In this document: piece by piece, positions 1-64,000 of the stretch | Layout of the letters: every line of letters begins with the position of its first letter | How positions within the stretch are numbered: the first letter of the stretch is position 1 | From: a bacterium | GTDB lineage: Bacteria > RBG-13-61-14 > DATKZS01 | Assembly: GCA_963674965.2 (NCBI GenBank) | Contig: CAXXFL010000005.1 | Coordinates: 224,001-288,000, forward strand | Length of the DNA stretch: 64,000 nt | Direction: 5' to 3' | The notes under the pieces: generated by a model | Seen by the model: the letters and a program-made list of their open reading frames with translations, nothing else | The model's database searches: none | What the model was told of the DNA's origin: nothing | Made by a program: the position numbers and the translations under genes

Positions 1-17
1 CCCTCAAGGAGGGCGCC

Positions 18-380
18 GTGGCCGAGGTCGAGTTCGAGGACGACGACGACACCTATATGATGATCAAGGAGGGGGGCAGAAGCGTCTTCAAACAGGGCAA
101 GCCCAAGAAGCCGCACGTGTACATGAAATTCAGCAAGGCCGCGGTGGATTATCTTCTGGACATCAAGGGAGACGACGTCGAGCAGATCGAGGAATACGTC
201 TCGCGCTTCGGCGAGTGCATCCTTAGCCCGACCAAGGAAAGGTGGGTCAAGTTCAAGCTCTGCACCAACGTGGTCACCGGCGCCCGCTACGGCTATTTCG
301 GCATGATGAAACTGGGCGGCAAAAAGGCCTTCGACCTCGTGGTCCAGCTCGGGATCAAAATCCCCAGCAAGTTCAGGTGA
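18..380 (+). CDS. Hypothetical protein, possibly SCP2/sterol-carrier-like; probably 5'-truncated by the window edge
   Basis: Host-like codon usage; frame is open back to the window start; SCP2 resemblance is weak and by eye only. Confidence 0.6.
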   Translation: MAEVEFEDDDDTYMMIKEGGRSVFKQGKPKKPHVYMKFSKAAVDYLLDIKGDDVEQIEEYVSRFGECILSPTKERWVKFKLCTNVVTGARYGYFGMMKLGGKKAFDLVVQLGIKIPSKFR

Positions 381-429
381 TCCTCGGGACGGCCCGGATT
401 TCCGGCGCCCCAAGGCGGACGGCCAACGT

Positions 430-462
430 GTGACCCGGATAGCTTGCCTATCGGGGCCACCC
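430..462. repeat. REP-like palindrome of the GGATAG-n-CTATC family
   Basis: gtgacccggatagcttgcctatcggggccaccc; the reverse complement begins GGGTGG-CCCCGATAGG, matching the copies at 3281-3761. Confidence 0.6.
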
Positions 463-585
463 ACGACCGATGGGGTGACCCGTCCGGTTTCGCAAGAAAC
501 CGCGCGGGTCCCGCGAAGCGGGATGGGTACGGGGCCGGGGAATTCAAAAAAACCTTTTCCACCGCCCTCCTGAAAATTCACGGGA

Positions 586-598
586 GGATAACGCCCCG
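586..598 (+). repeat. 13-bp direct repeat, copy 1 (GGATAACGCCCCG followed by a T-run)
   Basis: Identical to 2614-2626. Confidence 0.75.
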
Positions 599-630
599 GT
601 TTTTTTAGGGAAACAATAACTAGACTCCGA

Positions 631-647
631 TGTCAGTATATTTGACA
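631..647. promoter_or_regulatory. Operator-like inverted repeat TGTCA-N7-TGACA upstream of the DUF2157 gene
   Basis: tgtcagtatatttgaca; the right half lies within a TTGACA hexamer. Confidence 0.3.
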
Positions 648-710
648 CAAATCTTTTAAGTTCCGCGGCGGGTTATACAACACCTCAACTCGATAAAAGG
701 AGGAAGGCGC

Positions 711-2111
711 ATGGATGCAAAATTTGCCCCGAGGCCGGCGCGAGCGAGTTTCGTCAGACGACTTTTCCAAGAAGTCGACTACTGGGTCCAGGAGGGACTG
801 ATCGGCCAAGAGGCCTCCGCCGCCATCCGTTCCAGGTATCGCGAGCCGTCGCCCGTGGATTGGAGGGGCAGGGTGGTAACCGTTCTTACCATCATGGCCG
901 CCTCTTTTCTGGGTTTGGGCGTGATCCTTTTTTTCGCCTCCAATTGGGAGGCCATCCCTCGCTTGGCCAAGTTCATTCTGGTTTCATCGGTCATGTCCGG
1001 AGTTTATATCGCCGGATACTCCCTGCGTTACGAGCGAGGCTACGAGCGCCTTGGGGAGGCGTTGATCATTTTGGGGACCATACTTTTCGGCTCGGCCATT
1101 TTCCTGGTGGCCCAGGCCTTCAATATGAGGGAGCATTTTCCAAACGGCTTACTGCTATGGTCACTGGGTATCCTGTCCGTCGCGCTCTTCACCCGAAGCC
1201 CGTTTGTTTTCGCTTTATTCAATCTGGCTTTTATCGCCTGGTCCTGGACCGAGACCTATTACTTTCACAACTGGGGACCCACTACTTTATTGGTTACGTT
1301 GGGCGTCATCATACCGGCGGCTTACAAGCTTGAAAACAGATATCTGGTGGCCCTCGGTTTCGCGACGCTTGGCTTTTGCGCCATCGAGGGCGCGTTTTTC
1401 GATTCCACTTCCATCTACGGCCATACTCCGGACATAGTCTACATTGCCATGGCGTCCACCTTCGGCGGGATGATTTACGCGGCGGGAGCGTTTCAAGACC
1501 GATTGCCTGAATATAAAAAATACCGATACATCTTTCAGGTTTTCGGCCTCGTCTTCATCCTGGTCCCGCTTTTCTTGCTGTCATCACCAGGTTTGATCCA
1601 TGATTTTTCACGAGAAGCCTCGTCCTCTAGCCTCCGGTTCGCGCCGATCTCTTTTTTCGAAACCATCGCCATGGTCCTTATTATTCTGGCCATGCTCGTT
1701 TTATCGAGGGTAAAGAAATTTGATCGAGCCTGTACTGAAGAGATAGGAGCCTGTGCAGTAGTGGTTATACTTATCGCTCTGCTCGGAATTATTATACTTT
1801 ACGCGGGTAAAGGCATAAGGCACTCCGACTCCTTCGCGATCCTTATCGCGATCATCGTCAACGTAGTTCTGCTTGTATTGCTGGCGGCGATAATTTTCCA
1901 CGGCTACAGGCAGGGCAACAAGCTGCTCGTAAACGCGGCTCTTATCACGTTCGTGGCCGCGGCCATTACCAGATATTTCGAAACGTTTTGGGATATGATG
2001 CCGCGCTCCGTGTTTTTCATCGGAGGCGGAGCGCTTCTGCTCGTTGGCGGAGTTCTGCTGGAAAAACAACGGCGAAAATTAATGGGCTCTCCAAAGGAGG
2101 CGCGGACATGA
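711..2111 (+). CDS. DUF2157-family multi-pass membrane protein
   Basis: SD AAGGAGG; W.QEGLI...I..RY, G.ILFFASNWEAIPR.AK and IFLVAQAFN motifs; many TM segments. Confidence 0.85.
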   Translation: MDAKFAPRPARASFVRRLFQEVDYWVQEGLIGQEASAAIRSRYREPSPVDWRGRVVTVLTIMAASFLGLGVILFFASNWEAIPRLAKFILVSSVMSGVYIAGYSLRYERGYERLGEALIILGTILFGSAIFLVAQAFNMREHFPNGLLLWSLGILSVALFTRSPFVFALFNLAFIAWSWTETYYFHNWGPTTLLVTLGVIIPAAYKLENRYLVALGFATLGFCAIEGAFFDSTSIYGHTPDIVYIAMASTFGGMIYAAGAFQDRLPEYKKYRYIFQVFGLVFILVPLFLLSSPGLIHDFSREASSSSLRFAPISFFETIAMVLIILAMLVLSRVKKFDRACTEEIGACAVVVILIALLGIIILYAGKGIRHSDSFAILIAIIVNVVLLVLLAAIIFHGYRQGNKLLVNAALITFVAAAITRYFETFWDMMPRSVFFIGGGALLLVGGVLLEKQRRKLMGSPKEART

Positions 2112-2605
2112 ACCGGAAAAAGATTTACTACGCCATCGTGGCCCTGCAGGTCCTTGCCCTGGCCGGCATGATCGGTTTCAAGTACTCGACCGTGCTGACC
2201 GGCAAAACCGTGGTGCTCCGCGTTAACTCACACTATCCAAGACACCATGTAAGAGGAGAGCGCGTGCGGATTAACTTCGAAATCGATTTTCTTGAAACAA
2301 AGGGGCTTGGGGGCGATGAAGGACCTTTTAAAAAAGGCGACGATCTCTATGTTGTTTTAGTCGAGGATAATACGCATTGGAAGGCGAATAGTATATTTAA
2401 GGAAAAGCCTGAGATAGGAATTGATGAGGCCGTTATAAAAGGTAAAATCCTTTCCGTAAATCCCTCGTACCTAAAGGTGGATTATGGAGTCGACAGCTTC
2501 TATGTGCCAGAGGGAAAAGGCCGAAAACTCATGTACAAGCAATTTTGGGAGGTTGCCCTTGACCGTAGTGGCCACGCGCTGATTAAAGGGCCGGTCGATC
2601 GTTAA
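2108..2605 (+). CDS. GDYXXLXY-family membrane-anchored protein with a degenerate signature
   Basis: ATGA overlap with DUF2157, its usual partner; N-terminal TM, TGKTVVL and YGVDSFYVPEGKG motifs. Confidence 0.8.
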   Translation: MNRKKIYYAIVALQVLALAGMIGFKYSTVLTGKTVVLRVNSHYPRHHVRGERVRINFEIDFLETKGLGGDEGPFKKGDDLYVVLVEDNTHWKANSIFKEKPEIGIDEAVIKGKILSVNPSYLKVDYGVDSFYVPEGKGRKLMYKQFWEVALDRSGHALIKGPVDR

Positions 2606-2613
2606 GCTCTTGT

Positions 2614-2626
2614 GGATAACGCCCCG
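2614..2626 (+). repeat. 13-bp direct repeat, copy 2 (GGATAACGCCCCG followed by a T-run)
   Basis: Identical to 586-598. Confidence 0.75.
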
Positions 2627-2684
2627 TTTTTTCGATTTGTATTAATAGTCAAACTGTAAATCAACTAATTTAGGTGCATATAAA

Positions 2685-3185
2685 ATGACCAAAATGACAA
2701 TGATGATTGTTATTGTTTTACTCGCGTCGCCAATTCTCTCTTGCTCTCATTTCATCGCCAGAAAGGGAGATGTTAATATGTTCAAAGGCGATACTTTCAA
2801 ACAAGAGGTTGATAAAGTTATGGAGGCGGTATTATTAATAGATTTTCATATGTCTGAACGGGAAATTCTAAATTTGCTAGGCCTTGATTCGTGGGGGAAT
2901 AAATACCATGTTGTTGTTGGCGATGAAAAGACATTAGTTGCACCAGGATACAAACTTGAAGGCGCCAAAATGATATTTATCATCACGGGAGGAGAGGATG
3001 GCAAAATATCTTTCGATTATTCTCAAGAAAGTGCCCCGACATTTTATTGGGGATTCGACGATATTAAATTTGAGTTAAGATACGGTTTTCACAATTTAGA
3101 ATCATGCCTTTTCTATTACAATCCAGTATACTATGACAATACGGTATATAATATCCAAGGCGGCATGCCTTTTCCGTCTCATTAA
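2685..3185 (+). CDS. Hypothetical exported protein or lipoprotein, AT-rich ORFan
   Basis: 166-aa ORF; hydrophobic N-terminus ending ILSC (lipobox-like); AT-rich codons. Confidence 0.65.
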   Translation: MTKMTMMIVIVLLASPILSCSHFIARKGDVNMFKGDTFKQEVDKVMEAVLLIDFHMSEREILNLLGLDSWGNKYHVVVGDEKTLVAPGYKLEGAKMIFIITGGEDGKISFDYSQESAPTFYWGFDDIKFELRYGFHNLESCLFYYNPVYYDNTVYNIQGGMPFPSH

Positions 3186-3280
3186 GATATGCGCCGAGAC
3201 GGATGAGTCGAGGGCCTCCCTCGGTATTCGATTTTCAAAGAGCTGGGCGGGTCGCGCCGCCGGGGCCTGACTTGGATCAG

Positions 3281-3761
3281 GGGTGGCGCGGATAGATCGA
3301 CTATTCGCGAGGCCTAAGCCGCAGGATGGGAAAAACATATGGCCAGTAAACCTTTGGTTCTCCCTTCCCGCGCCTTCGGCGCCCAGATAGCGGAGCTATC
3401 CGGGCTACCCCTCGCAAAAATGCCCTTCTATATATGGCGAAACGGGTGCATTTTTGTGGAGCGCCGGTTGACGAAATGCTGGGTTTTCGCGCCCGCGATG
3501 ATATACCTTCATGGTTAATTGTATAATTCCGGCAGGTAAGGGCCGCCGATAAAAATATCGTCCATCCCCAATTTACGACTTCAATTCCATCTCCGCTCGA
3601 CGGCTAAACCTGGGTGACCCAAAAGCGATAGACCTGGTGGCCCGGATAGCACCGCTATCTGGGCGCCGAAGGCGCGGGAAAGGGGGCGATGGTCCGCCGG
3701 GCGCGTACATAAGAGTCCAACGGCTTACGCCGCGCGGATAGGCGAGCTATCCGCGCCACCC
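3281..3761. repeat. Mirror-symmetric cluster of four GTRG-type REP elements (BIME/REPIN-like)
   Basis: 3281-3321 is an inverted copy of 3721-3761 (5 mismatches in 41); about 3365-3409 is an inverted copy of about 3636-3680 (2 mismatches); each unit is GT(A/G)G plus a palindrome. Confidence 0.85.
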
Positions 3762-3968
3762 ACTCATTTTGCGTGGGTGAGCGCGGCGAACGGGCTGAGC
3801 GTCTCCGACGCCGATAGCCACATAAACACACCGTTCAAATGGAATAAAATAACATATTGCGTGCTTACTTCTGAATGAAATACTACTCAGCCCGCGGCTA
3901 GGCCGCCCATGTATTTTTTAGAAAAAGCAGGGGCCACCATGCGGTATAAAATAACCGGCGAATACGGC

Positions 3969-4199
3969 TTAATCGTCCCACGACGAGTTAGCGTCAACCC
4001 ATTTGATTGCATAGTAGTACCATCCGGCGGCAAGGAACAATCCGATCCCGGCGAAAGCTCTGGGGTCTATGAATCCGTAAATCGTCCCGACTATTCCCGC
4101 GACGACGCATAACCAGCAGAACACAAGCGCGACCCCCCGCGAGTTAATACCCCACAATCCCCAGTAAACAAGCTCCGGCATGCCTTTCTTTCTTTGCAT
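3969..4199 (-). CDS. Small two-TM membrane protein
   Basis: SD AAGGAGGT; two hydrophobic helices; ends AIKWVD...W. Confidence 0.7.
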   Translation of the reverse strand: MQRKKGMPELVYWGLWGINSRGVALVFCWLCVVAGIVGTIYGFIDPRAFAGIGLFLAAGWYYYAIKWVDANSSWDD

Positions 4200-4454
4200 T
4201 GCGATACCTCCTTGCTTTGGATGCCTTGTATCTTTACCTTTTGTGCCTTTATTAAATATATTCTACTGTCTCGGTCGTTTATAATCATTCCGTTTCCCAT
4301 AAAAGTTGCTCGCTAGTATTAGCTTCCTACATGCCGACCTGCTCCCCGCGGTCGCCCATATAGAGCTATAGTTTATCCTTTCGGCTAAAATAGAGCATTC
4401 TGAAACGCGAGACATTCCCGGAATATCAAACTCGCCGACCCGCTCGCTATGCTC

Positions 4455-4482
4455 GCCCATATAGCGTAGCTATATGGGTTAC
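4455..4482 (-). repeat. AT-shifted REP copy forming a perfect palindrome
   Basis: gcccatatagcgtagctatatgggttac aligns ungapped with 3381-3408 (23/28 identical). Confidence 0.65.
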
Positions 4483-4865
4483 TTATAATTCAAGACCCGT
4501 CAGTGGGTTACCTGTTGGAGAAGCAGTTGACAAATACAAGCATCAGCGGCAACGTAAGAGCTTGAGCGTTCATCAGCGTTCACTCCCGCGTTATGAGGGC
4601 CGATCACGCCTCTCATTATACGGGAAAAACTAGTGAACGCTATTTTTACATGGTGGAACATGGCTAAAAAGTTCTAAAGTTCAGTAAACATTATTATCAA
4701 TACATTATCTTTAACGGTTTCAATCGGGACTTGCCTTCAAAGACGTTGTAGTAAAAGAAGCGCGGCCCTGTTCCAGTACCGTAACGCGACACCCGCGCGG
4801 TTGGACGGGTCATCGCCCAGTGATCGGTCGGGCTTGAAGATGTTTTCGGGGGGACAAACAGCCGG

Positions 4866-5939
4866 TCAATAGGACCAGGGCTTGGGCATGAACAGTTCCT
4901 CGAAGACGTGGATGGCGTAGTCGTCGCTCATGCTGGCGATGAAGTCCACGGCCTCGCGCTCGACGTCGCAGGTCAGTTTTTCCTTTCCGGAAAGGGCGAG
5001 CAGGTCCTCGGGCTTGGACACGAAGCTTTCGTAGAGCTGGTGGATGATCCCGCGGGCCTTTCTGAACTCCCTCAGCACTTCCTCCCTCTCGTAGACGGTG
5101 TCGAAGAGGAAGTCCCGCATCCCCTCCATGGCGCCGAGAACGTCGGCGGACATGGCCACGGCGTTGGTCCCGAGCTTGGCCGTCTCGAGGATGATGTCCG
5201 TCACCATGGTGTTGATGCGGCTGGAGTTGGCGTGGCCCAGCACCTCGAGGAAACGGGAGGGCACGTCCTCAGCGCCGATCAGGCCAGCCTGGATGGCGTC
5301 CTGCAAATCGTGGTTGGTATAAGCCACGATGTCGGCCACCCTCACGATCTTGCCCTCCATGGTTTGGGGAAGCCCTTTTAGCTTGTCGCCCACGATGGGG
5401 TTTTTCCGGCCCTTCGAGTGCTTGAAGATGCCGTCCCGGACCTCCCAGGTCAGGTTGAGGCCCCGGCCGCCGAGGGCCAGCTTGTCCACCACCCTTAGGC
5501 TTTGCTCCCAGTGCTTGAAGCCCTTGCCGTAGACCTCGTTGAGGGCGAACTCGCCGGCGTGCCCGAAGGGCGTGTGGCCCAGGTCGTGGCCCAGGGCGAT
5601 GGCCTCGGTCAGGTCCTCGTTGAGGAAGAGGGCCTTGGAAATGGTGCGGGCTATCTGGCTGACCTCGATGGTATGGGTGAGCCGGGTGCGGTAATGGTCT
5701 CCCTTCGGGGCGAGGAAAACCTGGGTTTTGTGCTTGAGGCGGCGGAAGGCCTTCGAGTGAATGACGCGGTCGCGGTCGTGCTGGAAGTCGGGCCTCACGT
5801 GGCAGGGCGCCTCGGGGACTTTCCTTCCCCGGGACTGGTCGCTCTTGCAGGCCAACTCGGAAAGGGTCTCGTGCTCGAGGGCCTCGAGCCTTCGTCTGAT
5901 CTCCCCGTTTTTAACGTCCAACCTGGCGACTTTTTTCAT
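4866..5939 (-). CDS. dgt: Deoxyguanosinetriphosphate triphosphohydrolase (HD family)
   Basis: FQHDRDRVIHSKAFRRLKHKTQVF, RTRLTHTIEV, HDLGHTPFGHAGE, ADIVAY..HD. Confidence 0.95.
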   Translation of the reverse strand: MKKVARLDVKNGEIRRRLEALEHETLSELACKSDQSRGRKVPEAPCHVRPDFQHDRDRVIHSKAFRRLKHKTQVFLAPKGDHYRTRLTHTIEVSQIARTISKALFLNEDLTEAIALGHDLGHTPFGHAGEFALNEVYGKGFKHWEQSLRVVDKLALGGRGLNLTWEVRDGIFKHSKGRKNPIVGDKLKGLPQTMEGKIVRVADIVAYTNHDLQDAIQAGLIGAEDVPSRFLEVLGHANSSRINTMVTDIILETAKLGTNAVAMSADVLGAMEGMRDFLFDTVYEREEVLREFRKARGIIHQLYESFVSKPEDLLALSGKEKLTCDVEREAVDFIASMSDDYAIHVFEELFMPKPWSY

Positions 5940-6006
5940 GAGGTCCCTTATTTCTCTCGGGCGCGAGGCGCAAGGTTATGGCCATCCCCGCGTCCGGTTG
6001 ACCGAT

Positions 6007-6035
6007 ATTGTATACGCGGCGGTTGGCGAGGTCAA
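6007..6035 (-). promoter_or_regulatory. Sigma70-type promoter for dgt
   Basis: Minus strand TTGACC-N17-TACAAT. Confidence 0.6.
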
Positions 6036-6087
6036 AGGGGAAACGGGAGATGGCCGGGGCAAATAGCGCGCGCCGCGGCGAGAAATT

Positions 6088-6118
6088 AAAAGCGGCCCGT
6101 CGTGAGCCGCTTTGTTTT
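6088..6118. terminator. Intrinsic terminator, possibly bidirectional
   Basis: aaagcggc...gccgcttt stem with A/T tracts, just past the 6139 stop. Confidence 0.6.
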
Positions 6119-6138
6119 CGATCTTCCTGATGGATTCG

Positions 6139-6588
6139 TCACGAGCCCTCCTCGAGGGCGCTTTTGAGCTTGTAATGGAGGTCTCGTCCGACCTCGACGT
6201 CCGTGCCGGGGACCCATTTCTCGCCCAGCCCGCCTTGCTCGAGTATCTCGCACTGGGCCTTGGACTTGATCGAGCGCCGGTCGGGCGCGAACTGGACGAT
6301 GGCCCGGCAGCGGTAATCTAGCCTTTCCTCTCCCGTGGCCTCATAGTTCCAGTCGGTCTCGATATAGCCCCGCTCCTTTTCGGCTTGCTCGTAGAAGTAG
6401 CGGTTGGAGTCCAACACGTCGTTTACGATGGCCCAGGCCTGGTCGTAGGTCATTTCGTCCGCCAGCAGGATTTCCATTTGCCCTCCGGTCGTTATGGGAA
6501 CGTAACCTTCCGGCTTTTGGGTGGACTCGCATTGGCAGACTATGGCCGCGAGCAGTATTACGGGTATGGCAAGTAATTTCCCTCGCAT
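6139..6588 (-). CDS. Hypothetical lipoprotein
   Basis: SD AGGAGG before ATG 6588; signal peptide with Cys; W..V.D.L...Y....KERGYIETDW pattern. Confidence 0.75.
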   Translation of the reverse strand: MRGKLLAIPVILLAAIVCQCESTQKPEGYVPITTGGQMEILLADEMTYDQAWAIVNDVLDSNRYFYEQAEKERGYIETDWNYEATGEERLDYRCRAIVQFAPDRRSIKSKAQCEILEQGGLGEKWVPGTDVEVGRDLHYKLKSALEEGS

Positions 6589-6737
6589 GGGTTGCCTCCT
6601 TTTAAAATTGGACAACTGGCGGCATGCCCCGGTTTCGATCGAGACTTCTTTATATCCCCCACTAAAGAGTAGGATAACATTTTTTTGTGATTTCTCCAGT
6701 CCAGGGCCAAGGAGCCTGAAAGATGGGGATTATTCCG

Positions 6738-8486
6738 TCAGCGCCTTCTTGGGCCGCCTCGATCTTTGGCCTTGAAAACCCAGATCGAGTGGCCGATTAC
6801 GCGGTCGGGATTATCGCGCAAGTAATTGGAATAGCTGGATGCGTCACTCCAATAGATTTCTTCTTTATCGCTCACGAAATAGGGGAGTCCAAGCAACAGG
6901 CTGGCGCTGACGGCCACGACGTCGCAGTTCCCGTCTTCTCGCGGCAACCGGTGTTGGATACCGTAAACCGCGGGATGGACCCGGCCGAAATAGGCCAGGC
7001 AAATCTCGTCCACCCCCTCGTCCTCCATGTATTTTTTCAGGCCGATCAGGTCCTGGCCCCAGTCCAGGTTGGAGTCGGCCAGGATTTTATATCCGTTCGC
7101 CGAGCCTCCGGCGAAGAGATTAAAATAAGGGATGTAATGAGGATATGCCAGCAGGTTGGATGCTCCGTGACAAACGACCAGGGCCGCCACCGCCGCTCTC
7201 GCCGCCTTGCGCGGGGGGGATATGGCCCAAAGCGTTCTCGAGCACAGGATGAAAAGGAATGGGAACGCGGGCATAACGTAGCGGACGCCTATATTGATGT
7301 GGGTGAAAAAGGTTATGCCCGCGACGAGAACGAGGGGCGGCGCGATAATGAATATCTCGTCGGGCGCGGGCCTGAGTTTTTTGGAGAAGAAGGTCGCGAT
7401 CGAGAAAAGTAGCAGTAAGATGGAGGGAGCGGTCATTTTCACGGCCATGGCCAGGGGATAGTAATATACGCGTTCTTGCCTCGAGACTTCGCCGAGAAGG
7501 TAAACGGGGTAATTCCCCTCGTTCTCCTGGCTTTGAAGGTCGAACCCCCTCACGTAGTCGTAAGAAGCGGGAAGGGGAAGCCGGTCGGGAAGCAAGGCGG
7601 CGATCCCGGTCATGAAGGCGCTTTTAAATTGATAGTCGCCCATGGCGGTCCCGAAGCCATGCCATAAATAGCCGGAGTTCAGCGTGATGAAGGCCGCGGC
7701 CAGAAAGGCGGCTATCTTGGGCAGGGCTTTCTTGAAAGGGGGCTTGGGAGACCCCATCAAGTAATCGGTGATGGACAGGGCGGGCAGAAGCCCCAGCAGG
7801 ATGATGGAGGTGAACTTGACCAGAAGGGCAAGGCCCAGGGCGGTCCCCGCCGCCAGGGCGCGGGGCCAGGTGACGTTTCTGCAAAAGCGCCAGAATAAAA
7901 ATACGGCCAGGGACAAAAAGAAGGCCTCGCCCACGTCGGTGGTGACCAGCCGGGCGTGGGCCATCATGGTGGGACAAAGGGCCGTGAGCAAGGCGGCGGT
8001 TAAGCCGGCCGCGGCGCCGTAAAGCCCTCTTGCCCACCACCACGCAAGAAGCGCCAGGGCGGCCCCGAAAAGCACGGTCATGAGGCGGGCCTTGACGAAA
8101 ATCTCCTGATAGAGACCCTGGTTGTCCGCCATGAACTCGTAACCCATGAGCCAGTGGTTGCCTTCCCGCCAGCCGGAACGCAGCGGGACTTTGACCTCCC
8201 CTACCATTAAGGGCAAGGCGCAGATGGCCCTCATCAGGGGAGGGTTGTGCGGATAGAGCCTGAAGTCGCCGGTCTTTAAATAGGACGCGCCGGCGGGAAG
8301 GTGGGCGAACTCGTCGATGGTGACCGACTTTCCCGCCAGGCTGGAGACGGCGAGAAAAAAATAAAGGGCCAGTAAAAATATTAAGGCCGCCAGTTCCAGC
8401 CTCGTCGGCCGAGGGGGGCTATTCCTATTATCTCGCTCATTTGCTTCCTTGTTGGTCTTCATCTTTCCTTTTTCACCTTCGCTCAT
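6738..8486 (-). CDS. GT39/ArnT-like (PMT_2) membrane glycosyltransferase
   Basis: TIDEFAHL.AG, HNPPL, ARL, HARLVTTD, LALLVKFT, DSNLDWGQDL; start could be 8462. Confidence 0.9.
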   Translation of the reverse strand: MSEGEKGKMKTNKEANERDNRNSPPRPTRLELAALIFLLALYFFLAVSSLAGKSVTIDEFAHLPAGASYLKTGDFRLYPHNPPLMRAICALPLMVGEVKVPLRSGWREGNHWLMGYEFMADNQGLYQEIFVKARLMTVLFGAALALLAWWWARGLYGAAAGLTAALLTALCPTMMAHARLVTTDVGEAFFLSLAVFLFWRFCRNVTWPRALAAGTALGLALLVKFTSIILLGLLPALSITDYLMGSPKPPFKKALPKIAAFLAAAFITLNSGYLWHGFGTAMGDYQFKSAFMTGIAALLPDRLPLPASYDYVRGFDLQSQENEGNYPVYLLGEVSRQERVYYYPLAMAVKMTAPSILLLLFSIATFFSKKLRPAPDEIFIIAPPLVLVAGITFFTHINIGVRYVMPAFPFLFILCSRTLWAISPPRKAARAAVAALVVCHGASNLLAYPHYIPYFNLFAGGSANGYKILADSNLDWGQDLIGLKKYMEDEGVDEICLAYFGRVHPAVYGIQHRLPREDGNCDVVAVSASLLLGLPYFVSDKEEIYWSDASSYSNYLRDNPDRVIGHSIWVFKAKDRGGPRRR

Positions 8487-8630
8487 GTCCTGAATCTATA
8501 ACACCCCCGCGCCCGCGATGCCACTTCCATCCGGAGCATCGTTGAAATTCAATTCCAGACGCGTTAGTTTGAATGAGTTGGCTGGGAAAGACCGCGGCCG
8601 GAAATGGACCGGCCGCAAGGAGGAGGACCA

Positions 8631-10766
8631 ATGGCGGATCAACCCGGGCAAAGCGCGATAAAAAGCTTCATTACCTTGCTCAGTTTTTTAATTGCCCTGG
8701 CGCTGGCGACGTACAAGCTTTACGACGCCGTTGGCCGCTTGAATCCCAGGGAAGACGCTTGGAGTAAATACGCGATGGCAAACGGTCCTTACGTTCTGGA
8801 CGTGAACTCGACCCTTGGCCGCCTCCTTTCGGAGGAGGACACGGACCACGACGACAAGATAACCATTGACGACGAGGAAAAGGGGGACGGGAGCAAAGGT
8901 GACAAGGTCTTCGTCATGAAAGACAAGAGCGGTTCCGAGCTGAGGGTAAGGGGGACCTACGCGTTGTCCGTCCTCCTCCAGGAATTGTCGCTCGCTCGGG
9001 ACTCGGGCAAGGACATGCTCGCGTTGCCGCGGAGCATTCTCGAGGAGGACCCGGTCGCCAGGATATCAAGGCTCATCCGGACCATGTACTGGGACAACCT
9101 CACCCGGCGGGTGGACGCCGGCGGGCTCTTGCTTTTGTCCCGCGACGAAAAGTCGGTTTCCCGGGACGGGGCCATCCGGGTCTACGTTCCGCCGGACGAT
9201 CCCGGGGCGATAGCTTATTTCCAGTCGGCCGCCGCCGGGGACCCGGAACTGGAGGTAAAGGTCGAGATACTGCCGGAGAAAATAACACCCGAGTACGTCC
9301 GGTCCCTTGACGGAAAGCACGGCGTCTTGACGCTTCGGCTGGAGGAGGGACCCGATGGCAAGGGCCTTCGGGGAACTCCCTTCGTGGCCCCGGGCGGACG
9401 CTTTAACGAGATGTACGGCTGGGACAGCTATTTCGAGGCCCTGGGACTGATCCAGGACGGACGGCTCGATCTGGCCCAGGCCATGGTGGACAACTTCGTC
9501 TACCAGATAAACCATTACGGCAAGATATTGAACGCCAACCGCACCTATTACCTTACCCGCTCTCAGCCCCCCTTTTTGACCTCGATGGCCATGGCCGTTT
9601 ACAGGGCCGGCGTTGACAAGTCGGGCGATTCCCCGGCCAAAAGGGAATGGCTGGCGACTGCCCTTCTCGCGGCCATTAAGGAATACGACCAGGTCTGGAT
9701 ATCCTCGCCCCGGGCCATGAAAATGGGATTGTCGCGCTATTACGGGGAGGGCCAGGGGCCGTGTCCCGAGGTCGAGCCCGGCCATTACGACGAGATACTG
9801 AAGCCCTACGCGGACAAGGTGGGCGTCTCGCCGGCGGAGTACCTCGAAGGATACCTGGCGGGAACGTATCGGGACAAAACACTCGAGGAATTCTTCGTCC
9901 ACGACCGCTCGGTCCGGGAGTCCGGGCACGACACCACCTACCGGTTCGACGACCGGACGGCGGACTTCGCCACCGTTGATTTGAATTCACTTCTCTACAA
10001 GTACGAGACGGACCTGGCCTGGGCCATCGCGAATATCTTCCAAGACGGAGACTCCCTGGGCCCGGCCGGCGCGGCCCTGGCGCTGGAATCGGCGGAAAAA
10101 TGGGAGGAGAGGGCGAAGGACCGAAGGCTGGCCGCGGACCGGTACCTGTGGGACGGGGAGAAGGGCATGTACTTCGACTACGACGCGTCGAGGAGGCGGA
10201 CCTCGGACTACGTCAGCGCGGCGGCGTTTTATCCGCTCTGGGCCGGGCTGGCGAGCGAGGAGCAGGCGAGGAGAGTGGTGGAGAACGCCCTGCCCCTTTT
10301 GGAGGAGCCCGGCGGCGTCGCCGCCTCCACCGAGGACTCGAGGGGACCCATAACCGCCGAGCGTCCCCAGCGCCAATGGGACTACCCTTACGGATGGGCC
10401 CCTCACCAGATGCTGGTATGGGAGGGGCTGAGAAAACACGGTTACGGCCGGGAGGCCGACCGGCTGACCTACAAGTGGCTTTACATGATCACCCGAAACG
10501 CCGCCGACTATAACGGGACCATCCCCGAGAAATACGACGTGGTGAGCATGACCCATCGGATTTTCGCCGAGTACGGCAACGTGGGGACCAAGTTCAGCTA
10601 CGTTACCAAGGAGGGTTTCGGCTGGATGAACGCCTCTTATCAGGTGGGCCTTGCCTCCCTGCCGGATGAATTGAAGGACAAATTGAAAAAACTGACGCCG
10701 CCGGAGGAGGCGCTAAGCCAGGACCAAGCCGAGTCTAAGGCGGGGCTTCCAGAACGTCGAGAATGA
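8631..10766 (+). CDS. Alpha,alpha-trehalase (GH37), neutral-trehalase type with a Ca-binding motif and N-terminal anchor
   Basis: SD AGGAGG; DTDHDDKITIDD, PGGRFNEMYGWDSYF, NANRTYYLTRSQPP, RESGHDTT, QWDYPYGWAPHQ, EGFGWMN. Confidence 0.93.
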   Translation: MADQPGQSAIKSFITLLSFLIALALATYKLYDAVGRLNPREDAWSKYAMANGPYVLDVNSTLGRLLSEEDTDHDDKITIDDEEKGDGSKGDKVFVMKDKSGSELRVRGTYALSVLLQELSLARDSGKDMLALPRSILEEDPVARISRLIRTMYWDNLTRRVDAGGLLLLSRDEKSVSRDGAIRVYVPPDDPGAIAYFQSAAAGDPELEVKVEILPEKITPEYVRSLDGKHGVLTLRLEEGPDGKGLRGTPFVAPGGRFNEMYGWDSYFEALGLIQDGRLDLAQAMVDNFVYQINHYGKILNANRTYYLTRSQPPFLTSMAMAVYRAGVDKSGDSPAKREWLATALLAAIKEYDQVWISSPRAMKMGLSRYYGEGQGPCPEVEPGHYDEILKPYADKVGVSPAEYLEGYLAGTYRDKTLEEFFVHDRSVRESGHDTTYRFDDRTADFATVDLNSLLYKYETDLAWAIANIFQDGDSLGPAGAALALESAEKWEERAKDRRLAADRYLWDGEKGMYFDYDASRRRTSDYVSAAAFYPLWAGLASEEQARRVVENALPLLEEPGGVAASTEDSRGPITAERPQRQWDYPYGWAPHQMLVWEGLRKHGYGREADRLTYKWLYMITRNAADYNGTIPEKYDVVSMTHRIFAEYGNVGTKFSYVTKEGFGWMNASYQVGLASLPDELKDKLKKLTPPEEALSQDQAESKAGLPERRE

Positions 10767-13218
10767 AGTAGAACTCGCTTCCTCTTCCCGGCTCGCTTTC
10801 CGCTCCGATCTCGCCCTTGTGATAGTCGATGATCTCCTTGGCAAGGGCCAGGCCAAGACCGCTTCCCTCGCCCTTGTCCCTTTGCTCCTTGTGGGCCTGG
10901 TGGAACTTGTCGAACACGAAGGGAAGTTCCTCCGCGGGGATGCCCTTGCCGTTGTCCCTTACGAAGACCTTGACCCTGTGGCCGCCGTCCGGTCCCGGGA
11001 TTATTTTGGTCCCGACGGCGACGCTTCCGCCCTGGGGGGTAAACTTGACGGCGTTCGAGGCCAGGTTGGAAAGCACCTGGGCCAGTCGGTCTCGATGTCC
11101 CTTGACCATGACCGGGCCCGTGGGGGCGATCTCGCCTAGCTCGACGTTCTTGGCCTCGGCGGCGGCCGTGAAGACGTTGACGCAATCCAGGGTCAGTTCG
11201 GTCACGTCAACCTCCTCGAACTCGAGCGAGATTCTGCCCGCCTCGAAGCGCTGGAGATCGAGCAGGTCGTTAATGAGCCTGGTGAGTCTCTCGCCCTCCT
11301 TGATGATGATGGAAAGGTACTCCTTTTGCGCCTCCGGCTTCAGTTGTTCGAGCCGGTCGAAGAGCACGTAGGCGTAACCCATGATGCCGGTCATGGGCGT
11401 GCGCAGGTCGTGGGAGACCATGTGGAGAAGGTTGTCCTTCAACTCGTTTACCCTCTGCAGTTCCCGATAGGAGGTCTCGAGCTCGATCATGCTTTTGAGT
11501 TCCTCGACTTTTCTGGCGTTCTCGATGGACACCGCCGTCTGAAGCATCAGGGTCTCGAGCAGCTCAATGTCCTCGCTCGAGTAAAGGCCCCCCGACTTTT
11601 TCTCGCCCAGGAAAAGGGCCCCGATGATTTTGTCCTCATACGGGACGGGCACGGCCAGCGCGGCCTTGTAGTCGTTCATGGCCTCGATGCATTTCAATAT
11701 GTCATCTCTTTGCTCCCCGTCCTCGCTCCCGTATCGAAGCTGAAAGGGGCGCCGCTTGCTTTCCAGCCTGGCGGGCAGGGGGTGGTCCGGCGCGAGATCG
11801 GGCAAGCCCGCGTCCGTTCCATGGCCCAGGGAGGCGACGGGTTTTAAAACGCCCTCGATGGGATCGAGCAGCATAATAAGGCCCCGCTCGATTTTCATGG
11901 ACTCGATCGTCACCTCGAGTATCCGGTCGAGAAGCGGCTGAAGCTCGACGATGCTGACGAGGACGGCGCTGGCCTTGCGGATGGTTTGCTGGTACTCGTG
12001 GGCGTCGCGGAAAAAGCGCCGGTCCAGGAAGCCGTCGATCCTGTTGTGCATGGGCCGGAAAAGGGCCATGACCACGATGGTGGAGACGATGGCCGCGAGC
12101 TGGGAGGACTGGCCGGTGAATTTATTGAGCAGGACGCTCAGGGCCCCGATGAGAAGGAAGAATATGGCCGCCACCAGGCCGCTGACGATGATATAGCCCG
12201 CGCTCCGGCGGATGAAGACGTCCACGTCGAAAAGGTTGTTGGCCACGATGGCGTAGCCCATGGAAAAGGGTATCGCCGCCAGGAAGGGCAGGCCCCAGAA
12301 AAAGCTTATCTTGCTGAAAAGGACCGTGCCCACGATTATGGTCGCGCCGGCCAGGAAGGCCGTCACCAACCCGTAGATGACCATCTTGGACTTCTGCCGG
12401 GCCGCCGCGTCGGCCGATGAGTTGAACGACCGGACCATGAGGTACGTGCCGATCGAGCCGGTTATAACCATGTTGCCGTTGTGGACGGCGTCGAGGACGC
12501 GAAACAGCGCCGGGTCCATGAAGAAGTAGTTGTAAAGGAAAATGATCGCCCCGGACGAAACGGCCGCGTAGGCCAAAAGGTATCGCCTGATCGAACTGAC
12601 CACGGGGAAATAGCATCCCACCAGTAAAAAGGAGGGACCGATGAGGGGTAGGGTCTTGAGCATGAGCGAATTGGCGTGGTTGGTACAGTGCTCGGGAGCG
12701 GCGGCGAAACTTATTCCCCCCGCGAGGCAAAGAAAAAGAAAGGACCGGCTCGCGGCCAGGTTGGGCCTTAAATAAAACACGATGAGGCCCACGATGAAAA
12801 AGGCCCCTCCCGCGGCGATGCATATTATAAAGATGATGAAATAGTCGGCCCCGCTGAACCTGTCCACCGGTATGGACAGTTCCATTTCCCTGCCACCCCG
12901 GTTGATGGAGTAATTGACCGGAGTTCCCGGCTCGAGGGACGAAACCATGGCGTTGATCTCGTCCCCATTCGAGACGGGCGTTCCGTTGACCCGCTCGACG
13001 ACGTCGCCGAACTTGATCCCCCGCTGGAAGCCCTCCCACTCGGGAAGCCAGAGAACGGCGACGAACCGGTTCTGCATGACCAGGAAGCCGGGAAAAGGAC
13101 GGCCGAGCCATGAGGTGGTGGCGGCGAAGCTGAAAACGATCAGCGCCACGAAGCCCGAGGCCAGGGTGAAGACGATGGCGTTCCTGATCGCGTTTGATAT
13201 CCTGATCGGGTTAGTCAT
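10735..13218 (-). CDS. Membrane sensor histidine kinase (periplasmic PDZ, multi-TM, GAF, HisKA, HATPase)
   Basis: GIKFGDVVERVNG (PDZ), GAF with YSSEDIELL, SHDLRTP H-box, NAVKFT, DNGKGI, GSGLGL. Confidence 0.92.
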   Translation of the reverse strand: MTNPIRISNAIRNAIVFTLASGFVALIVFSFAATTSWLGRPFPGFLVMQNRFVAVLWLPEWEGFQRGIKFGDVVERVNGTPVSNGDEINAMVSSLEPGTPVNYSINRGGREMELSIPVDRFSGADYFIIFIICIAAGGAFFIVGLIVFYLRPNLAASRSFLFLCLAGGISFAAAPEHCTNHANSLMLKTLPLIGPSFLLVGCYFPVVSSIRRYLLAYAAVSSGAIIFLYNYFFMDPALFRVLDAVHNGNMVITGSIGTYLMVRSFNSSADAAARQKSKMVIYGLVTAFLAGATIIVGTVLFSKISFFWGLPFLAAIPFSMGYAIVANNLFDVDVFIRRSAGYIIVSGLVAAIFFLLIGALSVLLNKFTGQSSQLAAIVSTIVVMALFRPMHNRIDGFLDRRFFRDAHEYQQTIRKASAVLVSIVELQPLLDRILEVTIESMKIERGLIMLLDPIEGVLKPVASLGHGTDAGLPDLAPDHPLPARLESKRRPFQLRYGSEDGEQRDDILKCIEAMNDYKAALAVPVPYEDKIIGALFLGEKKSGGLYSSEDIELLETLMLQTAVSIENARKVEELKSMIELETSYRELQRVNELKDNLLHMVSHDLRTPMTGIMGYAYVLFDRLEQLKPEAQKEYLSIIIKEGERLTRLINDLLDLQRFEAGRISLEFEEVDVTELTLDCVNVFTAAAEAKNVELGEIAPTGPVMVKGHRDRLAQVLSNLASNAVKFTPQGGSVAVGTKIIPGPDGGHRVKVFVRDNGKGIPAEELPFVFDKFHQAHKEQRDKGEGSGLGLALAKEIIDYHKGEIGAESEPGRGSEFYFILDVLEAPP

Positions 13219-13320
13219 GTGATTCGGCCCGAAACGGCTTTTTGCCGACGGTCAAAATAAGATAGCTCGCGCCCATCAAGATCGCAATTATGGGCTTTCT
13301 TAAATTTTCGGGACGCCGTC

Positions 13321-13734
13321 TCAGGCCTGGGCTTTTATTTGCTTCGCCCTCGAGCCGGCCGCCCCTCCCCTTTGCAGCATGGATTTAACCTTGCTCTCCA
13401 GCTCCGAGGGGTTGAAAGGCTTGTTCATAATATCGTCGGCGCCGGCCTTGCTCATGGCCGTCTGGGCCGTTATGCCCGTGCGCGAGGTCAGGAAAAGCAC
13501 CTTGATGCTTTCCCCGAAAGGGTTGGCCTTGATGTTCTTGCACACCTCGTAGCCCGTGAGCTTGGGCATCATAACGTCGAGGATGACCAGATCGGGCTTC
13601 TTGGAAATGGCCTCCTCCAGGGCGTCCCGCCCGTTGTCGGCCTCGAAAAGCTCGTAGTCCGAGCCCTCCAGGCTGAGCCTGACCAATCGCCTGATGTCCT
13701 CGTTGTCCTCGGCGATTAAAATTTTCTTCGCCAT
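13321..13734 (-). CDS. Single-domain response regulator
   Basis: ILIAEDN, LDVMMP, FLTS, KPF; lies directly upstream of the kinase. Confidence 0.92.
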   Translation of the reverse strand: MAKKILIAEDNEDIRRLVRLSLEGSDYELFEADNGRDALEEAISKKPDLVILDVMMPKLTGYEVCKNIKANPFGESIKVLFLTSRTGITAQTAMSKAGADDIMNKPFNPSELESKVKSMLQRGGAAGSRAKQIKAQA

Positions 13735-13943
13735 CTCAATTCCCCCTTGAAGCGGCGGCTGAACCGATTTATCAGGAAGCTCCCGTCAAAAAAGGTGCAA
13801 AAAGCGATTTCCCCTCATCACTTAGTCGACCTTTACGACCACGCCTGATAACGATTATTTTCCTCCGGAAAGGAAGCTCGTTTAGGATGGTTCTCGCGGG
13901 TTGCCTGAACCTTTTCGAAAAAATGCCCCGTATCGAAGAAAAG

Positions 13944-13972
13944 ATTCTTGCACTATTGCATCATTTTGTCAA
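13944..13972 (-). promoter_or_regulatory. Sigma70-type promoter for the regulator-kinase pair
   Basis: Minus strand TTGACA-N17-AAGAAT. Confidence 0.45.
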
Positions 13973-14265
13973 GATCGGAGAAGTCAAGGCGTAATCCTCG
14001 AGCCCGAAAAAGAACAAGAAGGCGCGCCGGTAATTAAAAACGTCGCGCCCCTTTCATAAAGATAACGAGCGTGATATATTGGTAAAGAGAGAGAAGGACT
14101 GGGGAAGGGACGCCCCATTTATCTTGCCATTTAAATAAACGCCCGGCCGGGAACCCAAACGCTTTCGATCGTTTTTCGATCCTTCGCGTCGGGCGCGTTT
14201 GCTCGCCTTGATTTTACGACCGGCGCCCCTGGCCGGCGATCAAGGCCGTGAGGACATGGGCCCTA

Positions 14266-15789
14266 ATGAAAATCCTTGGTATCAATCCAAAGGACTTCTA
14301 CACCGGCTGGCCGGTGCAGAGCGACTTTGGAAGAGAATTGTACCGTTGCCCGTCTTTGACTTTTCCCGTTCTTGACGCGCTTCTGGACGATGGCCACGAG
14401 ACGCGTTTCTTCGACGGCTTCTTCGACGACCGGCCCTTTAAGACCTACATGGAACTCATCAAGTGGGCCGACGTGGTGGGCATGAACATAGCCTCGAACT
14501 ACGGCGCTCTCAATTACGCCATCCTTATCCGGCAAATAAAGCGCCTTAACCCGGGGGCCTTCATCATGGCCGGCGGGCACCACGCCAACATGTTTCCCCA
14601 GCGCTGGCTGGACATGGGCGTGAACCTCATCGCCACCGGCGAGTCCGAGCTCATGTACGCCGACCTCATCCGGGAGATCGAGGGGAAAAGACGCTTCGAC
14701 AAGGTGCCCGGCGTGGCCTGGAAGGAGGATGGAGAGTTCGTCCGTACCCCTTCCCCTCCCCAGCTCGAGTTTCTTGACGAGTCGCCCTATCCGAACTGGG
14801 ACATGGTCAACTTCGAGGCCCATCCCTGCCGCGTGAGCGGAAAGAAAGGATACGTGGGCGCCATCGAGACCTCGAGGGGATGCCAGTTCCGCTGTAAGTT
14901 CTGCGCCACTCCCGTCTACTGGAAGGGGACCCAGCGCTACAAGTCCATATCCCGAGTATTGAGGGAGGCCGAGAACCTGCTCGAGAGGAAAGTCAGCCAG
15001 ATTAACGTGGTCGACGACGGGTTCGGAAACGACGTCGAGTACGCCATCGAGCTGGCCGACGCCTTCCGCCGCATGGACCGGGACTTCATATGGAACGCCT
15101 TCCTGCGGGTTGACACCGTTCTCAAGCGGCCCGACCTCATCGACAAGCTGGGCCGGTCCGGCTTTACCGCCACCCTCCTCGGTTTCGAGTCCCTGAACGA
15201 GGAGGTCCTGGCCCGGACCATGGGCAAGGGGATGCGAGTCAAGCCCACCATCAGGGACCTCCAGGAGCTCTATAAGCGGTTCCGCAAAAACAATATCCTC
15301 GTGGTGGGGGTCTTCATTTCCGGCCATCCGGACATTAAAAAGGAGCAGGAAAGCTCCTACCTCGAGGCGAGGACCGTGTGCGACGATCCCCGATTGGCGG
15401 ATTATATGCCCACGCCCGGGACCATCGGGTTCGACGAGTTGGCCAGCCGCCACGAGATGAAGGACATGTTCTTTCACGACGTCAAGCTGCCGGTTTTCGA
15501 CAGGCAATCCCCCGAGGCCTTCAGGTTCAACGTCATGAATATCCTTGACGTCCCCCGCTCCATCCGCATGCTGGCCGGCTCGCCCATGCACAGGATGTAT
15601 TTCCTCCGAAGTCATAAGCGGCTGTGGACCAAGCTTTTTCGCGTCAACCGGCGAAAACTCCAGGACTTGGCCCTGCTTAAAAATTGCGCCAAGACCGCGG
15701 ACCAGAGGCAGGAGGAATTATTCCAGAGGTATCTTAACCCCGAGTTCGACGCGTGGCTCGACTCCCAAGCCGACAGGGTCTGGTGCTGA
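14266..15789 (+). CDS. Cobalamin-binding radical SAM protein (class B methyltransferase-like)
   Basis: GGHHA and GESE B12-binding motifs; ETSRGCQFRCKFC (CxxxCxxC); LGFES. Confidence 0.9.
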   Translation: MKILGINPKDFYTGWPVQSDFGRELYRCPSLTFPVLDALLDDGHETRFFDGFFDDRPFKTYMELIKWADVVGMNIASNYGALNYAILIRQIKRLNPGAFIMAGGHHANMFPQRWLDMGVNLIATGESELMYADLIREIEGKRRFDKVPGVAWKEDGEFVRTPSPPQLEFLDESPYPNWDMVNFEAHPCRVSGKKGYVGAIETSRGCQFRCKFCATPVYWKGTQRYKSISRVLREAENLLERKVSQINVVDDGFGNDVEYAIELADAFRRMDRDFIWNAFLRVDTVLKRPDLIDKLGRSGFTATLLGFESLNEEVLARTMGKGMRVKPTIRDLQELYKRFRKNNILVVGVFISGHPDIKKEQESSYLEARTVCDDPRLADYMPTPGTIGFDELASRHEMKDMFFHDVKLPVFDRQSPEAFRFNVMNILDVPRSIRMLAGSPMHRMYFLRSHKRLWTKLFRVNRRKLQDLALLKNCAKTADQRQEELFQRYLNPEFDAWLDSQADRVWC

Positions 15790-15838
15790 GAGGGTTATTC
15801 TCCATCCGCGAAGGGAAGCAAGTTAATTCGGTCAGCGG

Positions 15839-16065
15839 TTACTCGAGGTCCCATTTAATCTGGAACTCGATCTCCTCCTCCTTTTTGCCTCGCTCGTGCT
15901 CGACGTTAACGGCCGCGTCGGCCGGCACGTACACGCGCTCTCCCGCGATCTGGATATTGAGGCGCTTTCCTTCCTCGAGGCAGTCCGCCAGCCGGCGAAG
16001 CTTGGCGATAAACTGCTTTTAGGGTAGGTCTTCTCAAGGTCTCGTTTCTTTTTCGTGACCGCCAT
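15839..16065 (-). pseudogene. Amphi-Trp domain protein with a -1 frameshift in an A4 run (16017-16020)
   Basis: Adding one A gives MAVTKKKRDLEKTYPKKQFIAKLRRLADCLEEGKRLNIQIAGERVYVPADAAVNVEHERGKKEEEIEFQIKWDLE*; SD AAGGAG present. Confidence 0.8.
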
Positions 16066-16261
16066 TTCTTCTCCTTTCAGTCCGATTTCCCCGCGGGGCG
16101 CGAGGTCTTTGCCATTTTAGACCAAAAGCGGAAAGAGCCGTAAAGCCAGGATATGCTATCAAGCTAATAAGGGAACGGGAAAGCGTCCACGCCTCTCATG
16201 ATCGAGGTTAAATCCCGGCGACGCAACCCGCCTCAATCTTTGAAAATATTACGCGCTCTTC

Positions 16262-17059
16262 TTAGTCGTCGTCCTTCTTGACCCTGGTCCAATACTCCCG
16301 GTTGAGGGAAAGAAGGAGCTTGGCGGGGTTGCCCGCGGGCGAGAAGTGCATCTGGCTGGCGTGGGCCAGGCAGGCCATGCGTTTGAGTCGCTTCACGTCC
16401 TTGATGCCAACGTCGAAGTCCGGCTTGGCCGGGACCGCCTTCCTGTCGGGTCTTTTAACGGCCATGACTATTTTATAGATGGGACCGGGCAAGGTCGGGT
16501 AGAAAAGCAGTTGGGCCCGGCTTTGCCGAAATGCCTCGGTCACGATCCTCGAGCAGGCGATATGGTCGGGATGGCCCGTGATTCCCGCGGGGTCGTGGGT
16601 GATGATTATCTCCGCTCCCACTTCATCGATCACGTCCAGGACGTCGGCCCTGAGCTGGTCCTGGTCCTGGTCGGGTATGGTCATATCGTCATAAGTCCAG
16701 TTGATCACGCGCTCCGCCTGAAGCACGGCCGCCGCCGTCTCGAGTTCCTTCATCCGGATGGCCGCGAGATGATCCACGCCGATGCCCAGGTCCCCGGCCT
16801 GCTCGATCCAGTCGCCCCGGCAAAGGCAAAGAACGTATACCCGGACGCGGGGGTCCTTCTTCAGCTTGATGACCGTGCCCCCGCCGTAAAGGCTCTCGTC
16901 GTCCTGGTGGGCGAAAACGAGAAGCACGTCTATCTTGCCGTCCGGTCCCGGCTTCACGCCCTCCAGCATGTCGCCCTCCGGGACCAGGGCCAGCGCGTTA
17001 AAGCTGAGTAGCAAAGTTGACGCGAAGGCGATGAGCGTTTTAACTATCTTCAAAACCAT
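16262..17059 (-). CDS. PIG-L/LmbE-family deacetylase with signal peptide
   Basis: VFAHQDDE, R.KE, GHPDH, AHASQ. Confidence 0.9.
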   Translation of the reverse strand: MVLKIVKTLIAFASTLLLSFNALALVPEGDMLEGVKPGPDGKIDVLLVFAHQDDESLYGGGTVIKLKKDPRVRVYVLCLCRGDWIEQAGDLGIGVDHLAAIRMKELETAAAVLQAERVINWTYDDMTIPDQDQDQLRADVLDVIDEVGAEIIITHDPAGITGHPDHIACSRIVTEAFRQSRAQLLFYPTLPGPIYKIVMAVKRPDRKAVPAKPDFDVGIKDVKRLKRMACLAHASQMHFSPAGNPAKLLLSLNREYWTRVKKDDD

Positions 17060-18089
17060 CCTCCTTTTCCCTTGTCTCTTCCGGAGAATCCATGGCGTCC
17101 GGGCCGGCGCGGCGGAAGTCGTCCATGGCCCAGTGCAGGCAGGCCACTCCCGTCGTCGCCCGAAGGAACTTGGTGGAAACGGTCCAGAGCAGGCTGAAGG
17201 CGATAAGGGTCCCGTCCGGGACCAGCCCGTGGAAGAAATACAGCCAGGCCGCCTGGGTCGTGCCCAGTCTCATCACCGTGATGGGAAGGGCCCCTATTAG
17301 ATAGATAAGCGGAAGATACGCCAGTATCCTGGACAACTCGACCTCGACGCCGAAGGCCATGAGTCCGAGCCAGGTCCCAAGGACGTCGAACGTGAAGGCG
17401 CCCAACTTTATGCCCAGCACCTGGGCGATGTATGAGGCCCTTAGTTTCGAGAACGTGACGAATGGTCCCTTGAACAGCCAGGAGAAAATCCTCGCCTCGG
17501 GCTTTACGGACCAGATTACGTTCAAGCCCATGAAGACGAGGAAGGTCAGCGTCACGAGCCGGACGGCGTGGCCCGCGGGACTCGAGATGAAGAAGTCGGC
17601 CGCTCCTATCTCCGGCGTGAGCGCCAGCCCCGCCAGGCTCACCGTGAAGATGGTGAACAAGTCCATGTAAAAGAGGAAGAAGACCGGACCGGTCGCTGTC
17701 TTGACTCCGATCTTTTTCTTTTTCGCCAGCCAATAGCCCATGCCTCCCACGCCGAGGGCGAAGTTGAGCATGTTGAGGATAAAGGTGGCGCCCTTTGGAA
17801 CCAGCACCTCGATGAAGCCGGTCCTGGCCGCCATCCAGTTGAAGACCAGGTAATGGCAAAGAACGTCGGCCAGAAAGTAGGCGGTGAAGTCCGCCGCCAG
17901 GATGGGTACCCACCAGGCGAGGTTGACCGAGGCGATAGCGTCCTTGCACTCGGAAAGGGGGACCTTCTTGAAAATGAGATAAAAGATCGCCGCCGTCGCG
18001 GCCCAGGGGACGATAGTCTTCACCAACCGCCAGGCCAAGGCGCCGGTGGAAGACCTCCCGGTTTTCTCGTCTCTTATCGTCTCATCCAT
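17040..18089 (-). CDS. UPF0104 / lysylphosphatidylglycerol synthase TM-like flippase
   Basis: About 8 TM; LPITVMRLGTTQAAW motif; paralog of 43457-44461. Confidence 0.8.
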   Translation of the reverse strand: MDETIRDEKTGRSSTGALAWRLVKTIVPWAATAAIFYLIFKKVPLSECKDAIASVNLAWWVPILAADFTAYFLADVLCHYLVFNWMAARTGFIEVLVPKGATFILNMLNFALGVGGMGYWLAKKKKIGVKTATGPVFFLFYMDLFTIFTVSLAGLALTPEIGAADFFISSPAGHAVRLVTLTFLVFMGLNVIWSVKPEARIFSWLFKGPFVTFSKLRASYIAQVLGIKLGAFTFDVLGTWLGLMAFGVEVELSRILAYLPLIYLIGALPITVMRLGTTQAAWLYFFHGLVPDGTLIAFSLLWTVSTKFLRATTGVACLHWAMDDFRRAGPDAMDSPEETREKEDGFEDS

Positions 18090-18205
18090 GCCTTATTCTC
18101 GGTTTACCGCATAGTCCGGACGGCAATTGCGCCGCCCCTTGAGGCAGTATACGTCCCCTGTGCGATTAAGGGGAAATGGGAGAGTCAACCCTCCTCGAGG
18201 CTTGG

Positions 18206-18796
18206 CTATTTTATCTTCTTCACCGACCGTATCGAGGCCATCTCTCTTTTTTGGTGCATGGGGAAGAAACCTTCCTTGACGGCCTTAATGTCCCCGACTG
18301 AATAAAAGGCGTTGGGGTTGTATTGTTTAATAATCCAGACTACTTCCTCCAGGTCTCGTCGTTTGATAATAGTGAAAATTATTCTGACCTTTCCTTTCGT
18401 GCCCCGGGCCGCCACGCTGGTGACGCCAAATTCCTCATCCCGCAGATGGTTGATAAGTTTCGTGGCGTCTCGTTGGGTGATGACGTTCACAACCAGGTGG
18501 CCCATGGCTATCTTGTTCTCGAGCGCGATGCCCACATAGTTGCCCATGGCGAACCCTCCGGCGTAAGCTATGTACATGAGACAATTGGATAGGTTCTGCA
18601 TGATCTGGGTAATGGCGATCAGCCAGATGAGTACCTCGAAGAAGCCGCAGATCCCGGCTAAAATCTTCATGCCCTTGGCCACGTATATAATCCTGATGGT
18701 GCCGATGGTCACGTCGATCACCCTGGCCAGGAATATCAAAAGGGGCAGGACCACCCAGGTGAAGGTGGCGTCGCTGAATAATGAATGAAGGTCCAA
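18206..18796 (-). CDS. DUF2179/UPF0316 membrane protein
   Basis: IFLARVIDVTIGTIR, GFFEVLIW, YAGGFAMGNYVG, NPNAFYS; TTG start with SD AAGGAGG. Confidence 0.9.
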   Translation of the reverse strand: MDLHSLFSDATFTWVVLPLLIFLARVIDVTIGTIRIIYVAKGMKILAGICGFFEVLIWLIAITQIMQNLSNCLMYIAYAGGFAMGNYVGIALENKIAMGHLVVNVITQRDATKLINHLRDEEFGVTSVAARGTKGKVRIIFTIIKRRDLEEVVWIIKQYNPNAFYSVGDIKAVKEGFFPMHQKREMASIRSVKKIK

Positions 18797-18828
18797 GCGC
18801 TTAGCCTCCTTTAACGTTTATTTTTCCC

Positions 18829-19683
18829 TCAAGCCGCGGTCTCGGGACCGGGGCCGCCCTCGCCGATGGTTACCCGCCTTAGCTCGCCCTTGTTCGAGGT
18901 CTTGACCGCGTACATTAAGTTATCGGCTTCCTTGATCGCGTCTTGAGGGGAAGATGGAGCAGAAAGATAAGTCACCAGACCCACGCTGAAGGTCACCGGC
19001 CAGCCGCCTCGGCTCATGGCGTCCTCCAGTTTGGACCTTAGCCTTTGCATCGCCTCCATCGATTCTTCCTCCCCGGTCTCCGGAAGAAGAAGGGCAAACT
19101 CGTCGCCGCCCATCCGGGCGCCAAGGTCGGTGGACCGGATATCGCCCCGGATCGTTCCTCCCACCGCCGCCAGGAGCCTGTCGCCCTCGGGATGGCCGAA
19201 CTTGTCGTTAACGCTCTTGAAGTTATCCAGGTCGATATAGGACAGGGAAAGGGGACGCGAGTAGCGCCTGGCCCGCTCCAGCTCGAGATCGAGCCGCTCG
19301 GTGAAACCCACCCGGTTGGATATGCCCGTCAGGGGGTCCATCCTCGAGAGAAGGTACTCCCGGTCCAGGGCCTGCCTGATACGGGAAAGGGAGAAAACCA
19401 CGATCACGAAAAAACCGAACCTGACCCCCGCGTTCCAATAAAGAATGACCGCCGCGTCGTACTCGTGGCCGCTGAGGCGGTCCACCAGCGCCCAGGAGAA
19501 CATGCCTAAGATCGACATGAAGAACCCCGGCCACCGACCCACCAGCCAGGTCACCAGCGCGATGGGGATCAAATAGAAAATCGAGAAACTGAGTTGGTAA
19601 CCCGTGATATAGTCCAGAAGTCCCACCAGCCCCGTGAGTAAAATCCCGAGCGCCGAATATATTACGACTTTCCAATCCATCAT
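18829..19683 (-). CDS. Membrane diguanylate cyclase (GGDEF)
   Basis: DPLTG..NR, DLDNFKSVND.FGH..GD, RSTD I-site, GGDEF; four N-terminal TMs. Confidence 0.93.
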   Translation of the reverse strand: MMDWKVVIYSALGILLTGLVGLLDYITGYQLSFSIFYLIPIALVTWLVGRWPGFFMSILGMFSWALVDRLSGHEYDAAVILYWNAGVRFGFFVIVVFSLSRIRQALDREYLLSRMDPLTGISNRVGFTERLDLELERARRYSRPLSLSYIDLDNFKSVNDKFGHPEGDRLLAAVGGTIRGDIRSTDLGARMGGDEFALLLPETGEEESMEAMQRLRSKLEDAMSRGGWPVTFSVGLVTYLSAPSSPQDAIKEADNLMYAVKTSNKGELRRVTIGEGGPGPETAA

Positions 19684-19860
19684 GAAACCGCCCCTAAAAA
19701 TGCCCCCTCGGGCCAAGAGCCTCTTTAGAGCCGAGGCCGACGAGAAAGCCTAAAAATTTTAGCACGAACGGGCAATATATGGTAGATAATGGACACCTCC
19801 CTATTAGAACGTCCTTTCGGCTTGACACTATAAGGCCCGCGTCCTAAAGTCATCGGTGAA

Positions 19861-20601
19861 ATGGAACGGGGCAAGCGTTTACAGGTTAAGATACTCACTC
19901 CGGTAATGGAATTCCTCGAGAGGCGTCCGTTCCCGGTCACTTCCATTTTGAGGCTCCTGGCCAACGCGCCTTTCCTCTCGAGGAGACTGATGGTGCTGCC
20001 GCGGGCCTATATGGGGGCCTCGGCCTTCGAGATTCACGACGCGGACATGAAAACCGGGCGAATAGGCATCGGGGACGTCGAGGAGATCATGGCCGGCTCG
20101 AAGATCATCCATCTCCTGCACCAGACCCTGGCCGGCCGCGTGGGGGAAGAGGAAAAGAACCGGGCACTCTACGAGATGGGCGCGAGCCTTTGCAAGTGGG
20201 AGGTGAGCCAGGCCCTGGAGGGCGGCAAGTGGGCCCCCTCCGTCCTCGTTCCCCTCATCTTCAGCGGGAGGGTCCTGGACGAAATCGAGACCGACCCTCT
20301 TATGAGGCGCTTTTTCCAGAGCGTGATGAACATGATGAGCAGGCTGATCACCGACGAGGGGGGATGGGGTCACCTGGACTTCGATTTTTCCTCCCTTCCC
20401 TTCAAGGTCATGCTTTCCAACTCCCAGGAGGCCCGGTGGCTGGGAGGGTCCGACCGGCCCGTTTGCCATTTCTACGCGGGCATAGTGGCGGGCTACGCCT
20501 CGACCATCTCGGGCAAGCCCTTCCTCTCCCGTGAGGTCGCCTGCAAGGCCATGGGCGCCCCCAAGTGCGTTTTCGAGCTGACGCCGGCGGAAGATGAATA
20601 A
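19861..20601 (+). CDS. V4R (4-vinyl reductase) domain protein
   Basis: GWG, PVCHFYAG, EVACKAMGAPKCVF Zn-binding pattern. Confidence 0.85.
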   Translation: MERGKRLQVKILTPVMEFLERRPFPVTSILRLLANAPFLSRRLMVLPRAYMGASAFEIHDADMKTGRIGIGDVEEIMAGSKIIHLLHQTLAGRVGEEEKNRALYEMGASLCKWEVSQALEGGKWAPSVLVPLIFSGRVLDEIETDPLMRRFFQSVMNMMSRLITDEGGWGHLDFDFSSLPFKVMLSNSQEARWLGGSDRPVCHFYAGIVAGYASTISGKPFLSREVACKAMGAPKCVFELTPAEDE

Positions 20602-22057
20602 CGGGTCCGTCTCACCGCGTAGGAATACCCCCGGGGTATGGGGTTTCCACCCGGCCTCGACGGTGCTTCTCGCCTTCATGGCTTTTTTTCTTACCTCATG
20701 GGGCGGCCGTCCTCGTCCCGACCATATCCAGGGCGAGATGGCGGGCGAGGTCACGGCCTCGAGCGTCATACTTCAGACCCGGCTTACGGCGTCCTCGCCG
20801 CTGCCCGACAAAGACGTGCCCGGCGTCGAGGGTGAGGTCAGGTTCGAGATCGACACGGACCCGGCCTTTCCCGACCCGATAAGGACCGAATGGATGAAGG
20901 CCGTCGAGGAAAGAGACCACGTGGTCAAAAAGAAGATCGAGGACCTGAAGCCGGACGTCCTTTATTACTACCGGATCGAGTTCGGTCCCGGCCGTTCCGA
21001 CGCTAAGAAGGGACCGGCGCGGAGGTTCCGGACCTTGCCGGGCCCGGCTACCTCTCGTCCTTACCGCCTGGCGGTGGTCACGTGAATGAACTGGGACAAG
21101 TTCCAGTTCGGGACCAGGGCTTACAAGGGGGCGGACAAGGACCTGGGCTTTCCCGCCCTGGCGGCCCTGCGCGAGGCCCGGCCCGAGTTCATCGCCTTCA
21201 CGGGCGACAACGTCTATTACGACCACGGCGTTCCCGCCTTCACCGAGCGCTCGATGCGCCGCAAATGGCGCCGGACCTTTTCCTTTCCCCGCATGGTCGA
21301 GTTGATGGCCGAGGTCCCGGCCTACTGGCAAAAGGACGATCACGATTACCGCTATAACGACTGCGACAATACGGGAACCATGCCGCCTTCTCCGAGGCTG
21401 GGGCAAAGGATTTTTCTCGAACAGGTCCCGGTCATGGACCCGGCCCTTCCCCCGGCCCGGCCCTACCGGACCCACCGGGTGACAAGGGAACTCCAAATCT
21501 GGCTTCTCGAGGGAAGGGACTATCGAAGCCCCAACCGGCAAAAGGACGGACCAGACAAGACCATGTGGGGACTCGAGCAGAGAAAGTGGCTCACCGAATC
21601 CCTGTCCGAGTCCGACGCGGCCATCAAGCTAATCGTCTCGCCCACTCCCCTGATCGGGCCAGACGACGCCTATAAGCGCGACAACCACGTCAGCCCCGAG
21701 GGTTTTGGCCACGAGCGCGACCTGTTTTTCGCCTGGGCCAAGCAAAAGGGACTCGATAAAAAGGGGATGTACATAATCAATGGAGACCGGCACTGGCAGT
21801 ACCATTCCCGCCACCCGCTGGGCTTCGAGGAGTTTTCTGTCGGGACCCTCCACGACGCCAACGCCAGGATGGGCGTTGCCCCGGGCGATAAAAAGGGAAC
21901 TGACCCCGAGGCCGAAATCGAGCAATTCTACTCTTCCCCCGAGCCGTCGGGCGGGTTCTTGCTGGCGACGGTCATTCCCGACGGGACGGGCCAGGCCTCG
22001 CTCCTCCTCGAGTTCATGGACGAGCGGGGCAAGCTCATGTATAGGGTCGAGCGCTGA
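20594..22057 (+). CDS. phoD: PhoD-family alkaline phosphatase/phosphodiesterase interrupted by one in-frame TGA at 21083-21085 (candidate Sec codon)
   Basis: The ORFs 20594-21085 and 21086-22057 are in the same frame; N-terminal FN3-like part (YYYR...FRTLP); LAVVT*MNW; GDNVYYD, DDHD, GRDYRS and GDRH intact. Confidence 0.85.
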
Positions 22058-22173
22058 GTTAGCCGGAGAAGCGTGGCCATACTTATTATTCACCCGACGA
22101 GCCGGCCTCCCCGCATGTTCTCCTCTTTCTTTCCCATGGCCGCGCCTTTTCGAGAAGTTGAAAAAGGCCCCGG

Positions 22174-23976
22174 CTATTTCTCGAGTTTGCATCCCTTGGG
22201 AACGCGCCTGGTCGCCGGCTTCTTTTTGCCTTTCTTCCCGGCGGCCTGGCTGTTCTCGGGCCGCCACCATCCCAGTCGCTTGGTAATGGGAAGGCGAAGG
22301 TCGGAAAGGGCCCTTTCCGAGACGGTGGGACCGATGGGACACTGCCGCCTCTTGAACTCTGCCTTCATCAGCATCCTCATAATCGTATAAACCATGGCCG
22401 GGTCCTCGCCCCCCGCCACCATCTCCTCGACCGACATGCCCTTCTCGAGAAAACCCTCGAGCACTCGGTCCAGGTCGTCGTAGGGAGGGAGGGTGTCCTG
22501 GTCCTTCTGGTTCGGCCGGAGCTCGGCGGTGGGCGCCCGCTCGATGACGCTTTGGGGTATAACGTCCTTGCCGGCCTTGGCGTTATACCATTTCGCCACC
22601 TCGTAGACCTGCCTCTTATACAGGTCGACCAGGGGAGAGAAGGCCCCGCAGGTGTCGCCGTAAAGCGTCGAGTAGCCCACCGCCGCCTCGCTTTTGTTGC
22701 CCGTGGCCAGGACCATGGCTCCCAGCTTGTTAGAAAGCGACGTCAGGGTAAGCCCTCTCAGCCGGGCCTGAAGGTTTTCCTCCGTCACGTCCGCCTCCCT
22801 GCCGGCGAAGGCCTTGGCGAAACTTTTCACCGCCGCGTTGTAACACGGCTTGATGGGTACCTCGAGGAACTGAAGGCCCAGGTTTTTCGCCGTCTTTTTC
22901 GCGTCGGCCCTGGTCTCGCCCGAGGTGTAAGGGCCGGGCATGGACACGGCGGTCACGTTCTCGGGCCCGAGGGCCTCCCGAGCCACGGCGGCGGTAAGCG
23001 CCGAGTCGATCCCCCCAGATAATCCCAGGATGACGCGCTCGAATCCGTTCTTGCAAGCGAAATCGCGGGTGGCCAGGACGAGAGCGGAAAAGAGTTCCCT
23101 TTGTCCCTTGTGAAGCGGCTCGATGCGGGTATCGAGCGCGGCCGGCTTCTTCTTTTCCCTCGGCGCGAAGTCCAGCGTAATCCGGTCGGCCTTGCCCACT
23201 CTTCTCGGGGCCCTCCTGCTCGAGTGATAGGTCCTTTTTCTGTGCGACCTTAGCTCATCGAGGTCGAGGTCGGCCATGACCAGGTCCTCCGCGAAGGACT
23301 TGCCTCGGGCGATCACCTCGCCCCAACCGTCAACTATGGTGCTCGAGCCCTCGAAGATCGCGTCGTCCTGTCCCCCGACCGGGCCGACCATGACCACGGC
23401 CGCCGCGTCCTCCCTGGACCGCTCGATCATCAGGCCCTCCCTGACCGGCCGGTGGCCGAAATGGTAGGGCTCGTTCCAGAGGTTGACCAAAAGGTCTATC
23501 TCCGTGGGCCAAAGAGGATAGCCCGCGTCGTCGCCCACCGTCACCGCGGCCCGGAACCAATCCGTCTCGATCAACAGCGGCCTCTCCCCCGCCGAGAAAT
23601 AGCGCGTCTCGTCAAAGCGGCCGCAACAGAAAAGGTAGCGCTTCCTGGCCCATCCCAGAGACTTGCCTTTATAGAGCACGGCGGCCGCGTCGTGGAGGGC
23701 GTCGCCCGTCTCGATGCCTCCGACTATGACCAGCATGTCGGTCCTGGCCAGGCCTCGGGCTATCTTGTCCATGGACTCGGCGCACTCCCGCAAAAAGGAA
23801 CCCCGGAAGGCCAGGTCCTCGACCATGTACCCCGAGACGCACATCTCGGGAAAAACCAGAAGCTCGACGCCATGGGAGCGGGCCCGGCTTGCCACCTCGA
23901 GGATTTTTTCCACGTTGCCCTCGAAGTCGCCCGCTCGGGAGTTTATCTGTCCTATTCCTATCCTTAAAGACGTCAC
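22174..23976 (-). CDS. nadE: NAD+ synthetase with an N-terminal nitrilase-like domain
   Basis: GLSGGIDS, ENLQARLR, TGNKSE..VGYSTLYGD, PTAELRPNQKDQD, EFKRRQ; GTG start after an AGGGGG SD. Confidence 0.95.
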   Translation of the reverse strand: MTSLRIGIGQINSRAGDFEGNVEKILEVASRARSHGVELLVFPEMCVSGYMVEDLAFRGSFLRECAESMDKIARGLARTDMLVIVGGIETGDALHDAAAVLYKGKSLGWARKRYLFCCGRFDETRYFSAGERPLLIETDWFRAAVTVGDDAGYPLWPTEIDLLVNLWNEPYHFGHRPVREGLMIERSREDAAAVVMVGPVGGQDDAIFEGSSTIVDGWGEVIARGKSFAEDLVMADLDLDELRSHRKRTYHSSRRAPRRVGKADRITLDFAPREKKKPAALDTRIEPLHKGQRELFSALVLATRDFACKNGFERVILGLSGGIDSALTAAVAREALGPENVTAVSMPGPYTSGETRADAKKTAKNLGLQFLEVPIKPCYNAAVKSFAKAFAGREADVTEENLQARLRGLTLTSLSNKLGAMVLATGNKSEAAVGYSTLYGDTCGAFSPLVDLYKRQVYEVAKWYNAKAGKDVIPQSVIERAPTAELRPNQKDQDTLPPYDDLDRVLEGFLEKGMSVEEMVAGGEDPAMVYTIMRMLMKAEFKRRQCPIGPTVSERALSDLRLPITKRLGWWRPENSQAAGKKGKKKPATRRVPKGCKLEK

Positions 23977-24249
23977 TTTAGACGACCCCCTTTTTGCGTT
24001 TACCAATTTTGCCCGGCTTGCCTCGGGACGCGGCGCTCCCGACTTGAGAAAAGCGGCATATACAATGTACTATGGACTTGGCTCGGCGGTCAAGAATTTC
24101 CCGGCCCCGGACTCGATTTGCCTCGCGTCGGGATAACGGGTATACAGGATTTAATGGACTGAAAACGGCCTCGCCGCGGACGGGACCGGCCGCGATCAAG
24201 GCGCTCTTCTTTCAGGGATGGCCGCTCGGTGGACGACTCGGACTTTTAA

Positions 24250-26346
24250 ATGGGACTTGGAAGCCGCATAAAGAACGACACTTTTCTCCGCTTTACCCTG
24301 GCCCAACTGGGTATAACCGCCAGTGGAGTAGTAGTGCTTGCCGTCATCGGCCGGCTGGCCGTGCCGGGCATTACGGACTTCTGGCTCGAGTTCATTCCCC
24401 GCGCCGCGGCGGTGGCGTTCGTGCTCGGCGTCTTCGCCGTGGCCATGGTCTTTAAACAGAACCAGATACTTCGAGTCCTGTCTCGGCATGGGGCCTCGGG
24501 CAAGCTCTCAGATAAAACGTGGGAGGAAATCAAGAAGGCCGCCTGCGACCTTCCCCAGCGGCTCATGGTCCTGACCCTCATTGTATGGCCCTTATTCGCG
24601 GGACTGACTGGATTATGGACCTGGGCCTCGGGTTTCATCACCCTTGACGAGGCGATAAGGACCGGCCTTTGCGGGCTATTATATTGCCCCATCCAGGCCA
24701 CTCTCCTGTTTTATTTCTCCCGCTACAGCCTGCGGTCGATGATCGGCGCCTTTTCCGGACAGGGCGTGTCATGGTTCTCCGAGCGAAGGGGGTTCATGGG
24801 CCTTAAGCCCAAACTCATCATGAGTTACGCCACTCTGGCCGTTTGTCCTCTTTTCGCGGGCATACTGTTGAGCGAGGTGCAGACGGAAAGGCTCGAGCTG
24901 CAAAGGGGCCTCGAGGGAGCGGGCAAGGCCCTGGACTACATGGCCGAGCAGGGGGCCACCAGGTCCCTGATGGGCAGGTGGGAGGGCGCGGTGGCGGGCG
25001 CGGCCTACGAGCTTAAGCTGGGGGAGGGCACGAGGTTCCAGCTTTCCCGTCCGCCCGACAAGCTTCTGGCCGGCGAGGTCAAGGATGACGAGAAGGACAA
25101 GTGGCTGGGGGTGATATCGAGGGAGCCGGTGGATGGATACGTATCCGTCCGGGTACCGGGTTCGAGGCGGTACATGGTGTTCAAGTATTTCCCGGAGGAC
25201 GAGGTATGGCTTAGCGTCTCGACCGACCCTTTTCCTTCCCGGGCCAATATCTTTAAGCGTCAGGGGGCGACCTTTTTATTGGCGGTGATCATCTTCGTCA
25301 TTTCCATCGCCATGGGATACCTGGCGGCGGAGGACGTGGTGACCCCGGTGCGTCTTCTGGCCTCGGCGGCGGGCAAGGCCTCGCGAGGAGATTACGAGGA
25401 GGTCGAGGGTTTCCTTTCCGACGACGAGCTTAGCGACCTGGCCATGGGCTATAACGTCCTGGTCGCCTCCATCAGGCGGGAGTTGAAAAGGGCGAACCAG
25501 GTTTCCGTGAGCATAAGGAAAGTGGTGTCGGGACTCTCGGAGCAGGCGGACCGGATCAGGGGACTGGCCGACCAGGAAAGACAGGTCATCGACGAGCAGA
25601 ACGCCCTGGCGGAGGGCGCCGAGTCGCGGGCGGAGCTTATCTCCCAGGCGTCCGAGTCCATAAGCGACGGGGCCCGCGCCACCAAGATTAAGATGGACGA
25701 GGTTGACGAGGCCTGCCTGGCGGCGGCGGTGGACCTGGCCAAGCTTTCCGAGGCGGCCCGGGGGGCGGCCGAGGCCAACCAGACGATCCACGAGGAGATG
25801 GAGGACCTCGAGCGCAACTACGAGACCATGGAGGACGTGGTGGGCCTGATCGAGGAGATCGCCGACCAGGCCGAGCTTCTGGCCCTGAACGCCGAGCTCG
25901 AGGCGGCGGGAGCGGGAGAGGGCGCGTCGCGCTTCATGGTGGTGGCCACCGAGATGAGGCGCCTGGCGATAAGGACCTCCGAGCAGACGAGCTGGATTCG
26001 GGAGCTTTTTGAGGCGCTCCGGGAGTCCAACTTCAAGATGGTCCAGTCCATCGAGACGGGCAGAAAAAAATCGGCCATGGCGCCCCAGCGGGCGGAGGGA
26101 CTCAAGGAGGGCTTGAAAAAAATCCAGGAACGCTCGAGCCTGGCCTCGGACTCGATGATCGACATCGTCGAGATGACGGACAAGCAAAGCGGCTCCCTAG
26201 GCGAGATGAAGAGCATCGTCATCGAGATAAGGACCGCCGCCAAGATAATGGACGAGGTTGGCCTGGGCGCGGAAAAAGCGGTCAAGAAGCTTAACGAGCT
26301 CTCGGACAACCTGAACCTTCTCGTCTCGAGGTCGGAGGATGAATAA
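24250..26346 (+). CDS. Methyl-accepting chemotaxis protein (multi-TM, HAMP, MCP signalling domain)
   Basis: IADQAELLALNAELEAAGAGEGASRFMVVATEMRRLA; HAMP DELSDLA..YN. Confidence 0.9.
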   Translation: MGLGSRIKNDTFLRFTLAQLGITASGVVVLAVIGRLAVPGITDFWLEFIPRAAAVAFVLGVFAVAMVFKQNQILRVLSRHGASGKLSDKTWEEIKKAACDLPQRLMVLTLIVWPLFAGLTGLWTWASGFITLDEAIRTGLCGLLYCPIQATLLFYFSRYSLRSMIGAFSGQGVSWFSERRGFMGLKPKLIMSYATLAVCPLFAGILLSEVQTERLELQRGLEGAGKALDYMAEQGATRSLMGRWEGAVAGAAYELKLGEGTRFQLSRPPDKLLAGEVKDDEKDKWLGVISREPVDGYVSVRVPGSRRYMVFKYFPEDEVWLSVSTDPFPSRANIFKRQGATFLLAVIIFVISIAMGYLAAEDVVTPVRLLASAAGKASRGDYEEVEGFLSDDELSDLAMGYNVLVASIRRELKRANQVSVSIRKVVSGLSEQADRIRGLADQERQVIDEQNALAEGAESRAELISQASESISDGARATKIKMDEVDEACLAAAVDLAKLSEAARGAAEANQTIHEEMEDLERNYETMEDVVGLIEEIADQAELLALNAELEAAGAGEGASRFMVVATEMRRLAIRTSEQTSWIRELFEALRESNFKMVQSIETGRKKSAMAPQRAEGLKEGLKKIQERSSLASDSMIDIVEMTDKQSGSLGEMKSIVIEIRTAAKIMDEVGLGAEKAVKKLNELSDNLNLLVSRSEDE

Positions 26347-26369
26347 ACCGGAGCGACAAGGAGAGAGGC

Positions 26370-26849
26370 ATGAATAAGATCACTTTAATGGCCATATGCG
26401 TTATTTTTATCGCCGGATGCGCGACCAGGACCTGGGAAATGGACGCCGGTGATCCAGGCTATAAAATCCATGGGGTTTCCGTTGATCCCACTTACGGCTA
26501 TACCGCCGAGAACCCAATAAACGTGGGAATATTCAGCGTGAGCGGAGTCCGGCCCGAGTATGATTATCTTAAGGCGTTGCGCGGACCAAATGGAGAGGCG
26601 CTCAAGTATCGTCGGCTGGGGTCATGCTGCCATTTCGAAACCGAGAATTCCCCTTTTGGAGGCGGGTTTCTGGATATATGGGAGGTCTCCTGCAAAGGCA
26701 TTGAAGGGCCCGTCCACATTTACCTTAACGCCTATGAGTATGAAGAGCCAAAAGCGCCGATGGGTTTCACGTTCGTGGGTTACGACCGCTCCTGGTCTCG
26801 TGCCCAGCCGGCCGGGACGGCGCTGTATGCCGGACTTGAAAGTCTTTAG
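26370..26849 (+). CDS. Conserved hypothetical lipoprotein (GSCC motif)
   Basis: IAGC lipobox; YGYT.ENPI.VG, YL.ALRGPNGE, RLGSCC.F.T.NSPFG.G.LD. Confidence 0.8.
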   Translation: MNKITLMAICVIFIAGCATRTWEMDAGDPGYKIHGVSVDPTYGYTAENPINVGIFSVSGVRPEYDYLKALRGPNGEALKYRRLGSCCHFETENSPFGGGFLDIWEVSCKGIEGPVHIYLNAYEYEEPKAPMGFTFVGYDRSWSRAQPAGTALYAGLESL

Positions 26850-26887
26850 ACTCCAAAAGAAAGCGAAAGGGACCCGCGTCGGCAAAA

Positions 26888-27523
26888 TCATTCGCGCGTG
26901 AGCATCATTCTTTTCCCGTCCCTTTCGATCTCCACCTGCAAGAAGGGTTCCTCGGACATGCCTTGAATTTTGGGTACGCCCTCGTCCTGGTCCGAAACCC
27001 TCTCGCCGTTGATATTCAGGATTACGTCGCCCGCGATTATGCCCAACTCCTCGTAGAAGCTGCGGGGGGCCACGCGCTTGAACATGAAGCCTTTAATCTC
27101 TCCGCAAAGCTCCTCGTCGAAATATACCGGCGTGACGCTGGTGCCGCCCCCTGAGTCCGCGCCGTCCGCGCCGTTTTGCCGGGCCCCTTTTGGGCCGGGA
27201 GCCTGGTTTGCGTCCGCGTCCTTGTTTATATCGGTAGGATGGTGATGGATGACCACCAGCTCGGTCCGGCTCCGGGGCGGGGGACCGCTCTCGATCTCGT
27301 CCCTGAACATGGCCACGCGCTTGCCGCACTCGGCGAGGTCCGCCTTGAGCGTCGCGACCTTTATAGTAAGGTTCCGGTTGGCCCTGACGATAAAAAAGCC
27401 GCCCACCCCGATGACGAGGACCAGGACGACCGAGGAAAGGGTCCCCGCAATTTTCAAGGCGGCCAGGCGCCGCTCGAGCTTGTCGATCCTGGCCCGGTAA
27501 ACGTCCACGTTAGGCTCGCTCAT
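26888..27523 (-). CDS. Membrane-anchored coiled-coil protein with a C-terminal PDZ domain (GspC-like PDZ)
   Basis: One TM; S.YEELGI..GDVILNING; EIERDGK. Confidence 0.75.
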   Translation of the reverse strand: MSEPNVDVYRARIDKLERRLAALKIAGTLSSVVLVLVIGVGGFFIVRANRNLTIKVATLKADLAECGKRVAMFRDEIESGPPPRSRTELVVIHHHPTDINKDADANQAPGPKGARQNGADGADSGGGTSVTPVYFDEELCGEIKGFMFKRVAPRSFYEELGIIAGDVILNINGERVSDQDEGVPKIQGMSEEPFLQVEIERDGKRMMLTRE

Positions 27524-27532
27524 TTTTCCCTC

Positions 27533-28351
27533 CTACGCGAGAAGCTCGTGTATGCTCTCGCCCTTGATGAGGGCGGCGAAGGCCTCGGCCAGAAAGACCA
27601 TGGCCTCCTGGTCGAGGTAATCGAGGGCGCCCTTGTCCAGCAGAATGGAGGCCCGGGCCTCGAAGTCCTCGTCCGAGTCCCAGAAAAGAAGATAGAGCCT
27701 GACGCGGGGAAGGGCCTGAAAGATGAAGGCCAGGTCGGCCGAGCCCGACTCGTCCGGCGCTCCCCCCAGGCGGGCGGCGGCCGCCGCCAGGTCGCCCGAG
27801 CGTCCGTCGTAGGCCCTGGCCAGGCCGGCGGCGCTTGCCTCGAACTGTTTGGCCTTGCTCACGGTGTTGGGAAACTCCCGGAAGGCGGCCCATTCCCCGG
27901 CCGGCTTGGCGCCCGAGGCCCGAGTGAGGTAGATAAGCAGGAAGACCTTTACCGTCACGCCGGGAGAGCCGCCGTCCTCGGCCTTCACCCCTTCCCCGGA
28001 CGCGAGATAGGGCTCGCCGAAAAGCTCGAGCCTGACCGCATCGGGAGGGCCCGGAATATACTCGGAACCGGACTTGCGAGCCAGCTCAGCCAGGTCCGCC
28101 TCACCTACCTTGCCCATTAAAAACTCGAGGGCCTGCTCGACGGCCTGGCCGCCTCCCTTTGACTCGCGCTTTTGCGCCTCGAGCTTTTGTCTTATCTCCT
28201 CGGCCTTCTCCGGAGTGAGCTGGGTGCAGGCCGAAAGGGGAGCGTCACCCAAATACACGGCCATGGCGAAGGGCAGGCAGCCCGGCCGGCCGCAGTAGCC
28301 GCAGTTGGTCTTGGGCAGGTCCTGAAATATGTCCAGGGGCTTGTAAGGCAT
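27533..28351 (-). CDS. Fe-S cluster domain plus DUF3786 protein
   Basis: LPKTNCGYCGRPGCLPFA...C; ALPRV.L..LFWD.DEDFEA.ASIL.D. Confidence 0.88.
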   Translation of the reverse strand: MPYKPLDIFQDLPKTNCGYCGRPGCLPFAMAVYLGDAPLSACTQLTPEKAEEIRQKLEAQKRESKGGGQAVEQALEFLMGKVGEADLAELARKSGSEYIPGPPDAVRLELFGEPYLASGEGVKAEDGGSPGVTVKVFLLIYLTRASGAKPAGEWAAFREFPNTVSKAKQFEASAAGLARAYDGRSGDLAAAAARLGGAPDESGSADLAFIFQALPRVRLYLLFWDSDEDFEARASILLDKGALDYLDQEAMVFLAEAFAALIKGESIHELLA

Positions 28352-28388
28352 ATTCCTTATTCCGTCCGATCGCTCAAAGCGAGGTCAA

Positions 28389-28432
28389 ATGAAAGACCCG
28401 CCGACGCGCCTCGATGGTGGCGCCGGCGGGCC
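28389..28432 (-). terminator. Intrinsic terminator after the ALDH-sORF unit
   Basis: Minus strand cccgccggcgc...gcgcgtcggcggg followed by TCTTTCATTT. Confidence 0.55.
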
Positions 28433-28448
28433 GCTCGCGAGGACCCGA

Positions 28449-28583
28449 TCATTTACCCTGGACGGCCGCGAACTCGGCCATGGTTTTTCCGATCTCGACT
28501 TTGGCCATGTCCGATAAGCCAATCTGAGGCTTGGCGATCTGGCTTACGCCCACTTTGATCCAGTAACCGACGCTGTACTCCAT
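28449..28583 (-). CDS. 44-aa small ORF missing from the ORF track: MEYSVGYWIKVGVSQIAKPQIGLSDMAKVEIGKTMAEFAAVQGK
   Basis: SD AAGGAG a few nt before the ATG; 16 nt after the ALDH stop; host-like codons; terminator follows. Confidence 0.55.
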   Translation of the reverse strand: MEYSVGYWIKVGVSQIAKPQIGLSDMAKVEIGKTMAEFAAVQGK

Positions 28584-28599
28584 AATTATCTCCTTTTTA

Positions 28600-30180
28600 T
28601 TAACCGGGACATTCCTTCTTCGAGTCCCTTGCCATCTTCCGTATCATTTTAGCCGTTCTGGCCAGAGCGGCAAGTCTTTTCACCGGATTTCTCGAATACA
28701 CGGCCACAAGCGCGTCCCTGGCCACCCGGTCGCCCTCCTCGGGAAGAGGATACCAGTAGGGGTCCTTTTTCAGGGCCCAGGAAAACTCGGTTATGGACTT
28801 TACGTCCGTAAAGGCCCGGATACCCACCTCCGAGTGATACCTGCCCACGCCCGATTTCTTCATGCCCCCGAAGGGAAGGGTCGGCATGACGTAGGTGACG
28901 AGCACGTCGTTGATATTGACCGAGCCGGTCTTGAGGCGGGCCGCTATTCTTCTTCCCTCCTCCATGTCGCGGGTAAACACGGCGCCCGAGAGGCCGTACT
29001 CGGTCGAGTTGGCCATCTCGACGGCCTCGTCGATCGAGTCGTAGGGCACGATGGGCAGGAGGGGTCCGAAGGTCTCTTCCTTTCTGACCAGCATGTCGGC
29101 GGTGGTGTCGGCCAGGATGGTGGGGGGAAAGAACATGCCCTTGCCCTCCGGCGCTCGGCCGCCGGTAAGCGCCCTGGCGCCCTTGTCCAGCGCGTCCTGC
29201 AATTGCCGCTCGACTATCTCGAGTTGGGACCGCATGGTCATGGACCCGACCTGGCCCGGCTTTTTGCCCGTCTCGAGGCAATTGGTCAGGGCGACGACCT
29301 TTTTCAGGAACGGCTCGTAAACTCGTCGGTCCACCAGCGCGATCTCGGTGCCGATGCAGGTCTGGCCGCAGTTGGTAAAGCCGCCGAAGACCACGCCGTG
29401 GGCGGCCCGGTCCAGGTCGGCGTTGCTCGTGACCACGGCCACGTCCTTGCCCCCCAGTTCCATCACCGCCGGGATAAGGCGCTCGGCGGCCTTGAGGTTG
29501 ACCATGCGCCCTATCTCGGTCGAGCCGGTGAAGAACAGCATGTCCAGACCCTCGTTCTCGATCAGGGCCTGGCCCGTGACCGAGCCCTTGCCGGTCACCA
29601 CCTCGACCACTCCCTGGGGAAGCCCCGCCCGCTCCATGATCTCCTGGAAGATAAGCCCGCTCTCCGTCGTCTGCTCCGACGGCTTGAGCACGACCGCGTT
29701 GCCCGCGGCGACGGCGGCGATGGACGGCCCCGCGCTCAAGGTAAAGGGATAGTTCCACGGTGATATGACGCCAACCACGCCCTTGGGCTCGAAGACGTAA
29801 TAGCCCTTCCTGCCCGGAAGAAGAAAGTTGCCCTTGACCCGTACCGGCGACAAATGGCCCTTCGCCGTCCTGGCGTAATAGCGAAGCATCTCGCAAACGC
29901 TGGCCACGTCGGCCAGGAGGGCGTCCATTTCCGTCTTGCCATTCTCGAGGGCGATCTTTCTCGCGTACAAGCCCGAGTCCTCGGCCAGGACCGAGGCGGC
30001 CCGGCGGAGAACGCGGGAGCGCTCCTTGAAGCTCGAGCGACGCCAAATCTCGAACTTTGCCCGCGCCCGTTTTACGGCCGCGTCAACGTCCGAGGCGTCC
30101 ATCAGCTTGTAAGTGGCCAGGTCCTCGCCCGTGGCCGGGTCCCTCACCGTGTATCGAGCGGGACTTTGTTTTTCGTTCAT
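28600..30180 (-). CDS. NAD(P)-dependent aldehyde dehydrogenase
   Basis: SPWNYP, KPSE, FTGS, MELGGKD, NCGQTC, EETFGP, PFGG.K.SG. Confidence 0.95.
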   Translation of the reverse strand: MNEKQSPARYTVRDPATGEDLATYKLMDASDVDAAVKRARAKFEIWRRSSFKERSRVLRRAASVLAEDSGLYARKIALENGKTEMDALLADVASVCEMLRYYARTAKGHLSPVRVKGNFLLPGRKGYYVFEPKGVVGVISPWNYPFTLSAGPSIAAVAAGNAVVLKPSEQTTESGLIFQEIMERAGLPQGVVEVVTGKGSVTGQALIENEGLDMLFFTGSTEIGRMVNLKAAERLIPAVMELGGKDVAVVTSNADLDRAAHGVVFGGFTNCGQTCIGTEIALVDRRVYEPFLKKVVALTNCLETGKKPGQVGSMTMRSQLEIVERQLQDALDKGARALTGGRAPEGKGMFFPPTILADTTADMLVRKEETFGPLLPIVPYDSIDEAVEMANSTEYGLSGAVFTRDMEEGRRIAARLKTGSVNINDVLVTYVMPTLPFGGMKKSGVGRYHSEVGIRAFTDVKSITEFSWALKKDPYWYPLPEEGDRVARDALVAVYSRNPVKRLAALARTAKMIRKMARDSKKECPG

Positions 30181-30303
30181 ATTGTTTTTCCCCCGCTTAA
30201 GAAAAAAATACCGGGCTCGTCATAACGACGAGGATTGAATTCTCCGAAGCCCTCGGCCCCCGGATAGCTATCCGGACCATACGAGGCCTCCGGTATGATT
30301 TTT

Positions 30304-30332
30304 AATATGGTCACACATCCGGTCCCTGTCAA
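30304..30332 (-). promoter_or_regulatory. Sigma70-type promoter for ALDH
   Basis: Minus strand TTGACA-N17-CATATT. Confidence 0.5.
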
Positions 30333-30370
30333 GCAAGAGGAAGCCGGGATGAGGCCGGAAAGCCCGTCGC

Positions 30371-31924
30371 TTAATCTTCCTCGATGAACTCGATAACGTC
30401 GAGGAGAAAGAAGAACTCGCTTCCTTTTCCGGGCTCGGTGTTAAAGTCGACCCGGCCCCCGTGGTACTCGATGATCTCCTTGACCAGGGCCAGGCCCAGG
30501 CCGCTTCCCTGCCTAGTTTCCCTGACGGAGGCGCCGGCTTGTCGGAACTTGTCAAAGAGGCCGGCCTGAAAGTCGATGGGTATGCCCGAGCCGGTGTCTT
30601 TGACCGATACCCTGACCTTTTCGGCGCCGCCCTGGCCGGGCAGTTTTTCCACCGCGACGGTGATCTCGCCGCCGGGCCCGGTGAACTTGATGGCGTTGGA
30701 CAGGAGGTTGGTCACCACTTGCTTAAGCCTGTCGTTATGTCCCATAACGAAGATTTTTCCCGCGGGCGCGACGAGGTGGAATGACAGGTCCCGGTCCCCG
30801 GTCACGCTGAGGAACACCTCGAGGGAGGCCTTGACGGTTTCGACTATATCGATCTCGATGAAGTCGAGTTCCATTTTTTTCGCCTCGAAGCGCTGGAGGT
30901 CGAGGAGGTCGCTTATCAGCCTGTTAAGTCTTCCGCACTCGTCGGTGATGACGGTCAGGTATCTCTTCTGTTTTTCCTTTTCCAGGTCGTCGATCCTCTC
31001 GAGCAGGAGATGGGCGTATCCGGTTATTCCGGTCATGGGCGTGCGCAGGTCGTGAGAGACCATGTGGAGCAGGTTGTCCTTCATGGCGTCCATCCTTTGC
31101 AGTTCCTTATAGGACCTCTCGAGCTCGACCTGGGCCTTGATCTTGCCCACCATCCGGTTGAAGCCCGCGGCCAGCTCGCCCAGCTCGTCTTTTCCCCAGA
31201 CCTCGACCGCGTGGTACAGATCGCCCTCCCCGACCTTTTGCATGCCCTCGGCGAGCTTTTTCACGCGCCGATGCACGAACGCCCAGAGGAAGAGGCCCGA
31301 GAGAATCTCGATGGTTACAACGGCCAGGGCCGCGAGGACAAAAAGCGTCCCGGCGCTCCGATCCATGATCGCGTCCACGTCCGCCAGGGATATCCGGGTC
31401 TCGATCATGCCCAGGACCTTTTTTCGCGAGGGGTCCGGATGACAACCGGCCGCGGAGCATGCCCTCTCGTTCATGACGGGATCGATCCTGGTCAGGGTCC
31501 TTCCGCCGCCCGGCCGGGACTCGATATAAAAGGAGTTTTGGGCGGAAGGCTTCTGGAGGGGCGGCTCGACCAAGTGGCAGGCGAGACATCCGGCGGAGGT
31601 TTTCTCGACCCTTGTCCCGATCTCCTTTTCGTCGGCGCTGAAGGATATCCCTTGCTTGCCATAGACGCGGATCGATTCCAGCCGAGGCGCCCCGAGGAAG
31701 GACGCTATCATGCCTTGCGTGGCGGCCCGGTCGTTCTCGATCATGTTCTCGCGGGTCTGGGCGATCAGTATATTATTGACGTTGCCGGTGGTCTCGAAAA
31801 TCTGGTACTCGAGGTGTCTTTTATTTTCGCGCAGAATGAGGACGCTCATGGGCAGGAAGATAAGCCCCCCTATCATGAGCAGAAAAAAGAACAGCCGAAA
31901 AGCCAGCGACCTGTAAATCCTCAA
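30371..31924 (-). CDS. Sensor histidine kinase with periplasmic c-type heme motifs, HAMP, HisKA and HATPase
   Basis: CLACH and CSAAGCH between two TMs; KDELGELA..FN; SHDLRTP; NAIKFT; GSGLGL. Confidence 0.92.
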   Translation of the reverse strand: MRIYRSLAFRLFFFLLMIGGLIFLPMSVLILRENKRHLEYQIFETTGNVNNILIAQTRENMIENDRAATQGMIASFLGAPRLESIRVYGKQGISFSADEKEIGTRVEKTSAGCLACHLVEPPLQKPSAQNSFYIESRPGGGRTLTRIDPVMNERACSAAGCHPDPSRKKVLGMIETRISLADVDAIMDRSAGTLFVLAALAVVTIEILSGLFLWAFVHRRVKKLAEGMQKVGEGDLYHAVEVWGKDELGELAAGFNRMVGKIKAQVELERSYKELQRMDAMKDNLLHMVSHDLRTPMTGITGYAHLLLERIDDLEKEKQKRYLTVITDECGRLNRLISDLLDLQRFEAKKMELDFIEIDIVETVKASLEVFLSVTGDRDLSFHLVAPAGKIFVMGHNDRLKQVVTNLLSNAIKFTGPGGEITVAVEKLPGQGGAEKVRVSVKDTGSGIPIDFQAGLFDKFRQAGASVRETRQGSGLGLALVKEIIEYHGGRVDFNTEPGKGSEFFFLLDVIEFIEED

Positions 31925-32058
31925 TACTCCCGTCTTCCCCCACCGAGCCGGGACCGGCTCTTATGGATTATAGTATAGTCAGATACAAGTGAATATGTAA
32001 AGCGGAAAGAACTGCGCGGAGCCGGCGCGCTCCCAATCGGATTCCCGGCCCGGGCCCC

Positions 32059-33102
32059 TCACCTGATCTTTTTGAAGAACCTTTCCCAGCGAGGAAGATA
32101 ATGCCTATCCGGATCGAGGGGCAGGTGAATGTAATTGGCCGTGCCCTTGAGGTGACTCAGGGGCACGAAGCCCCACGAGCGGCTGTCATAAGAGCAGTCG
32201 CGGTTGTCGCCCATCATGAGGAGCATGCCCTCGGGGACCTCCGTCGGCCCATAATAATAATAAGGCGACGACACGTGTCTCGGGTCGCAGTGGAGAACGG
32301 AATGGACCCTTATGTCCCCGTCGCTTTCAAGGTCCTCCTCATAAAGCTTGTACTTGGAACAGCACCCGCCGTGCTCGCCCAACGGGCCGTCGTAATCCCC
32401 GACCATCACGTCCCTTTGCATCTTGTCGTTCACGTAGAGTCTTCCGTCGGCTATTTTGATCTTGTCACCGGGCAGGCCGATCACGCGCTTGATATAGGCA
32501 TCCTTCGAGTCGCCCGGCCGCCTGGGGTCGCGGGGAAAGAGGAAAACCACCACCTCGCCCCGCTTGGGAAGTCGTCTTATCCAGAGCTTCTTGGCCAGGA
32601 TGACCAGCTTGTGCCCGCCTATGTTGAACTCATACCGGGGCGAGCCCTCCTTATGCATTTTCGCGATCCCCTCGTCGGAAAAATCGGGGTCCAGCCTGGG
32701 TACCCATATCGAGGGCCCGAAGACCATCTTGTTGACCAAAAGCTGATCGCCAATAAGGAGGGTCGGGATCATGGACCCCGAGGGTATGCGGAAGGGCTCG
32801 AACACCAGCCACCGGATGGTAAGGGCGATGGTCAGCGCGATAACCAGGGCCTTGAAGGTTTCCCACGCGGCGTTGGGACGGTAGGGAAGAAGGAACTCGT
32901 CCACGTGGGAGGAGTATCGGTCGAGGATTTTCTCGAGGTCCTCATCCGAGCCGGATTTATAGGCCCGCCTCAACTCGTCCCCCAGCTTCTCGGCCTTGTC
33001 CACCGCGTCCTGGTCCGCGCCCTTCTTTCTCGACCGCTTGAGAACAAGACGCATGTCCTCGAGTTCCCTTTTTGCCCGCTTCTTAACCGCGCGATCGCTC
33101 AT
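32059..33102 (-). CDS. lepB: Signal peptidase I
   Basis: EPFRIPSGSMIPTL..GD, YIKRVIGLPGD, MGDNRD.S.DSRSWG. Confidence 0.95.
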   Translation of the reverse strand: MSDRAVKKRAKRELEDMRLVLKRSRKKGADQDAVDKAEKLGDELRRAYKSGSDEDLEKILDRYSSHVDEFLLPYRPNAAWETFKALVIALTIALTIRWLVFEPFRIPSGSMIPTLLIGDQLLVNKMVFGPSIWVPRLDPDFSDEGIAKMHKEGSPRYEFNIGGHKLVILAKKLWIRRLPKRGEVVVFLFPRDPRRPGDSKDAYIKRVIGLPGDKIKIADGRLYVNDKMQRDVMVGDYDGPLGEHGGCCSKYKLYEEDLESDGDIRVHSVLHCDPRHVSSPYYYYGPTEVPEGMLLMMGDNRDCSYDSRSWGFVPLSHLKGTANYIHLPLDPDRHYLPRWERFFKKIR

Positions 33103-33187
33103 AAATAATTCAGCCTCCGTTAAGTCACTTTAACGCGTTCCGCGTCGGTCCCATTATACGGCCAAAACCGCGCCTGAATAAATCGGC

Positions 33188-34174
33188 TCACGATCGGGAC
33201 TTGAACCCGGGGTTGACGCACCAGGGCGGGACCTCTCCGCGCATTCCCGCCAGGAGGTTTTGCGCGGCCATCTGGGACATGGTGTCCCTCGTCTCGATAC
33301 TGGCGCTTCCCAGGTGAGGAAGGAGGACCACGTTGTCCAGGTCCACAAGTCCCGGCGTCAACTCGGGCTCGAGCTCGTACACGTCGAACCCGGCGCCGGC
33401 TATTCTTTTTTCCCTCAAGGCCCTGACCAGGGCGGCCTCATCCACCACCGGTCCCCTCGCCGCGTTGATCAGGTAGGCGGCCGGCTTCATGAGCGCCAGT
33501 TGTTCCTCTCCTATCATGTGCCTCGACTCGTGGTTGAGAGGGCAATGGAGGGTCAGGTAGTCGGAGTTTTTAATAAGGTCCTCGAGGCCGGAGTAAGCCG
33601 CGGGGATGGCCGACTCTTCCTCCGGCGCCAGGCGCCTTCGGTTGTGGTAGATCACCTTCATGCCAAAGCCGATGGCCCTTCTTGCCACGGCCCGTCCGAT
33701 CCTGCCCATGCCGATTACGCCAATGGTCTTGTCTTTGAAGTCGCCGCCCACCAAAAGGGTCGGGCTCCAGCCCCGGAACTTTCCCGCCCGGGTCATGGCG
33801 TCGCCGGGAACGATCCCCCTCGCGACCGCGAGGATAAGGGCCCAGGTGAGGTCGGCCGTGGCCTCGGTGAGCACGCCCGGCGTGTGACCCACCGCCACGC
33901 CCCGGCGAGTGGCCTCGGCCACGTCGATGTTGTCATAACCGACGGCCATGGTCGAGATGCACTTGAGACCGGGTCCGGCCGCGTCCATTACCTCCTTGTC
34001 CATGGGGTCGGTCAGAAGGCAGGCTATGCCGTCCACTCCCTCGGCCATCTCGAGAAGAGTTTGCCTCGGGATGGGAAGGTCCTCCGCCCAAAGGACCAAA
34101 TCGCATTCGTCCGCCAGCATGGCCATGCCCTTGTCAGGCGGCCTTCTGGTTACCAGCGCCTTCCACTTCTTCAC
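33188..34174 (-). CDS. D-2-hydroxyacid dehydrogenase (glyoxylate/hydroxypyruvate reductase-like)
   Basis: AVGYDNID, GMGRIG, NAARGPVVDE, DVYE.EP, PHLGSA. Confidence 0.93.
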   Translation of the reverse strand: MKKWKALVTRRPPDKGMAMLADECDLVLWAEDLPIPRQTLLEMAEGVDGIACLLTDPMDKEVMDAAGPGLKCISTMAVGYDNIDVAEATRRGVAVGHTPGVLTEATADLTWALILAVARGIVPGDAMTRAGKFRGWSPTLLVGGDFKDKTIGVIGMGRIGRAVARRAIGFGMKVIYHNRRRLAPEEESAIPAAYSGLEDLIKNSDYLTLHCPLNHESRHMIGEEQLALMKPAAYLINAARGPVVDEAALVRALREKRIAGAGFDVYELEPELTPGLVDLDNVVLLPHLGSASIETRDTMSQMAAQNLLAGMRGEVPPWCVNPGFKSRS

Positions 34175-34204
34175 TTGATGCTCCAGCCTTGATATGGCGG
34201 CGGT

Positions 34205-35287
34205 TCAATATTTCCCGAATTCCCTGGCGGCCTTGACCATGGCCACGTAGTTTTCCGGCTTCACTCCCGGGTGGATGGAGTTGGAGGAGCTTAAAATATA
34301 GCCGCCTCCGGGCGCGGCGGCCTTGATGGTTTCCTCCACGCTCTTTGTCACCTCCTCGGGCCCCTCGAAAACCAGAAGGTAGCTGCAATCGATATTGCCC
34401 AGGATGCATAGCCGGTCGCCGTACTTCTTTTTAATCTCTCCTATGTCCATGCACTGGGGCTGGATGGGATGGACGCCGTCGAACCCGGCCTCCATCAGGC
34501 TGGGGAAAAGGGGCTCGAGGTCGCCGTCGCTGTGCTTTACGATTTTGCTTCCCTTCGAGTGGACCAGGTCCACGATCTCCTTGTGGTATGGCCCGATGAA
34601 CTCGTCGTAATGGGCCGGGCTCATGATGGGTCCCCTGTTGTAGGCCAGGTCGCCGTCCATGAGTATCCAGTCCGTGCCCTTGTCGAAGGCTATCTCCACC
34701 ACCTCGAGGCAGTAGTCGGTGACGATCCGGGCCAGGGAGTGGGCCAGGTCCGGGTCCAGGATGTAGTCCATTAGCAGTTTCTCCATGGCGCCTCGAAGGG
34801 ACCAGGAAATCTTGAAGGTGGCCTGCATGTCGAAGGTTATGGCCTTGTCCGGAAAGGACGAGCGCAAAACGTCAAGCATGACGAAGTCCTCGTTCTGGGG
34901 CTTCCTCATCTTGAAGTTCTTAAGGTCCGACTTGTCGCGGATGGGACCGTCAACGGGCATGGGCTCGCCCACCTCGCTCAAATGATAAACCACGCCCATG
35001 CCGTCCTTCATGTGGTCCTTGTCCACCCTCTCCCTGCCCACGAGACCCATGGCGGTCACGCCGTCGAGATCGAGCTCGCGGGCGAAGGTCACCAGGCCGG
35101 CCAGGATCATGAACCTCTCCTGGTCCGTCATGTCCATTACCAGCTTGACCTCGGGCAGCTTGCCGGGCTCCATGAAGCGGCTGGCCAGCCCGATGATGGA
35201 GGCCTCGTTAAAGGCCAACTCCCAAATGGGAACCATGTCGGGTACGCCCCGGTCGAGAGCGGTCATGATCCTTTCCTTGTTATTCAT
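34205..35287 (-). CDS. Uroporphyrinogen decarboxylase superfamily protein (MtaA/CmuA-like)
   Basis: MNNKER...AL..G.PD.VP, LRGAME, DGDLA, HSDG, GNID, GGGYILSSSNSI. Confidence 0.88.
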   Translation of the reverse strand: MNNKERIMTALDRGVPDMVPIWELAFNEASIIGLASRFMEPGKLPEVKLVMDMTDQERFMILAGLVTFARELDLDGVTAMGLVGRERVDKDHMKDGMGVVYHLSEVGEPMPVDGPIRDKSDLKNFKMRKPQNEDFVMLDVLRSSFPDKAITFDMQATFKISWSLRGAMEKLLMDYILDPDLAHSLARIVTDYCLEVVEIAFDKGTDWILMDGDLAYNRGPIMSPAHYDEFIGPYHKEIVDLVHSKGSKIVKHSDGDLEPLFPSLMEAGFDGVHPIQPQCMDIGEIKKKYGDRLCILGNIDCSYLLVFEGPEEVTKSVEETIKAAAPGGGYILSSSNSIHPGVKPENYVAMVKAAREFGKY

Positions 35288-35394
35288 CGCTTGTCTCCTC
35301 CTTAAGACCGCGGGGTTGCCCCTCCGCGGTCTCCGAATACACGGCGCCAGGTTAACGGGGACGTTCCCCTACCCTCATCCAGCGGCTCAAACCG

Positions 35395-35421
35395 CGCGGA
35401 CAGGCGAGCTATCCGCGCCAC
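35395..35421 (-). repeat. Solitary REP copy of the 3721-3761 type
   Basis: cgcggacaggcgagctatccgcgccac differs from 3733-3759 by one base. Confidence 0.8.
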
Positions 35422-35473
35422 CTATATTTTCTTTTCTTTTATTTTATGAAGACTTAATTGTCAAACGCGAAAT

Positions 35474-35505
35474 AAAAAAGGCCCGGCTTGCTTTAGCCGG
35501 GCCTT
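35474..35505 (-). terminator. Intrinsic terminator of the DUF2846 gene
   Basis: 11-bp stem aaggcccggct/agccgggcctt with an A-tract on the + strand. Confidence 0.75.
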
Positions 35506-35531
35506 GGATCGATTAAAATCGCGAGAACGCT

Positions 35532-36020
35532 TTAGATGTCCACCTTAACTCTTTTACACTTGGCAACGGCCTGCTTGGTTTCTTCCTCGCTGATCCGCAC
35601 CAGCTTGGTTTTGGTCTTGGTGTCCTCCTCCTTGGCCTCCTGCTTTAAATAGTACGTCTTGTCGGCCTCGGCCTTGACGGTGATGCTGGACTTGTTGACC
35701 GATTCCGAAACCACGGTGTGGCTGCCGGGATCAACCTGCTTGACCAGGTATTTGCCGCCTACCAGGGTCCCTACTTCCTCGCCGTCAATAAGGACCTTGA
35801 AGGGAACTTCCCCGCTTTTCATATCCGGCCGGACCACGTAAATCAGGGCCTTGCCCGGGTCGGGCTCGTCCAGCTTCACGCCCTTGGCCACGATCTGGTT
35901 GGCGCCTTCCGGCGGCTCCTTGGGCTGCTCCACGTCGGGCTTGGTGCTGGTGGCGGGGCATCCGCCCGCTAAAAGTGCAACGGCGGCCAGGGCCAGGATT
36001 AACGATCTATAAACTCTCAT
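35532..36020 (-). CDS. DUF2846-like lipoprotein
   Basis: LAGGC lipobox; GKALIYVVRP, G.Y...V.PG.H, EADKTYYL. Confidence 0.8.
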   Translation of the reverse strand: MRVYRSLILALAAVALLAGGCPATSTKPDVEQPKEPPEGANQIVAKGVKLDEPDPGKALIYVVRPDMKSGEVPFKVLIDGEEVGTLVGGKYLVKQVDPGSHTVVSESVNKSSITVKAEADKTYYLKQEAKEEDTKTKTKLVRISEEETKQAVAKCKRVKVDI

Positions 36021-36330
36021 TCATTTCCTCCTTGTGCGTTTCCTCGAAAAATGGGCCGCAACCGGCCTCCCAAACGGACTTCATTATATAATCAGGCGGC
36101 CTTTTTCGCAAAAGAGCGCTCCTGGGGCGAGGGGCGTCTTTGAACGATATGGCCGGGAATCCGGGACCCGGGGCTTGCCATCATGGCCATATGGTCTATA
36201 ATAATGACTCCAGCGCGTTTGATTGTCACGGACAATTCGGCGAGTTTTATCTTCGACCCGGTGAGTCGGAGGCGCGCTATCCATCAGCGGGGAAAAGATT
36301 CGATAGAGTTGAAATAATCTAGGAGGAGAC

Positions 36331-37158
36331 ATGAAAAGGTTTGAAAACGTTTGGTTTATAGCGGCGGCGTTTTGTTTCGCCCTGGTATTGGCGCTTGGTA
36401 CGGGCTGCGGCAAGGACAAGCCCAAAGATAGCGGCGGTTCCGCCGGCGGCCCGGCGGCCCACGCCCCGGCTGGTGGATCGCCTTCGGCTCCCGCCGGCGC
36501 TCCCGACGCGGGTCAGGCGGGCAAGTCCTCGGGCGGCGACATGACCGCTTACCACTACGTGATGGAGGGCAGCCATCCGGTGGAGGGTAAAAACCGTATC
36601 GACATGAAGGTGGCGGACGGCGGCAAGAAGACGAACGTGCAGATGAGCCACATGGAGAACGGCCAGTGGGTAGTGGACATGTACATGATATCCGACGGCC
36701 AGTTTTCCTATCTTATGGACCCGAAAGCCAAAACCGCCATCAAGGCGCCCATTAACGAGGAAGCCATGGAAAACATGCCCGAGGGCATGATGGAGGCCCC
36801 GACCTGGGACTCCTTCCTCGAGCAGACCCCCGGCGTTAACGCCTCGGAAAAGGGTTCCGAAACCATCAACGGCGTCAAGACCAAGGTTTACGAAATCTCC
36901 ATGGAGGGCAACGTGGCCAAGTACTACGTGGATTCGGACAATATCATCCGCCGCATCTCGGGCAAGGAAGAGGGCGTCGAGGGAGAGATGGTAATGGACG
37001 TGGTTACCTTTGACAAGTCTCCCAAATTCTCGGAAGCCGATTTCACTCCCCCCGCGGGTTACCAGATCATGGACATGTCCAAAATGATGGAAGGCATGGG
37101 CATGCCCGAGGGCATGGAACTCCCCGAGGGCGTGGAAATGCCCGACATGCCTCAATAA
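36331..37158 (+). CDS. Met-rich lipoprotein, LolA/DUF4412-like fold
   Basis: SD AGGAGG; GTGC lipobox; Pro/Ala/Gly linker; G.ETINGV.T.VY and F.PP.GY motifs. Confidence 0.8.
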   Translation: MKRFENVWFIAAAFCFALVLALGTGCGKDKPKDSGGSAGGPAAHAPAGGSPSAPAGAPDAGQAGKSSGGDMTAYHYVMEGSHPVEGKNRIDMKVADGGKKTNVQMSHMENGQWVVDMYMISDGQFSYLMDPKAKTAIKAPINEEAMENMPEGMMEAPTWDSFLEQTPGVNASEKGSETINGVKTKVYEISMEGNVAKYYVDSDNIIRRISGKEEGVEGEMVMDVVTFDKSPKFSEADFTPPAGYQIMDMSKMMEGMGMPEGMELPEGVEMPDMPQ

Positions 37159-37178
37159 AAATAAAGTCTTCAATTCGG

Positions 37179-37209
37179 CGGCCCTTGCCATTGGCGGGGG
37201 CCGTTTTTT
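37179..37209 (+). terminator. Intrinsic terminator
   Basis: cggcccttgcc...ggcgggggccg followed by TTTTTT. Confidence 0.75.
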
Positions 37210-37342
37210 CGTATTCATCGTTTTCAGTTGAATCCCGGCGCGGGTGGGCGGCATCATAAGTTACGGGCATGGTTGGCTTCGTTCTTTAACTGGTTGTAAA
37301 CAATTTAAATTAGCGGTCGTACGGAAAAAAGTAGAAAAGGGC

Positions 37343-37491
37343 TTGCATTCCCATGCAAAATGTGTGTATATTTGGGTTTCGCGGGTTTATCCCGCTTTAA
37401 ATGCAGTGCCAAATCAAGTCAACTTTTTTTAGACCGGGCCTTATTATTTTAAAGAAAATACTTGCAAACCAAACATAACTTGGTGTATAAT
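37343..37491 (+). promoter_or_regulatory. Two tandem sigma70-like promoters for the M23 peptidase gene
   Basis: TTGCAT-N18-TATATT (37343-37372) and TTGCAA-N18-TATAAT (37462-37491). Confidence 0.55.
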
Positions 37492-37619
37492 TAGTTAAAA
37501 TTAATTTTCAGGCCTGGTGAGAACTTACGCGGAAGTGGAAGCGAATTGGGGGCGCGGTGCTCGGCGATGAACGCGATATCATGTTGACTGGTTGGTTACG
37601 CTAGGAAAGGGGCTACAAC

Positions 37620-39098
37620 GTGGGAATCAGACTGGCTGCTACACCGGTGGACAGAAGGCCTGCGGGCGCGATTAAAAGACGCCCGAAATCTTTCTTTACC
37701 GATTTCAGCTTTTCCAGACGCGGGACCTACCTTCTTTACGCGCTCGGAATTTGTCTCTTCGTATACGCCGTAATCGGACTGACCAAACTTTCGGCCATGT
37801 CCGAGGCCAAAGCCGCTCCCATGTATGGCATGGGCGGCATCATGGAGAGCCCCGCGGCACAAGAGTGGGAGGAACAAAAGGACGAGGCGGTCGAGTCCCA
37901 GTTAAAACAGTATTCCTACACCATCGCCACCAATGACAACCTCTATACGGCCCTTCAATGTTTCGGGGTCACCCAGGCCCAGATACTGAACTGGTGCGAG
38001 GTGGCCAAGGACGTGTACGATCTTGGCAACTTAAAGCCCGGCCAGTCTTTCAACCTTTACGAGGCCGATGACAACCAATACTGCAAGCTCGAGTTCAACA
38101 TCAACAAGACCGAGCGGCTTATCATCGAGAAAGACGAGGACTCGGGGAAGTTCGCGGCGCGGCGGGAAAAGTTCGATAGCCCGGAGGGTCCTCCTGAGAT
38201 AGACGGCTCTCAAATAACGACCTCGATCACCGACGCGGCCCCCAACTGGGTGGACCCGCAAACCGGCTATTGCTATTACCGGGGCACGGTAAAGGGGACC
38301 TTTTACGAGTCGGCCGTTCGCGCCGGCATGTCGCCGGGCAAGACCATGGCCATGATCAGGGTATTCTCGGCCGTGAACTTCAGCCGCGACCTTCGCGACG
38401 GCGACAATTTCAGCGTGCTGGTGGGACCGTCCGAGTCCCCGGACAAAGAAGGTCTCATCCTGGCCGCCATGGTCGAGGCCAGGGGAAAGCCCCATTACAT
38501 TTTCCGGTACGAGCAGGACGGACAATCCTATTATTTCGACGAGAGCGGGACCTCGAGGAAGAAAGCCAACCTCATCTGTCCCCTCCGTTACAACAGGATA
38601 TCCTCGCCTTTCACCGAGAAGCGGTTCCATCCCGTCCTTAAGAAATATCGGCCCCATCACGGCGTGGACTACGCCGCCCCCGTCGGGACGCCGGTCAAGG
38701 CCGCGGCCGACGGCGTCATCACCAGGATCGGCTACAGGGGAGGATACGGGAAAGCCATCGAGATAAAGCACAATAAAACCTACACCACCCATTACGCTCA
38801 CCTCTCGAGATACGCCGGCGGCATGAAGGCGGGCAAGAAGGTCTCCCAGGGCCAGGTCATCGGGTACGTGGGGTCCTCGGGCCTCTCCACCGGCCCTCAC
38901 CTGGATTACAGGGTCTATAAAAACGGGGTCGCCGTCAATCCCCTCAAGGTCACCTCCATGCCGGGACCGTCGGTCAAGGACCGGGCCGGCTTTAATAAAG
39001 TCACGGCCGGCATGAAAACCGAGCTTGCAAAGCCCCTTCCAATGGGACCCGGCAAGCCCTGGCCCGCGGCCCCCGACGCGGTCGCCAAGGCCAATTAA
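37620..39098 (+). CDS. M23-family peptidoglycan DD-endopeptidase (MepM/Csd3-like)
   Basis: RISSPF...RFHPVL, HHGVDYAAP.GTPV, YAHLS, STGPHLDY. Confidence 0.93.
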   Translation: MGIRLAATPVDRRPAGAIKRRPKSFFTDFSFSRRGTYLLYALGICLFVYAVIGLTKLSAMSEAKAAPMYGMGGIMESPAAQEWEEQKDEAVESQLKQYSYTIATNDNLYTALQCFGVTQAQILNWCEVAKDVYDLGNLKPGQSFNLYEADDNQYCKLEFNINKTERLIIEKDEDSGKFAARREKFDSPEGPPEIDGSQITTSITDAAPNWVDPQTGYCYYRGTVKGTFYESAVRAGMSPGKTMAMIRVFSAVNFSRDLRDGDNFSVLVGPSESPDKEGLILAAMVEARGKPHYIFRYEQDGQSYYFDESGTSRKKANLICPLRYNRISSPFTEKRFHPVLKKYRPHHGVDYAAPVGTPVKAAADGVITRIGYRGGYGKAIEIKHNKTYTTHYAHLSRYAGGMKAGKKVSQGQVIGYVGSSGLSTGPHLDYRVYKNGVAVNPLKVTSMPGPSVKDRAGFNKVTAGMKTELAKPLPMGPGKPWPAAPDAVAKAN

Positions 39099-39260
39099 GC
39101 TCTCCACGATAAAATCCCGTCCCCGCGGGCATATCCGGACAATACCTGATACAATGAATTGGCGAACGTCGTTTCGCCGCCCTTGATAACAAGGGGCCTA
39201 ATTCAATAGATCGGGCCGGACCTCACGCGGTTGTCCCGCCGCGATCGCGGGGAGAAGAAG

Positions 39261-39920
39261 TTGATCCTTGATCTTCACGTCCATTCCAAATACTCGATCG
39301 ACAGCCCGGTAAAGCCGGAGGAGTACGCCAGGCTGATTATCGAGTCCCGGGACGAGTACCATCTTGACGGCTTTATTTTAATGGAGCACAACTACTGGGT
39401 CACCGACGACGACGAGGACCTGGCCGCCCTTTCCTCGGAGTATGGTTTGACCATCCTGGCGGGTTCCGAGGTGGATACCTTCTGGGGACACATGCTCGTC
39501 TACGGCATGACCGAAAAGGTGTATCGGACCGTTCGGGACGGCGAGAGAAGGAAGCAGGACCCCCAGGCCTTCGCCGAGCTTTGCCTCGAGGAAGGCGCCG
39601 CGCTGGTACCGGCCCACCCCTTCAGGGGATGGCTCGGGGCCGGAGACAGGGCCACCATGCTGGCCGGCGTCAAGGCCATCGAGGTCCTCAACGGCGCCAA
39701 CTCGGACCTGGAAAACCTGGCCGCCATGAAGCTGGCCTCCCGCCATGGGTTCTTCGGCACCGGGGGATCGGACGCCCACTTCCTGGCCGAGTTGGGAGCG
39801 GCCGCCACCTATTTCCCGGAGGACGTGAAGAACGTCGGCGACCTGGCGAGGATGATCAAACAAGGAAAGTGCAAGGCCATCGGCCGGGAAACGACCCTCT
39901 CGATGAGCGGCCGGGCCTAG
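39261..39920 (+). CDS. PHP-domain metal-dependent phosphoesterase
   Basis: DLHVHS.YS.D, EHN, G.E, GH.L, PAHP, GGSDAH; TTG start after GGAG. Confidence 0.9.
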   Translation: MILDLHVHSKYSIDSPVKPEEYARLIIESRDEYHLDGFILMEHNYWVTDDDEDLAALSSEYGLTILAGSEVDTFWGHMLVYGMTEKVYRTVRDGERRKQDPQAFAELCLEEGAALVPAHPFRGWLGAGDRATMLAGVKAIEVLNGANSDLENLAAMKLASRHGFFGTGGSDAHFLAELGAAATYFPEDVKNVGDLARMIKQGKCKAIGRETTLSMSGRA

Positions 39921-40027
39921 CCGGCCGGGCTTTCTTCAAGCCGTCTTTCCCGCCGTTGTCGCGTAAAAATCCGGACCGCCCCATTCAAGGCGGTCCGGTT
40001 GCAAAGGATTGCGCGCCGGGCGCTTGT

Positions 40028-40507
40028 TCAGGAAAACCTTTTGATGGTGGCGTAATATTTTACTCGGTTGAGAAGATGAAGATATGTCCCGTTCTTGACC
40101 AGATGATCGTCCGCGCCCGCGATCATGGCCAGCTTCTCCAACTCCTCGGCGTCCATGTCCGAATAAAGGATGGTAGTGGGAAGAACTCCCAGGTTCTTCT
40201 TTAAAACGTTGATGAGCTTCTCGCCCGTGATCGCCGGCATGTTGACGTCGAGCACGAGCACGTCGGGATCGAAGTCCCTGATTGTATTCGAGGCGCCGAT
40301 AACGTAGTCCAGACTCAGGACCTCGTAGCCCATGAGGTTGAACATGGCGCTCATGTCCGCGATCCTCATTCTGTCAGAATCGAGAATGCAGATCTTGATT
40401 CCATGGCCCGGGAAGCTGGAGGGTTTGGTGTGGCTTAAATATTTATGGTCCGGGGAATAATTTAATAACGGCTTCGAATCTTCGATTTTATTAATGGATT
40501 CTCTCAT
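40028..40507 (-). CDS. Single-domain response regulator with an N-terminal extension
   Basis: LVLDVNMP, ILYS, GADDHLVK. Confidence 0.8.
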   Translation of the reverse strand: MRESINKIEDSKPLLNYSPDHKYLSHTKPSSFPGHGIKICILDSDRMRIADMSAMFNLMGYEVLSLDYVIGASNTIRDFDPDVLVLDVNMPAITGEKLINVLKKNLGVLPTTILYSDMDAEELEKLAMIAGADDHLVKNGTYLHLLNRVKYYATIKRFS

Positions 40508-40607
40508 GGCTGTAAACTTCCTTGTAGCGGCGCCCGGGGTTAAAAGGTTTAGGCCCTATGTTGTATGTTGCAGGCTGACTTCCCATTGTTTAATTGCCTT
40601 TGTATAG

Positions 40608-40623
40608 TGCAAAGGCCTTGCCA
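40608..40623 (-). promoter_or_regulatory. Sigma54 (-24/-12) promoter
   Basis: Minus strand TGGCAAGGCCTTTGCA, i.e. GG-N10-GC. Confidence 0.7.
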
Positions 40624-40807
40624 AAATCCTTGCTCTTTTGTATATCGCTAAATCGCCGATATCTTTGTCATTATCAATATTGAGAGCGGGTTTTCTCTAT
40701 CTTTGCCATACCTTTTTGGAAGAGCAATGATGGGACTATTAGTTTTTTGAATAGCCTGGATAAGCTTGGAACAACTATTTACCGGGCGGTAAGGAAACTG
40801 AAAAATC

Positions 40808-42019
40808 TTACAAGTAAAGGCGGGCCACGCACTCGATATGCGCGGTCTGGGCGAACATGTCAAGCGGCGTGAGCGACTCGAGTCCGTACCCGGCGGCCGC
40901 TAGTATGGCCAGGTCCCGCGCCAGGGTGGCCGGGTCGCAGGAAATGTAAAGAATATGGGGAGGCTTAATCTCGGACAATAGGGCGACCTCCTCTTTGGCG
41001 CCCAGGCGGGGAGGGTCCAGGACGACCAGGTCCGGCCGCGCCTTGTCTCGGACCTCCGCGAGATATTCCCGGGCCGGGGCGTTGACGAAATCTACCCTTG
41101 CCTCGGAACTCCCGGAAAAACGCCGGCGGCCCAGCTCGGCGGCGGCCGGGTCGCTCTCCACCGCCGTCACCTTGACGCCTCGTCTCGCCAGCCGGCCAGT
41201 CAGGTTGCCCGAGCCGGCGAAAAGCTCGAGGACTTCGGAGGCCCCGGTCTCCTCGGCCGCCCGGCCCACCATCCGCTTCAGGTTCTCGTTCTGGCCCGGG
41301 TTGACCTGGGTGAAGGTCGGGACCAGGTCGGTACGTATCCAGTCCGGCCCCGCCGCGCCGGCCTCTCCCGGCCTGAATAAATAGTTCCGTTCTTCCCCGC
41401 GTCCGGACAAGTGGAGCAGCACCTTGCCGTCCTCCCGTAAGATGGGCTCGGCGCTGGAGGCGCGGACCGTGCCGAGCAGCCCCTTTATAAGGGGGATGAC
41501 CCGATTGATCTGCTCCACGGCCAGGGCGCACTCGTCAAGGGGCACGAGCTTTTCCTTGCCCCTCGAGTAGTATCCGACCTTTCCCTTTTCCGCGGCCAGC
41601 CTCACTCGGGACCTGTAGCCGTAGGCGAGGGGAGAGGGAACGCACGCTTCCGGCTCGATTTCGATTTTCGCGATCCGGGCCATGGTCTCGGCGAGGATGG
41701 ATTTTTTTATCTCGAGCTGGAGGGAGTACTCAGCGTGCTGGAGAGAGCACCCGCCGCATCGGCCGTACAGGGGGCAGTTGGGCTGGACCCGGCTTTGCGA
41801 GGGCTCGACGATCCTCGATATGGCGGCCCTTCTCGGACCCTTCCTGGCGGGAAGCAGCCTGAGCTCGACCTTTTCGCCCGGCAGGGAATAGGGAACGAAG
41901 ATCACGCCCGCCCGGTCGCGGGCAAGGCCGTCGCCCCCGCCCACTATCTTTTCTATATTGTAGGTACCGGTCCCCATAACGTCAGGCGGGAGTTTACGCG
42001 CCGGCTCCTTTTTTTGCAA
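40808..42019 (-). CDS. rlmD: RlmD/TrmA-family RNA m5U methyltransferase
   Basis: TRAM domain, C..Y.RCGGC.LQH, FTQVN, ELFAGSG, LDPPR, YISCDPATLARD, DMF.QT.HIE; start may be 41977. Confidence 0.88.
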   Translation of the reverse strand: MQKKEPARKLPPDVMGTGTYNIEKIVGGGDGLARDRAGVIFVPYSLPGEKVELRLLPARKGPRRAAISRIVEPSQSRVQPNCPLYGRCGGCSLQHAEYSLQLEIKKSILAETMARIAKIEIEPEACVPSPLAYGYRSRVRLAAEKGKVGYYSRGKEKLVPLDECALAVEQINRVIPLIKGLLGTVRASSAEPILREDGKVLLHLSGRGEERNYLFRPGEAGAAGPDWIRTDLVPTFTQVNPGQNENLKRMVGRAAEETGASEVLELFAGSGNLTGRLARRGVKVTAVESDPAAAELGRRRFSGSSEARVDFVNAPAREYLAEVRDKARPDLVVLDPPRLGAKEEVALLSEIKPPHILYISCDPATLARDLAILAAAGYGLESLTPLDMFAQTAHIECVARLYL

Positions 42020-42026
42020 GCGGCGC

Positions 42027-42938
42027 TCAGATGGTTTTAGTCGTTTCCTTGTGGGTGAGGCCGGTCTTGACTTTAGCCTCGGTTTCCTCGATTTCCTTGA
42101 CCGCGGCGCGGTACATGTCGGATGACGGCTGCTTGGCCGTGATTTCCTTCAAGGACTCGTCGAAGGCGCTGATCGAGCTCGAGAGCTCATCGAACACCCT
42201 CGAGGTTTCCGACTCCTGCATGGGGCTCTCGGCCGTGGTCAAAAGCCTCGAGTAGGTATTGGAAAGCTGGAGGCTGAAACGGTTGAGCCTGGCCACCAGC
42301 CGGTTCCTCTCCTCCCTGAGCCGCTCGACGTTGGCCAGGTGGTCCCGCGCGTGGCCCAGGGCCGTCTCGTATTCCTTTTTCATCTCGAGGTCGGAAAAAC
42401 CCTCGATCTGGACCTCGATCCTGGCGATCTCCGTCCTGATCGTGCCCTCCTGGAACTCGGGCTTGGCCAGCATCCGGTCGAGCAGGCGCAGCCGGTCCTC
42501 GATGACCTTCACCTGGCCCGAGAGGTTTTTCACCTTGTCGGGCGTGAGGCCGGGAATGTTCTCCTTTTTAGCCGTCTTCTTCAGGGCCTTGAGGCGCTGC
42601 TTGATCTTGGCCATCTGCTGCTCGTAGGGCAAAAGGCCCATCCTTTTCTTCGACATGGGAGACTCTCCCCTTACTATCCGGACCGGGTTGATCACGCCAT
42701 AGGTCCGCCTTAAAAGATAAGCGTTGTAGTAGTAAAGGAGGACCCCCTCGATTATCTCGTTGACCAGGGGCAAGGGATCGGCCCCGATAAAGGGCATGAT
42801 ATCCACCAGGAAAACCAGCATGAAAATACCGTCGAAGAAATAGTGAAGAGGGAGGGGAATTTTATCCGCCACGTCCGCGGCGAAGCCCTTTACCTTCTCC
42901 ACTCCCTTGTCTATGTCGTTTTGTTTCATGTTCACCAT
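42027..42938 (-). CDS. Hypothetical membrane-anchored long coiled-coil protein
   Basis: Host-like codons; hydrophobic N-terminal hairpin followed by heptad-rich helices; start at 42938 or 42929. Confidence 0.75.
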   Translation of the reverse strand: MVNMKQNDIDKGVEKVKGFAADVADKIPLPLHYFFDGIFMLVFLVDIMPFIGADPLPLVNEIIEGVLLYYYNAYLLRRTYGVINPVRIVRGESPMSKKRMGLLPYEQQMAKIKQRLKALKKTAKKENIPGLTPDKVKNLSGQVKVIEDRLRLLDRMLAKPEFQEGTIRTEIARIEVQIEGFSDLEMKKEYETALGHARDHLANVERLREERNRLVARLNRFSLQLSNTYSRLLTTAESPMQESETSRVFDELSSSISAFDESLKEITAKQPSSDMYRAAVKEIEETEAKVKTGLTHKETTKTI

Positions 42939-42992
42939 TATAGCGGCTGGCGCCCGGTTCGCAACACCGAAAAAAGAAAAGGGCCTTTTCAA

Positions 42993-43021
42993 TTGACACT
43001 TACTGGGCTTGCCTGTAGAAT
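42993..43021 (+). promoter_or_regulatory. Near-consensus sigma70 promoter of dsrD
   Basis: TTGACA-N17-TAGAAT. Confidence 0.8.
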
Positions 43022-43091
43022 AACCCTGGAAAAGGCGAGAAAATTCCATTGGTGTATTTATTTTCTTTTAATTTTAAGGAGGTTCGAAGTA

Positions 43092-43340
43092 ATGAGTGAC
43101 GAAATCAAAGACGCGATAGTGGCGTATCTTGAAAAAAGCACGGCCAAGGGCAAAAAGAAGCTCTACGCCAAGGACATCACGAAGGGTCTGGAGTCTTTCG
43201 ACAAGCGTGAAGTGAAAAAATGCTTGCAGGAAATGCTGAACGATAGCGACAGGGTGGCCTACTGGTCCTCCGGCAGCACCACCTACGTCATGCTCAAGGA
43301 AGAGTGGGAGAAGTTAAAAGCCCTCGAGGAAGAAGGCTAA
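43092..43340 (+). CDS. dsrD: Dissimilatory sulfite reductase D protein (82 aa)
   Basis: SD TAAGGAGGT; K.KLY.KD, REVKK and YWSSGSTT signature. Confidence 0.9.
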   Translation: MSDEIKDAIVAYLEKSTAKGKKKLYAKDITKGLESFDKREVKKCLQEMLNDSDRVAYWSSGSTTYVMLKEEWEKLKALEEEG

Positions 43341-43362
43341 CAATCGATCTGACTTGGTTTTT

Positions 43363-43406
43363 CCGCCTCCTTTTTCCCATGCCCAGCGCTGGAAAAAGGG
43401 AGGCGG
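43363..43406. terminator. Long hairpin between the convergent dsrD and flippase genes
   Basis: ccgcctcctttttcc...ggaaaaagggaggcgg. Confidence 0.7.
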
Positions 43407-43456
43407 TCGTCGTTTATTCTCCAAACAACCGCGCCGTTTCCATTTGCGGTAGGTCC

Positions 43457-44461
43457 CTACCGTTCCTTTTTAAAGGCCCCTTTATAAACAAAGGGAAGGA
43501 CCGCCGCGCCTATGACCCACCTGGCCACGTTTAGCGCGAACTGAAGAAGAAGACTGAACACGAACAATACCTTGGGCTCGATAAGGTATTTAAAGAAGAA
43601 CACCCAGCTCGACTGGGTAGTCCCCAGCCGGGCCGGCGTAATGGGTATGCTGCTCACCAGGATGGCCAGGGGCATGAAGGCCAGGACCTGGAGGGGAGGC
43701 GGGGATTGCCCGTAAATCCAGAAGGCAGGGATGGTCAGCCCCAGTTGCCACAGGGCGAGAACTCCCTTTATCAGCAGAAGGACAATCATGTCCCTGGTTT
43801 TGATGGCCTCGAAAGGATAAAGGATATTGTCGAGCTTCAGGCGGCGGACGACCCGCCTACCCATCTCGCTCCTTATCCCCAGCACCAGCACCACCAGGCC
43901 GGGCCAGGAGCAAGTAATGACCACGAGAGCGACCGTGAGGGGCCCGCGCTGCGCCGGGTCGTCAAAGCCGGTGAGAAGCAGGATGGGCAAAAAGATGGTG
44001 GCGGCCAGGACCATGCCGTAGACCTCGACGAGGAATAAATATGTCACCATGCCCGCGGCCTTGCCCGCGCCCAGCTTGTATTTTTTGACCACGTAGGCGG
44101 CGAGGCCGGCCTGGCCGAAGAAGGTGGCTATCGAGGCCACCAGCATCATGGCCAGCCGGACGAGGACCAGCTCCCGGTGGTTGACCTTGACCTCGAGGCG
44201 GGAAAAGCCGTACCACATGGCGGTCCCGTCTATGATAGCGACGCCGGTGATAAAAAGCAGGGCGAGCGAGAACAGGGCCGCGGCCTGTTCCCATTCGAGG
44301 TTTTTAATCTCGTCCATGATTTCCCGAGGGGGGACCAGCTTGAGGAGGGCCCAAAAGATAAAAACCAGGGCCAGCCAGGGAGCGACCTTTCTGATTATTC
44401 TCCCGAGCGTGGATGGGACCTTAACCGCCTCGCGATCATCGGTCCTTTTCGTCTGGTCCAT
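43457..44461 (-). CDS. UPF0104 / lysylphosphatidylglycerol synthase TM-like flippase
   Basis: About 8 TM; IPITPARLGTTQSSW motif. Confidence 0.8.
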   Translation of the reverse strand: MDQTKRTDDREAVKVPSTLGRIIRKVAPWLALVFIFWALLKLVPPREIMDEIKNLEWEQAAALFSLALLFITGVAIIDGTAMWYGFSRLEVKVNHRELVLVRLAMMLVASIATFFGQAGLAAYVVKKYKLGAGKAAGMVTYLFLVEVYGMVLAATIFLPILLLTGFDDPAQRGPLTVALVVITCSWPGLVVLVLGIRSEMGRRVVRRLKLDNILYPFEAIKTRDMIVLLLIKGVLALWQLGLTIPAFWIYGQSPPPLQVLAFMPLAILVSSIPITPARLGTTQSSWVFFFKYLIEPKVLFVFSLLLQFALNVARWVIGAAVLPFVYKGAFKKER

Positions 44462-45419
44462 CGGCCGTTCTTTCGTAGGCCTGTTTTTTAAGCAGGTAAA
44501 GAAGTTCTTCCTGGTTCTGGCGGAGCCTTCCCAGCATGTCCGCCATGAGGGCCGTCACCATGAGCAGAAGTCCGGCTATGACCAGGAGGGTCCCGCCCGT
44601 GAGCAGGGACTGGAAAGGCGAGGTCTTGCCATCGTAAAGCCAGTGCACGAATGGTACCGAGGCGGAGGCCAGGCCAAGGGCCATGACCACCAAACCGATG
44701 CCGCCGAAGAAATGAAGCGGCTTCGCGTCCCTAAGCGAGAAGAGGATAATGGACCCGGCCCTGACCGCGTAGCGGCTGATCGAGCCGGCCACCCGGGACT
44801 CGCCGAACTCCCTGGTCCCGCGCACGGGCAGGGGGACCTCGGCCATGCGCGAGCGCTTCCTGGCCAGGTCCAGGAAAGTCTCCTGGGTATAGGTGAAAAC
44901 GCCGAACAGGTTGAGGCGAAGGGCCGTATCCCGCGTGTAGGCCCGAAAGCCGCAGGAAACGTCGGTGAATTTCCCGCCCGTGACGGCGTTCACGATCCAT
45001 ACCATCCACTGGTTGCCCAGGAACTTGATCCGGGGCATTTCCGGGATAAGGTCCGGGTCGCCGAAGCGGGTGCAGGTGACGAAGTCGGCCTTGCCCTCAA
45101 TGATGGGACGGATTAGCTTGGGTATGGTCGCGGGATCGAACTGGCCGTCGGCGTCCATGTTCACGATCACGTCGGCGCCTGAGGCCAGCGCCGCCTTGAC
45201 GCCGGTGGCGAAGGCGGCGCCCACTCCTCGATTCTCGGAGTGCCGCTCGACCCGGGCGCCCTTCTCGAGGGCTATCCGAGACGTGCGGTCCGAGGAACCG
45301 TCGTCCACCACTATCTTTTCGATCGCGTCGATGCCCTCGATCCGGGAGGGAATCCCGTCGAGCACGCCGCCGATGGTCATCTCCTCGTTAAGGGCCGGCA
45401 GTATAATGGCAAGCTTCAA
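44436..45419 (-). CDS. GT2 glycosyltransferase (polyprenol-phosphate sugar synthase-like, two C-terminal TMs)
   Basis: LPALNEE, VDDGSSD.T, NRGVG, DADGQ, TDVSCGFRA. Confidence 0.92.
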   Translation of the reverse strand: MKLAIILPALNEEMTIGGVLDGIPSRIEGIDAIEKIVVDDGSSDRTSRIALEKGARVERHSENRGVGAAFATGVKAALASGADVIVNMDADGQFDPATIPKLIRPIIEGKADFVTCTRFGDPDLIPEMPRIKFLGNQWMVWIVNAVTGGKFTDVSCGFRAYTRDTALRLNLFGVFTYTQETFLDLARKRSRMAEVPLPVRGTREFGESRVAGSISRYAVRAGSIILFSLRDAKPLHFFGGIGLVVMALGLASASVPFVHWLYDGKTSPFQSLLTGGTLLVIAGLLLMVTALMADMLGRLRQNQEELLYLLKKQAYERTADGPDEKDR

Positions 45420-45444
45420 TGAGGCCTCCGAACTTCCGCCGGTC

Positions 45445-45828
45445 TCAGGAGAGGCTCCCTTCCTGCAGAAGGGTCTTGACCGTCTTGAGCAGGGAACCAG
45501 CCACCACCGGCTTGGTCACGAAGGCGTTAACCCCCATGTCCCTGGCCTTGGCCATTACCTCTCCTCCGCTCTCCGTGGTGACCACGACGATGGGAACGTT
45601 ACCGTTCCTGGGGTCCTGGCGCATAAGACTAATAAGCTTCAAGCCGTCCATCAGCGGCATGTTGATATCGACCATGGCCAGGTCGAAGGACTCCGACTGG
45701 ACCTTCTTCAGGCCGTCAAGCCCGTCCTCCGCCTCCACTATCTTGACGTCCGGTATGGAACGAAGCGAAAAAACCACCAGTTGCCGCATGGTCGGCGAGT
45801 CTTCAACCACTAATATTTTAACCGGCAT
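45445..45828 (-). CDS. CheY-like response regulator
   Basis: VEDSPTMRQL, DINMPLMDG, VTTE, TKP. Confidence 0.92.
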   Translation of the reverse strand: MPVKILVVEDSPTMRQLVVFSLRSIPDVKIVEAEDGLDGLKKVQSESFDLAMVDINMPLMDGLKLISLMRQDPRNGNVPIVVVTTESGGEVMAKARDMGVNAFVTKPVVAGSLLKTVKTLLQEGSLS

Positions 45829-45846
45829 GTTTGGGACCGAGTTTAC

Positions 45847-46671
45847 CTAATGAGTAACCAGGTCGAGGAAACCCTTTATCGTTTTCTGTTTACGTATGGA
45901 GTCTCCATATAACTTGGCGCTGAATATGGCCGTGGCCGCGTGGGCGGCGAGAAGGCCGAAAAGGTCGTAGTCGACCTTTAAAAGCTTTTCCTTTTGGGGA
46001 AGAAGCGCGTACACCACGATTACGCCTATTACCTCGTCCTTGATCTTGAGCGGCACGCAGACCATGGGGTGATGAACGTCAAGAGGAGCGTTGCGGTCAA
46101 AGGACTTGCGGTAATAAACCTCGCCGCTTTCGGCGCCGCTCCCGATGATGCCTTCTCCCATTTTGACCTCGGAGAGGGCCTCGATGGGAAGGCCGACCGC
46201 CCTTATCGGCTCGAGCATTCCCCTTTTCTCGTTCAACATGAGGATGCCGAAGTTCTGGGCCCCGATAAGGTTGATGACGATCTCGGAGATGATCTGGAGG
46301 ACCTCGTTAAGATCGAGGCTCGAGTGAAGCTGGTAGCTGGCAACGTAAAGGTTGGCCAGGTTGCTGTTCTCGAAGGCTATTTCCTCGTACCGGTTCAGGA
46401 AGTCCTTGTTTTCCTCCTCGATCTGACGGTACTGGTTGATGATGTCCTGCTTCTCCCTCTTAAGTTCCTCGAGCTTTCGGACCAGGCTCGACTCCTCGGG
46501 GTCCTGCATGCCGTCCGATAAAAAACTCTCCCTGTCCGCGATAAGGTCGTTGACCCGAGACTTGAGACGGGAGTTCTCCTCCATAAGCTCCTTGGTGAAC
46601 TCCGTCACCTTGCCGTACATCTCCAGGAACTGCTGGCCCTTCGTAGCCAAATATGCCTCCCTATCGTCCAC
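45847..46671 (-). CDS. Coiled-coil plus GAF domain protein
   Basis: N-terminal coiled coil; LANLYVASYQLHSSL; GEGIIG, CVPLK. Confidence 0.88.
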   Translation of the reverse strand: MDDREAYLATKGQQFLEMYGKVTEFTKELMEENSRLKSRVNDLIADRESFLSDGMQDPEESSLVRKLEELKREKQDIINQYRQIEEENKDFLNRYEEIAFENSNLANLYVASYQLHSSLDLNEVLQIISEIVINLIGAQNFGILMLNEKRGMLEPIRAVGLPIEALSEVKMGEGIIGSGAESGEVYYRKSFDRNAPLDVHHPMVCVPLKIKDEVIGVIVVYALLPQKEKLLKVDYDLFGLLAAHAATAIFSAKLYGDSIRKQKTIKGFLDLVTH

Positions 46672-46818
46672 GCGCCCGCCCGGGCGCTATACAAGGAAAA
46701 ATCGAAGTTTCCCCATCCCTCATTCCAGTTTATATCAGATTATTTCAACAAGCAACAGATAAAATCCCTCTCCCGGCAATGGCGGCCCGGAGGACGGGCA
46801 TGGAGCCGGCCGGAATAA

Positions 46819-47520
46819 TCAGCCTTTCGATCCCTCCTCGATCGACTCGATCCGGCCGTCTCTTATCCTGATAACGCGGTTCATCCTGTGGGCCAGGGCC
46901 TCGTTGTGAGTAACGATCAGCAGGGTTATTCCCTTTTCCCGGTTGAGCCCCAGCAATATGTCCTCCACCATGGCGCCCGTGGCCGCGTCGAGGTTGCCCG
47001 TCGGCTCGTCCGCCAGAATAAGGGCAGGCTCCATGATAATGGCCCGGGCGATGGCCACCCGCTGCTGCTCGCCGCCGGACAGCTCTCCCGCCTTGTGTCC
47101 CAGCCGGTCCTCGAGGCCCAGCTCGGTAAGGATTTCCGTCGCCCTCTCCCGCGCCTCGGCGGGAACCACCCGCCCAATCAGGGCCGGCATCATTACGTTC
47201 TCCAGGGCCGTGAACTCGGGAAGAAGATGGTGGAACTGGAAGACGAAACCCAGGCTCTCGTTGCGGTAATAGGCCAACTCCCTCGAGCTCATGTCCCTTA
47301 GGTCCGACCCGCCGATGATCACGTTTCCCTCGCTGGCGTGCTCGAGACCGCCAAGGATGTTGAGAAGCGTCGATTTGCCCGCGCCCGAGACTCCCACCAC
47401 CGCCACCGACTCTCCCTTGCCGATGTCCAGCGTGACGCCGCGCAAAACCTCGAGCGACCCCTCGAAGCGGGAAAAGGACTTCCTTACATCCACCATCCGC
47501 ACCAAAACGTCGCCGCTCAT
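46819..47520 (-). CDS. lolD: Lipoprotein-releasing ABC transporter ATPase
   Basis: GVSGAGKST, GFVFQFHHLLPEFTALENV, LSGGEQQR, ADEPTGNLD. Confidence 0.93.
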   Translation of the reverse strand: MSGDVLVRMVDVRKSFSRFEGSLEVLRGVTLDIGKGESVAVVGVSGAGKSTLLNILGGLEHASEGNVIIGGSDLRDMSSRELAYYRNESLGFVFQFHHLLPEFTALENVMMPALIGRVVPAEARERATEILTELGLEDRLGHKAGELSGGEQQRVAIARAIIMEPALILADEPTGNLDAATGAMVEDILLGLNREKGITLLIVTHNEALAHRMNRVIRIRDGRIESIEEGSKG

Positions 47521-48761
47521 CACTCGTACCTCAACGACTCGGCCGGCTTTATCTTCGAGGCCTGCCAGGAAGGATATATGGTCGTCACGAAGCTGAGAAG
47601 CATGGCCCCCAGGCTCACCCCCGCGATGACGAAACCTGAAATCTTCACCGGGACCGTGCCGAACTGGTAAACGTCAGCCGGCATCTTCAATAAACCGAAC
47701 TCAATCTGAAGCCAGCACACGAAAAGTCCCAGCAGCACCCCGGCGATGGCCCCGAACAACCCGATGGCCGTTCCCTGGGTCATGAAGATCATCATGATTC
47801 CCCCGTCGGTGGCCCCCATGCTTTTCAGGACCGCGATGTCCCGGTACTTCTCCATCACCAGCATGAGGAGCATGCCGATGATGTTGAAGGACGCCACCAG
47901 CATGATAAGACTAAGGACCAGGCCCGAGAGTATCTGCTCCATCTTCAGCGCCGCGAAAAGCTGCTGCTGCTGGTCGATCCAGGTGCGCACGATGTAAGGA
48001 TACTGGATGGCCTGCTCCACCCTCTTTCGCGTGGCCGAGACGTTATACACGTTGTCCGTCTTCACCTCGATCGCGTCCACCTTGTCGCCCCGGTCAAAGA
48101 CCTTGCCCGCCGTGGCCAGGCTGACCAGCGCCACGTTGGCGTCGATCTCGTAAAAACCGAACTCGTAAATGCAGCCCACCCGGAAGCGCTTGGCCTTGGG
48201 CGCGAAGCCGTAGGGCGTAAGCTTGCCCTCCGGGATGATGACCGACACCTCGCTGCCGTGATAGGCCCCCACCTGCCCGGCCAACTCCGTGCCCAGGGCG
48301 ATCACGGGAAGGGGCTCGAGAAAGCTCGAGTCGCCGTCCGCCGGCTCCAGCTCGGACATGCTTCCCTTTATCACGTGCTCGTCCAGGTTCATGACGCGAG
48401 GCGCCGTGGCCAGGTCTATGCCCCGGATCAGGGCGCCCTCCTGGCCGTGCGGGCCTCGAACCAGGACCTGGCTCTCGATGAAAGGGCTCGAGCCGGTAAC
48501 GCCGGGCACGGCGTCGAGCTTTTCCATGATCTCCTCGGGGTTGGCGATGCCCGAGGACCGGGTCACCACGATGTGGGCGTTGAACCCGAGAATTTTATCC
48601 CGCATGTAGTCCTGGACCCCCAGCATGAAGGAAAGGACTATTATTAAGGCCGCCACCCCCACCGTGACCCCCGCCACGCTGATAAAAGTGATCACCGACA
48701 CGAAGGTCTGCTTGCGCTTGGCCCGCAGGTAGCGAAGGCCAATCATTATCTCATATCGCAT
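47520..48761 (-). CDS. lolC: Lipoprotein-releasing ABC transporter permease (LolC/E family)
   Basis: GLRYLRAKRK..F.S.I, IAVLKSMGA, YPSWQAS...PAESLRYE. Confidence 0.92.
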   Translation of the reverse strand: MRYEIMIGLRYLRAKRKQTFVSVITFISVAGVTVGVAALIIVLSFMLGVQDYMRDKILGFNAHIVVTRSSGIANPEEIMEKLDAVPGVTGSSPFIESQVLVRGPHGQEGALIRGIDLATAPRVMNLDEHVIKGSMSELEPADGDSSFLEPLPVIALGTELAGQVGAYHGSEVSVIIPEGKLTPYGFAPKAKRFRVGCIYEFGFYEIDANVALVSLATAGKVFDRGDKVDAIEVKTDNVYNVSATRKRVEQAIQYPYIVRTWIDQQQQLFAALKMEQILSGLVLSLIMLVASFNIIGMLLMLVMEKYRDIAVLKSMGATDGGIMMIFMTQGTAIGLFGAIAGVLLGLFVCWLQIEFGLLKMPADVYQFGTVPVKISGFVIAGVSLGAMLLSFVTTIYPSWQASKIKPAESLRYE

Positions 48762-49229
48762 CCATATTCCTCAGGAAATCAAAACCCGGACCCAAACCAG
48801 GATAGCTATCCAGCGCCGACTGGCGCGGAGATAACGCTCATCCAAATCCAGCGGCCAAGGCCGCCCGCGCGGCAAGGCCGGATGAAATCGTAAAACAGCC
48901 GCCCTCCAAGACGGCCTGAGTTGTAACCGCAAACCGTGGAGTCGCCATTTCTGACCCCAATAAATAATAAGGGAGGCGGGGCATAATGACAACTTCCCCG
49001 GCGCGGATAGGCGTTCAAGTAGGATGGCGGCGAGCGTCCAGGCGCAAGATGGCCAACTCCTCCGGGGTCCCGGCGTGACCAAGGACCTCGGGCGTGAAGG
49101 ACGAGGAAGCGGCCCTGACCCTGGGAACTGGGGCAAGAAATAATCCGAGCTCCGTCCCCTCGCCGGTGCTTGGAAGCCGTGAAATCGGAGGCGACCCCCT
49201 CATTACGATAATCGGCGTTCCATCGGTCC

Positions 49230-49259
49230 TTGACAAATCGGAAGCCGATCATCTACTCT
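49230..49259 (+). promoter_or_regulatory. hicAB promoter with a palindrome in the spacer
   Basis: TTGACA-N18-TACTCT; ATCGG-aag-CCGAT at 49238-49250. Confidence 0.55.
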
Positions 49260-49277
49260 AAATGAAAGGAGTTCGTA

Positions 49278-49529
49278 ATAAGGCACGAGAAGTTATATGA
49301 ACATATACTGATGCGCCGGTCGGACGTTAACGTCCCTTTTGACGACCTCCGCTCATTGCTTGCTCGGATTGGGTTTGATGAAAGGATCAGGGGAGATCAC
49401 CATATCTTCACCATGACCGGGGTCGAGGAAATCCTTAACCTTCAACCTCGAGGAGGTAAGGCCAAGCCGTATCAGGTTAAACAAGTACGGGCCTTGATTC
49501 TGAGATACAATTTAAAACTGGAAGAATAG
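49278..49529 (+). CDS. hicA: HicA-family toxin; start is probably the non-canonical ATA at 49278 (first ATG is 49311)
   Basis: F.DL..LL...GF.ERIRGDHHIF...GV.EILNLQP..GKAKPYQVKQVR; SD AAGGAG 6 nt before the ATA. Confidence 0.85.
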   Translation: MRHEKLYEHILMRRSDVNVPFDDLRSLLARIGFDERIRGDHHIFTMTGVEEILNLQPRGGKAKPYQVKQVRALILRYNLKLEE

Positions 49530-49531
49530 CC

Positions 49532-49744
49532 ATGGATGCAAGGTACGAAATCATCATTTTCTGGAGCGAGGAGGACCAGGCTTTCATCGCCGAGGTCCCG
49601 GAACTTGCCGGCTGCATGGCGGACGGCAAGACCTACCAGGAGGCGCTGACAAACGTCGAGGTTGTCATTCGGGAATGGATTGAAACGGCCATCGAGCTTG
49701 GACGCGTCGTGCCGAAACCTCGGGGCCGATTGGCGTACGCTTGA
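49532..49744 (+). CDS. hicB: HicB-family antitoxin, short form
   Basis: YEIIIFWSEED.AFIAEVPEL.GCMADG.TY.EAL.N...I.EWIE.A.ELGR.VP.P. Confidence 0.92.
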   Translation: MDARYEIIIFWSEEDQAFIAEVPELAGCMADGKTYQEALTNVEVVIREWIETAIELGRVVPKPRGRLAYA

Positions 49745-49857
49745 GAAGATTTTTACCGTAAAGTCCAGGGAACGCCACGCCGGCGCTTTTACGCCCTTAT
49801 AGCAACCATCCGGGCTTCCCCCCACTCCTGAACCGGCCGCGCCGGTTTTATCTTTCG

Positions 49858-50484
49858 CTAAAGGGTCTTGGCCTCCGCGTATCCTCTGACGCCGAGGTCG
49901 AAGGCTTTCATGTTGAATTCCCTTTTTTTCTCGTCCTCGAACACGTCGGCGATGGCCTGGCGGAAGGCGGCGACCGACACGGGCAGAAGCTCGGACCCGG
50001 CCAGGGCCCCGACCATGACCACGTTCTGCGCCACCAGTGTGCCCAGCTCCTTGGCCAGCTCGGTGGCGGCCACCACCTTGGCCCCCTCGACCAGTCCTTT
50101 GATATTGTCGAATAGCTCCTGGAGGGGAGGGTACTGCTGGGCCCCGGTGAGCACGCCGATGGGATAGTTGGGCCTGGGGTTGAAGATGACCTTGGTGTTC
50201 TCGTTTCCGTAGTCCACCAGCACCCGGAGGGTCTCGAGCGGCTCGAAGCCCACGATGATATCGGTTTGTCCCCGCGGTATGAGGGGACCGTACTGGAACT
50301 CCTTGGAGAAGCGCACGTGGCTCATGACCGAGCCTCCCCTTTGGGAGGCGCCATAGGTCTCGCCGATGGAGGCGTAGAAGCCCTCGTCGATGGCGGCCGT
50401 GGCCGTGAGCTGGCTGGCCAGGATGTTTCCCTGTCCTCCCACTCCCGTGATTATCAGGTTGATCGGGTCCTTTGCAATAGCCAT
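49858..50484 (-). CDS. iorB: Indolepyruvate:ferredoxin oxidoreductase beta subunit
   Basis: GVGGQG.ILAS, ETYGASQRGGSVMSHVR, FEPLE, NVVMVGA; SD AGGAAAGGA before ATG 50484. Confidence 0.92.
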   Translation of the reverse strand: MAIAKDPINLIITGVGGQGNILASQLTATAAIDEGFYASIGETYGASQRGGSVMSHVRFSKEFQYGPLIPRGQTDIIVGFEPLETLRVLVDYGNENTKVIFNPRPNYPIGVLTGAQQYPPLQELFDNIKGLVEGAKVVAATELAKELGTLVAQNVVMVGALAGSELLPVSVAAFRQAIADVFEDEKKREFNMKAFDLGVRGYAEAKTL

Positions 50485-50519
50485 TTTGATTCCTTTCCTC
50501 GATACCGGACGCCGGTGGG

Positions 50520-52442
50520 TCAGGCGTTTTCTTCCTCGATCTTGATCGCGCCCTGGGGGCAGATATTGACGCAAAGGCCGCACCGGGTGCAGACCACCTC
50601 GTCGATGGTGGCCTTGCCGTTCTCGGCGTCCCAGATCAGGGCGGGACATCCGAAGACCCTCGAGCAAAGCCGCATGCACCCGCAGTGATCGCCCACGCAG
50701 ACCTCGGGGTCGATGTAAACCCGGGGCCTGGGCTTCTCGAGCTCTCGCCCCTGGATGAGCTGGCACTTGTGGCGGAAGATGAGCACCTTGAGCTTGCCTT
50801 CCTGAAGCGCGTCGTACACCGTCGCCACCGCCTCCTCCAGGTCGAAGGGGTCCACGATCTCGGTCTCGATGCCGAAACCCTTGCAAACGGCCGGGATATC
50901 GAGGGGCTCGACCGTCTCGCCCACCGCGTTCCTGCCCGTGCCCGGGTGCGGCTGGAAGCCGGTCATGGAGGTGGCCGTGTTGTCGAGCACGATATAGACG
51001 AAGTTCGACCCGTTGTACCTGGCGTGGGCGAGGCCCGGCAGGCACGAGTGGAAAAAAGTCGAGTCCCCGGCTATGGCGATGACGGGCTGCTTCATGTCCT
51101 TAAGCTGGCCCAGACCGTTGGCGTGTCCAATTCCCGCCCCCATGCAGGAGAGGTTCCGGGAAAGGGCGTACCCGGTCTTGGTCACGCCCATCGAGTAGCA
51201 GCCGATGTCGCCCAGCACGAAACCGTTTCGGTTGTCGAGCTTGAGGGCCGTGCGCATGACCCAGAAGCTGGCGCGGTGGGGGCATCCGGCGCAGAAGGCC
51301 CATTCCCGGGTGGGCAGGCCGAAGCCGGAGAGCTTTTCCTTGGCCTGGGCGAACTTCTCCGTGGGCTTGGGCCTTCCCTTCCCGGTGATCTTGCCCAGGA
51401 TGTCCTCGACCACGTTCACGTCCATCTCGCCCGCGCCGGGTCCCTTCGGTCCGGCCACGTGTCCCGTGCGCTTGCCGTATATCTTGGGAACGTCCAGTTC
51501 CTCGAACACGCCGGAGGCCGCGATCACCTTAACGTTGTCCTCCAGGAAGGGGTCGATCTCCTCGATAATGACCACGTTGTCCGCGTGCCACAGGTGCTTC
51601 ATGATCAGGTCTTTGGGAAGGGGCCAGGTCGTGCCCACCTTGAGCACTCCCACCTCGTCCTTGAGGCCCATCGAGCGGATGGCCTCCCAGGCGTACATCG
51701 AGCCCGTGCCGCTGGTGATGATAATGGTCTTGGCGTCCTCGGGCCCGTCGTAGCGGTTAAAGGGGGAACTCTCGAACTCCTGGCGGATGGCCTCGTTCTT
51801 GTTGATCAGAAGCGGGTGCATGATGGGATGGGCCAGGAAGCGGTCGAATTCTCCCACCTCGGGCGAGCGGGCGCGTTTCGGCAACTCCCCCAGGGTCACG
51901 TTGCCCCTGGCGTGGGATATTCGGGTGACCGAGCGCACGACGGCGATCAGGCGGTGCTTCTCGCTGAGCTCGAAGGCGTACTTGACCATCTCCTTGGCCT
52001 CGCCGATGTTGCCGGGCTCGAGCAGGGGAAGCTTGGCCAGTCGGGCGTGGGCCCTCGAGTCCATCTCGTTGGTCGAGGAGTGCGCCGCCGGGTCGTCGGC
52101 CACCAGGAGCACGACGCCTCCCTTGACGCCGGCCAGGTTCTGCGTGTTCAGGATATCGGAGGCCACGTTGACGCCGTTCTGCTTCATCGAGGTGAGGGAC
52201 CGAAGTCCCGCGAAGCTGACGCCCACGCAGGCCTCGAGGGCTATCTTCTCGTTGACCGCCCACTCGGCGTGGTGGCCGAAAACCCTCGCGGCCCGGGCCA
52301 GGACCTCTTGAATCTCCGAGGCGGGAGAACCAGGATAACTGCTGGTAAAGTCCACGCCCGCCTCGAGGGCCCCGCGGGCTATGGCCTCGTTGCCCATCAT
52401 CAACACCGTCTTGCCGGGCGAGTCGAGAAAAACTGGGTTCAT
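50520..52442 (-). CDS. iorA: Indolepyruvate:ferredoxin oxidoreductase alpha subunit
   Basis: GNEAIARGA.EAG, NEKIALE, FCAGCPHR, GDIGCY, GDSTFFH, C-terminal ferredoxin Cys motifs. Confidence 0.95.
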   Translation of the reverse strand: MNPVFLDSPGKTVLMMGNEAIARGALEAGVDFTSSYPGSPASEIQEVLARAARVFGHHAEWAVNEKIALEACVGVSFAGLRSLTSMKQNGVNVASDILNTQNLAGVKGGVVLLVADDPAAHSSTNEMDSRAHARLAKLPLLEPGNIGEAKEMVKYAFELSEKHRLIAVVRSVTRISHARGNVTLGELPKRARSPEVGEFDRFLAHPIMHPLLINKNEAIRQEFESSPFNRYDGPEDAKTIIITSGTGSMYAWEAIRSMGLKDEVGVLKVGTTWPLPKDLIMKHLWHADNVVIIEEIDPFLEDNVKVIAASGVFEELDVPKIYGKRTGHVAGPKGPGAGEMDVNVVEDILGKITGKGRPKPTEKFAQAKEKLSGFGLPTREWAFCAGCPHRASFWVMRTALKLDNRNGFVLGDIGCYSMGVTKTGYALSRNLSCMGAGIGHANGLGQLKDMKQPVIAIAGDSTFFHSCLPGLAHARYNGSNFVYIVLDNTATSMTGFQPHPGTGRNAVGETVEPLDIPAVCKGFGIETEIVDPFDLEEAVATVYDALQEGKLKVLIFRHKCQLIQGRELEKPRPRVYIDPEVCVGDHCGCMRLCSRVFGCPALIWDAENGKATIDEVVCTRCGLCVNICPQGAIKIEEENA

Positions 52443-52616
52443 GGTTTGCTCCGTTCTATTTGTTTTTCGGCGTTATGCCGTCGATCGAGCAGCCTGTTGA
52501 CAATTACCGGCTGAAGCTGGGTCGAGGAGGAAAGGGACTCGATCTTTTTTTCGCCGCGCGGTTATTCTTTCCCGCCGGGAAAGGGCGCGCAAGACGCCGA
52601 TGCGGGCGATTTACCT

Positions 52617-52645
52617 ATAGTACAAAAAAACCCCATGACGGTCAA
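52617..52645 (-). promoter_or_regulatory. Sigma70-type promoter for iorAB
   Basis: Minus strand TTGACC-N17-TACTAT. Confidence 0.6.
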
Positions 52646-52774
52646 AGCACAAAAATCTCCAAATTGTCCCGCTCGGTTTGAAGACTTGAATGGAAGCGCT
52701 CGGGCGGTTAAAACGGGACGGGCCAGGATAAATAACTCCCGGCTCCGTCCCGGGTCGACCGCGAAAGCCTCGCG

Positions 52775-53461
52775 CTAAATGGGGAACATATAGCCGAGCT
52801 TGATCTGGAGTAGCATGACGTTTATCCGCTCGTCGAATTGATAGTTCCAGCTATCGCTTCCGCCTTCCGCGTAGGTTACGTCGATGGTGGCGTCCCCGTA
52901 ATCGGCCATGTGGTAGCTGAGCTCTCCGCCCACGTAGAAGTTGTCGATAAAGTAGTTGGCCCCGATCGCGGCCCTATAGCCGACCACCGGGTCCACGTCC
53001 GCCTCCCACTCGTCGCCATAGGCGCTTCCTTCCATGTAGAACCAGTAATAGCCGCCGCCAAGCTCGGCGTAAAGGTCCAGGGCGTCCATGGCCCCGTAGG
53101 TCCCGCGGATATTAAGCGCCAGATAGTCCTGGCGCCACTGGTCCACCTCGAAGGGTACCCCACCGATGGTCGTGTCGCTGCCGTCTCCGGTCCCGCTGCC
53201 GTACTGGAGGCTGACTCCCACGTTCTCCAGGAAGTTGTAGCCGAGGTGCACGTACTCGAAGTTGAATCCCTGCTCGAGGTCGGTGGCCGGGAGTTGTTCT
53301 CCAAGTTGGCGGTAATAGGTCAGGTCCTGGTTGGCCCAGGCCATTCCGCCCCCGGCGCCGAGGAATATCCCGGTTTTCGCCTCGGCGCCCAGGATCGGAG
53401 CCGTCATCGCGATCATAAGGATCGCCAAAAATGCCAAGCCTTTTCTCGATAGTTTTTGCAT
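52775..53461 (-). CDS. Outer-membrane beta-barrel protein (OmpA TM-like)
   Basis: Signal peptide; alternating beta-strand pattern; C-terminal LGYMF. Confidence 0.8.
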   Translation of the reverse strand: MQKLSRKGLAFLAILMIAMTAPILGAEAKTGIFLGAGGGMAWANQDLTYYRQLGEQLPATDLEQGFNFEYVHLGYNFLENVGVSLQYGSGTGDGSDTTIGGVPFEVDQWRQDYLALNIRGTYGAMDALDLYAELGGGYYWFYMEGSAYGDEWEADVDPVVGYRAAIGANYFIDNFYVGGELSYHMADYGDATIDVTYAEGGSDSWNYQFDERINVMLLQIKLGYMFPI

Positions 53462-53703
53462 CGCTCCCTCCTATGCCTTCTTGCACTCGTTGTTAGATCC
53501 GGACAATTTACCGCTGAAATCTTGCCCTTTTTCCGCCGGCCCTTTTTTCTCCCCTCGATCGCCGGCCGGTCAAGGGGACATTTTCCCTGGCCTACCGTCC
53601 GGTAAACGCGCCAACGGCCGTAGCCCCTGATTATTAAAATCCCGGGATTACGGCCGCCTCCAATTTTATTGCCCCTTTATTGGGCGTTCTTTTTAAAGAA
53701 CGT

Positions 53704-54804
53704 TTAGCCTTGCTTTTCCACCGCCGCTTTTTCGGCTTGGCTAATCACGAGATAATCCCTCGCCTCGCGCTCTTCCGAGGCCAGGGCCTGGAGCGCCCGC
53801 TTCTTCTTGCCGAGCGAGGCCTTCCTTAAAAGCTCGATCCTTTCCTCGGGCAGGGGCTCGACCTCGAGCTTTCCCGCCGCCTTGGCCGCCTCGATGGCCG
53901 CCGCTCCCTTTTCGGTCCTCGATATAAGAGTGTTCCAGTCCTCCTTCCACTCCGTGCCGCCCACCGAGATATCGGCGAACTCCGAGGTGAAATCGAAGCA
54001 GATATCGCAGGTTTCCCTTCTGAGCGCCTTGATGGGCTCGTACTCGAGGTCCCTTGCGCCCTCGTCGGTCACGACCACGAACCGGTTGTAAGGCACGTCC
54101 ACCTTCCTGGCGGCCTTCATGTCGATCTTGTCGGCAAGGTAGGCCGTCAGGTCCTTGTAATCAAGGCTCCACATGCAGAAAAGGCCCAGGACGAGGGATA
54201 TCTTCTCGCCGACCTCCGGCTCGATGGCGATCCTCTTGCGCAGGGAGATGACCTGACATGGCCTTCCCACCACCGCCAGCCTCGAGCATTCCCGAAGCGA
54301 CTTGTCCAGGATTTTCAAGGTGGGGCAGCCCGTGTACTTCGATCCCGAGGCCGCCAGGACCTGGGCGGGGGTCCTGGCCAGGACCGGCTCGGGCAACAGG
54401 CCGTACCGGCCCGACTCACCCGCCAGGATCGCGCCGTCGATGGTTCCCGATTCCATGCCCGCCATAATCAGCGAGGTTATGGTCCCGCCGTATTGTCCCT
54501 TTTCCCGGACTTTCTCGTCCGTTCCCCTCGACATGAAAACGCCCTTGTTCGTGCCCAGGGCGTAGTCATCGCGAGCCTTGCCGAAAACGGACTGGTTCAG
54601 CGACTCGGCGTCCACCACCGATCGCGGACAGACCTCGTAGCAGCGGCCCTCCGCCAGGCCGCAGGGCTCCATCAGGACCACCCTCTCGTGCATCTGAATA
54701 AAATATGGACAAAGCCCCATGCAGCCGCCGCAGGAGCAACAAAGTCCGGGCTTGACCACCCTGGCCTCAAGGTCCTGAGGACCCTTTTTAAGCGTTAATT
54801 GCAA
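53704..54804 (-). CDS. FrhB/FdhB-family (coenzyme F420 hydrogenase beta-like) Fe-S flavoprotein
   Basis: CCSCGGCMGLCP, CYEVCPR, Q.GG.IT, GSKY, VGRPCQ, LGLFC, C.IC.DFT.EFADISVG. Confidence 0.9.
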   Translation of the reverse strand: MQLTLKKGPQDLEARVVKPGLCCSCGGCMGLCPYFIQMHERVVLMEPCGLAEGRCYEVCPRSVVDAESLNQSVFGKARDDYALGTNKGVFMSRGTDEKVREKGQYGGTITSLIMAGMESGTIDGAILAGESGRYGLLPEPVLARTPAQVLAASGSKYTGCPTLKILDKSLRECSRLAVVGRPCQVISLRKRIAIEPEVGEKISLVLGLFCMWSLDYKDLTAYLADKIDMKAARKVDVPYNRFVVVTDEGARDLEYEPIKALRRETCDICFDFTSEFADISVGGTEWKEDWNTLISRTEKGAAAIEAAKAAGKLEVEPLPEERIELLRKASLGKKKRALQALASEEREARDYLVISQAEKAAVEKQG

Positions 54805-54831
54805 CGTAGTACTCCCCCAAGATTTTTGATA

Positions 54832-54860
54832 ATTCTATCCGCTCGCCATAGGGCAGTCAA
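54832..54860 (-). promoter_or_regulatory. Sigma70-type promoter for the FrhB-like gene
   Basis: Minus strand TTGACT-N17-TAGAAT (coordinates approximate). Confidence 0.55.
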
Positions 54861-55086
54861 ACGATCGAACGCGAAACCCCTACGCCGGAGAACCCTCGCC
54901 AACGGATTTTTACGCCTCGATGTCCCGCCGCCGGCCGGGAAAGGCGCGATTTGGCCTTAATTGAAACGGATGGGAAAAGAGTTATTATAGTAATTAATCG
55001 AGGAGATCATAGCCCTTATTGAAATCACTTTGCTTCACGCGTTTTTCTCAATAGGCCTTTAATTTCCGATATTTTGGGAGTAATCC

Positions 55087-57468
55087 ATGCCGCGGCGATT
55101 GAAAATACTTCTCAGTAACTTCCACGGGGCCTTGAACACCGGTTCCGGGGTCCAGTTGTACGCCCTGGCCAAAGGCCTGGCCGAAAGGGGACATGACGTC
55201 AGCGTAATCTTCAATTACTCCAACGCCTCGGACCTTCTCCTCGAGTCCACCCTGGACAAGTTCGAGGCGGCGGGCGTCCGCCTGATCAGGTTCCCCTTCG
55301 CCAAGCTCAAGTATTCCTTTACCCTTCCCTCCATTTTCGAGCTGGGCCACTTCCTCTACCGCGAGCAATTCGACCTGGTCCACACCTTCGCGGGCATGGA
55401 CCTCAACTTCTTCTTCATTACATATCCCTTTATTCCCCGGACCGTTATAATCGCCAACCGCGGCGTGTGCTCGGACCTGGACGTCTTCAACGGCGTCAAG
55501 TACCGTATGCCCATGGTCTCCCGCGTGGTGGCGGTCGCGGAGGGGGTGGCGGACTCGATGGTAAGAAGCGGCGGCCTTTCCCGCGAAAAGATCGAGGTGG
55601 TTTACGGCGGCATCGACCTTGAGAGGTTCGATCCCGAGGTGGACGGGGCCAAGGTGCGCGAGGAATTGGGCCTTGGCATAGGCGACGCGGTCATAGGCCT
55701 GATCGGCAAGTTCAATTTTTCTCCGGGTCACATGAAGGGCGGCCTCGAGTTCCTGGAGGCGGCGAAGCTGATCGAGGACCGCCGGGAGATAAGGTATTTA
55801 CTGGTGGGCGACGTGGACCGGGCCGATTTCCTCAAGTCGGCCGCTCCCCTGGGCCTGGAGGACCGGTTCGTTCTGACCGGTTTCCGGGAGGACGTGGAAA
55901 GGATAATCGCGGCCTGCGATTTCATCGTCTGTCCCTCCATCAAGAACGAGGGGCTGACGGGAGTGGTGCGCGAGGCCCTGGCCATGAAGCGGGCGGTCGT
56001 CTGCACCGACGTGGGCGGAAACCGGGAGCTTGTCTCGCAGAACGAGACCGGTCTCATGGTCCCTCCCGGCGACCCGGCCGCCCTGGCCGAGGCCATGCGC
56101 CGCCTGCTGGACGACCCGTCCGGGCGCGAGAGGATGGGGGCCGCCGGCCGCGGCAAAGTCGAGGCCATGTGCGGGGACATGGTCCGTCTCGAGAGGATCG
56201 AGCGCATCTACGAGGAAACCGTCGAGGCGCCGCCGAGGATGAAGGCCCCCGCCTCCTTTAACCGCGCCTTAAACGCCATAGTCTCGCGGATAATGTTCGG
56301 AAAGAATGAAATCAAGTACCGCTTCGTGGACCTCGGCGGCGTGGGCAAGGCCTCCGGCATACTAAGGAGAAAGGCCTCGAGGAAAAAGGGACCCAGATTA
56401 TTGGATGACGGCGGCGTATCTCCCGGGGCATGCCTCGACCCGGCCCGCCTGGATGAAGGGCAAGAAGTCTCGCGTGACGAAAGAAGGAGAACGAACAAAG
56501 ATAAGATTAAAAAGTGGGCCGCGAGAGCGGCGCTGATGGCCGCGATAATCGTGCCCATGCTTATCTGGCCCTATTTTTTTTGGGAACTGTTCCTGGCACC
56601 TTCGCAAAGGCATAACGCCTCCGGCCGTCTCGATAATCTCGTGGAAATACGCGACCCCAAGGCGCCCCGTATCGCCTTGCTCGGAGACTGCCGCGGCCAC
56701 CTGGAGGCCCTGGAGGGGATTTTGGAGGACGCCCGGGCAAGGGAAGCCGACGCCGCGATTATCCTGGGCGATATCGTGATGAAAGGAACGGCGGGCAGAT
56801 ACCGCTTCGTCAAGCGCGAGATCGATGAGGCGGCCGGGCCCATGCCGGTTTTCGCGGTCATTGGCAACCACGACCTTGACGGCGGAGACGGAGGGGACGG
56901 ATCGAGGCTTTTCGAGAAGTTTTTCGGTCCCACCCGATTTTGGCTTCGCCATGGGAACCATTTTTTCGTGGCCATAAACAACGTCCAGGAAAAGGTCTGG
57001 CAAGACGAACTCGAGTGGCTCCGCTCGGCCCTTATGGACAACGCGCGGGAGGAAGACGAAATATATCTTTTGCTTCATATGCCTCCCAGCCTCGAGGGCT
57101 GGGAGGGTTTCCACGGCATGTCGGCCAAGGATTCCGAGGAACTTTGGAGCGTGATATCCCGGTATCCCAACTTGAAGATTTTCGCCGCCCATATCCACGA
57201 GTACAGGGAGTATTCTTTTCACGGGATACCGGTGGTGGTCACGGGCGAAGCCGGAGCTCCCCAACATAAAAAGGTCGCCGAACACGGATACGTGCTACTC
57301 GACTTAGCCGCGGACGATCTCATAGCTCATAAGGTCAGTCTCGGGCGCGTGTCCAAGGGCGATCAGTTTATCGAGACCTTCGCCTTGCGGGACTTCTTTT
57401 GGGGATGGCCCTTTATTACGGCCGCGGCGATCATTATCAGCGTCCGCGGGAAAAGGCGAGGCCGCTGA
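55087..57468 (+). CDS. Fusion of a GT4 glycosyltransferase, a TM segment, a calcineurin-like metallophosphoesterase and a C-terminal TM
   Basis: GID...F, KG...F.EAA, NEGL..VVREALA, DVGG..E; then GDCR, LGDIV, GNHD, LHMPP, AHIH. Confidence 0.85.
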   Translation: MPRRLKILLSNFHGALNTGSGVQLYALAKGLAERGHDVSVIFNYSNASDLLLESTLDKFEAAGVRLIRFPFAKLKYSFTLPSIFELGHFLYREQFDLVHTFAGMDLNFFFITYPFIPRTVIIANRGVCSDLDVFNGVKYRMPMVSRVVAVAEGVADSMVRSGGLSREKIEVVYGGIDLERFDPEVDGAKVREELGLGIGDAVIGLIGKFNFSPGHMKGGLEFLEAAKLIEDRREIRYLLVGDVDRADFLKSAAPLGLEDRFVLTGFREDVERIIAACDFIVCPSIKNEGLTGVVREALAMKRAVVCTDVGGNRELVSQNETGLMVPPGDPAALAEAMRRLLDDPSGRERMGAAGRGKVEAMCGDMVRLERIERIYEETVEAPPRMKAPASFNRALNAIVSRIMFGKNEIKYRFVDLGGVGKASGILRRKASRKKGPRLLDDGGVSPGACLDPARLDEGQEVSRDERRRTNKDKIKKWAARAALMAAIIVPMLIWPYFFWELFLAPSQRHNASGRLDNLVEIRDPKAPRIALLGDCRGHLEALEGILEDARAREADAAIILGDIVMKGTAGRYRFVKREIDEAAGPMPVFAVIGNHDLDGGDGGDGSRLFEKFFGPTRFWLRHGNHFFVAINNVQEKVWQDELEWLRSALMDNAREEDEIYLLLHMPPSLEGWEGFHGMSAKDSEELWSVISRYPNLKIFAAHIHEYREYSFHGIPVVVTGEAGAPQHKKVAEHGYVLLDLAADDLIAHKVSLGRVSKGDQFIETFALRDFFWGWPFITAAAIIISVRGKRRGR

Positions 57469-57496
57469 CGCGACTTTGCGAGCGACGCGGCTATCT

Positions 57497-58297
57497 TCAC
57501 GCCCTGATGGCTGCTCGCATGAGGTTCTCGATCGAGAAATCGCCGCCGGTCGCTTGGGAGAGGACGCTCTCTTCCCCGTAAAGCTCGGTCACTATTTGTG
57601 ATGGCTCCATGCCCGCGGCGTGCTTTTCCTTAACGCGGGCGATAAGTTCCTCGAGGTGATCGGCGCATCTTGCAAGCGCCCCTTTTCCGTCGTCGACGGT
57701 TCGGCCCAGCGAGGTGAAAAGGGTGAGGCTTTCCACCTCGAGTCCGGCCAGGAGTCTCATGGAGGCGATGGTGGGGACCAGCTCGTCCTGCGGTCTTACT
57801 CCTCGGGGTTCCTCCTTGATGAAGAGGTCGCCCGTAAAGGCCCATCCCCTTTCACGCTCGAACAGAGTGACGTGGTCGTCCGAGTGGCCGGGAGTATGGA
57901 TGACCTCGAACCTGAACCTTTCCGTCTCGACCTCGTCCCCCAGGGCGAGAGGCTCGTCCAGGTCGGGGTATCCCCAGATCAGCTCCTGATATGGATGGAG
58001 GGGAAGACGGCTTCCGATAAGAGGTATAGCCAGGGAATGGGAATAGGACTCGATATTACGCTCATCCTTCAGACGCTTGTTGGCCGCCACGTGGTCTTCA
58101 TGGAAATGGGTATTGACTATCTTGTCCACCTCCGTGCCCGAGAGAAAATCCATAAACTCATCCACCACGTGAGCGGGACCCGTGTCGATCAAAAGGCCGT
58201 CCACCAGGTATGAGGCCACCCAATAGAGGACCGAGCCGCTTATCTCGCGGCCCATCATTATTTTCGCGACCTCGCCCGATTCCTCGATCTTAAGCAT
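57497..58297 (-). CDS. Metallo-beta-lactamase-fold hydrolase
   Basis: LIDTG, THFHEDH, TPGHS.DH, FTGD. Confidence 0.9.
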   Translation of the reverse strand: MLKIEESGEVAKIMMGREISGSVLYWVASYLVDGLLIDTGPAHVVDEFMDFLSGTEVDKIVNTHFHEDHVAANKRLKDERNIESYSHSLAIPLIGSRLPLHPYQELIWGYPDLDEPLALGDEVETERFRFEVIHTPGHSDDHVTLFERERGWAFTGDLFIKEEPRGVRPQDELVPTIASMRLLAGLEVESLTLFTSLGRTVDDGKGALARCADHLEELIARVKEKHAAGMEPSQIVTELYGEESVLSQATGGDFSIENLMRAAIRA

Positions 58298-59195
58298 CGG
58301 CTCGCCTCTCGAGAACGTAATAAGCCCCATCGTCCCTTTGGCCCGCCCGGATCATCTCCGTCACGACGAAGCCCATTTTAAAGGCCCGTTTCATCAGGCC
58401 GCCGAACCGGGCCAGTTCCTCCCGGGCGCCGGCGGGGTCGGTCGCGGCCCTTTTATCCAGCCCCGAGGGAATGGCCGCGAGCAGTACGGCAGCCTTTTCC
58501 ATCGCCGACCCGTCTTCCAACTCGAGGCCCTGGCCGGCCAAGCGAGCGAGCGGGGATTGGCCGTATCGGCGGAGGATGTCCTCCTCCGTCGGGATTTCCC
58601 CCCCCAGCCGCTCGGCGACTCGGGCCGAACCCAGCCGCCACTTGATGAGGAACCTGTCCGTGGGCAGGCCGGGGTCGAAATTTCCGCCCATGCCGCCGTA
58701 GAGGTCTTCCAAATAATTCGAGCACTCGGCCCCGAGTTTCCTGAAATTGAAGTTGGCGTTGGCTTGTTGGAGGGGATCGAAGGTCCAGGTGACGAGGCCG
58801 ACCCCTTCCCTTTGAGCCAGGGCGGCGTGGACCCGCTTGGCCTCGAGCCCGATTCCCAGCGACCGGTATTCCCTCTTGTAGCCCATGAAGTTCGAGTGGT
58901 GATGATAGCCCCATTCCCGGGTAAAGGCGGGCATGACGTACACCAGCCCCGCGGGGTCGTCATCCAGGTCCACGCCCAGGAAAAGGCCTCCCGTTTTGAC
59001 CGTGACCACCGCCTCGTGCAGGGGTATTTTATCGGGATCGGAAAAGCCCCAGATTTCATTTAAAAGATCGAGATACGGACCCAGTTCCCTGGCCCTTATA
59101 AGTCGCTTGAATACCAGGCGCCCGTCTCGAAGCCGTTTTTCGAATACCGAGTCCTTTTCGGTCTCCACAAATCCATATAGCTCTTCCATCTTCAA
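58290..59195 (-). CDS. GNAT-superfamily acyltransferase (COG3375-like)
   Basis: HS.FMG....YR..GIG...K, WTFDPL...NA.FN.RKLG, Y..D.YG, PTDRF...W.L. Confidence 0.85.
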   Translation of the reverse strand: MKMEELYGFVETEKDSVFEKRLRDGRLVFKRLIRARELGPYLDLLNEIWGFSDPDKIPLHEAVVTVKTGGLFLGVDLDDDPAGLVYVMPAFTREWGYHHHSNFMGYKREYRSLGIGLEAKRVHAALAQREGVGLVTWTFDPLQQANANFNFRKLGAECSNYLEDLYGGMGGNFDPGLPTDRFLIKWRLGSARVAERLGGEIPTEEDILRRYGQSPLARLAGQGLELEDGSAMEKAAVLLAAIPSGLDKRAATDPAGAREELARFGGLMKRAFKMGFVVTEMIRAGQRDDGAYYVLERRADA

Positions 59196-59203
59196 TCCCG
59201 CGT

Positions 59204-60679
59204 TTACCAGGCCGCCCCGTTAGCCTTGAGAAATTCATGTCTGTCGGCCATCGCGGCGAAGGCCCTGACCGCGTCCTCCAGGGTCGGGTAAAGAGGAGAT
59301 CCGCTCTCGATGATCCGGAGCAGTCCCTCATATCGGCGCCGGACCGCCAGCCGGGCCACGGACGAGGTCATCAGGAAGGGCTTATCCCACTTGGTGGTGA
59401 AATCGCGGAGGGCCTCGCAGTACTTTATCTCGTCATTCTGGCGGCTTTTAAGCTTGTCCTCGAGCGCCTCGTGGAAGTCATGCCTGGAGTTGACCGCGTC
59501 GAACATCGAGTAAAACCAACCCACGCCCAGCAGTATCACCCCGTCCACCTCCCCGCTTTCCATTAATATGGGTACCAACTCCCTCGGGCCGCCGTAGCCG
59601 AGTCCGGCCACCATGTCCACCGGGTTGTTGGGCGCCCACCAGGACGGAAGCTGGGCTTTCAGCTTTTCGATCGTCTCGTCCGAGAACTTGACCAGGTCAA
59701 GGCCCATCCTGGCGGCCGCGTCCGCCGCCATGACGCCCAGTCCCCCGCCGCCGGTGACCACGCCCAGCCGCCTTCCCTTGGGTAAAGGAGTATTGACCAT
59801 GGACGCCGCGGCGATAACCGCCTCCTCCATGCTCTGGGCCCGTTGTATTCCCGCCTGCTTGCAGGCCGAGTCAAAGACCAGGTCCGAGCCCGCCAAAACG
59901 CCGGTATGGGACGCCGCCGCCCGTGAGCCGGCCTCGGTGCGTCCGCTTTTCACCACGATCACCGGCTTTACAAGGGCCGTCCTTTTCGCGGCCTCGAAGA
60001 AGTCACGGCCCGAGCCCACGCCCTCCACGTACATGAGCACGACCCGGGTGTCGCTATCCTGGCGAAAATAATCCAGGTAGTCGGACCAGGTAAGGTCGGC
60101 GCAATTGCCCGCGGATATGGCCTTGGAACAGCCGAAACCCAGCTCGGCCAACTGCTCGGCCAATACCGTGGCAACGTTGCCGCTCTGACTGACAACCGCC
60201 ACCGAGCCGGGATCGGGCTTGAACATGGGCATCCAGGGATGAAGCCCGGACTTGGGAACGGATATGCCCTGGCCGTTGGGACCGACCAGAACCATGCCCG
60301 CCCGGCGGGCCTCCTCCAGCATCCGGTCCTGGAGACCTTTGCCTTCCTCTCCCAGCTCCGCGAAACCGGCGCTGATCACCACGCCGGCCTCGACTCCTTT
60401 TTGGCCGCACTCGCCGATGGTCCGGGGCAAAAGTTCGGCCGGTATGGTGAAGATGGCAAGGTCCACGTCGCCCGGTATGTCGGTCACCGACTTATAAGCC
60501 TTGAGACCGTGGACGGTTTCATCCTTGGGGTTTACCGGGTAAATCTCGCCCTGGTAGCCGCCCGATCTAAGGTTATGAAGTATAATGCCTCCCCATTTCC
60601 CGATGTTATTGGTCGCGCCCACGAAGGCGATGGATTTGGGGGTGAATATTTTTTCCATTTTATTGACGCGCCGGTCCAC
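59204..60679 (-). CDS. ADP-forming acyl-CoA synthetase alpha-type subunit (CoA-binding plus ligase domains, no ATP-grasp)
   Basis: P.SIA.VGA, YPVNP, SAGFAE, GPN, SQSG, K.GRT..G.RAAASHTG (phospho-His), NNPVD. Confidence 0.92.
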   Translation of the reverse strand: MDRRVNKMEKIFTPKSIAFVGATNNIGKWGGIILHNLRSGGYQGEIYPVNPKDETVHGLKAYKSVTDIPGDVDLAIFTIPAELLPRTIGECGQKGVEAGVVISAGFAELGEEGKGLQDRMLEEARRAGMVLVGPNGQGISVPKSGLHPWMPMFKPDPGSVAVVSQSGNVATVLAEQLAELGFGCSKAISAGNCADLTWSDYLDYFRQDSDTRVVLMYVEGVGSGRDFFEAAKRTALVKPVIVVKSGRTEAGSRAAASHTGVLAGSDLVFDSACKQAGIQRAQSMEEAVIAAASMVNTPLPKGRRLGVVTGGGGLGVMAADAAARMGLDLVKFSDETIEKLKAQLPSWWAPNNPVDMVAGLGYGGPRELVPILMESGEVDGVILLGVGWFYSMFDAVNSRHDFHEALEDKLKSRQNDEIKYCEALRDFTTKWDKPFLMTSSVARLAVRRRYEGLLRIIESGSPLYPTLEDAVRAFAAMADRHEFLKANGAAW

Positions 60680-60842
60680 TTTTACTCCTCGTTAAAAAAA
60701 ATTACGGGTAAGATTTTAGCTGAGATAGGTCTTTCGGGCAAATTTTTTAGCGGTCGGGAAAAATTAACATGGAATTGCTTCCCCTTCCGCTTTACCAAGG
60801 GGAACGCGGAAGGGGAAAATTTTTGCGGAACGAGTCTTCAAA

Positions 60843-62969
60843 TCAGATGATCTTTTCGACCACCACTTCCTCTCCCGTGTTAAGGAGGGCGTCCGCTATC
60901 GACTGTTTTGGAATGACGATCTCGCCCGCCTCGACGTCGGCCACCTCGAGAGTGGCGTGCAGGGAATGGAGTCCGCCCAGCCACCACCTCTTATCGGAGA
61001 CGTAGACCAGGTCGCCGGCGCGGGCCTTCATCTTTTCGGCGTCGGCTTTATTGAGACGCGCGATGACCGTGACCTCGGCGCCGGTCTCGTCGATCATGGT
61101 CTCGTCCGAGGATCCCAGCTTGACCCTGATCTTTTCTCCCTCTTCCATGTCGTTGGGCTCGGACCCCTTGAAGAAACGCTTGGCCTGCCTGATGCTCCCG
61201 ACCCACAGTCCCTCGATCTTCTTCTCGTCCGTGTTGGGCCAGATGAAGGTGGAAACTACTCCGATCAGGGTGCAAAGGGTCATGCCGTAGAGGCCGCGCA
61301 TGTAGATGAGGGACTTTTGCATTCCCGACTCCATGTCCATGCCGTGGATCATGGCGAAGGGCTTGATGAGGTCGTCATACTGGATCGAAACGGCCATCAG
61401 AATCCCGCCCACCAGCATGGTCAGGAATGCGGCGCGGGGCGAGAACTTTTTCCATAGAATGCCCAGGATGATGGTGGTGATAATGGGAGGACTCACGGCG
61501 GCGGTAAAGGCCCCGTGGGCGTCGTAGATCGATCCGAAGCCCATGTAAATGGGGACCAGGGCCAGGCCGCCGAAGGTAAAGACGATCGAGAAAATCCTGG
61601 CCCAGGCCAGGTAGAACTTGTCCGACCTGTCCTTGGCGATGAAGGGCTTGAGAATGTCGTTGACCGCGATGGCGCTGACCGCGTTGATCAGGGTATCGAC
61701 CGTGCTCATGAGTGCCGCCGTGATGGCCGCCAGGATAACGCCGAAAATTATGTCGTTTTGTACTATGGCGGCGGACACGAGCACGAAGGCGTTATTGGGA
61801 TCGATATCCTTGCTCATGAGCCCGTAATGCTGCATTGCGCTCCCTATCCAACCCGTGTCGGCCACGGAAATGGCGGCGATGGGCATGAGGATCAACACCA
61901 CGGCCACGATGGCCTTCCTTCCCTCGTTGACGCTCTTGACGGCCAGGAACCTCATAATAAGGCCTTGGTTGGCGAAGTAGAAGAACATGGACGAGCCGAA
62001 AAAGTCCTGCCAGAAAATGCCCACCATGGGAAACGACCCCGGCCGGTTGAAGCCGGAGAACGGAAGTTGGTGAGACTCGGGCATGCCTTTCCAGAAAGCC
62101 GCCATACCGGACATGCCGTCAACGTGCTGTCCCAGGTAATGCCATCCTAAAAGTAGCAGGGCAACGCCCACGACAAGGAGCAGGAGGCCCTGCACGAGGT
62201 CGGTCATGATAACCGCGGTCTGGCCGCCGAAGGTGACGTATATCCCCGCCACTATGGCTATAATGGCGGCCCACAGAAAGCGGGAGACTTTCTCGGGCCT
62301 GTCGCTGTAGACCTTGACCTTCTCGTCGTCGGCTTTCCCCTTCAACGCCTTGGAGATGGGCACGGGCATTCCGTCGGCGTCGACCAGGAAGTCTCCATTT
62401 TCGTCGAGCAGCTTGTATTTTTTTTCCTTGACCTCCTTGACCGTGACCAGCTTAACCAGTTCGTCGGCGGAGTACATGGAGGCCACTTTTTTATCGAGCG
62501 GGGCAATCTTGTTTACCGCCAGTCCCAGAGTGTAAAGGTTTATCCCGATATAACCGACCATGTAGATCATAATAAAAATAATGGCCATGACGCGGGTGGG
62601 ACGGTTGAACCTCCTCTCGAAGTACTCGGGGATGGACTTGACGCGGGAGAAGTAAACGAGGGGCATCCATCCCAGGATGAAGAGCGGGATCAGGAACCAG
62701 TCGTTCAAGTAGGTCATGGTCGAGCTCATGCCGAAGCTGAGTCCTCTTTCCGAGTACTTGATAAAGGAATAAGACCCGACCACGGTGGCGACGCAGGAAA
62801 AGGCGATCAGCCACCAGGAGAAGCGCTGTCCCGAGAAAAAGAAGTCGTTGGTGCTCTTGGTGTTTTTTCCGAAGATGCCCCCGAATCCGAGCACCATGAC
62901 GAAATAGGCGATCATGACGCCGTAAACCATGTACATGTTCAGGTTGGCAAGATGTTGGCTCGCGGTCAT
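60843..62969 (-). CDS. Sodium:solute symporter (SSS) with a large loop insertion and a C-terminal soluble domain
   Basis: DFF.SG, SIPEYFERRF, YV.FGG..AVI.TD..QG, Q....RFLA.KS, AALMST. Confidence 0.92.
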   Translation of the reverse strand: MTASQHLANLNMYMVYGVMIAYFVMVLGFGGIFGKNTKSTNDFFFSGQRFSWWLIAFSCVATVVGSYSFIKYSERGLSFGMSSTMTYLNDWFLIPLFILGWMPLVYFSRVKSIPEYFERRFNRPTRVMAIIFIMIYMVGYIGINLYTLGLAVNKIAPLDKKVASMYSADELVKLVTVKEVKEKKYKLLDENGDFLVDADGMPVPISKALKGKADDEKVKVYSDRPEKVSRFLWAAIIAIVAGIYVTFGGQTAVIMTDLVQGLLLLVVGVALLLLGWHYLGQHVDGMSGMAAFWKGMPESHQLPFSGFNRPGSFPMVGIFWQDFFGSSMFFYFANQGLIMRFLAVKSVNEGRKAIVAVVLILMPIAAISVADTGWIGSAMQHYGLMSKDIDPNNAFVLVSAAIVQNDIIFGVILAAITAALMSTVDTLINAVSAIAVNDILKPFIAKDRSDKFYLAWARIFSIVFTFGGLALVPIYMGFGSIYDAHGAFTAAVSPPIITTIILGILWKKFSPRAAFLTMLVGGILMAVSIQYDDLIKPFAMIHGMDMESGMQKSLIYMRGLYGMTLCTLIGVVSTFIWPNTDEKKIEGLWVGSIRQAKRFFKGSEPNDMEEGEKIRVKLGSSDETMIDETGAEVTVIARLNKADAEKMKARAGDLVYVSDKRWWLGGLHSLHATLEVADVEAGEIVIPKQSIADALLNTGEEVVVEKII

Positions 62970-62987
62970 TTTATTTCCTCCCGGGAT

Positions 62988-63191
62988 TTATACGTGGGTG
63001 GCGAAAAGTATCCACGCCGTGTGCATGATCAGATACCCGGCGAAGCCCACGAGAAGATAGATGAGGGCCCGCCTGTCCGAGGGGTTTTTCGGGTCGCTCG
63101 CCCCCGGCCGGAAGCAAAGGTAAAGGGTAATGAAAAAGAACAGGCCTCCAACGATGTATTGATAGGCCAATTGAAGCCAGTTGCCGTCCAT
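62988..63191 (-). CDS. Small two-TM protein, probable symporter partner
   Basis: SD GGAGG; two hydrophobic helices; 18 nt upstream of the SSS gene. Confidence 0.75.
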   Translation of the reverse strand: MDGNWLQLAYQYIVGGLFFFITLYLCFRPGASDPKNPSDRRALIYLLVGFAGYLIMHTAWILFATHV

Positions 63192-63362
63192 GTCGGACCT
63201 CCGAGAAGTTGGGGCGGGAGTAAATGTCCCCCGCCGGTTGCCGAATCGATCCTGACCGGGATTAACCTAACATTCATGGCGAGACGGTTCAAGGCCCCCT
63301 TCGGCCTCGATCCCATCCCGATCAATCAGTTTACATCTTTTTCGGGAGACGAAAGATTAGTT

Positions 63363-64000
63363 TCAGGTTATTTTTTTAATGAGGGCCGTCTTGATTTTGA
63401 GGGACTCGACCTTGTTGACCTCGATCTTGAAGCTTCCAAGCGTCAGCTCGTCGCCCGCCTTGGGAAACCGGCCAAGGGAATCCGTCACGTATCCCGAGAG
63501 GGTGGCCACGTCGTCGTCCTCGAAGCGCATGCCCAGCCTTTCCCGCAGGACGGTCAAGGGGGTCCTGCCCGAGACCTCGTGGACGTCGTCCCCCAGCGGC
63601 CTGATCCAGGGCGACTCGTGGTCGAACTCGTCCTGAATCTGGCCCACTAACTGCTCGAGAACGTTCTCGAGGGTAATTATGCCCGAGACCGATCCCACCT
63701 CGTCGGTAATCACGGCCATGTGGATGTGGGAATCCCTGAACTTGCCCAGGATGACCTCGAGGTTTTCGTCCTCGGGCGACACGATTATCTCCCGGGAGAT
63801 GGAACGCAGGTCCACTTTCCCTTCATCGCGAAGCACCCAGAGCACGTCCCGGACGTGGACCACGCCCAGTATCGAGTCCAGGTCGCCGTCGCAAACGGGA
63901 TACCGGGCAAAGGGATTGCGCCGGGCCTTGGCAAGGTTCGCCTCCAAGGGGTCCCGGATGGAAAAGTAGACCACCTCGTTGCGGGGGACCATTATCTGCC
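63363..64000 (-). CDS. Hemolysin/CorC-family CBS-domain protein, 5'-truncated
   Basis: IMVPR, RYPV..GD.D...G, HMAV..DE.G...G..TLE...E..VG.I.DEFD, TL.G......GR.P..G. Confidence 0.92.
   Translation of the reverse strand, partial: QIMVPRNEVVYFSIRDPLEANLAKARRNPFARYPVCDGDLDSILGVVHVRDVLWVLRDEGKVDLRSISREIIVSPEDENLEVILGKFRDSHIHMAVITDEVGSVSGIITLENVLEQLVGQIQDEFDHESPWIRPLGDDVHEVSGRTPLTVLRERLGMRFEDDDVATLSGYVTDSLGRFPKAGDELTLGSFKIEVNKVESLKIKTALIKKIT

Follow-up and report, generated by a model that had tools for sequence, protein, structure and literature searches.

We report that a PhoD-like gene in the window, the 64,000-nucleotide stretch of bacterial DNA analysed here, probably represents a new selenoprotein family, in which the UGA at codon 164 is read as selenocysteine (Sec); we put the probability of this reading at about 0.62. 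The gene lies on the forward strand (20594-22057) and comprises 487 codons with a single internal TGA (21083-21085, context RLAVVT-TGA-MNWDKF) before the terminal TGA at 22055-22057, and no other PhoD-family match occurs in the genome. Its product would be one exported 487-residue PhoD-like metallophosphatase, with the UGA decoded by the organism's own SelA, SelB and tRNA-Sec.

Translation of the frame confirmed what the sequence-only reading had described: one 487-codon frame broken only by this TGA and free of any other defect, the metal-binding motifs GDNVYYD (21203-21223), DDHD (21335-21346) and GDRH (21782-21793) intact on its 3' side, and an ATG (21086) directly following the TGA, with a weak GGTGG 8 nt upstream of that ATG. 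The 323 codons 3' of the TGA (21086-22054, forward strand) make up the catalytic part according to translation, Pfam and phmmer, and the TGA itself, also on the forward strand, is a candidate Sec codon by its sequence, its alignment to the Fe3+-ligand column and its contig coverage. Logan contigs of two sequencing runs, X1 (24,916 nt, depth 15.4) and X2 (16,688 nt, depth 17.8), contain the TGA and show 0 differences over 20594-22057; the two contig sets are independent of each other, but both runs come from a single sample and the assembly may itself derive from them. Two further runs, X3 and X4, covered only small parts, with the TGA outside their coverage, and no RNA run containing the locus was among the sequencing runs listed. 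The TGA is no assembly slip, and its site goes beyond chance: four other database proteins end exactly at the same column.

To characterize the read-through protein we combined domain searches with an AF2 model (pLDDT 93.8, pTM 0.89). A hydrophobic helix of the model at residues 20-35 (20651-20698, forward strand), preceded by Arg-Arg at residues 9-10, is a likely export signal or anchor, and is followed by a PhoD_N domain at residues 49-147 (Pfam PF16655; 20738-21034, forward strand; 48.2 bits, cut-off 30) and by the PhoD catalytic domain at residues 159-414 (PF09423; 64.7 bits, cut-off 27), which spans the TGA. DSSP on the model placed the first beta-strand of the catalytic domain at residues 157-162 (YRLAVV; 21062-21079, forward strand), just upstream of the TGA. 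The best structural match in the PDB was 2yeq_A (E 1.9e-30, TM 0.70/0.66), with purple acid phosphatases next. The score against NF058638, the NCBIfam model of the classical PhoD equivalog, was 45.7 bits and did not reach the cut-off of 1000; the protein belongs to a distant subfamily outside the B. subtilis-type equivalog. The Asp and Tyr residues of GDxxY, DDH and GDxH are present, and the column of the Cys/Asp Fe3+ ligand is the UGA, filled only if the codon is read as Sec or Cys. A V4R-domain gene (19861-20601, forward strand; PF02830, 60.9 bits) lies immediately upstream, and its stop overlaps the start of the PhoD-like gene by 8 nt, an arrangement that suggests a single operon. The V4R, GGDEF and NadE neighbours were not found around the homologues in the same-family genomes G001 and G002 within the 1.5-kb flanks covered, a result uninformative about synteny.

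A phmmer search against PDB sequences aligned codon 164 to chain residue 124 of 2yeq, the Cys in 'FAFASC', which we take to be precursor Cys-180, assuming an offset of 56 equal to the length of the signal peptide. The sequence-only reading had placed the TGA at the iron-ligand Cys position, and this alignment agrees with it. In B. subtilis PhoD, Cys-180 is a ligand of Fe3+ and its replacement (C180A) abolishes activity, according to PMC4223295. The relatives are not as that reading had supposed: Gly occupies the column in 112 of the 119 top matches, which are the nearest full-length relatives. Cys does occur there in homologues (89 of 137 homologous loci; 26 of the 72 representatives covering the column; and two 'CMN' proteins, P0065 and P0100, within the 119 top matches), though the nearest relatives have Gly, and the residues tolerated among the representatives extend to G, C, S, A, N, E and T. 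No stop was seen at the column in the 137 tabulated homologous loci, and G001 and G002 carry intact Gly-type PhoD-like genes. In the tree of the C-terminal part, the window protein and the database protein P0003 are sister to the Gly-type P0032 (support 98/91), joined next by P0008, P0010 and P0011 (100/97). The stop clade is nested among Gly-type sequences, so Sec would be no simple swap for a conserved catalytic Cys; its origin would rather lie in a state without a ligand at this column, or beside one.

Comparative evidence comes from four metagenomic N-terminal fragments (P0123, P0124, P0125 and P0126) that end exactly at the column with the sequence ...LAV[VTI]T. These are 53-66% identical to the window protein and among themselves, and form one clade with it (96/94) in the tree of the N-terminal part; this tree and that of the C-terminal part were built separately, a mixed tree of non-overlapping fragments having misplaced P0126. 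The stop is thus not private to one strain, a restriction that the sequence-only reading had named among the outcomes that would refute it. P0003 begins at the Met directly after the column and is 74.5% identical to the catalytic part of the window protein, and it is listed, like P0124, from a JGI contig of 7,819 nt, their adjacency being read from that shared source and size alone. P0125 lies on a JGI contig of 1,375 nt, and P0123 and P0126 lie on ENA contigs of 800 and 878 nt. Dividing the identity of the N-part by that of the C-part gives 0.82 (61/74.5), against 0.80 for 111 intact relatives, and both halves of the gene are therefore under normal constraint. The stop in the four fragments is probably UGA as well. 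Public gene calls cut these stop-type genes in two in every case seen, and enzymes of this type therefore go unnoticed in phoD surveys and selenoprotein catalogues alike.

A scan for the pattern TGA-ATG-(A/C)AY...GDNVY[YF]D, which does match the window itself, returned 0 matches in metagenome contigs and 0 in 185,579 species-representative genomes; these zeros say little about the codon in the stop-type genes, because the scanned collections lack those contigs. With P0003 as the query, searches for homologous loci gave 66 and 74 relatives, all at 58% identity or less and without P0003's own contig, and no short fragments matched the 100 residues that follow the stop. The exhaustive search of representatives found no fragment ending at the column besides P0122 and P0126. 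The expectation of a TGA in several independent genomes is thereby answered in part: a stop at the column, presumably UGA, recurs in four other sequences, and the TGA pattern recurs nowhere in the collections scanned.

The genome encodes the apparatus for Sec insertion, as had been proposed for checking. The genes selA (558 bits) and selB (378 bits) and the tRNA-Sec gene, selC (69.5 bits), are adjacent at C4:210035-213487, and selD is present with a TGA of its own, all four over their cut-offs. Besides the PhoD-like gene, at least seven genes, selD included, each have a single in-frame TGA where Sec is known to occur, encoding SelD, FdhA, three AhpC/TSA proteins, an AhpD-like protein and MvhD. 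Translation of UGA as Gly (NCBI code 25) was considered separately and rejected, the gene and the genome using TGA as a stop and the known Sec genes having one TGA each.

Folding of the RNA after the window's UGA revealed a hairpin at the position of a SECIS element. This hairpin (nt 18-32 counted from the U of UGA; 21100-21114, forward strand) has a 5-bp stem, GUUCC/GGGAC, and the loop AGUUC at nt 23-27 (21105-21109). It resembles the SECIS of the genome's AhpD-like selenoprotein gene in geometry and loop, and the 11-mer CCAGUUCGGGA is common to the two. Of 41,914 sampled TGAs, 5.9% had a hairpin with a GU loop at this distance and 57 (0.14%) one with an AGUU-type loop, a loop criterion set after seeing the data. 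The SECIS-like hairpin is weak (-5.1 kcal/mol) and competes with a stronger 10-bp hairpin at nt 5-28 (21087-21110, forward strand; loop CAAG at nt 15-18; -11.8 kcal/mol), which shares first place in stability when 108 homologous positions are compared. The 10-bp hairpin lies closer to the UGA than the hairpins of the genome's seven Sec genes, and would presumably have to be unwound with the ribosome on the UGA. True SECIS regions in this genome range from -6.7 to -13.9 kcal/mol, and 11% of random 35-mers from this GC-rich genome fold as stably as the post-UGA region; hairpin energy alone does not discriminate Sec codons. A search of Rfam gave chance-level matches only and no SECIS family. At the protein level, the window protein and P0003 agree in all of the first 15 residues that follow the stop, and such runs occur at only two places of the alignment (5 of 304 overlapping windows). 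Conservation across the family after the stop lies below its median (0.66 vs 0.75), and identity in a region that the family at large conserves less than usual fits an RNA constraint. Taken as a whole, the proposal of a Sec-containing PhoD gains from the ligand column, the Sec genes, the stop shared by four relatives and the hairpin, and loses from the Gly of its nearest relatives and from the empty scan of the 185,579 genomes.

We weighed three other explanations for the stop. The gene could be a conserved split gene, with translation stopping at the UGA and restarting at the adjacent AUG (termination-reinitiation), and with an N-terminal piece (the signal, the PhoD_N domain and the first catalytic strand) assembling with the 323-residue catalytic piece. 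The ATG directly after the TGA and the GGTGG 8 nt upstream of it would serve such a restart, and since Gly-type proteins in general keep the Met that follows the column, a nonsense change would have found a restart codon ready; the tolerance of the column for many residues, with Gly in the nearest relatives, suggests that no special residue is needed there, and both halves stand as separate proteins in public gene calls. However, the break would fall after the first strand within the catalytic fold, away from the domain border, and the GGTGG is a by-product of Val-Val codons that is also found in 2 of 28 Gly-type loci. The C-terminal piece would lack an export signal. Co-export of a folded partner requires the Tat route, and in at least two clade members, P0123 and P0126, the signal-like N-termini are without Arg-Arg by eye; with the break inside the catalytic domain, a separate C-terminal piece would therefore probably not be co-exported. 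The seven or more genes of this genome that decode UGA as Sec, the SECIS-like hairpin and the unusually conserved region after the stop also argue against a split gene, and we regard it as unlikely.

We hold it to be more doubtful still that the UGA is merely leaky, with a near-cognate tRNA (e.g., Trp or Cys) reading it without SelB and yielding a low level of full-length protein that perhaps sets expression. The conserved stop, the constraint on both halves and the several residues tolerated at the column would all accommodate this, and termination could be slowed by the stable 10-bp hairpin that closely follows the UGA, but none of the evidence is specific to near-cognate read-through, and a dedicated Sec system is available together with a hairpin like the same genome's SECIS. 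To our knowledge, conserved leaky stops of the near-cognate kind are rare in bacteria. A pseudogene, in which one nonsense mutation turned GGA, TGC or TGT into TGA, or an error of base calling seems very improbable. TGA is indeed one step from a Gly or Cys codon, the pattern scan met it in no other species-representative genome, and the Gly-type genes of G001 and G002, genomes of the same family, are intact. Against this stand the 15-18x depth without differences in two runs of one sample, the lack of a second defect in 487 codons, the absence of GGA from the 36 Gly codons that relatives show at the column, and the recurrence of the stop position in four diverged sequences that share a clade, both halves being normally constrained; the conserved stop largely refutes this explanation.

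Under the selenoprotein reading, a ribosome at the UGA would have unwound the first ~12 nt downstream, whereupon the following stretch would fold as the small hairpin at nt 18-32 with its AGUUC loop, and SelB-GTP-Sec-tRNA might bind this hairpin and deliver Sec. Sec-164 would then sit at the end of the first catalytic-domain strand, at the site of the Fe3+ thiolate ligand of classical PhoD, and therefore a selenolate-ligated metal site would be expected. Use of the hairpin by SelB, binding of a metal by Sec-164 and phosphatase activity of the protein are all plausible on these grounds. With somewhat less assurance than for the UGA itself, we lean towards a fuller proposal: a small clade of exported PhoD-like phosphatases in which Sec ligates the catalytic Fe3+ (or a different metal), Sec having been gained in a lineage whose nearest relatives have Gly, and so no ligand side chain, at that site. 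Hydrolytic metallophosphatases would thereby have their first selenoprotein. Such a clade would suggest selenium tuning a non-redox metal centre, perhaps with a ligand swap between Glu-246 and residue 164. Almost every selenoprotein known is a redox enzyme or carries a redox motif, according to PMC13188914, and the Fe3+ of PhoD is described as redox-inactive in PMC4223295; the usual advantage of Sec is therefore not obvious here. If the proposal is true, the known roles of selenium in proteins would extend to a selenolate bound to iron in an exported, hydrolytic phosphatase, selenium supply would be linked to the scavenging of organic phosphate, and the family would offer a natural Sec/Cys/Gly series at one metal-ligand position for studying how the PhoD site is tuned. 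A list of 119 selenoprotein families published in 2026 contains no Sec-PhoD, and full-text literature searches found none; the family tables of BSepDB (PMC13326102) and deep-Sep (PMC12013277), or the groundwater-MAG survey cited in PMC13188914, may include one.

The window protein shares with B. subtilis PhoD (2yeq, an Fe3+/2Ca2+ phosphodiesterase/alkaline phosphatase D with PF09423 and PF16655) the two-domain architecture, the fold, the GDxxY, DDH and GDxH metal motifs and an export-type N-terminus, but differs in sequence (~18% identity in the structural alignment) and in having UGA as the ligand codon. It falls in a 'T-G/C-M-N' subfamily with mostly Gly at the ligand column, and thus in neither the Cys nor the Asp subfamily distinguished in PMC4223295. 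The Gly-type PhoD-like proteins, such as P0078 of Gimesia aquarii ('alkaline phosphatase D family protein') and the homologues in G001 and G002, are 53-61% identical in the catalytic part and have the same length, motifs and Met-Asn after the column, with Gly in place of the stop. They differ in that the hairpin following the column is much less stable (-3.6 kcal/mol on average in 29 sequences, vs -11.8 in the window) and in a Glu two residues before DDHD (120 of 156 sequences), where the window protein has Gln.

UshA is likewise a metallophosphoesterase. Selenoproteins named after it (NF041198 'CxU' and NF049981 'CxxU') are catalogued in the 2026 review PMC13188914, with Sec in a CxU or CxxU motif and not in the metal-ligand column of a PhoD fold. 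Neither of these two NCBIfam models matched the window protein, even at E <= 1. Formate dehydrogenase (Sec-Mo/W) and [NiFeSe] hydrogenase (Sec-Ni) coordinate their catalytic metal directly through Sec in place of Cys, and a UGA-bearing FdhA gene is found in this genome too. Both are redox enzymes, whereas PhoD is hydrolytic, with an Fe3+ that PMC4223295 presents as redox-inactive.

Translation of the PhoD-like phosphatase gene (window 20594-22057, + strand) confirmed the earlier claim of one 487-codon frame broken at a single point: its sole internal stop is a TGA at 21083-21085 (+ strand; context RLAVVT-TGA-MNWDKF; codon 164, hereafter the column), the frame closes with a terminal TGA at 22055-22057, and the GDNVYYD, DDHD and GDRH motifs are all undamaged. 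Pfam places PhoD_N at residues 49-147 and PhoD at residues 159-414 of the read-through protein, and the catalytic-domain model therefore crosses the TGA. In the AF2 model of this protein (input alignment of 50 sequences; pLDDT 93.8, pTM 0.89), residues 20-35 form an N-terminal helix, and the strand of residues 157-162 stops just ahead of residue 164. Among PDB structures, 2yeq_A matches the model best (E 1.9e-30, TM 0.70/0.66), with purple acid phosphatases next. The modelled strand and PhoD fold put the break within the catalytic fold, after the first strand. In a phmmer search of PDB sequences, codon 164 falls opposite the 'FAFASC' Cys of B. subtilis PhoD (chain residue 124 of 2yeq) and opposite the 'GVVSC' Cys of 9uya. 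This supports the proposed position at the Fe-ligand Cys, provided that the 2yeq chain numbering is offset by a presumed 56-residue signal peptide, so that chain residue 124 is precursor Cys-180. Two sequencing runs, both of one sample from which the assembly may itself derive, have Logan contigs that span the entire gene, TGA included, with 0 differences (depths 15.4 and 17.8); two further runs match small parts of the gene only, away from the TGA, and the runs listed include none of RNA. A 250-nt contig of X3, one of these further runs and a soil metagenome from another study, matches window 20638-20887 with 1 difference and ends short of the TGA; a near-identical strain is therefore present elsewhere. 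For B. subtilis PhoD, PMC4223295 describes a redox-inactive Fe3+ with Cys-180 as ligand and a C180A variant whose activity is abolished.

With the 163-residue N-terminal ORF as query, we identified four other database proteins whose last residue lies just before the column: P0124 (161 aa, JGI contig of 7,819 nt, C-terminal ...FRLAVVT), P0123 (148 aa, ENA contig of 800 nt, ...YRLAVTT), P0125 (136 aa, JGI contig of 1,375 nt, ...YRLAVVT) and P0126 (151 aa, ENA contig of 878 nt, ...YTLAVIT). The protein P0003 (321 aa), likewise listed from a single 7,819-nt JGI contig, begins MNWDKFQFGTRAYKG like the window's second ORF, to which it is 74.5% identical. The five N-terminal parts, the window's included, share 53-66% pairwise identity, against 37-54% (mean 45.6%) with 111 intact relatives, and form one clade (support 96/94) in the N-domain tree (54 rows, 124 columns). 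Between the window and P0124/P0003, N-part identity divided by C-part identity is 0.82, compared with a family norm of 0.80, which indicates normal protein-level selection on both halves and, together with the five-member clade, an old, inherited stop.

The column itself is variable among relatives. In the best 120 of 2,971 matches to the C-terminal ORF, aligned with the window's own protein removed (n=119), it holds Gly ('VVTGMN') in 112 and Cys in 2 (P0065 and P0100), and 5 of the 119 start exactly at the Met after it. Besides P0003, the proteins P0072, P0087, P0104 and P0111 start there and are scattered among Gly-type proteins in the tree; the N-terminal ORF search found no N-terminal partners for them, and they may be gene calls cut short or stops that arose independently. 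DNA loci of relatives (L020-L165, n=146, with L022/L025 and L023/L024 overlapping copies of the same genes) included 137 with a GDNVYYD-type motif, which were tabulated: Cys in 89 (TGC 80, TGT 9), Gly in 36 (GGC 20, GGG 11, GGT 5, GGA 0), Asn in 2 (both AAC), and 10 missed by the regex, which by eye are 8 Cys, 1 truncated Gly-type and 1 out of frame upstream. At L103, on a MAG contig labelled 'uncultured delta proteobacterium', the stretch of the homologue upstream of its GDNVYYD motif contains stops and reads in the wrong frame, probably because the copy is frameshifted or misassembled. An exhaustive search gave Gly 40, Cys 26, Ser 2 and one each of Glu, Ala, Asn and Thr in the 72 of 147 representatives covering the column. 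The earlier statement that some homologs have Gly thus held, and tabulation bore out the sequence-only reading in part: Cys and Gly both occur, a stop occurs in 0 of the 137 loci, and the pattern TGA-ATG-(A/C)AY...GDNVY[YF]D has one match in the window and none in metagenome_contigs or genome_contigs.

The C-domain tree (51 rows, 331 columns) pairs the window with P0003 (100/100), with Gly-type P0032 as sister (98/91), then Gly-type P0008, P0010 and P0011 (100/97), and the Cys-type 'CMN' proteins basal or scattered; in the N-domain tree the position of the stop clade is supported by just 46/12. By the C-domain placement, the nearest relatives therefore have no ligand side chain at the column, the chief point against a simple Cys-to-Sec story. 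A Gly-to-Cys-to-Sec route would be open, because Cys recurs within the Gly radiation (P0065, P0100). Across 246 distinct, mutually related sequences, Glu two residues before DDH[DE] (residue 246 of the PhoD-like protein) is confined to those with Gly at residue 164 (120 sequences) and is present in 0 of 83 with Cys, and Gln is found in 78 of the 83 Cys-type and also in 30 Gly-type sequences. Gln is likewise the residue in the window and P0003, and Glu the Gly-type consensus (109 of 112 best matches of that type), a sequence pattern that may reflect a ligand swap.

All of selA, selB, selC and selD, whose presence had been set as a check, are found in the source genome (6.5 Mb, 7 contigs; the window is C5:224001-288000): selA, selB and tRNA-Sec form a single head-to-tail cluster outside the window (C4:210035-213487), and selD (C1:1052858-1053775) has one in-frame TGA of its own. 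selB is over the cut-off in 4 of 4 other genomes of the same family. A search of eight more families found a single in-frame TGA, at the site where Sec is classically located, in FdhA (C3:523686-525695; HCART-U-HAP), three peroxiredoxin-like AhpC/TSA genes (C3:241590-241988, C4:98843-99277, C4:167771-168136; FV-U-PTE, W-U-PYC, V-U-PFC), an AhpD-like gene (C1:10896-11093) and MvhD (C1:1608108-1608476), and in none of the thioredoxin PF00085 genes. The genome has many selenoprotein genes, and the PhoD-like gene is its sole PF09423 match. Its start overlaps a V4R-domain gene (19861-20601, +) whose stop lies 8 nt inside it; this ATGAATAA overlap suggests that the two are co-translated in one operon. 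Flanking the pair are a GGDEF gene (18829-19716, -) on one side and, downstream, a gene for glutamine-dependent NAD synthetase (22174-24006, -).

Two mutually exclusive hairpins follow the UGA (nt counted from its U). The proximal one (10 bp, nt 5-28, loop CAAG at nt 15-18, -11.8 kcal/mol) ties for the highest stability across 108 distinct homologous positions (other 107: mean -5.8, sd 2.45; those of 29 Gly-type sequences: mean -3.6, minimum -8.2). Hairpin loops of the FdhA, AhpC/TSA, AhpD-like and MvhD genes (GGUC(U), GGGUC, AGUU, AGUUC, UGGAA) start 20-29 nt after the U, and the proximal loop is nearer the UGA than in these and SelD, the seven reference genes. The second hairpin (nt 18-32) has canonical geometry (stem GUUCC/GGGAC, loop AGUUC at nt 23-27), has the 11-mer CCAGUUCGGGA in common with the hairpin that follows the UGA in the AhpD-like gene (loop AGUUC at nt 20-24; Prx3 loop AGUU), and is the minimum-energy fold (-5.1 kcal/mol) when the first 12 nt are masked, as on the ribosome. 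Among 41,914 sampled TGAs, 34% have a hairpin of at least 5 bp with loop start at nt 19-30, 5.9% have GU early in such a loop, and 0.14% (57) have an AGUU loop, a criterion picked after the data were seen. An Rfam search gave no match above chance level. The 15 residues after the stop are 100% identical between the window and P0003; such runs occur in two places only (5 of 304 overlapping windows), the other being the catalytic SPTPLIGPDDAYKRDNHV block. Because Gly-type conservation in the first segment after the column is below the median (0.66 vs 0.75), this identity in one pair would fit an added RNA constraint.

We consider a selenocysteine codon at UGA codon 164 of a PhoD-like phosphatase the best reading, with a probability of about 0.62. 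A sequencing error or a recent nonsense change, raised earlier as alternatives, is counted against by the old, inherited stop between two constrained halves, which excludes sequencing error and recent pseudogene and makes a pseudogene or error of any kind highly improbable. On the same evidence, the ribosome must somehow get past the stop, by reading through it or by crossing it. We regard a conserved split gene restarting at the adjacent ATG as unlikely; the GGTGG 8 nt upstream of this ATG is a by-product of Val codons and also occurs in 2 of 28 Gly-type loci. To SelB-independent read-through of the UGA we give still less credence.

For selenocysteine in PhoD, our full-text literature searches found no report; supplementary family tables of catalogues could hold one. 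PhoD or phosphatase is absent from the main texts of deep-Sep (PMC12013277) and BSepDB (PMC13326102), and the GOS selenoproteome paper has PP2C fusions as its sole phosphatase-related mention. A 2026 review counts 119 families or subfamilies of selenoproteins in prokaryotes, and its accessible text lacks 'phosphatase', 'PhoD', 'PF09423' and 'hydrolase' (PMC13188914). It includes the UshA-like selenoprotein families NF041198 and NF049981, neither of which the PhoD-like protein matches. PhoD proteins are divided into Cys-ligand and Asp-ligand subfamilies (PMC4223295), whereas most close relatives of the PhoD-like protein are of a third type, unnamed in the accessible text of that paper, with Gly in place of PhoD's Cys or Asp Fe3+ ligand.
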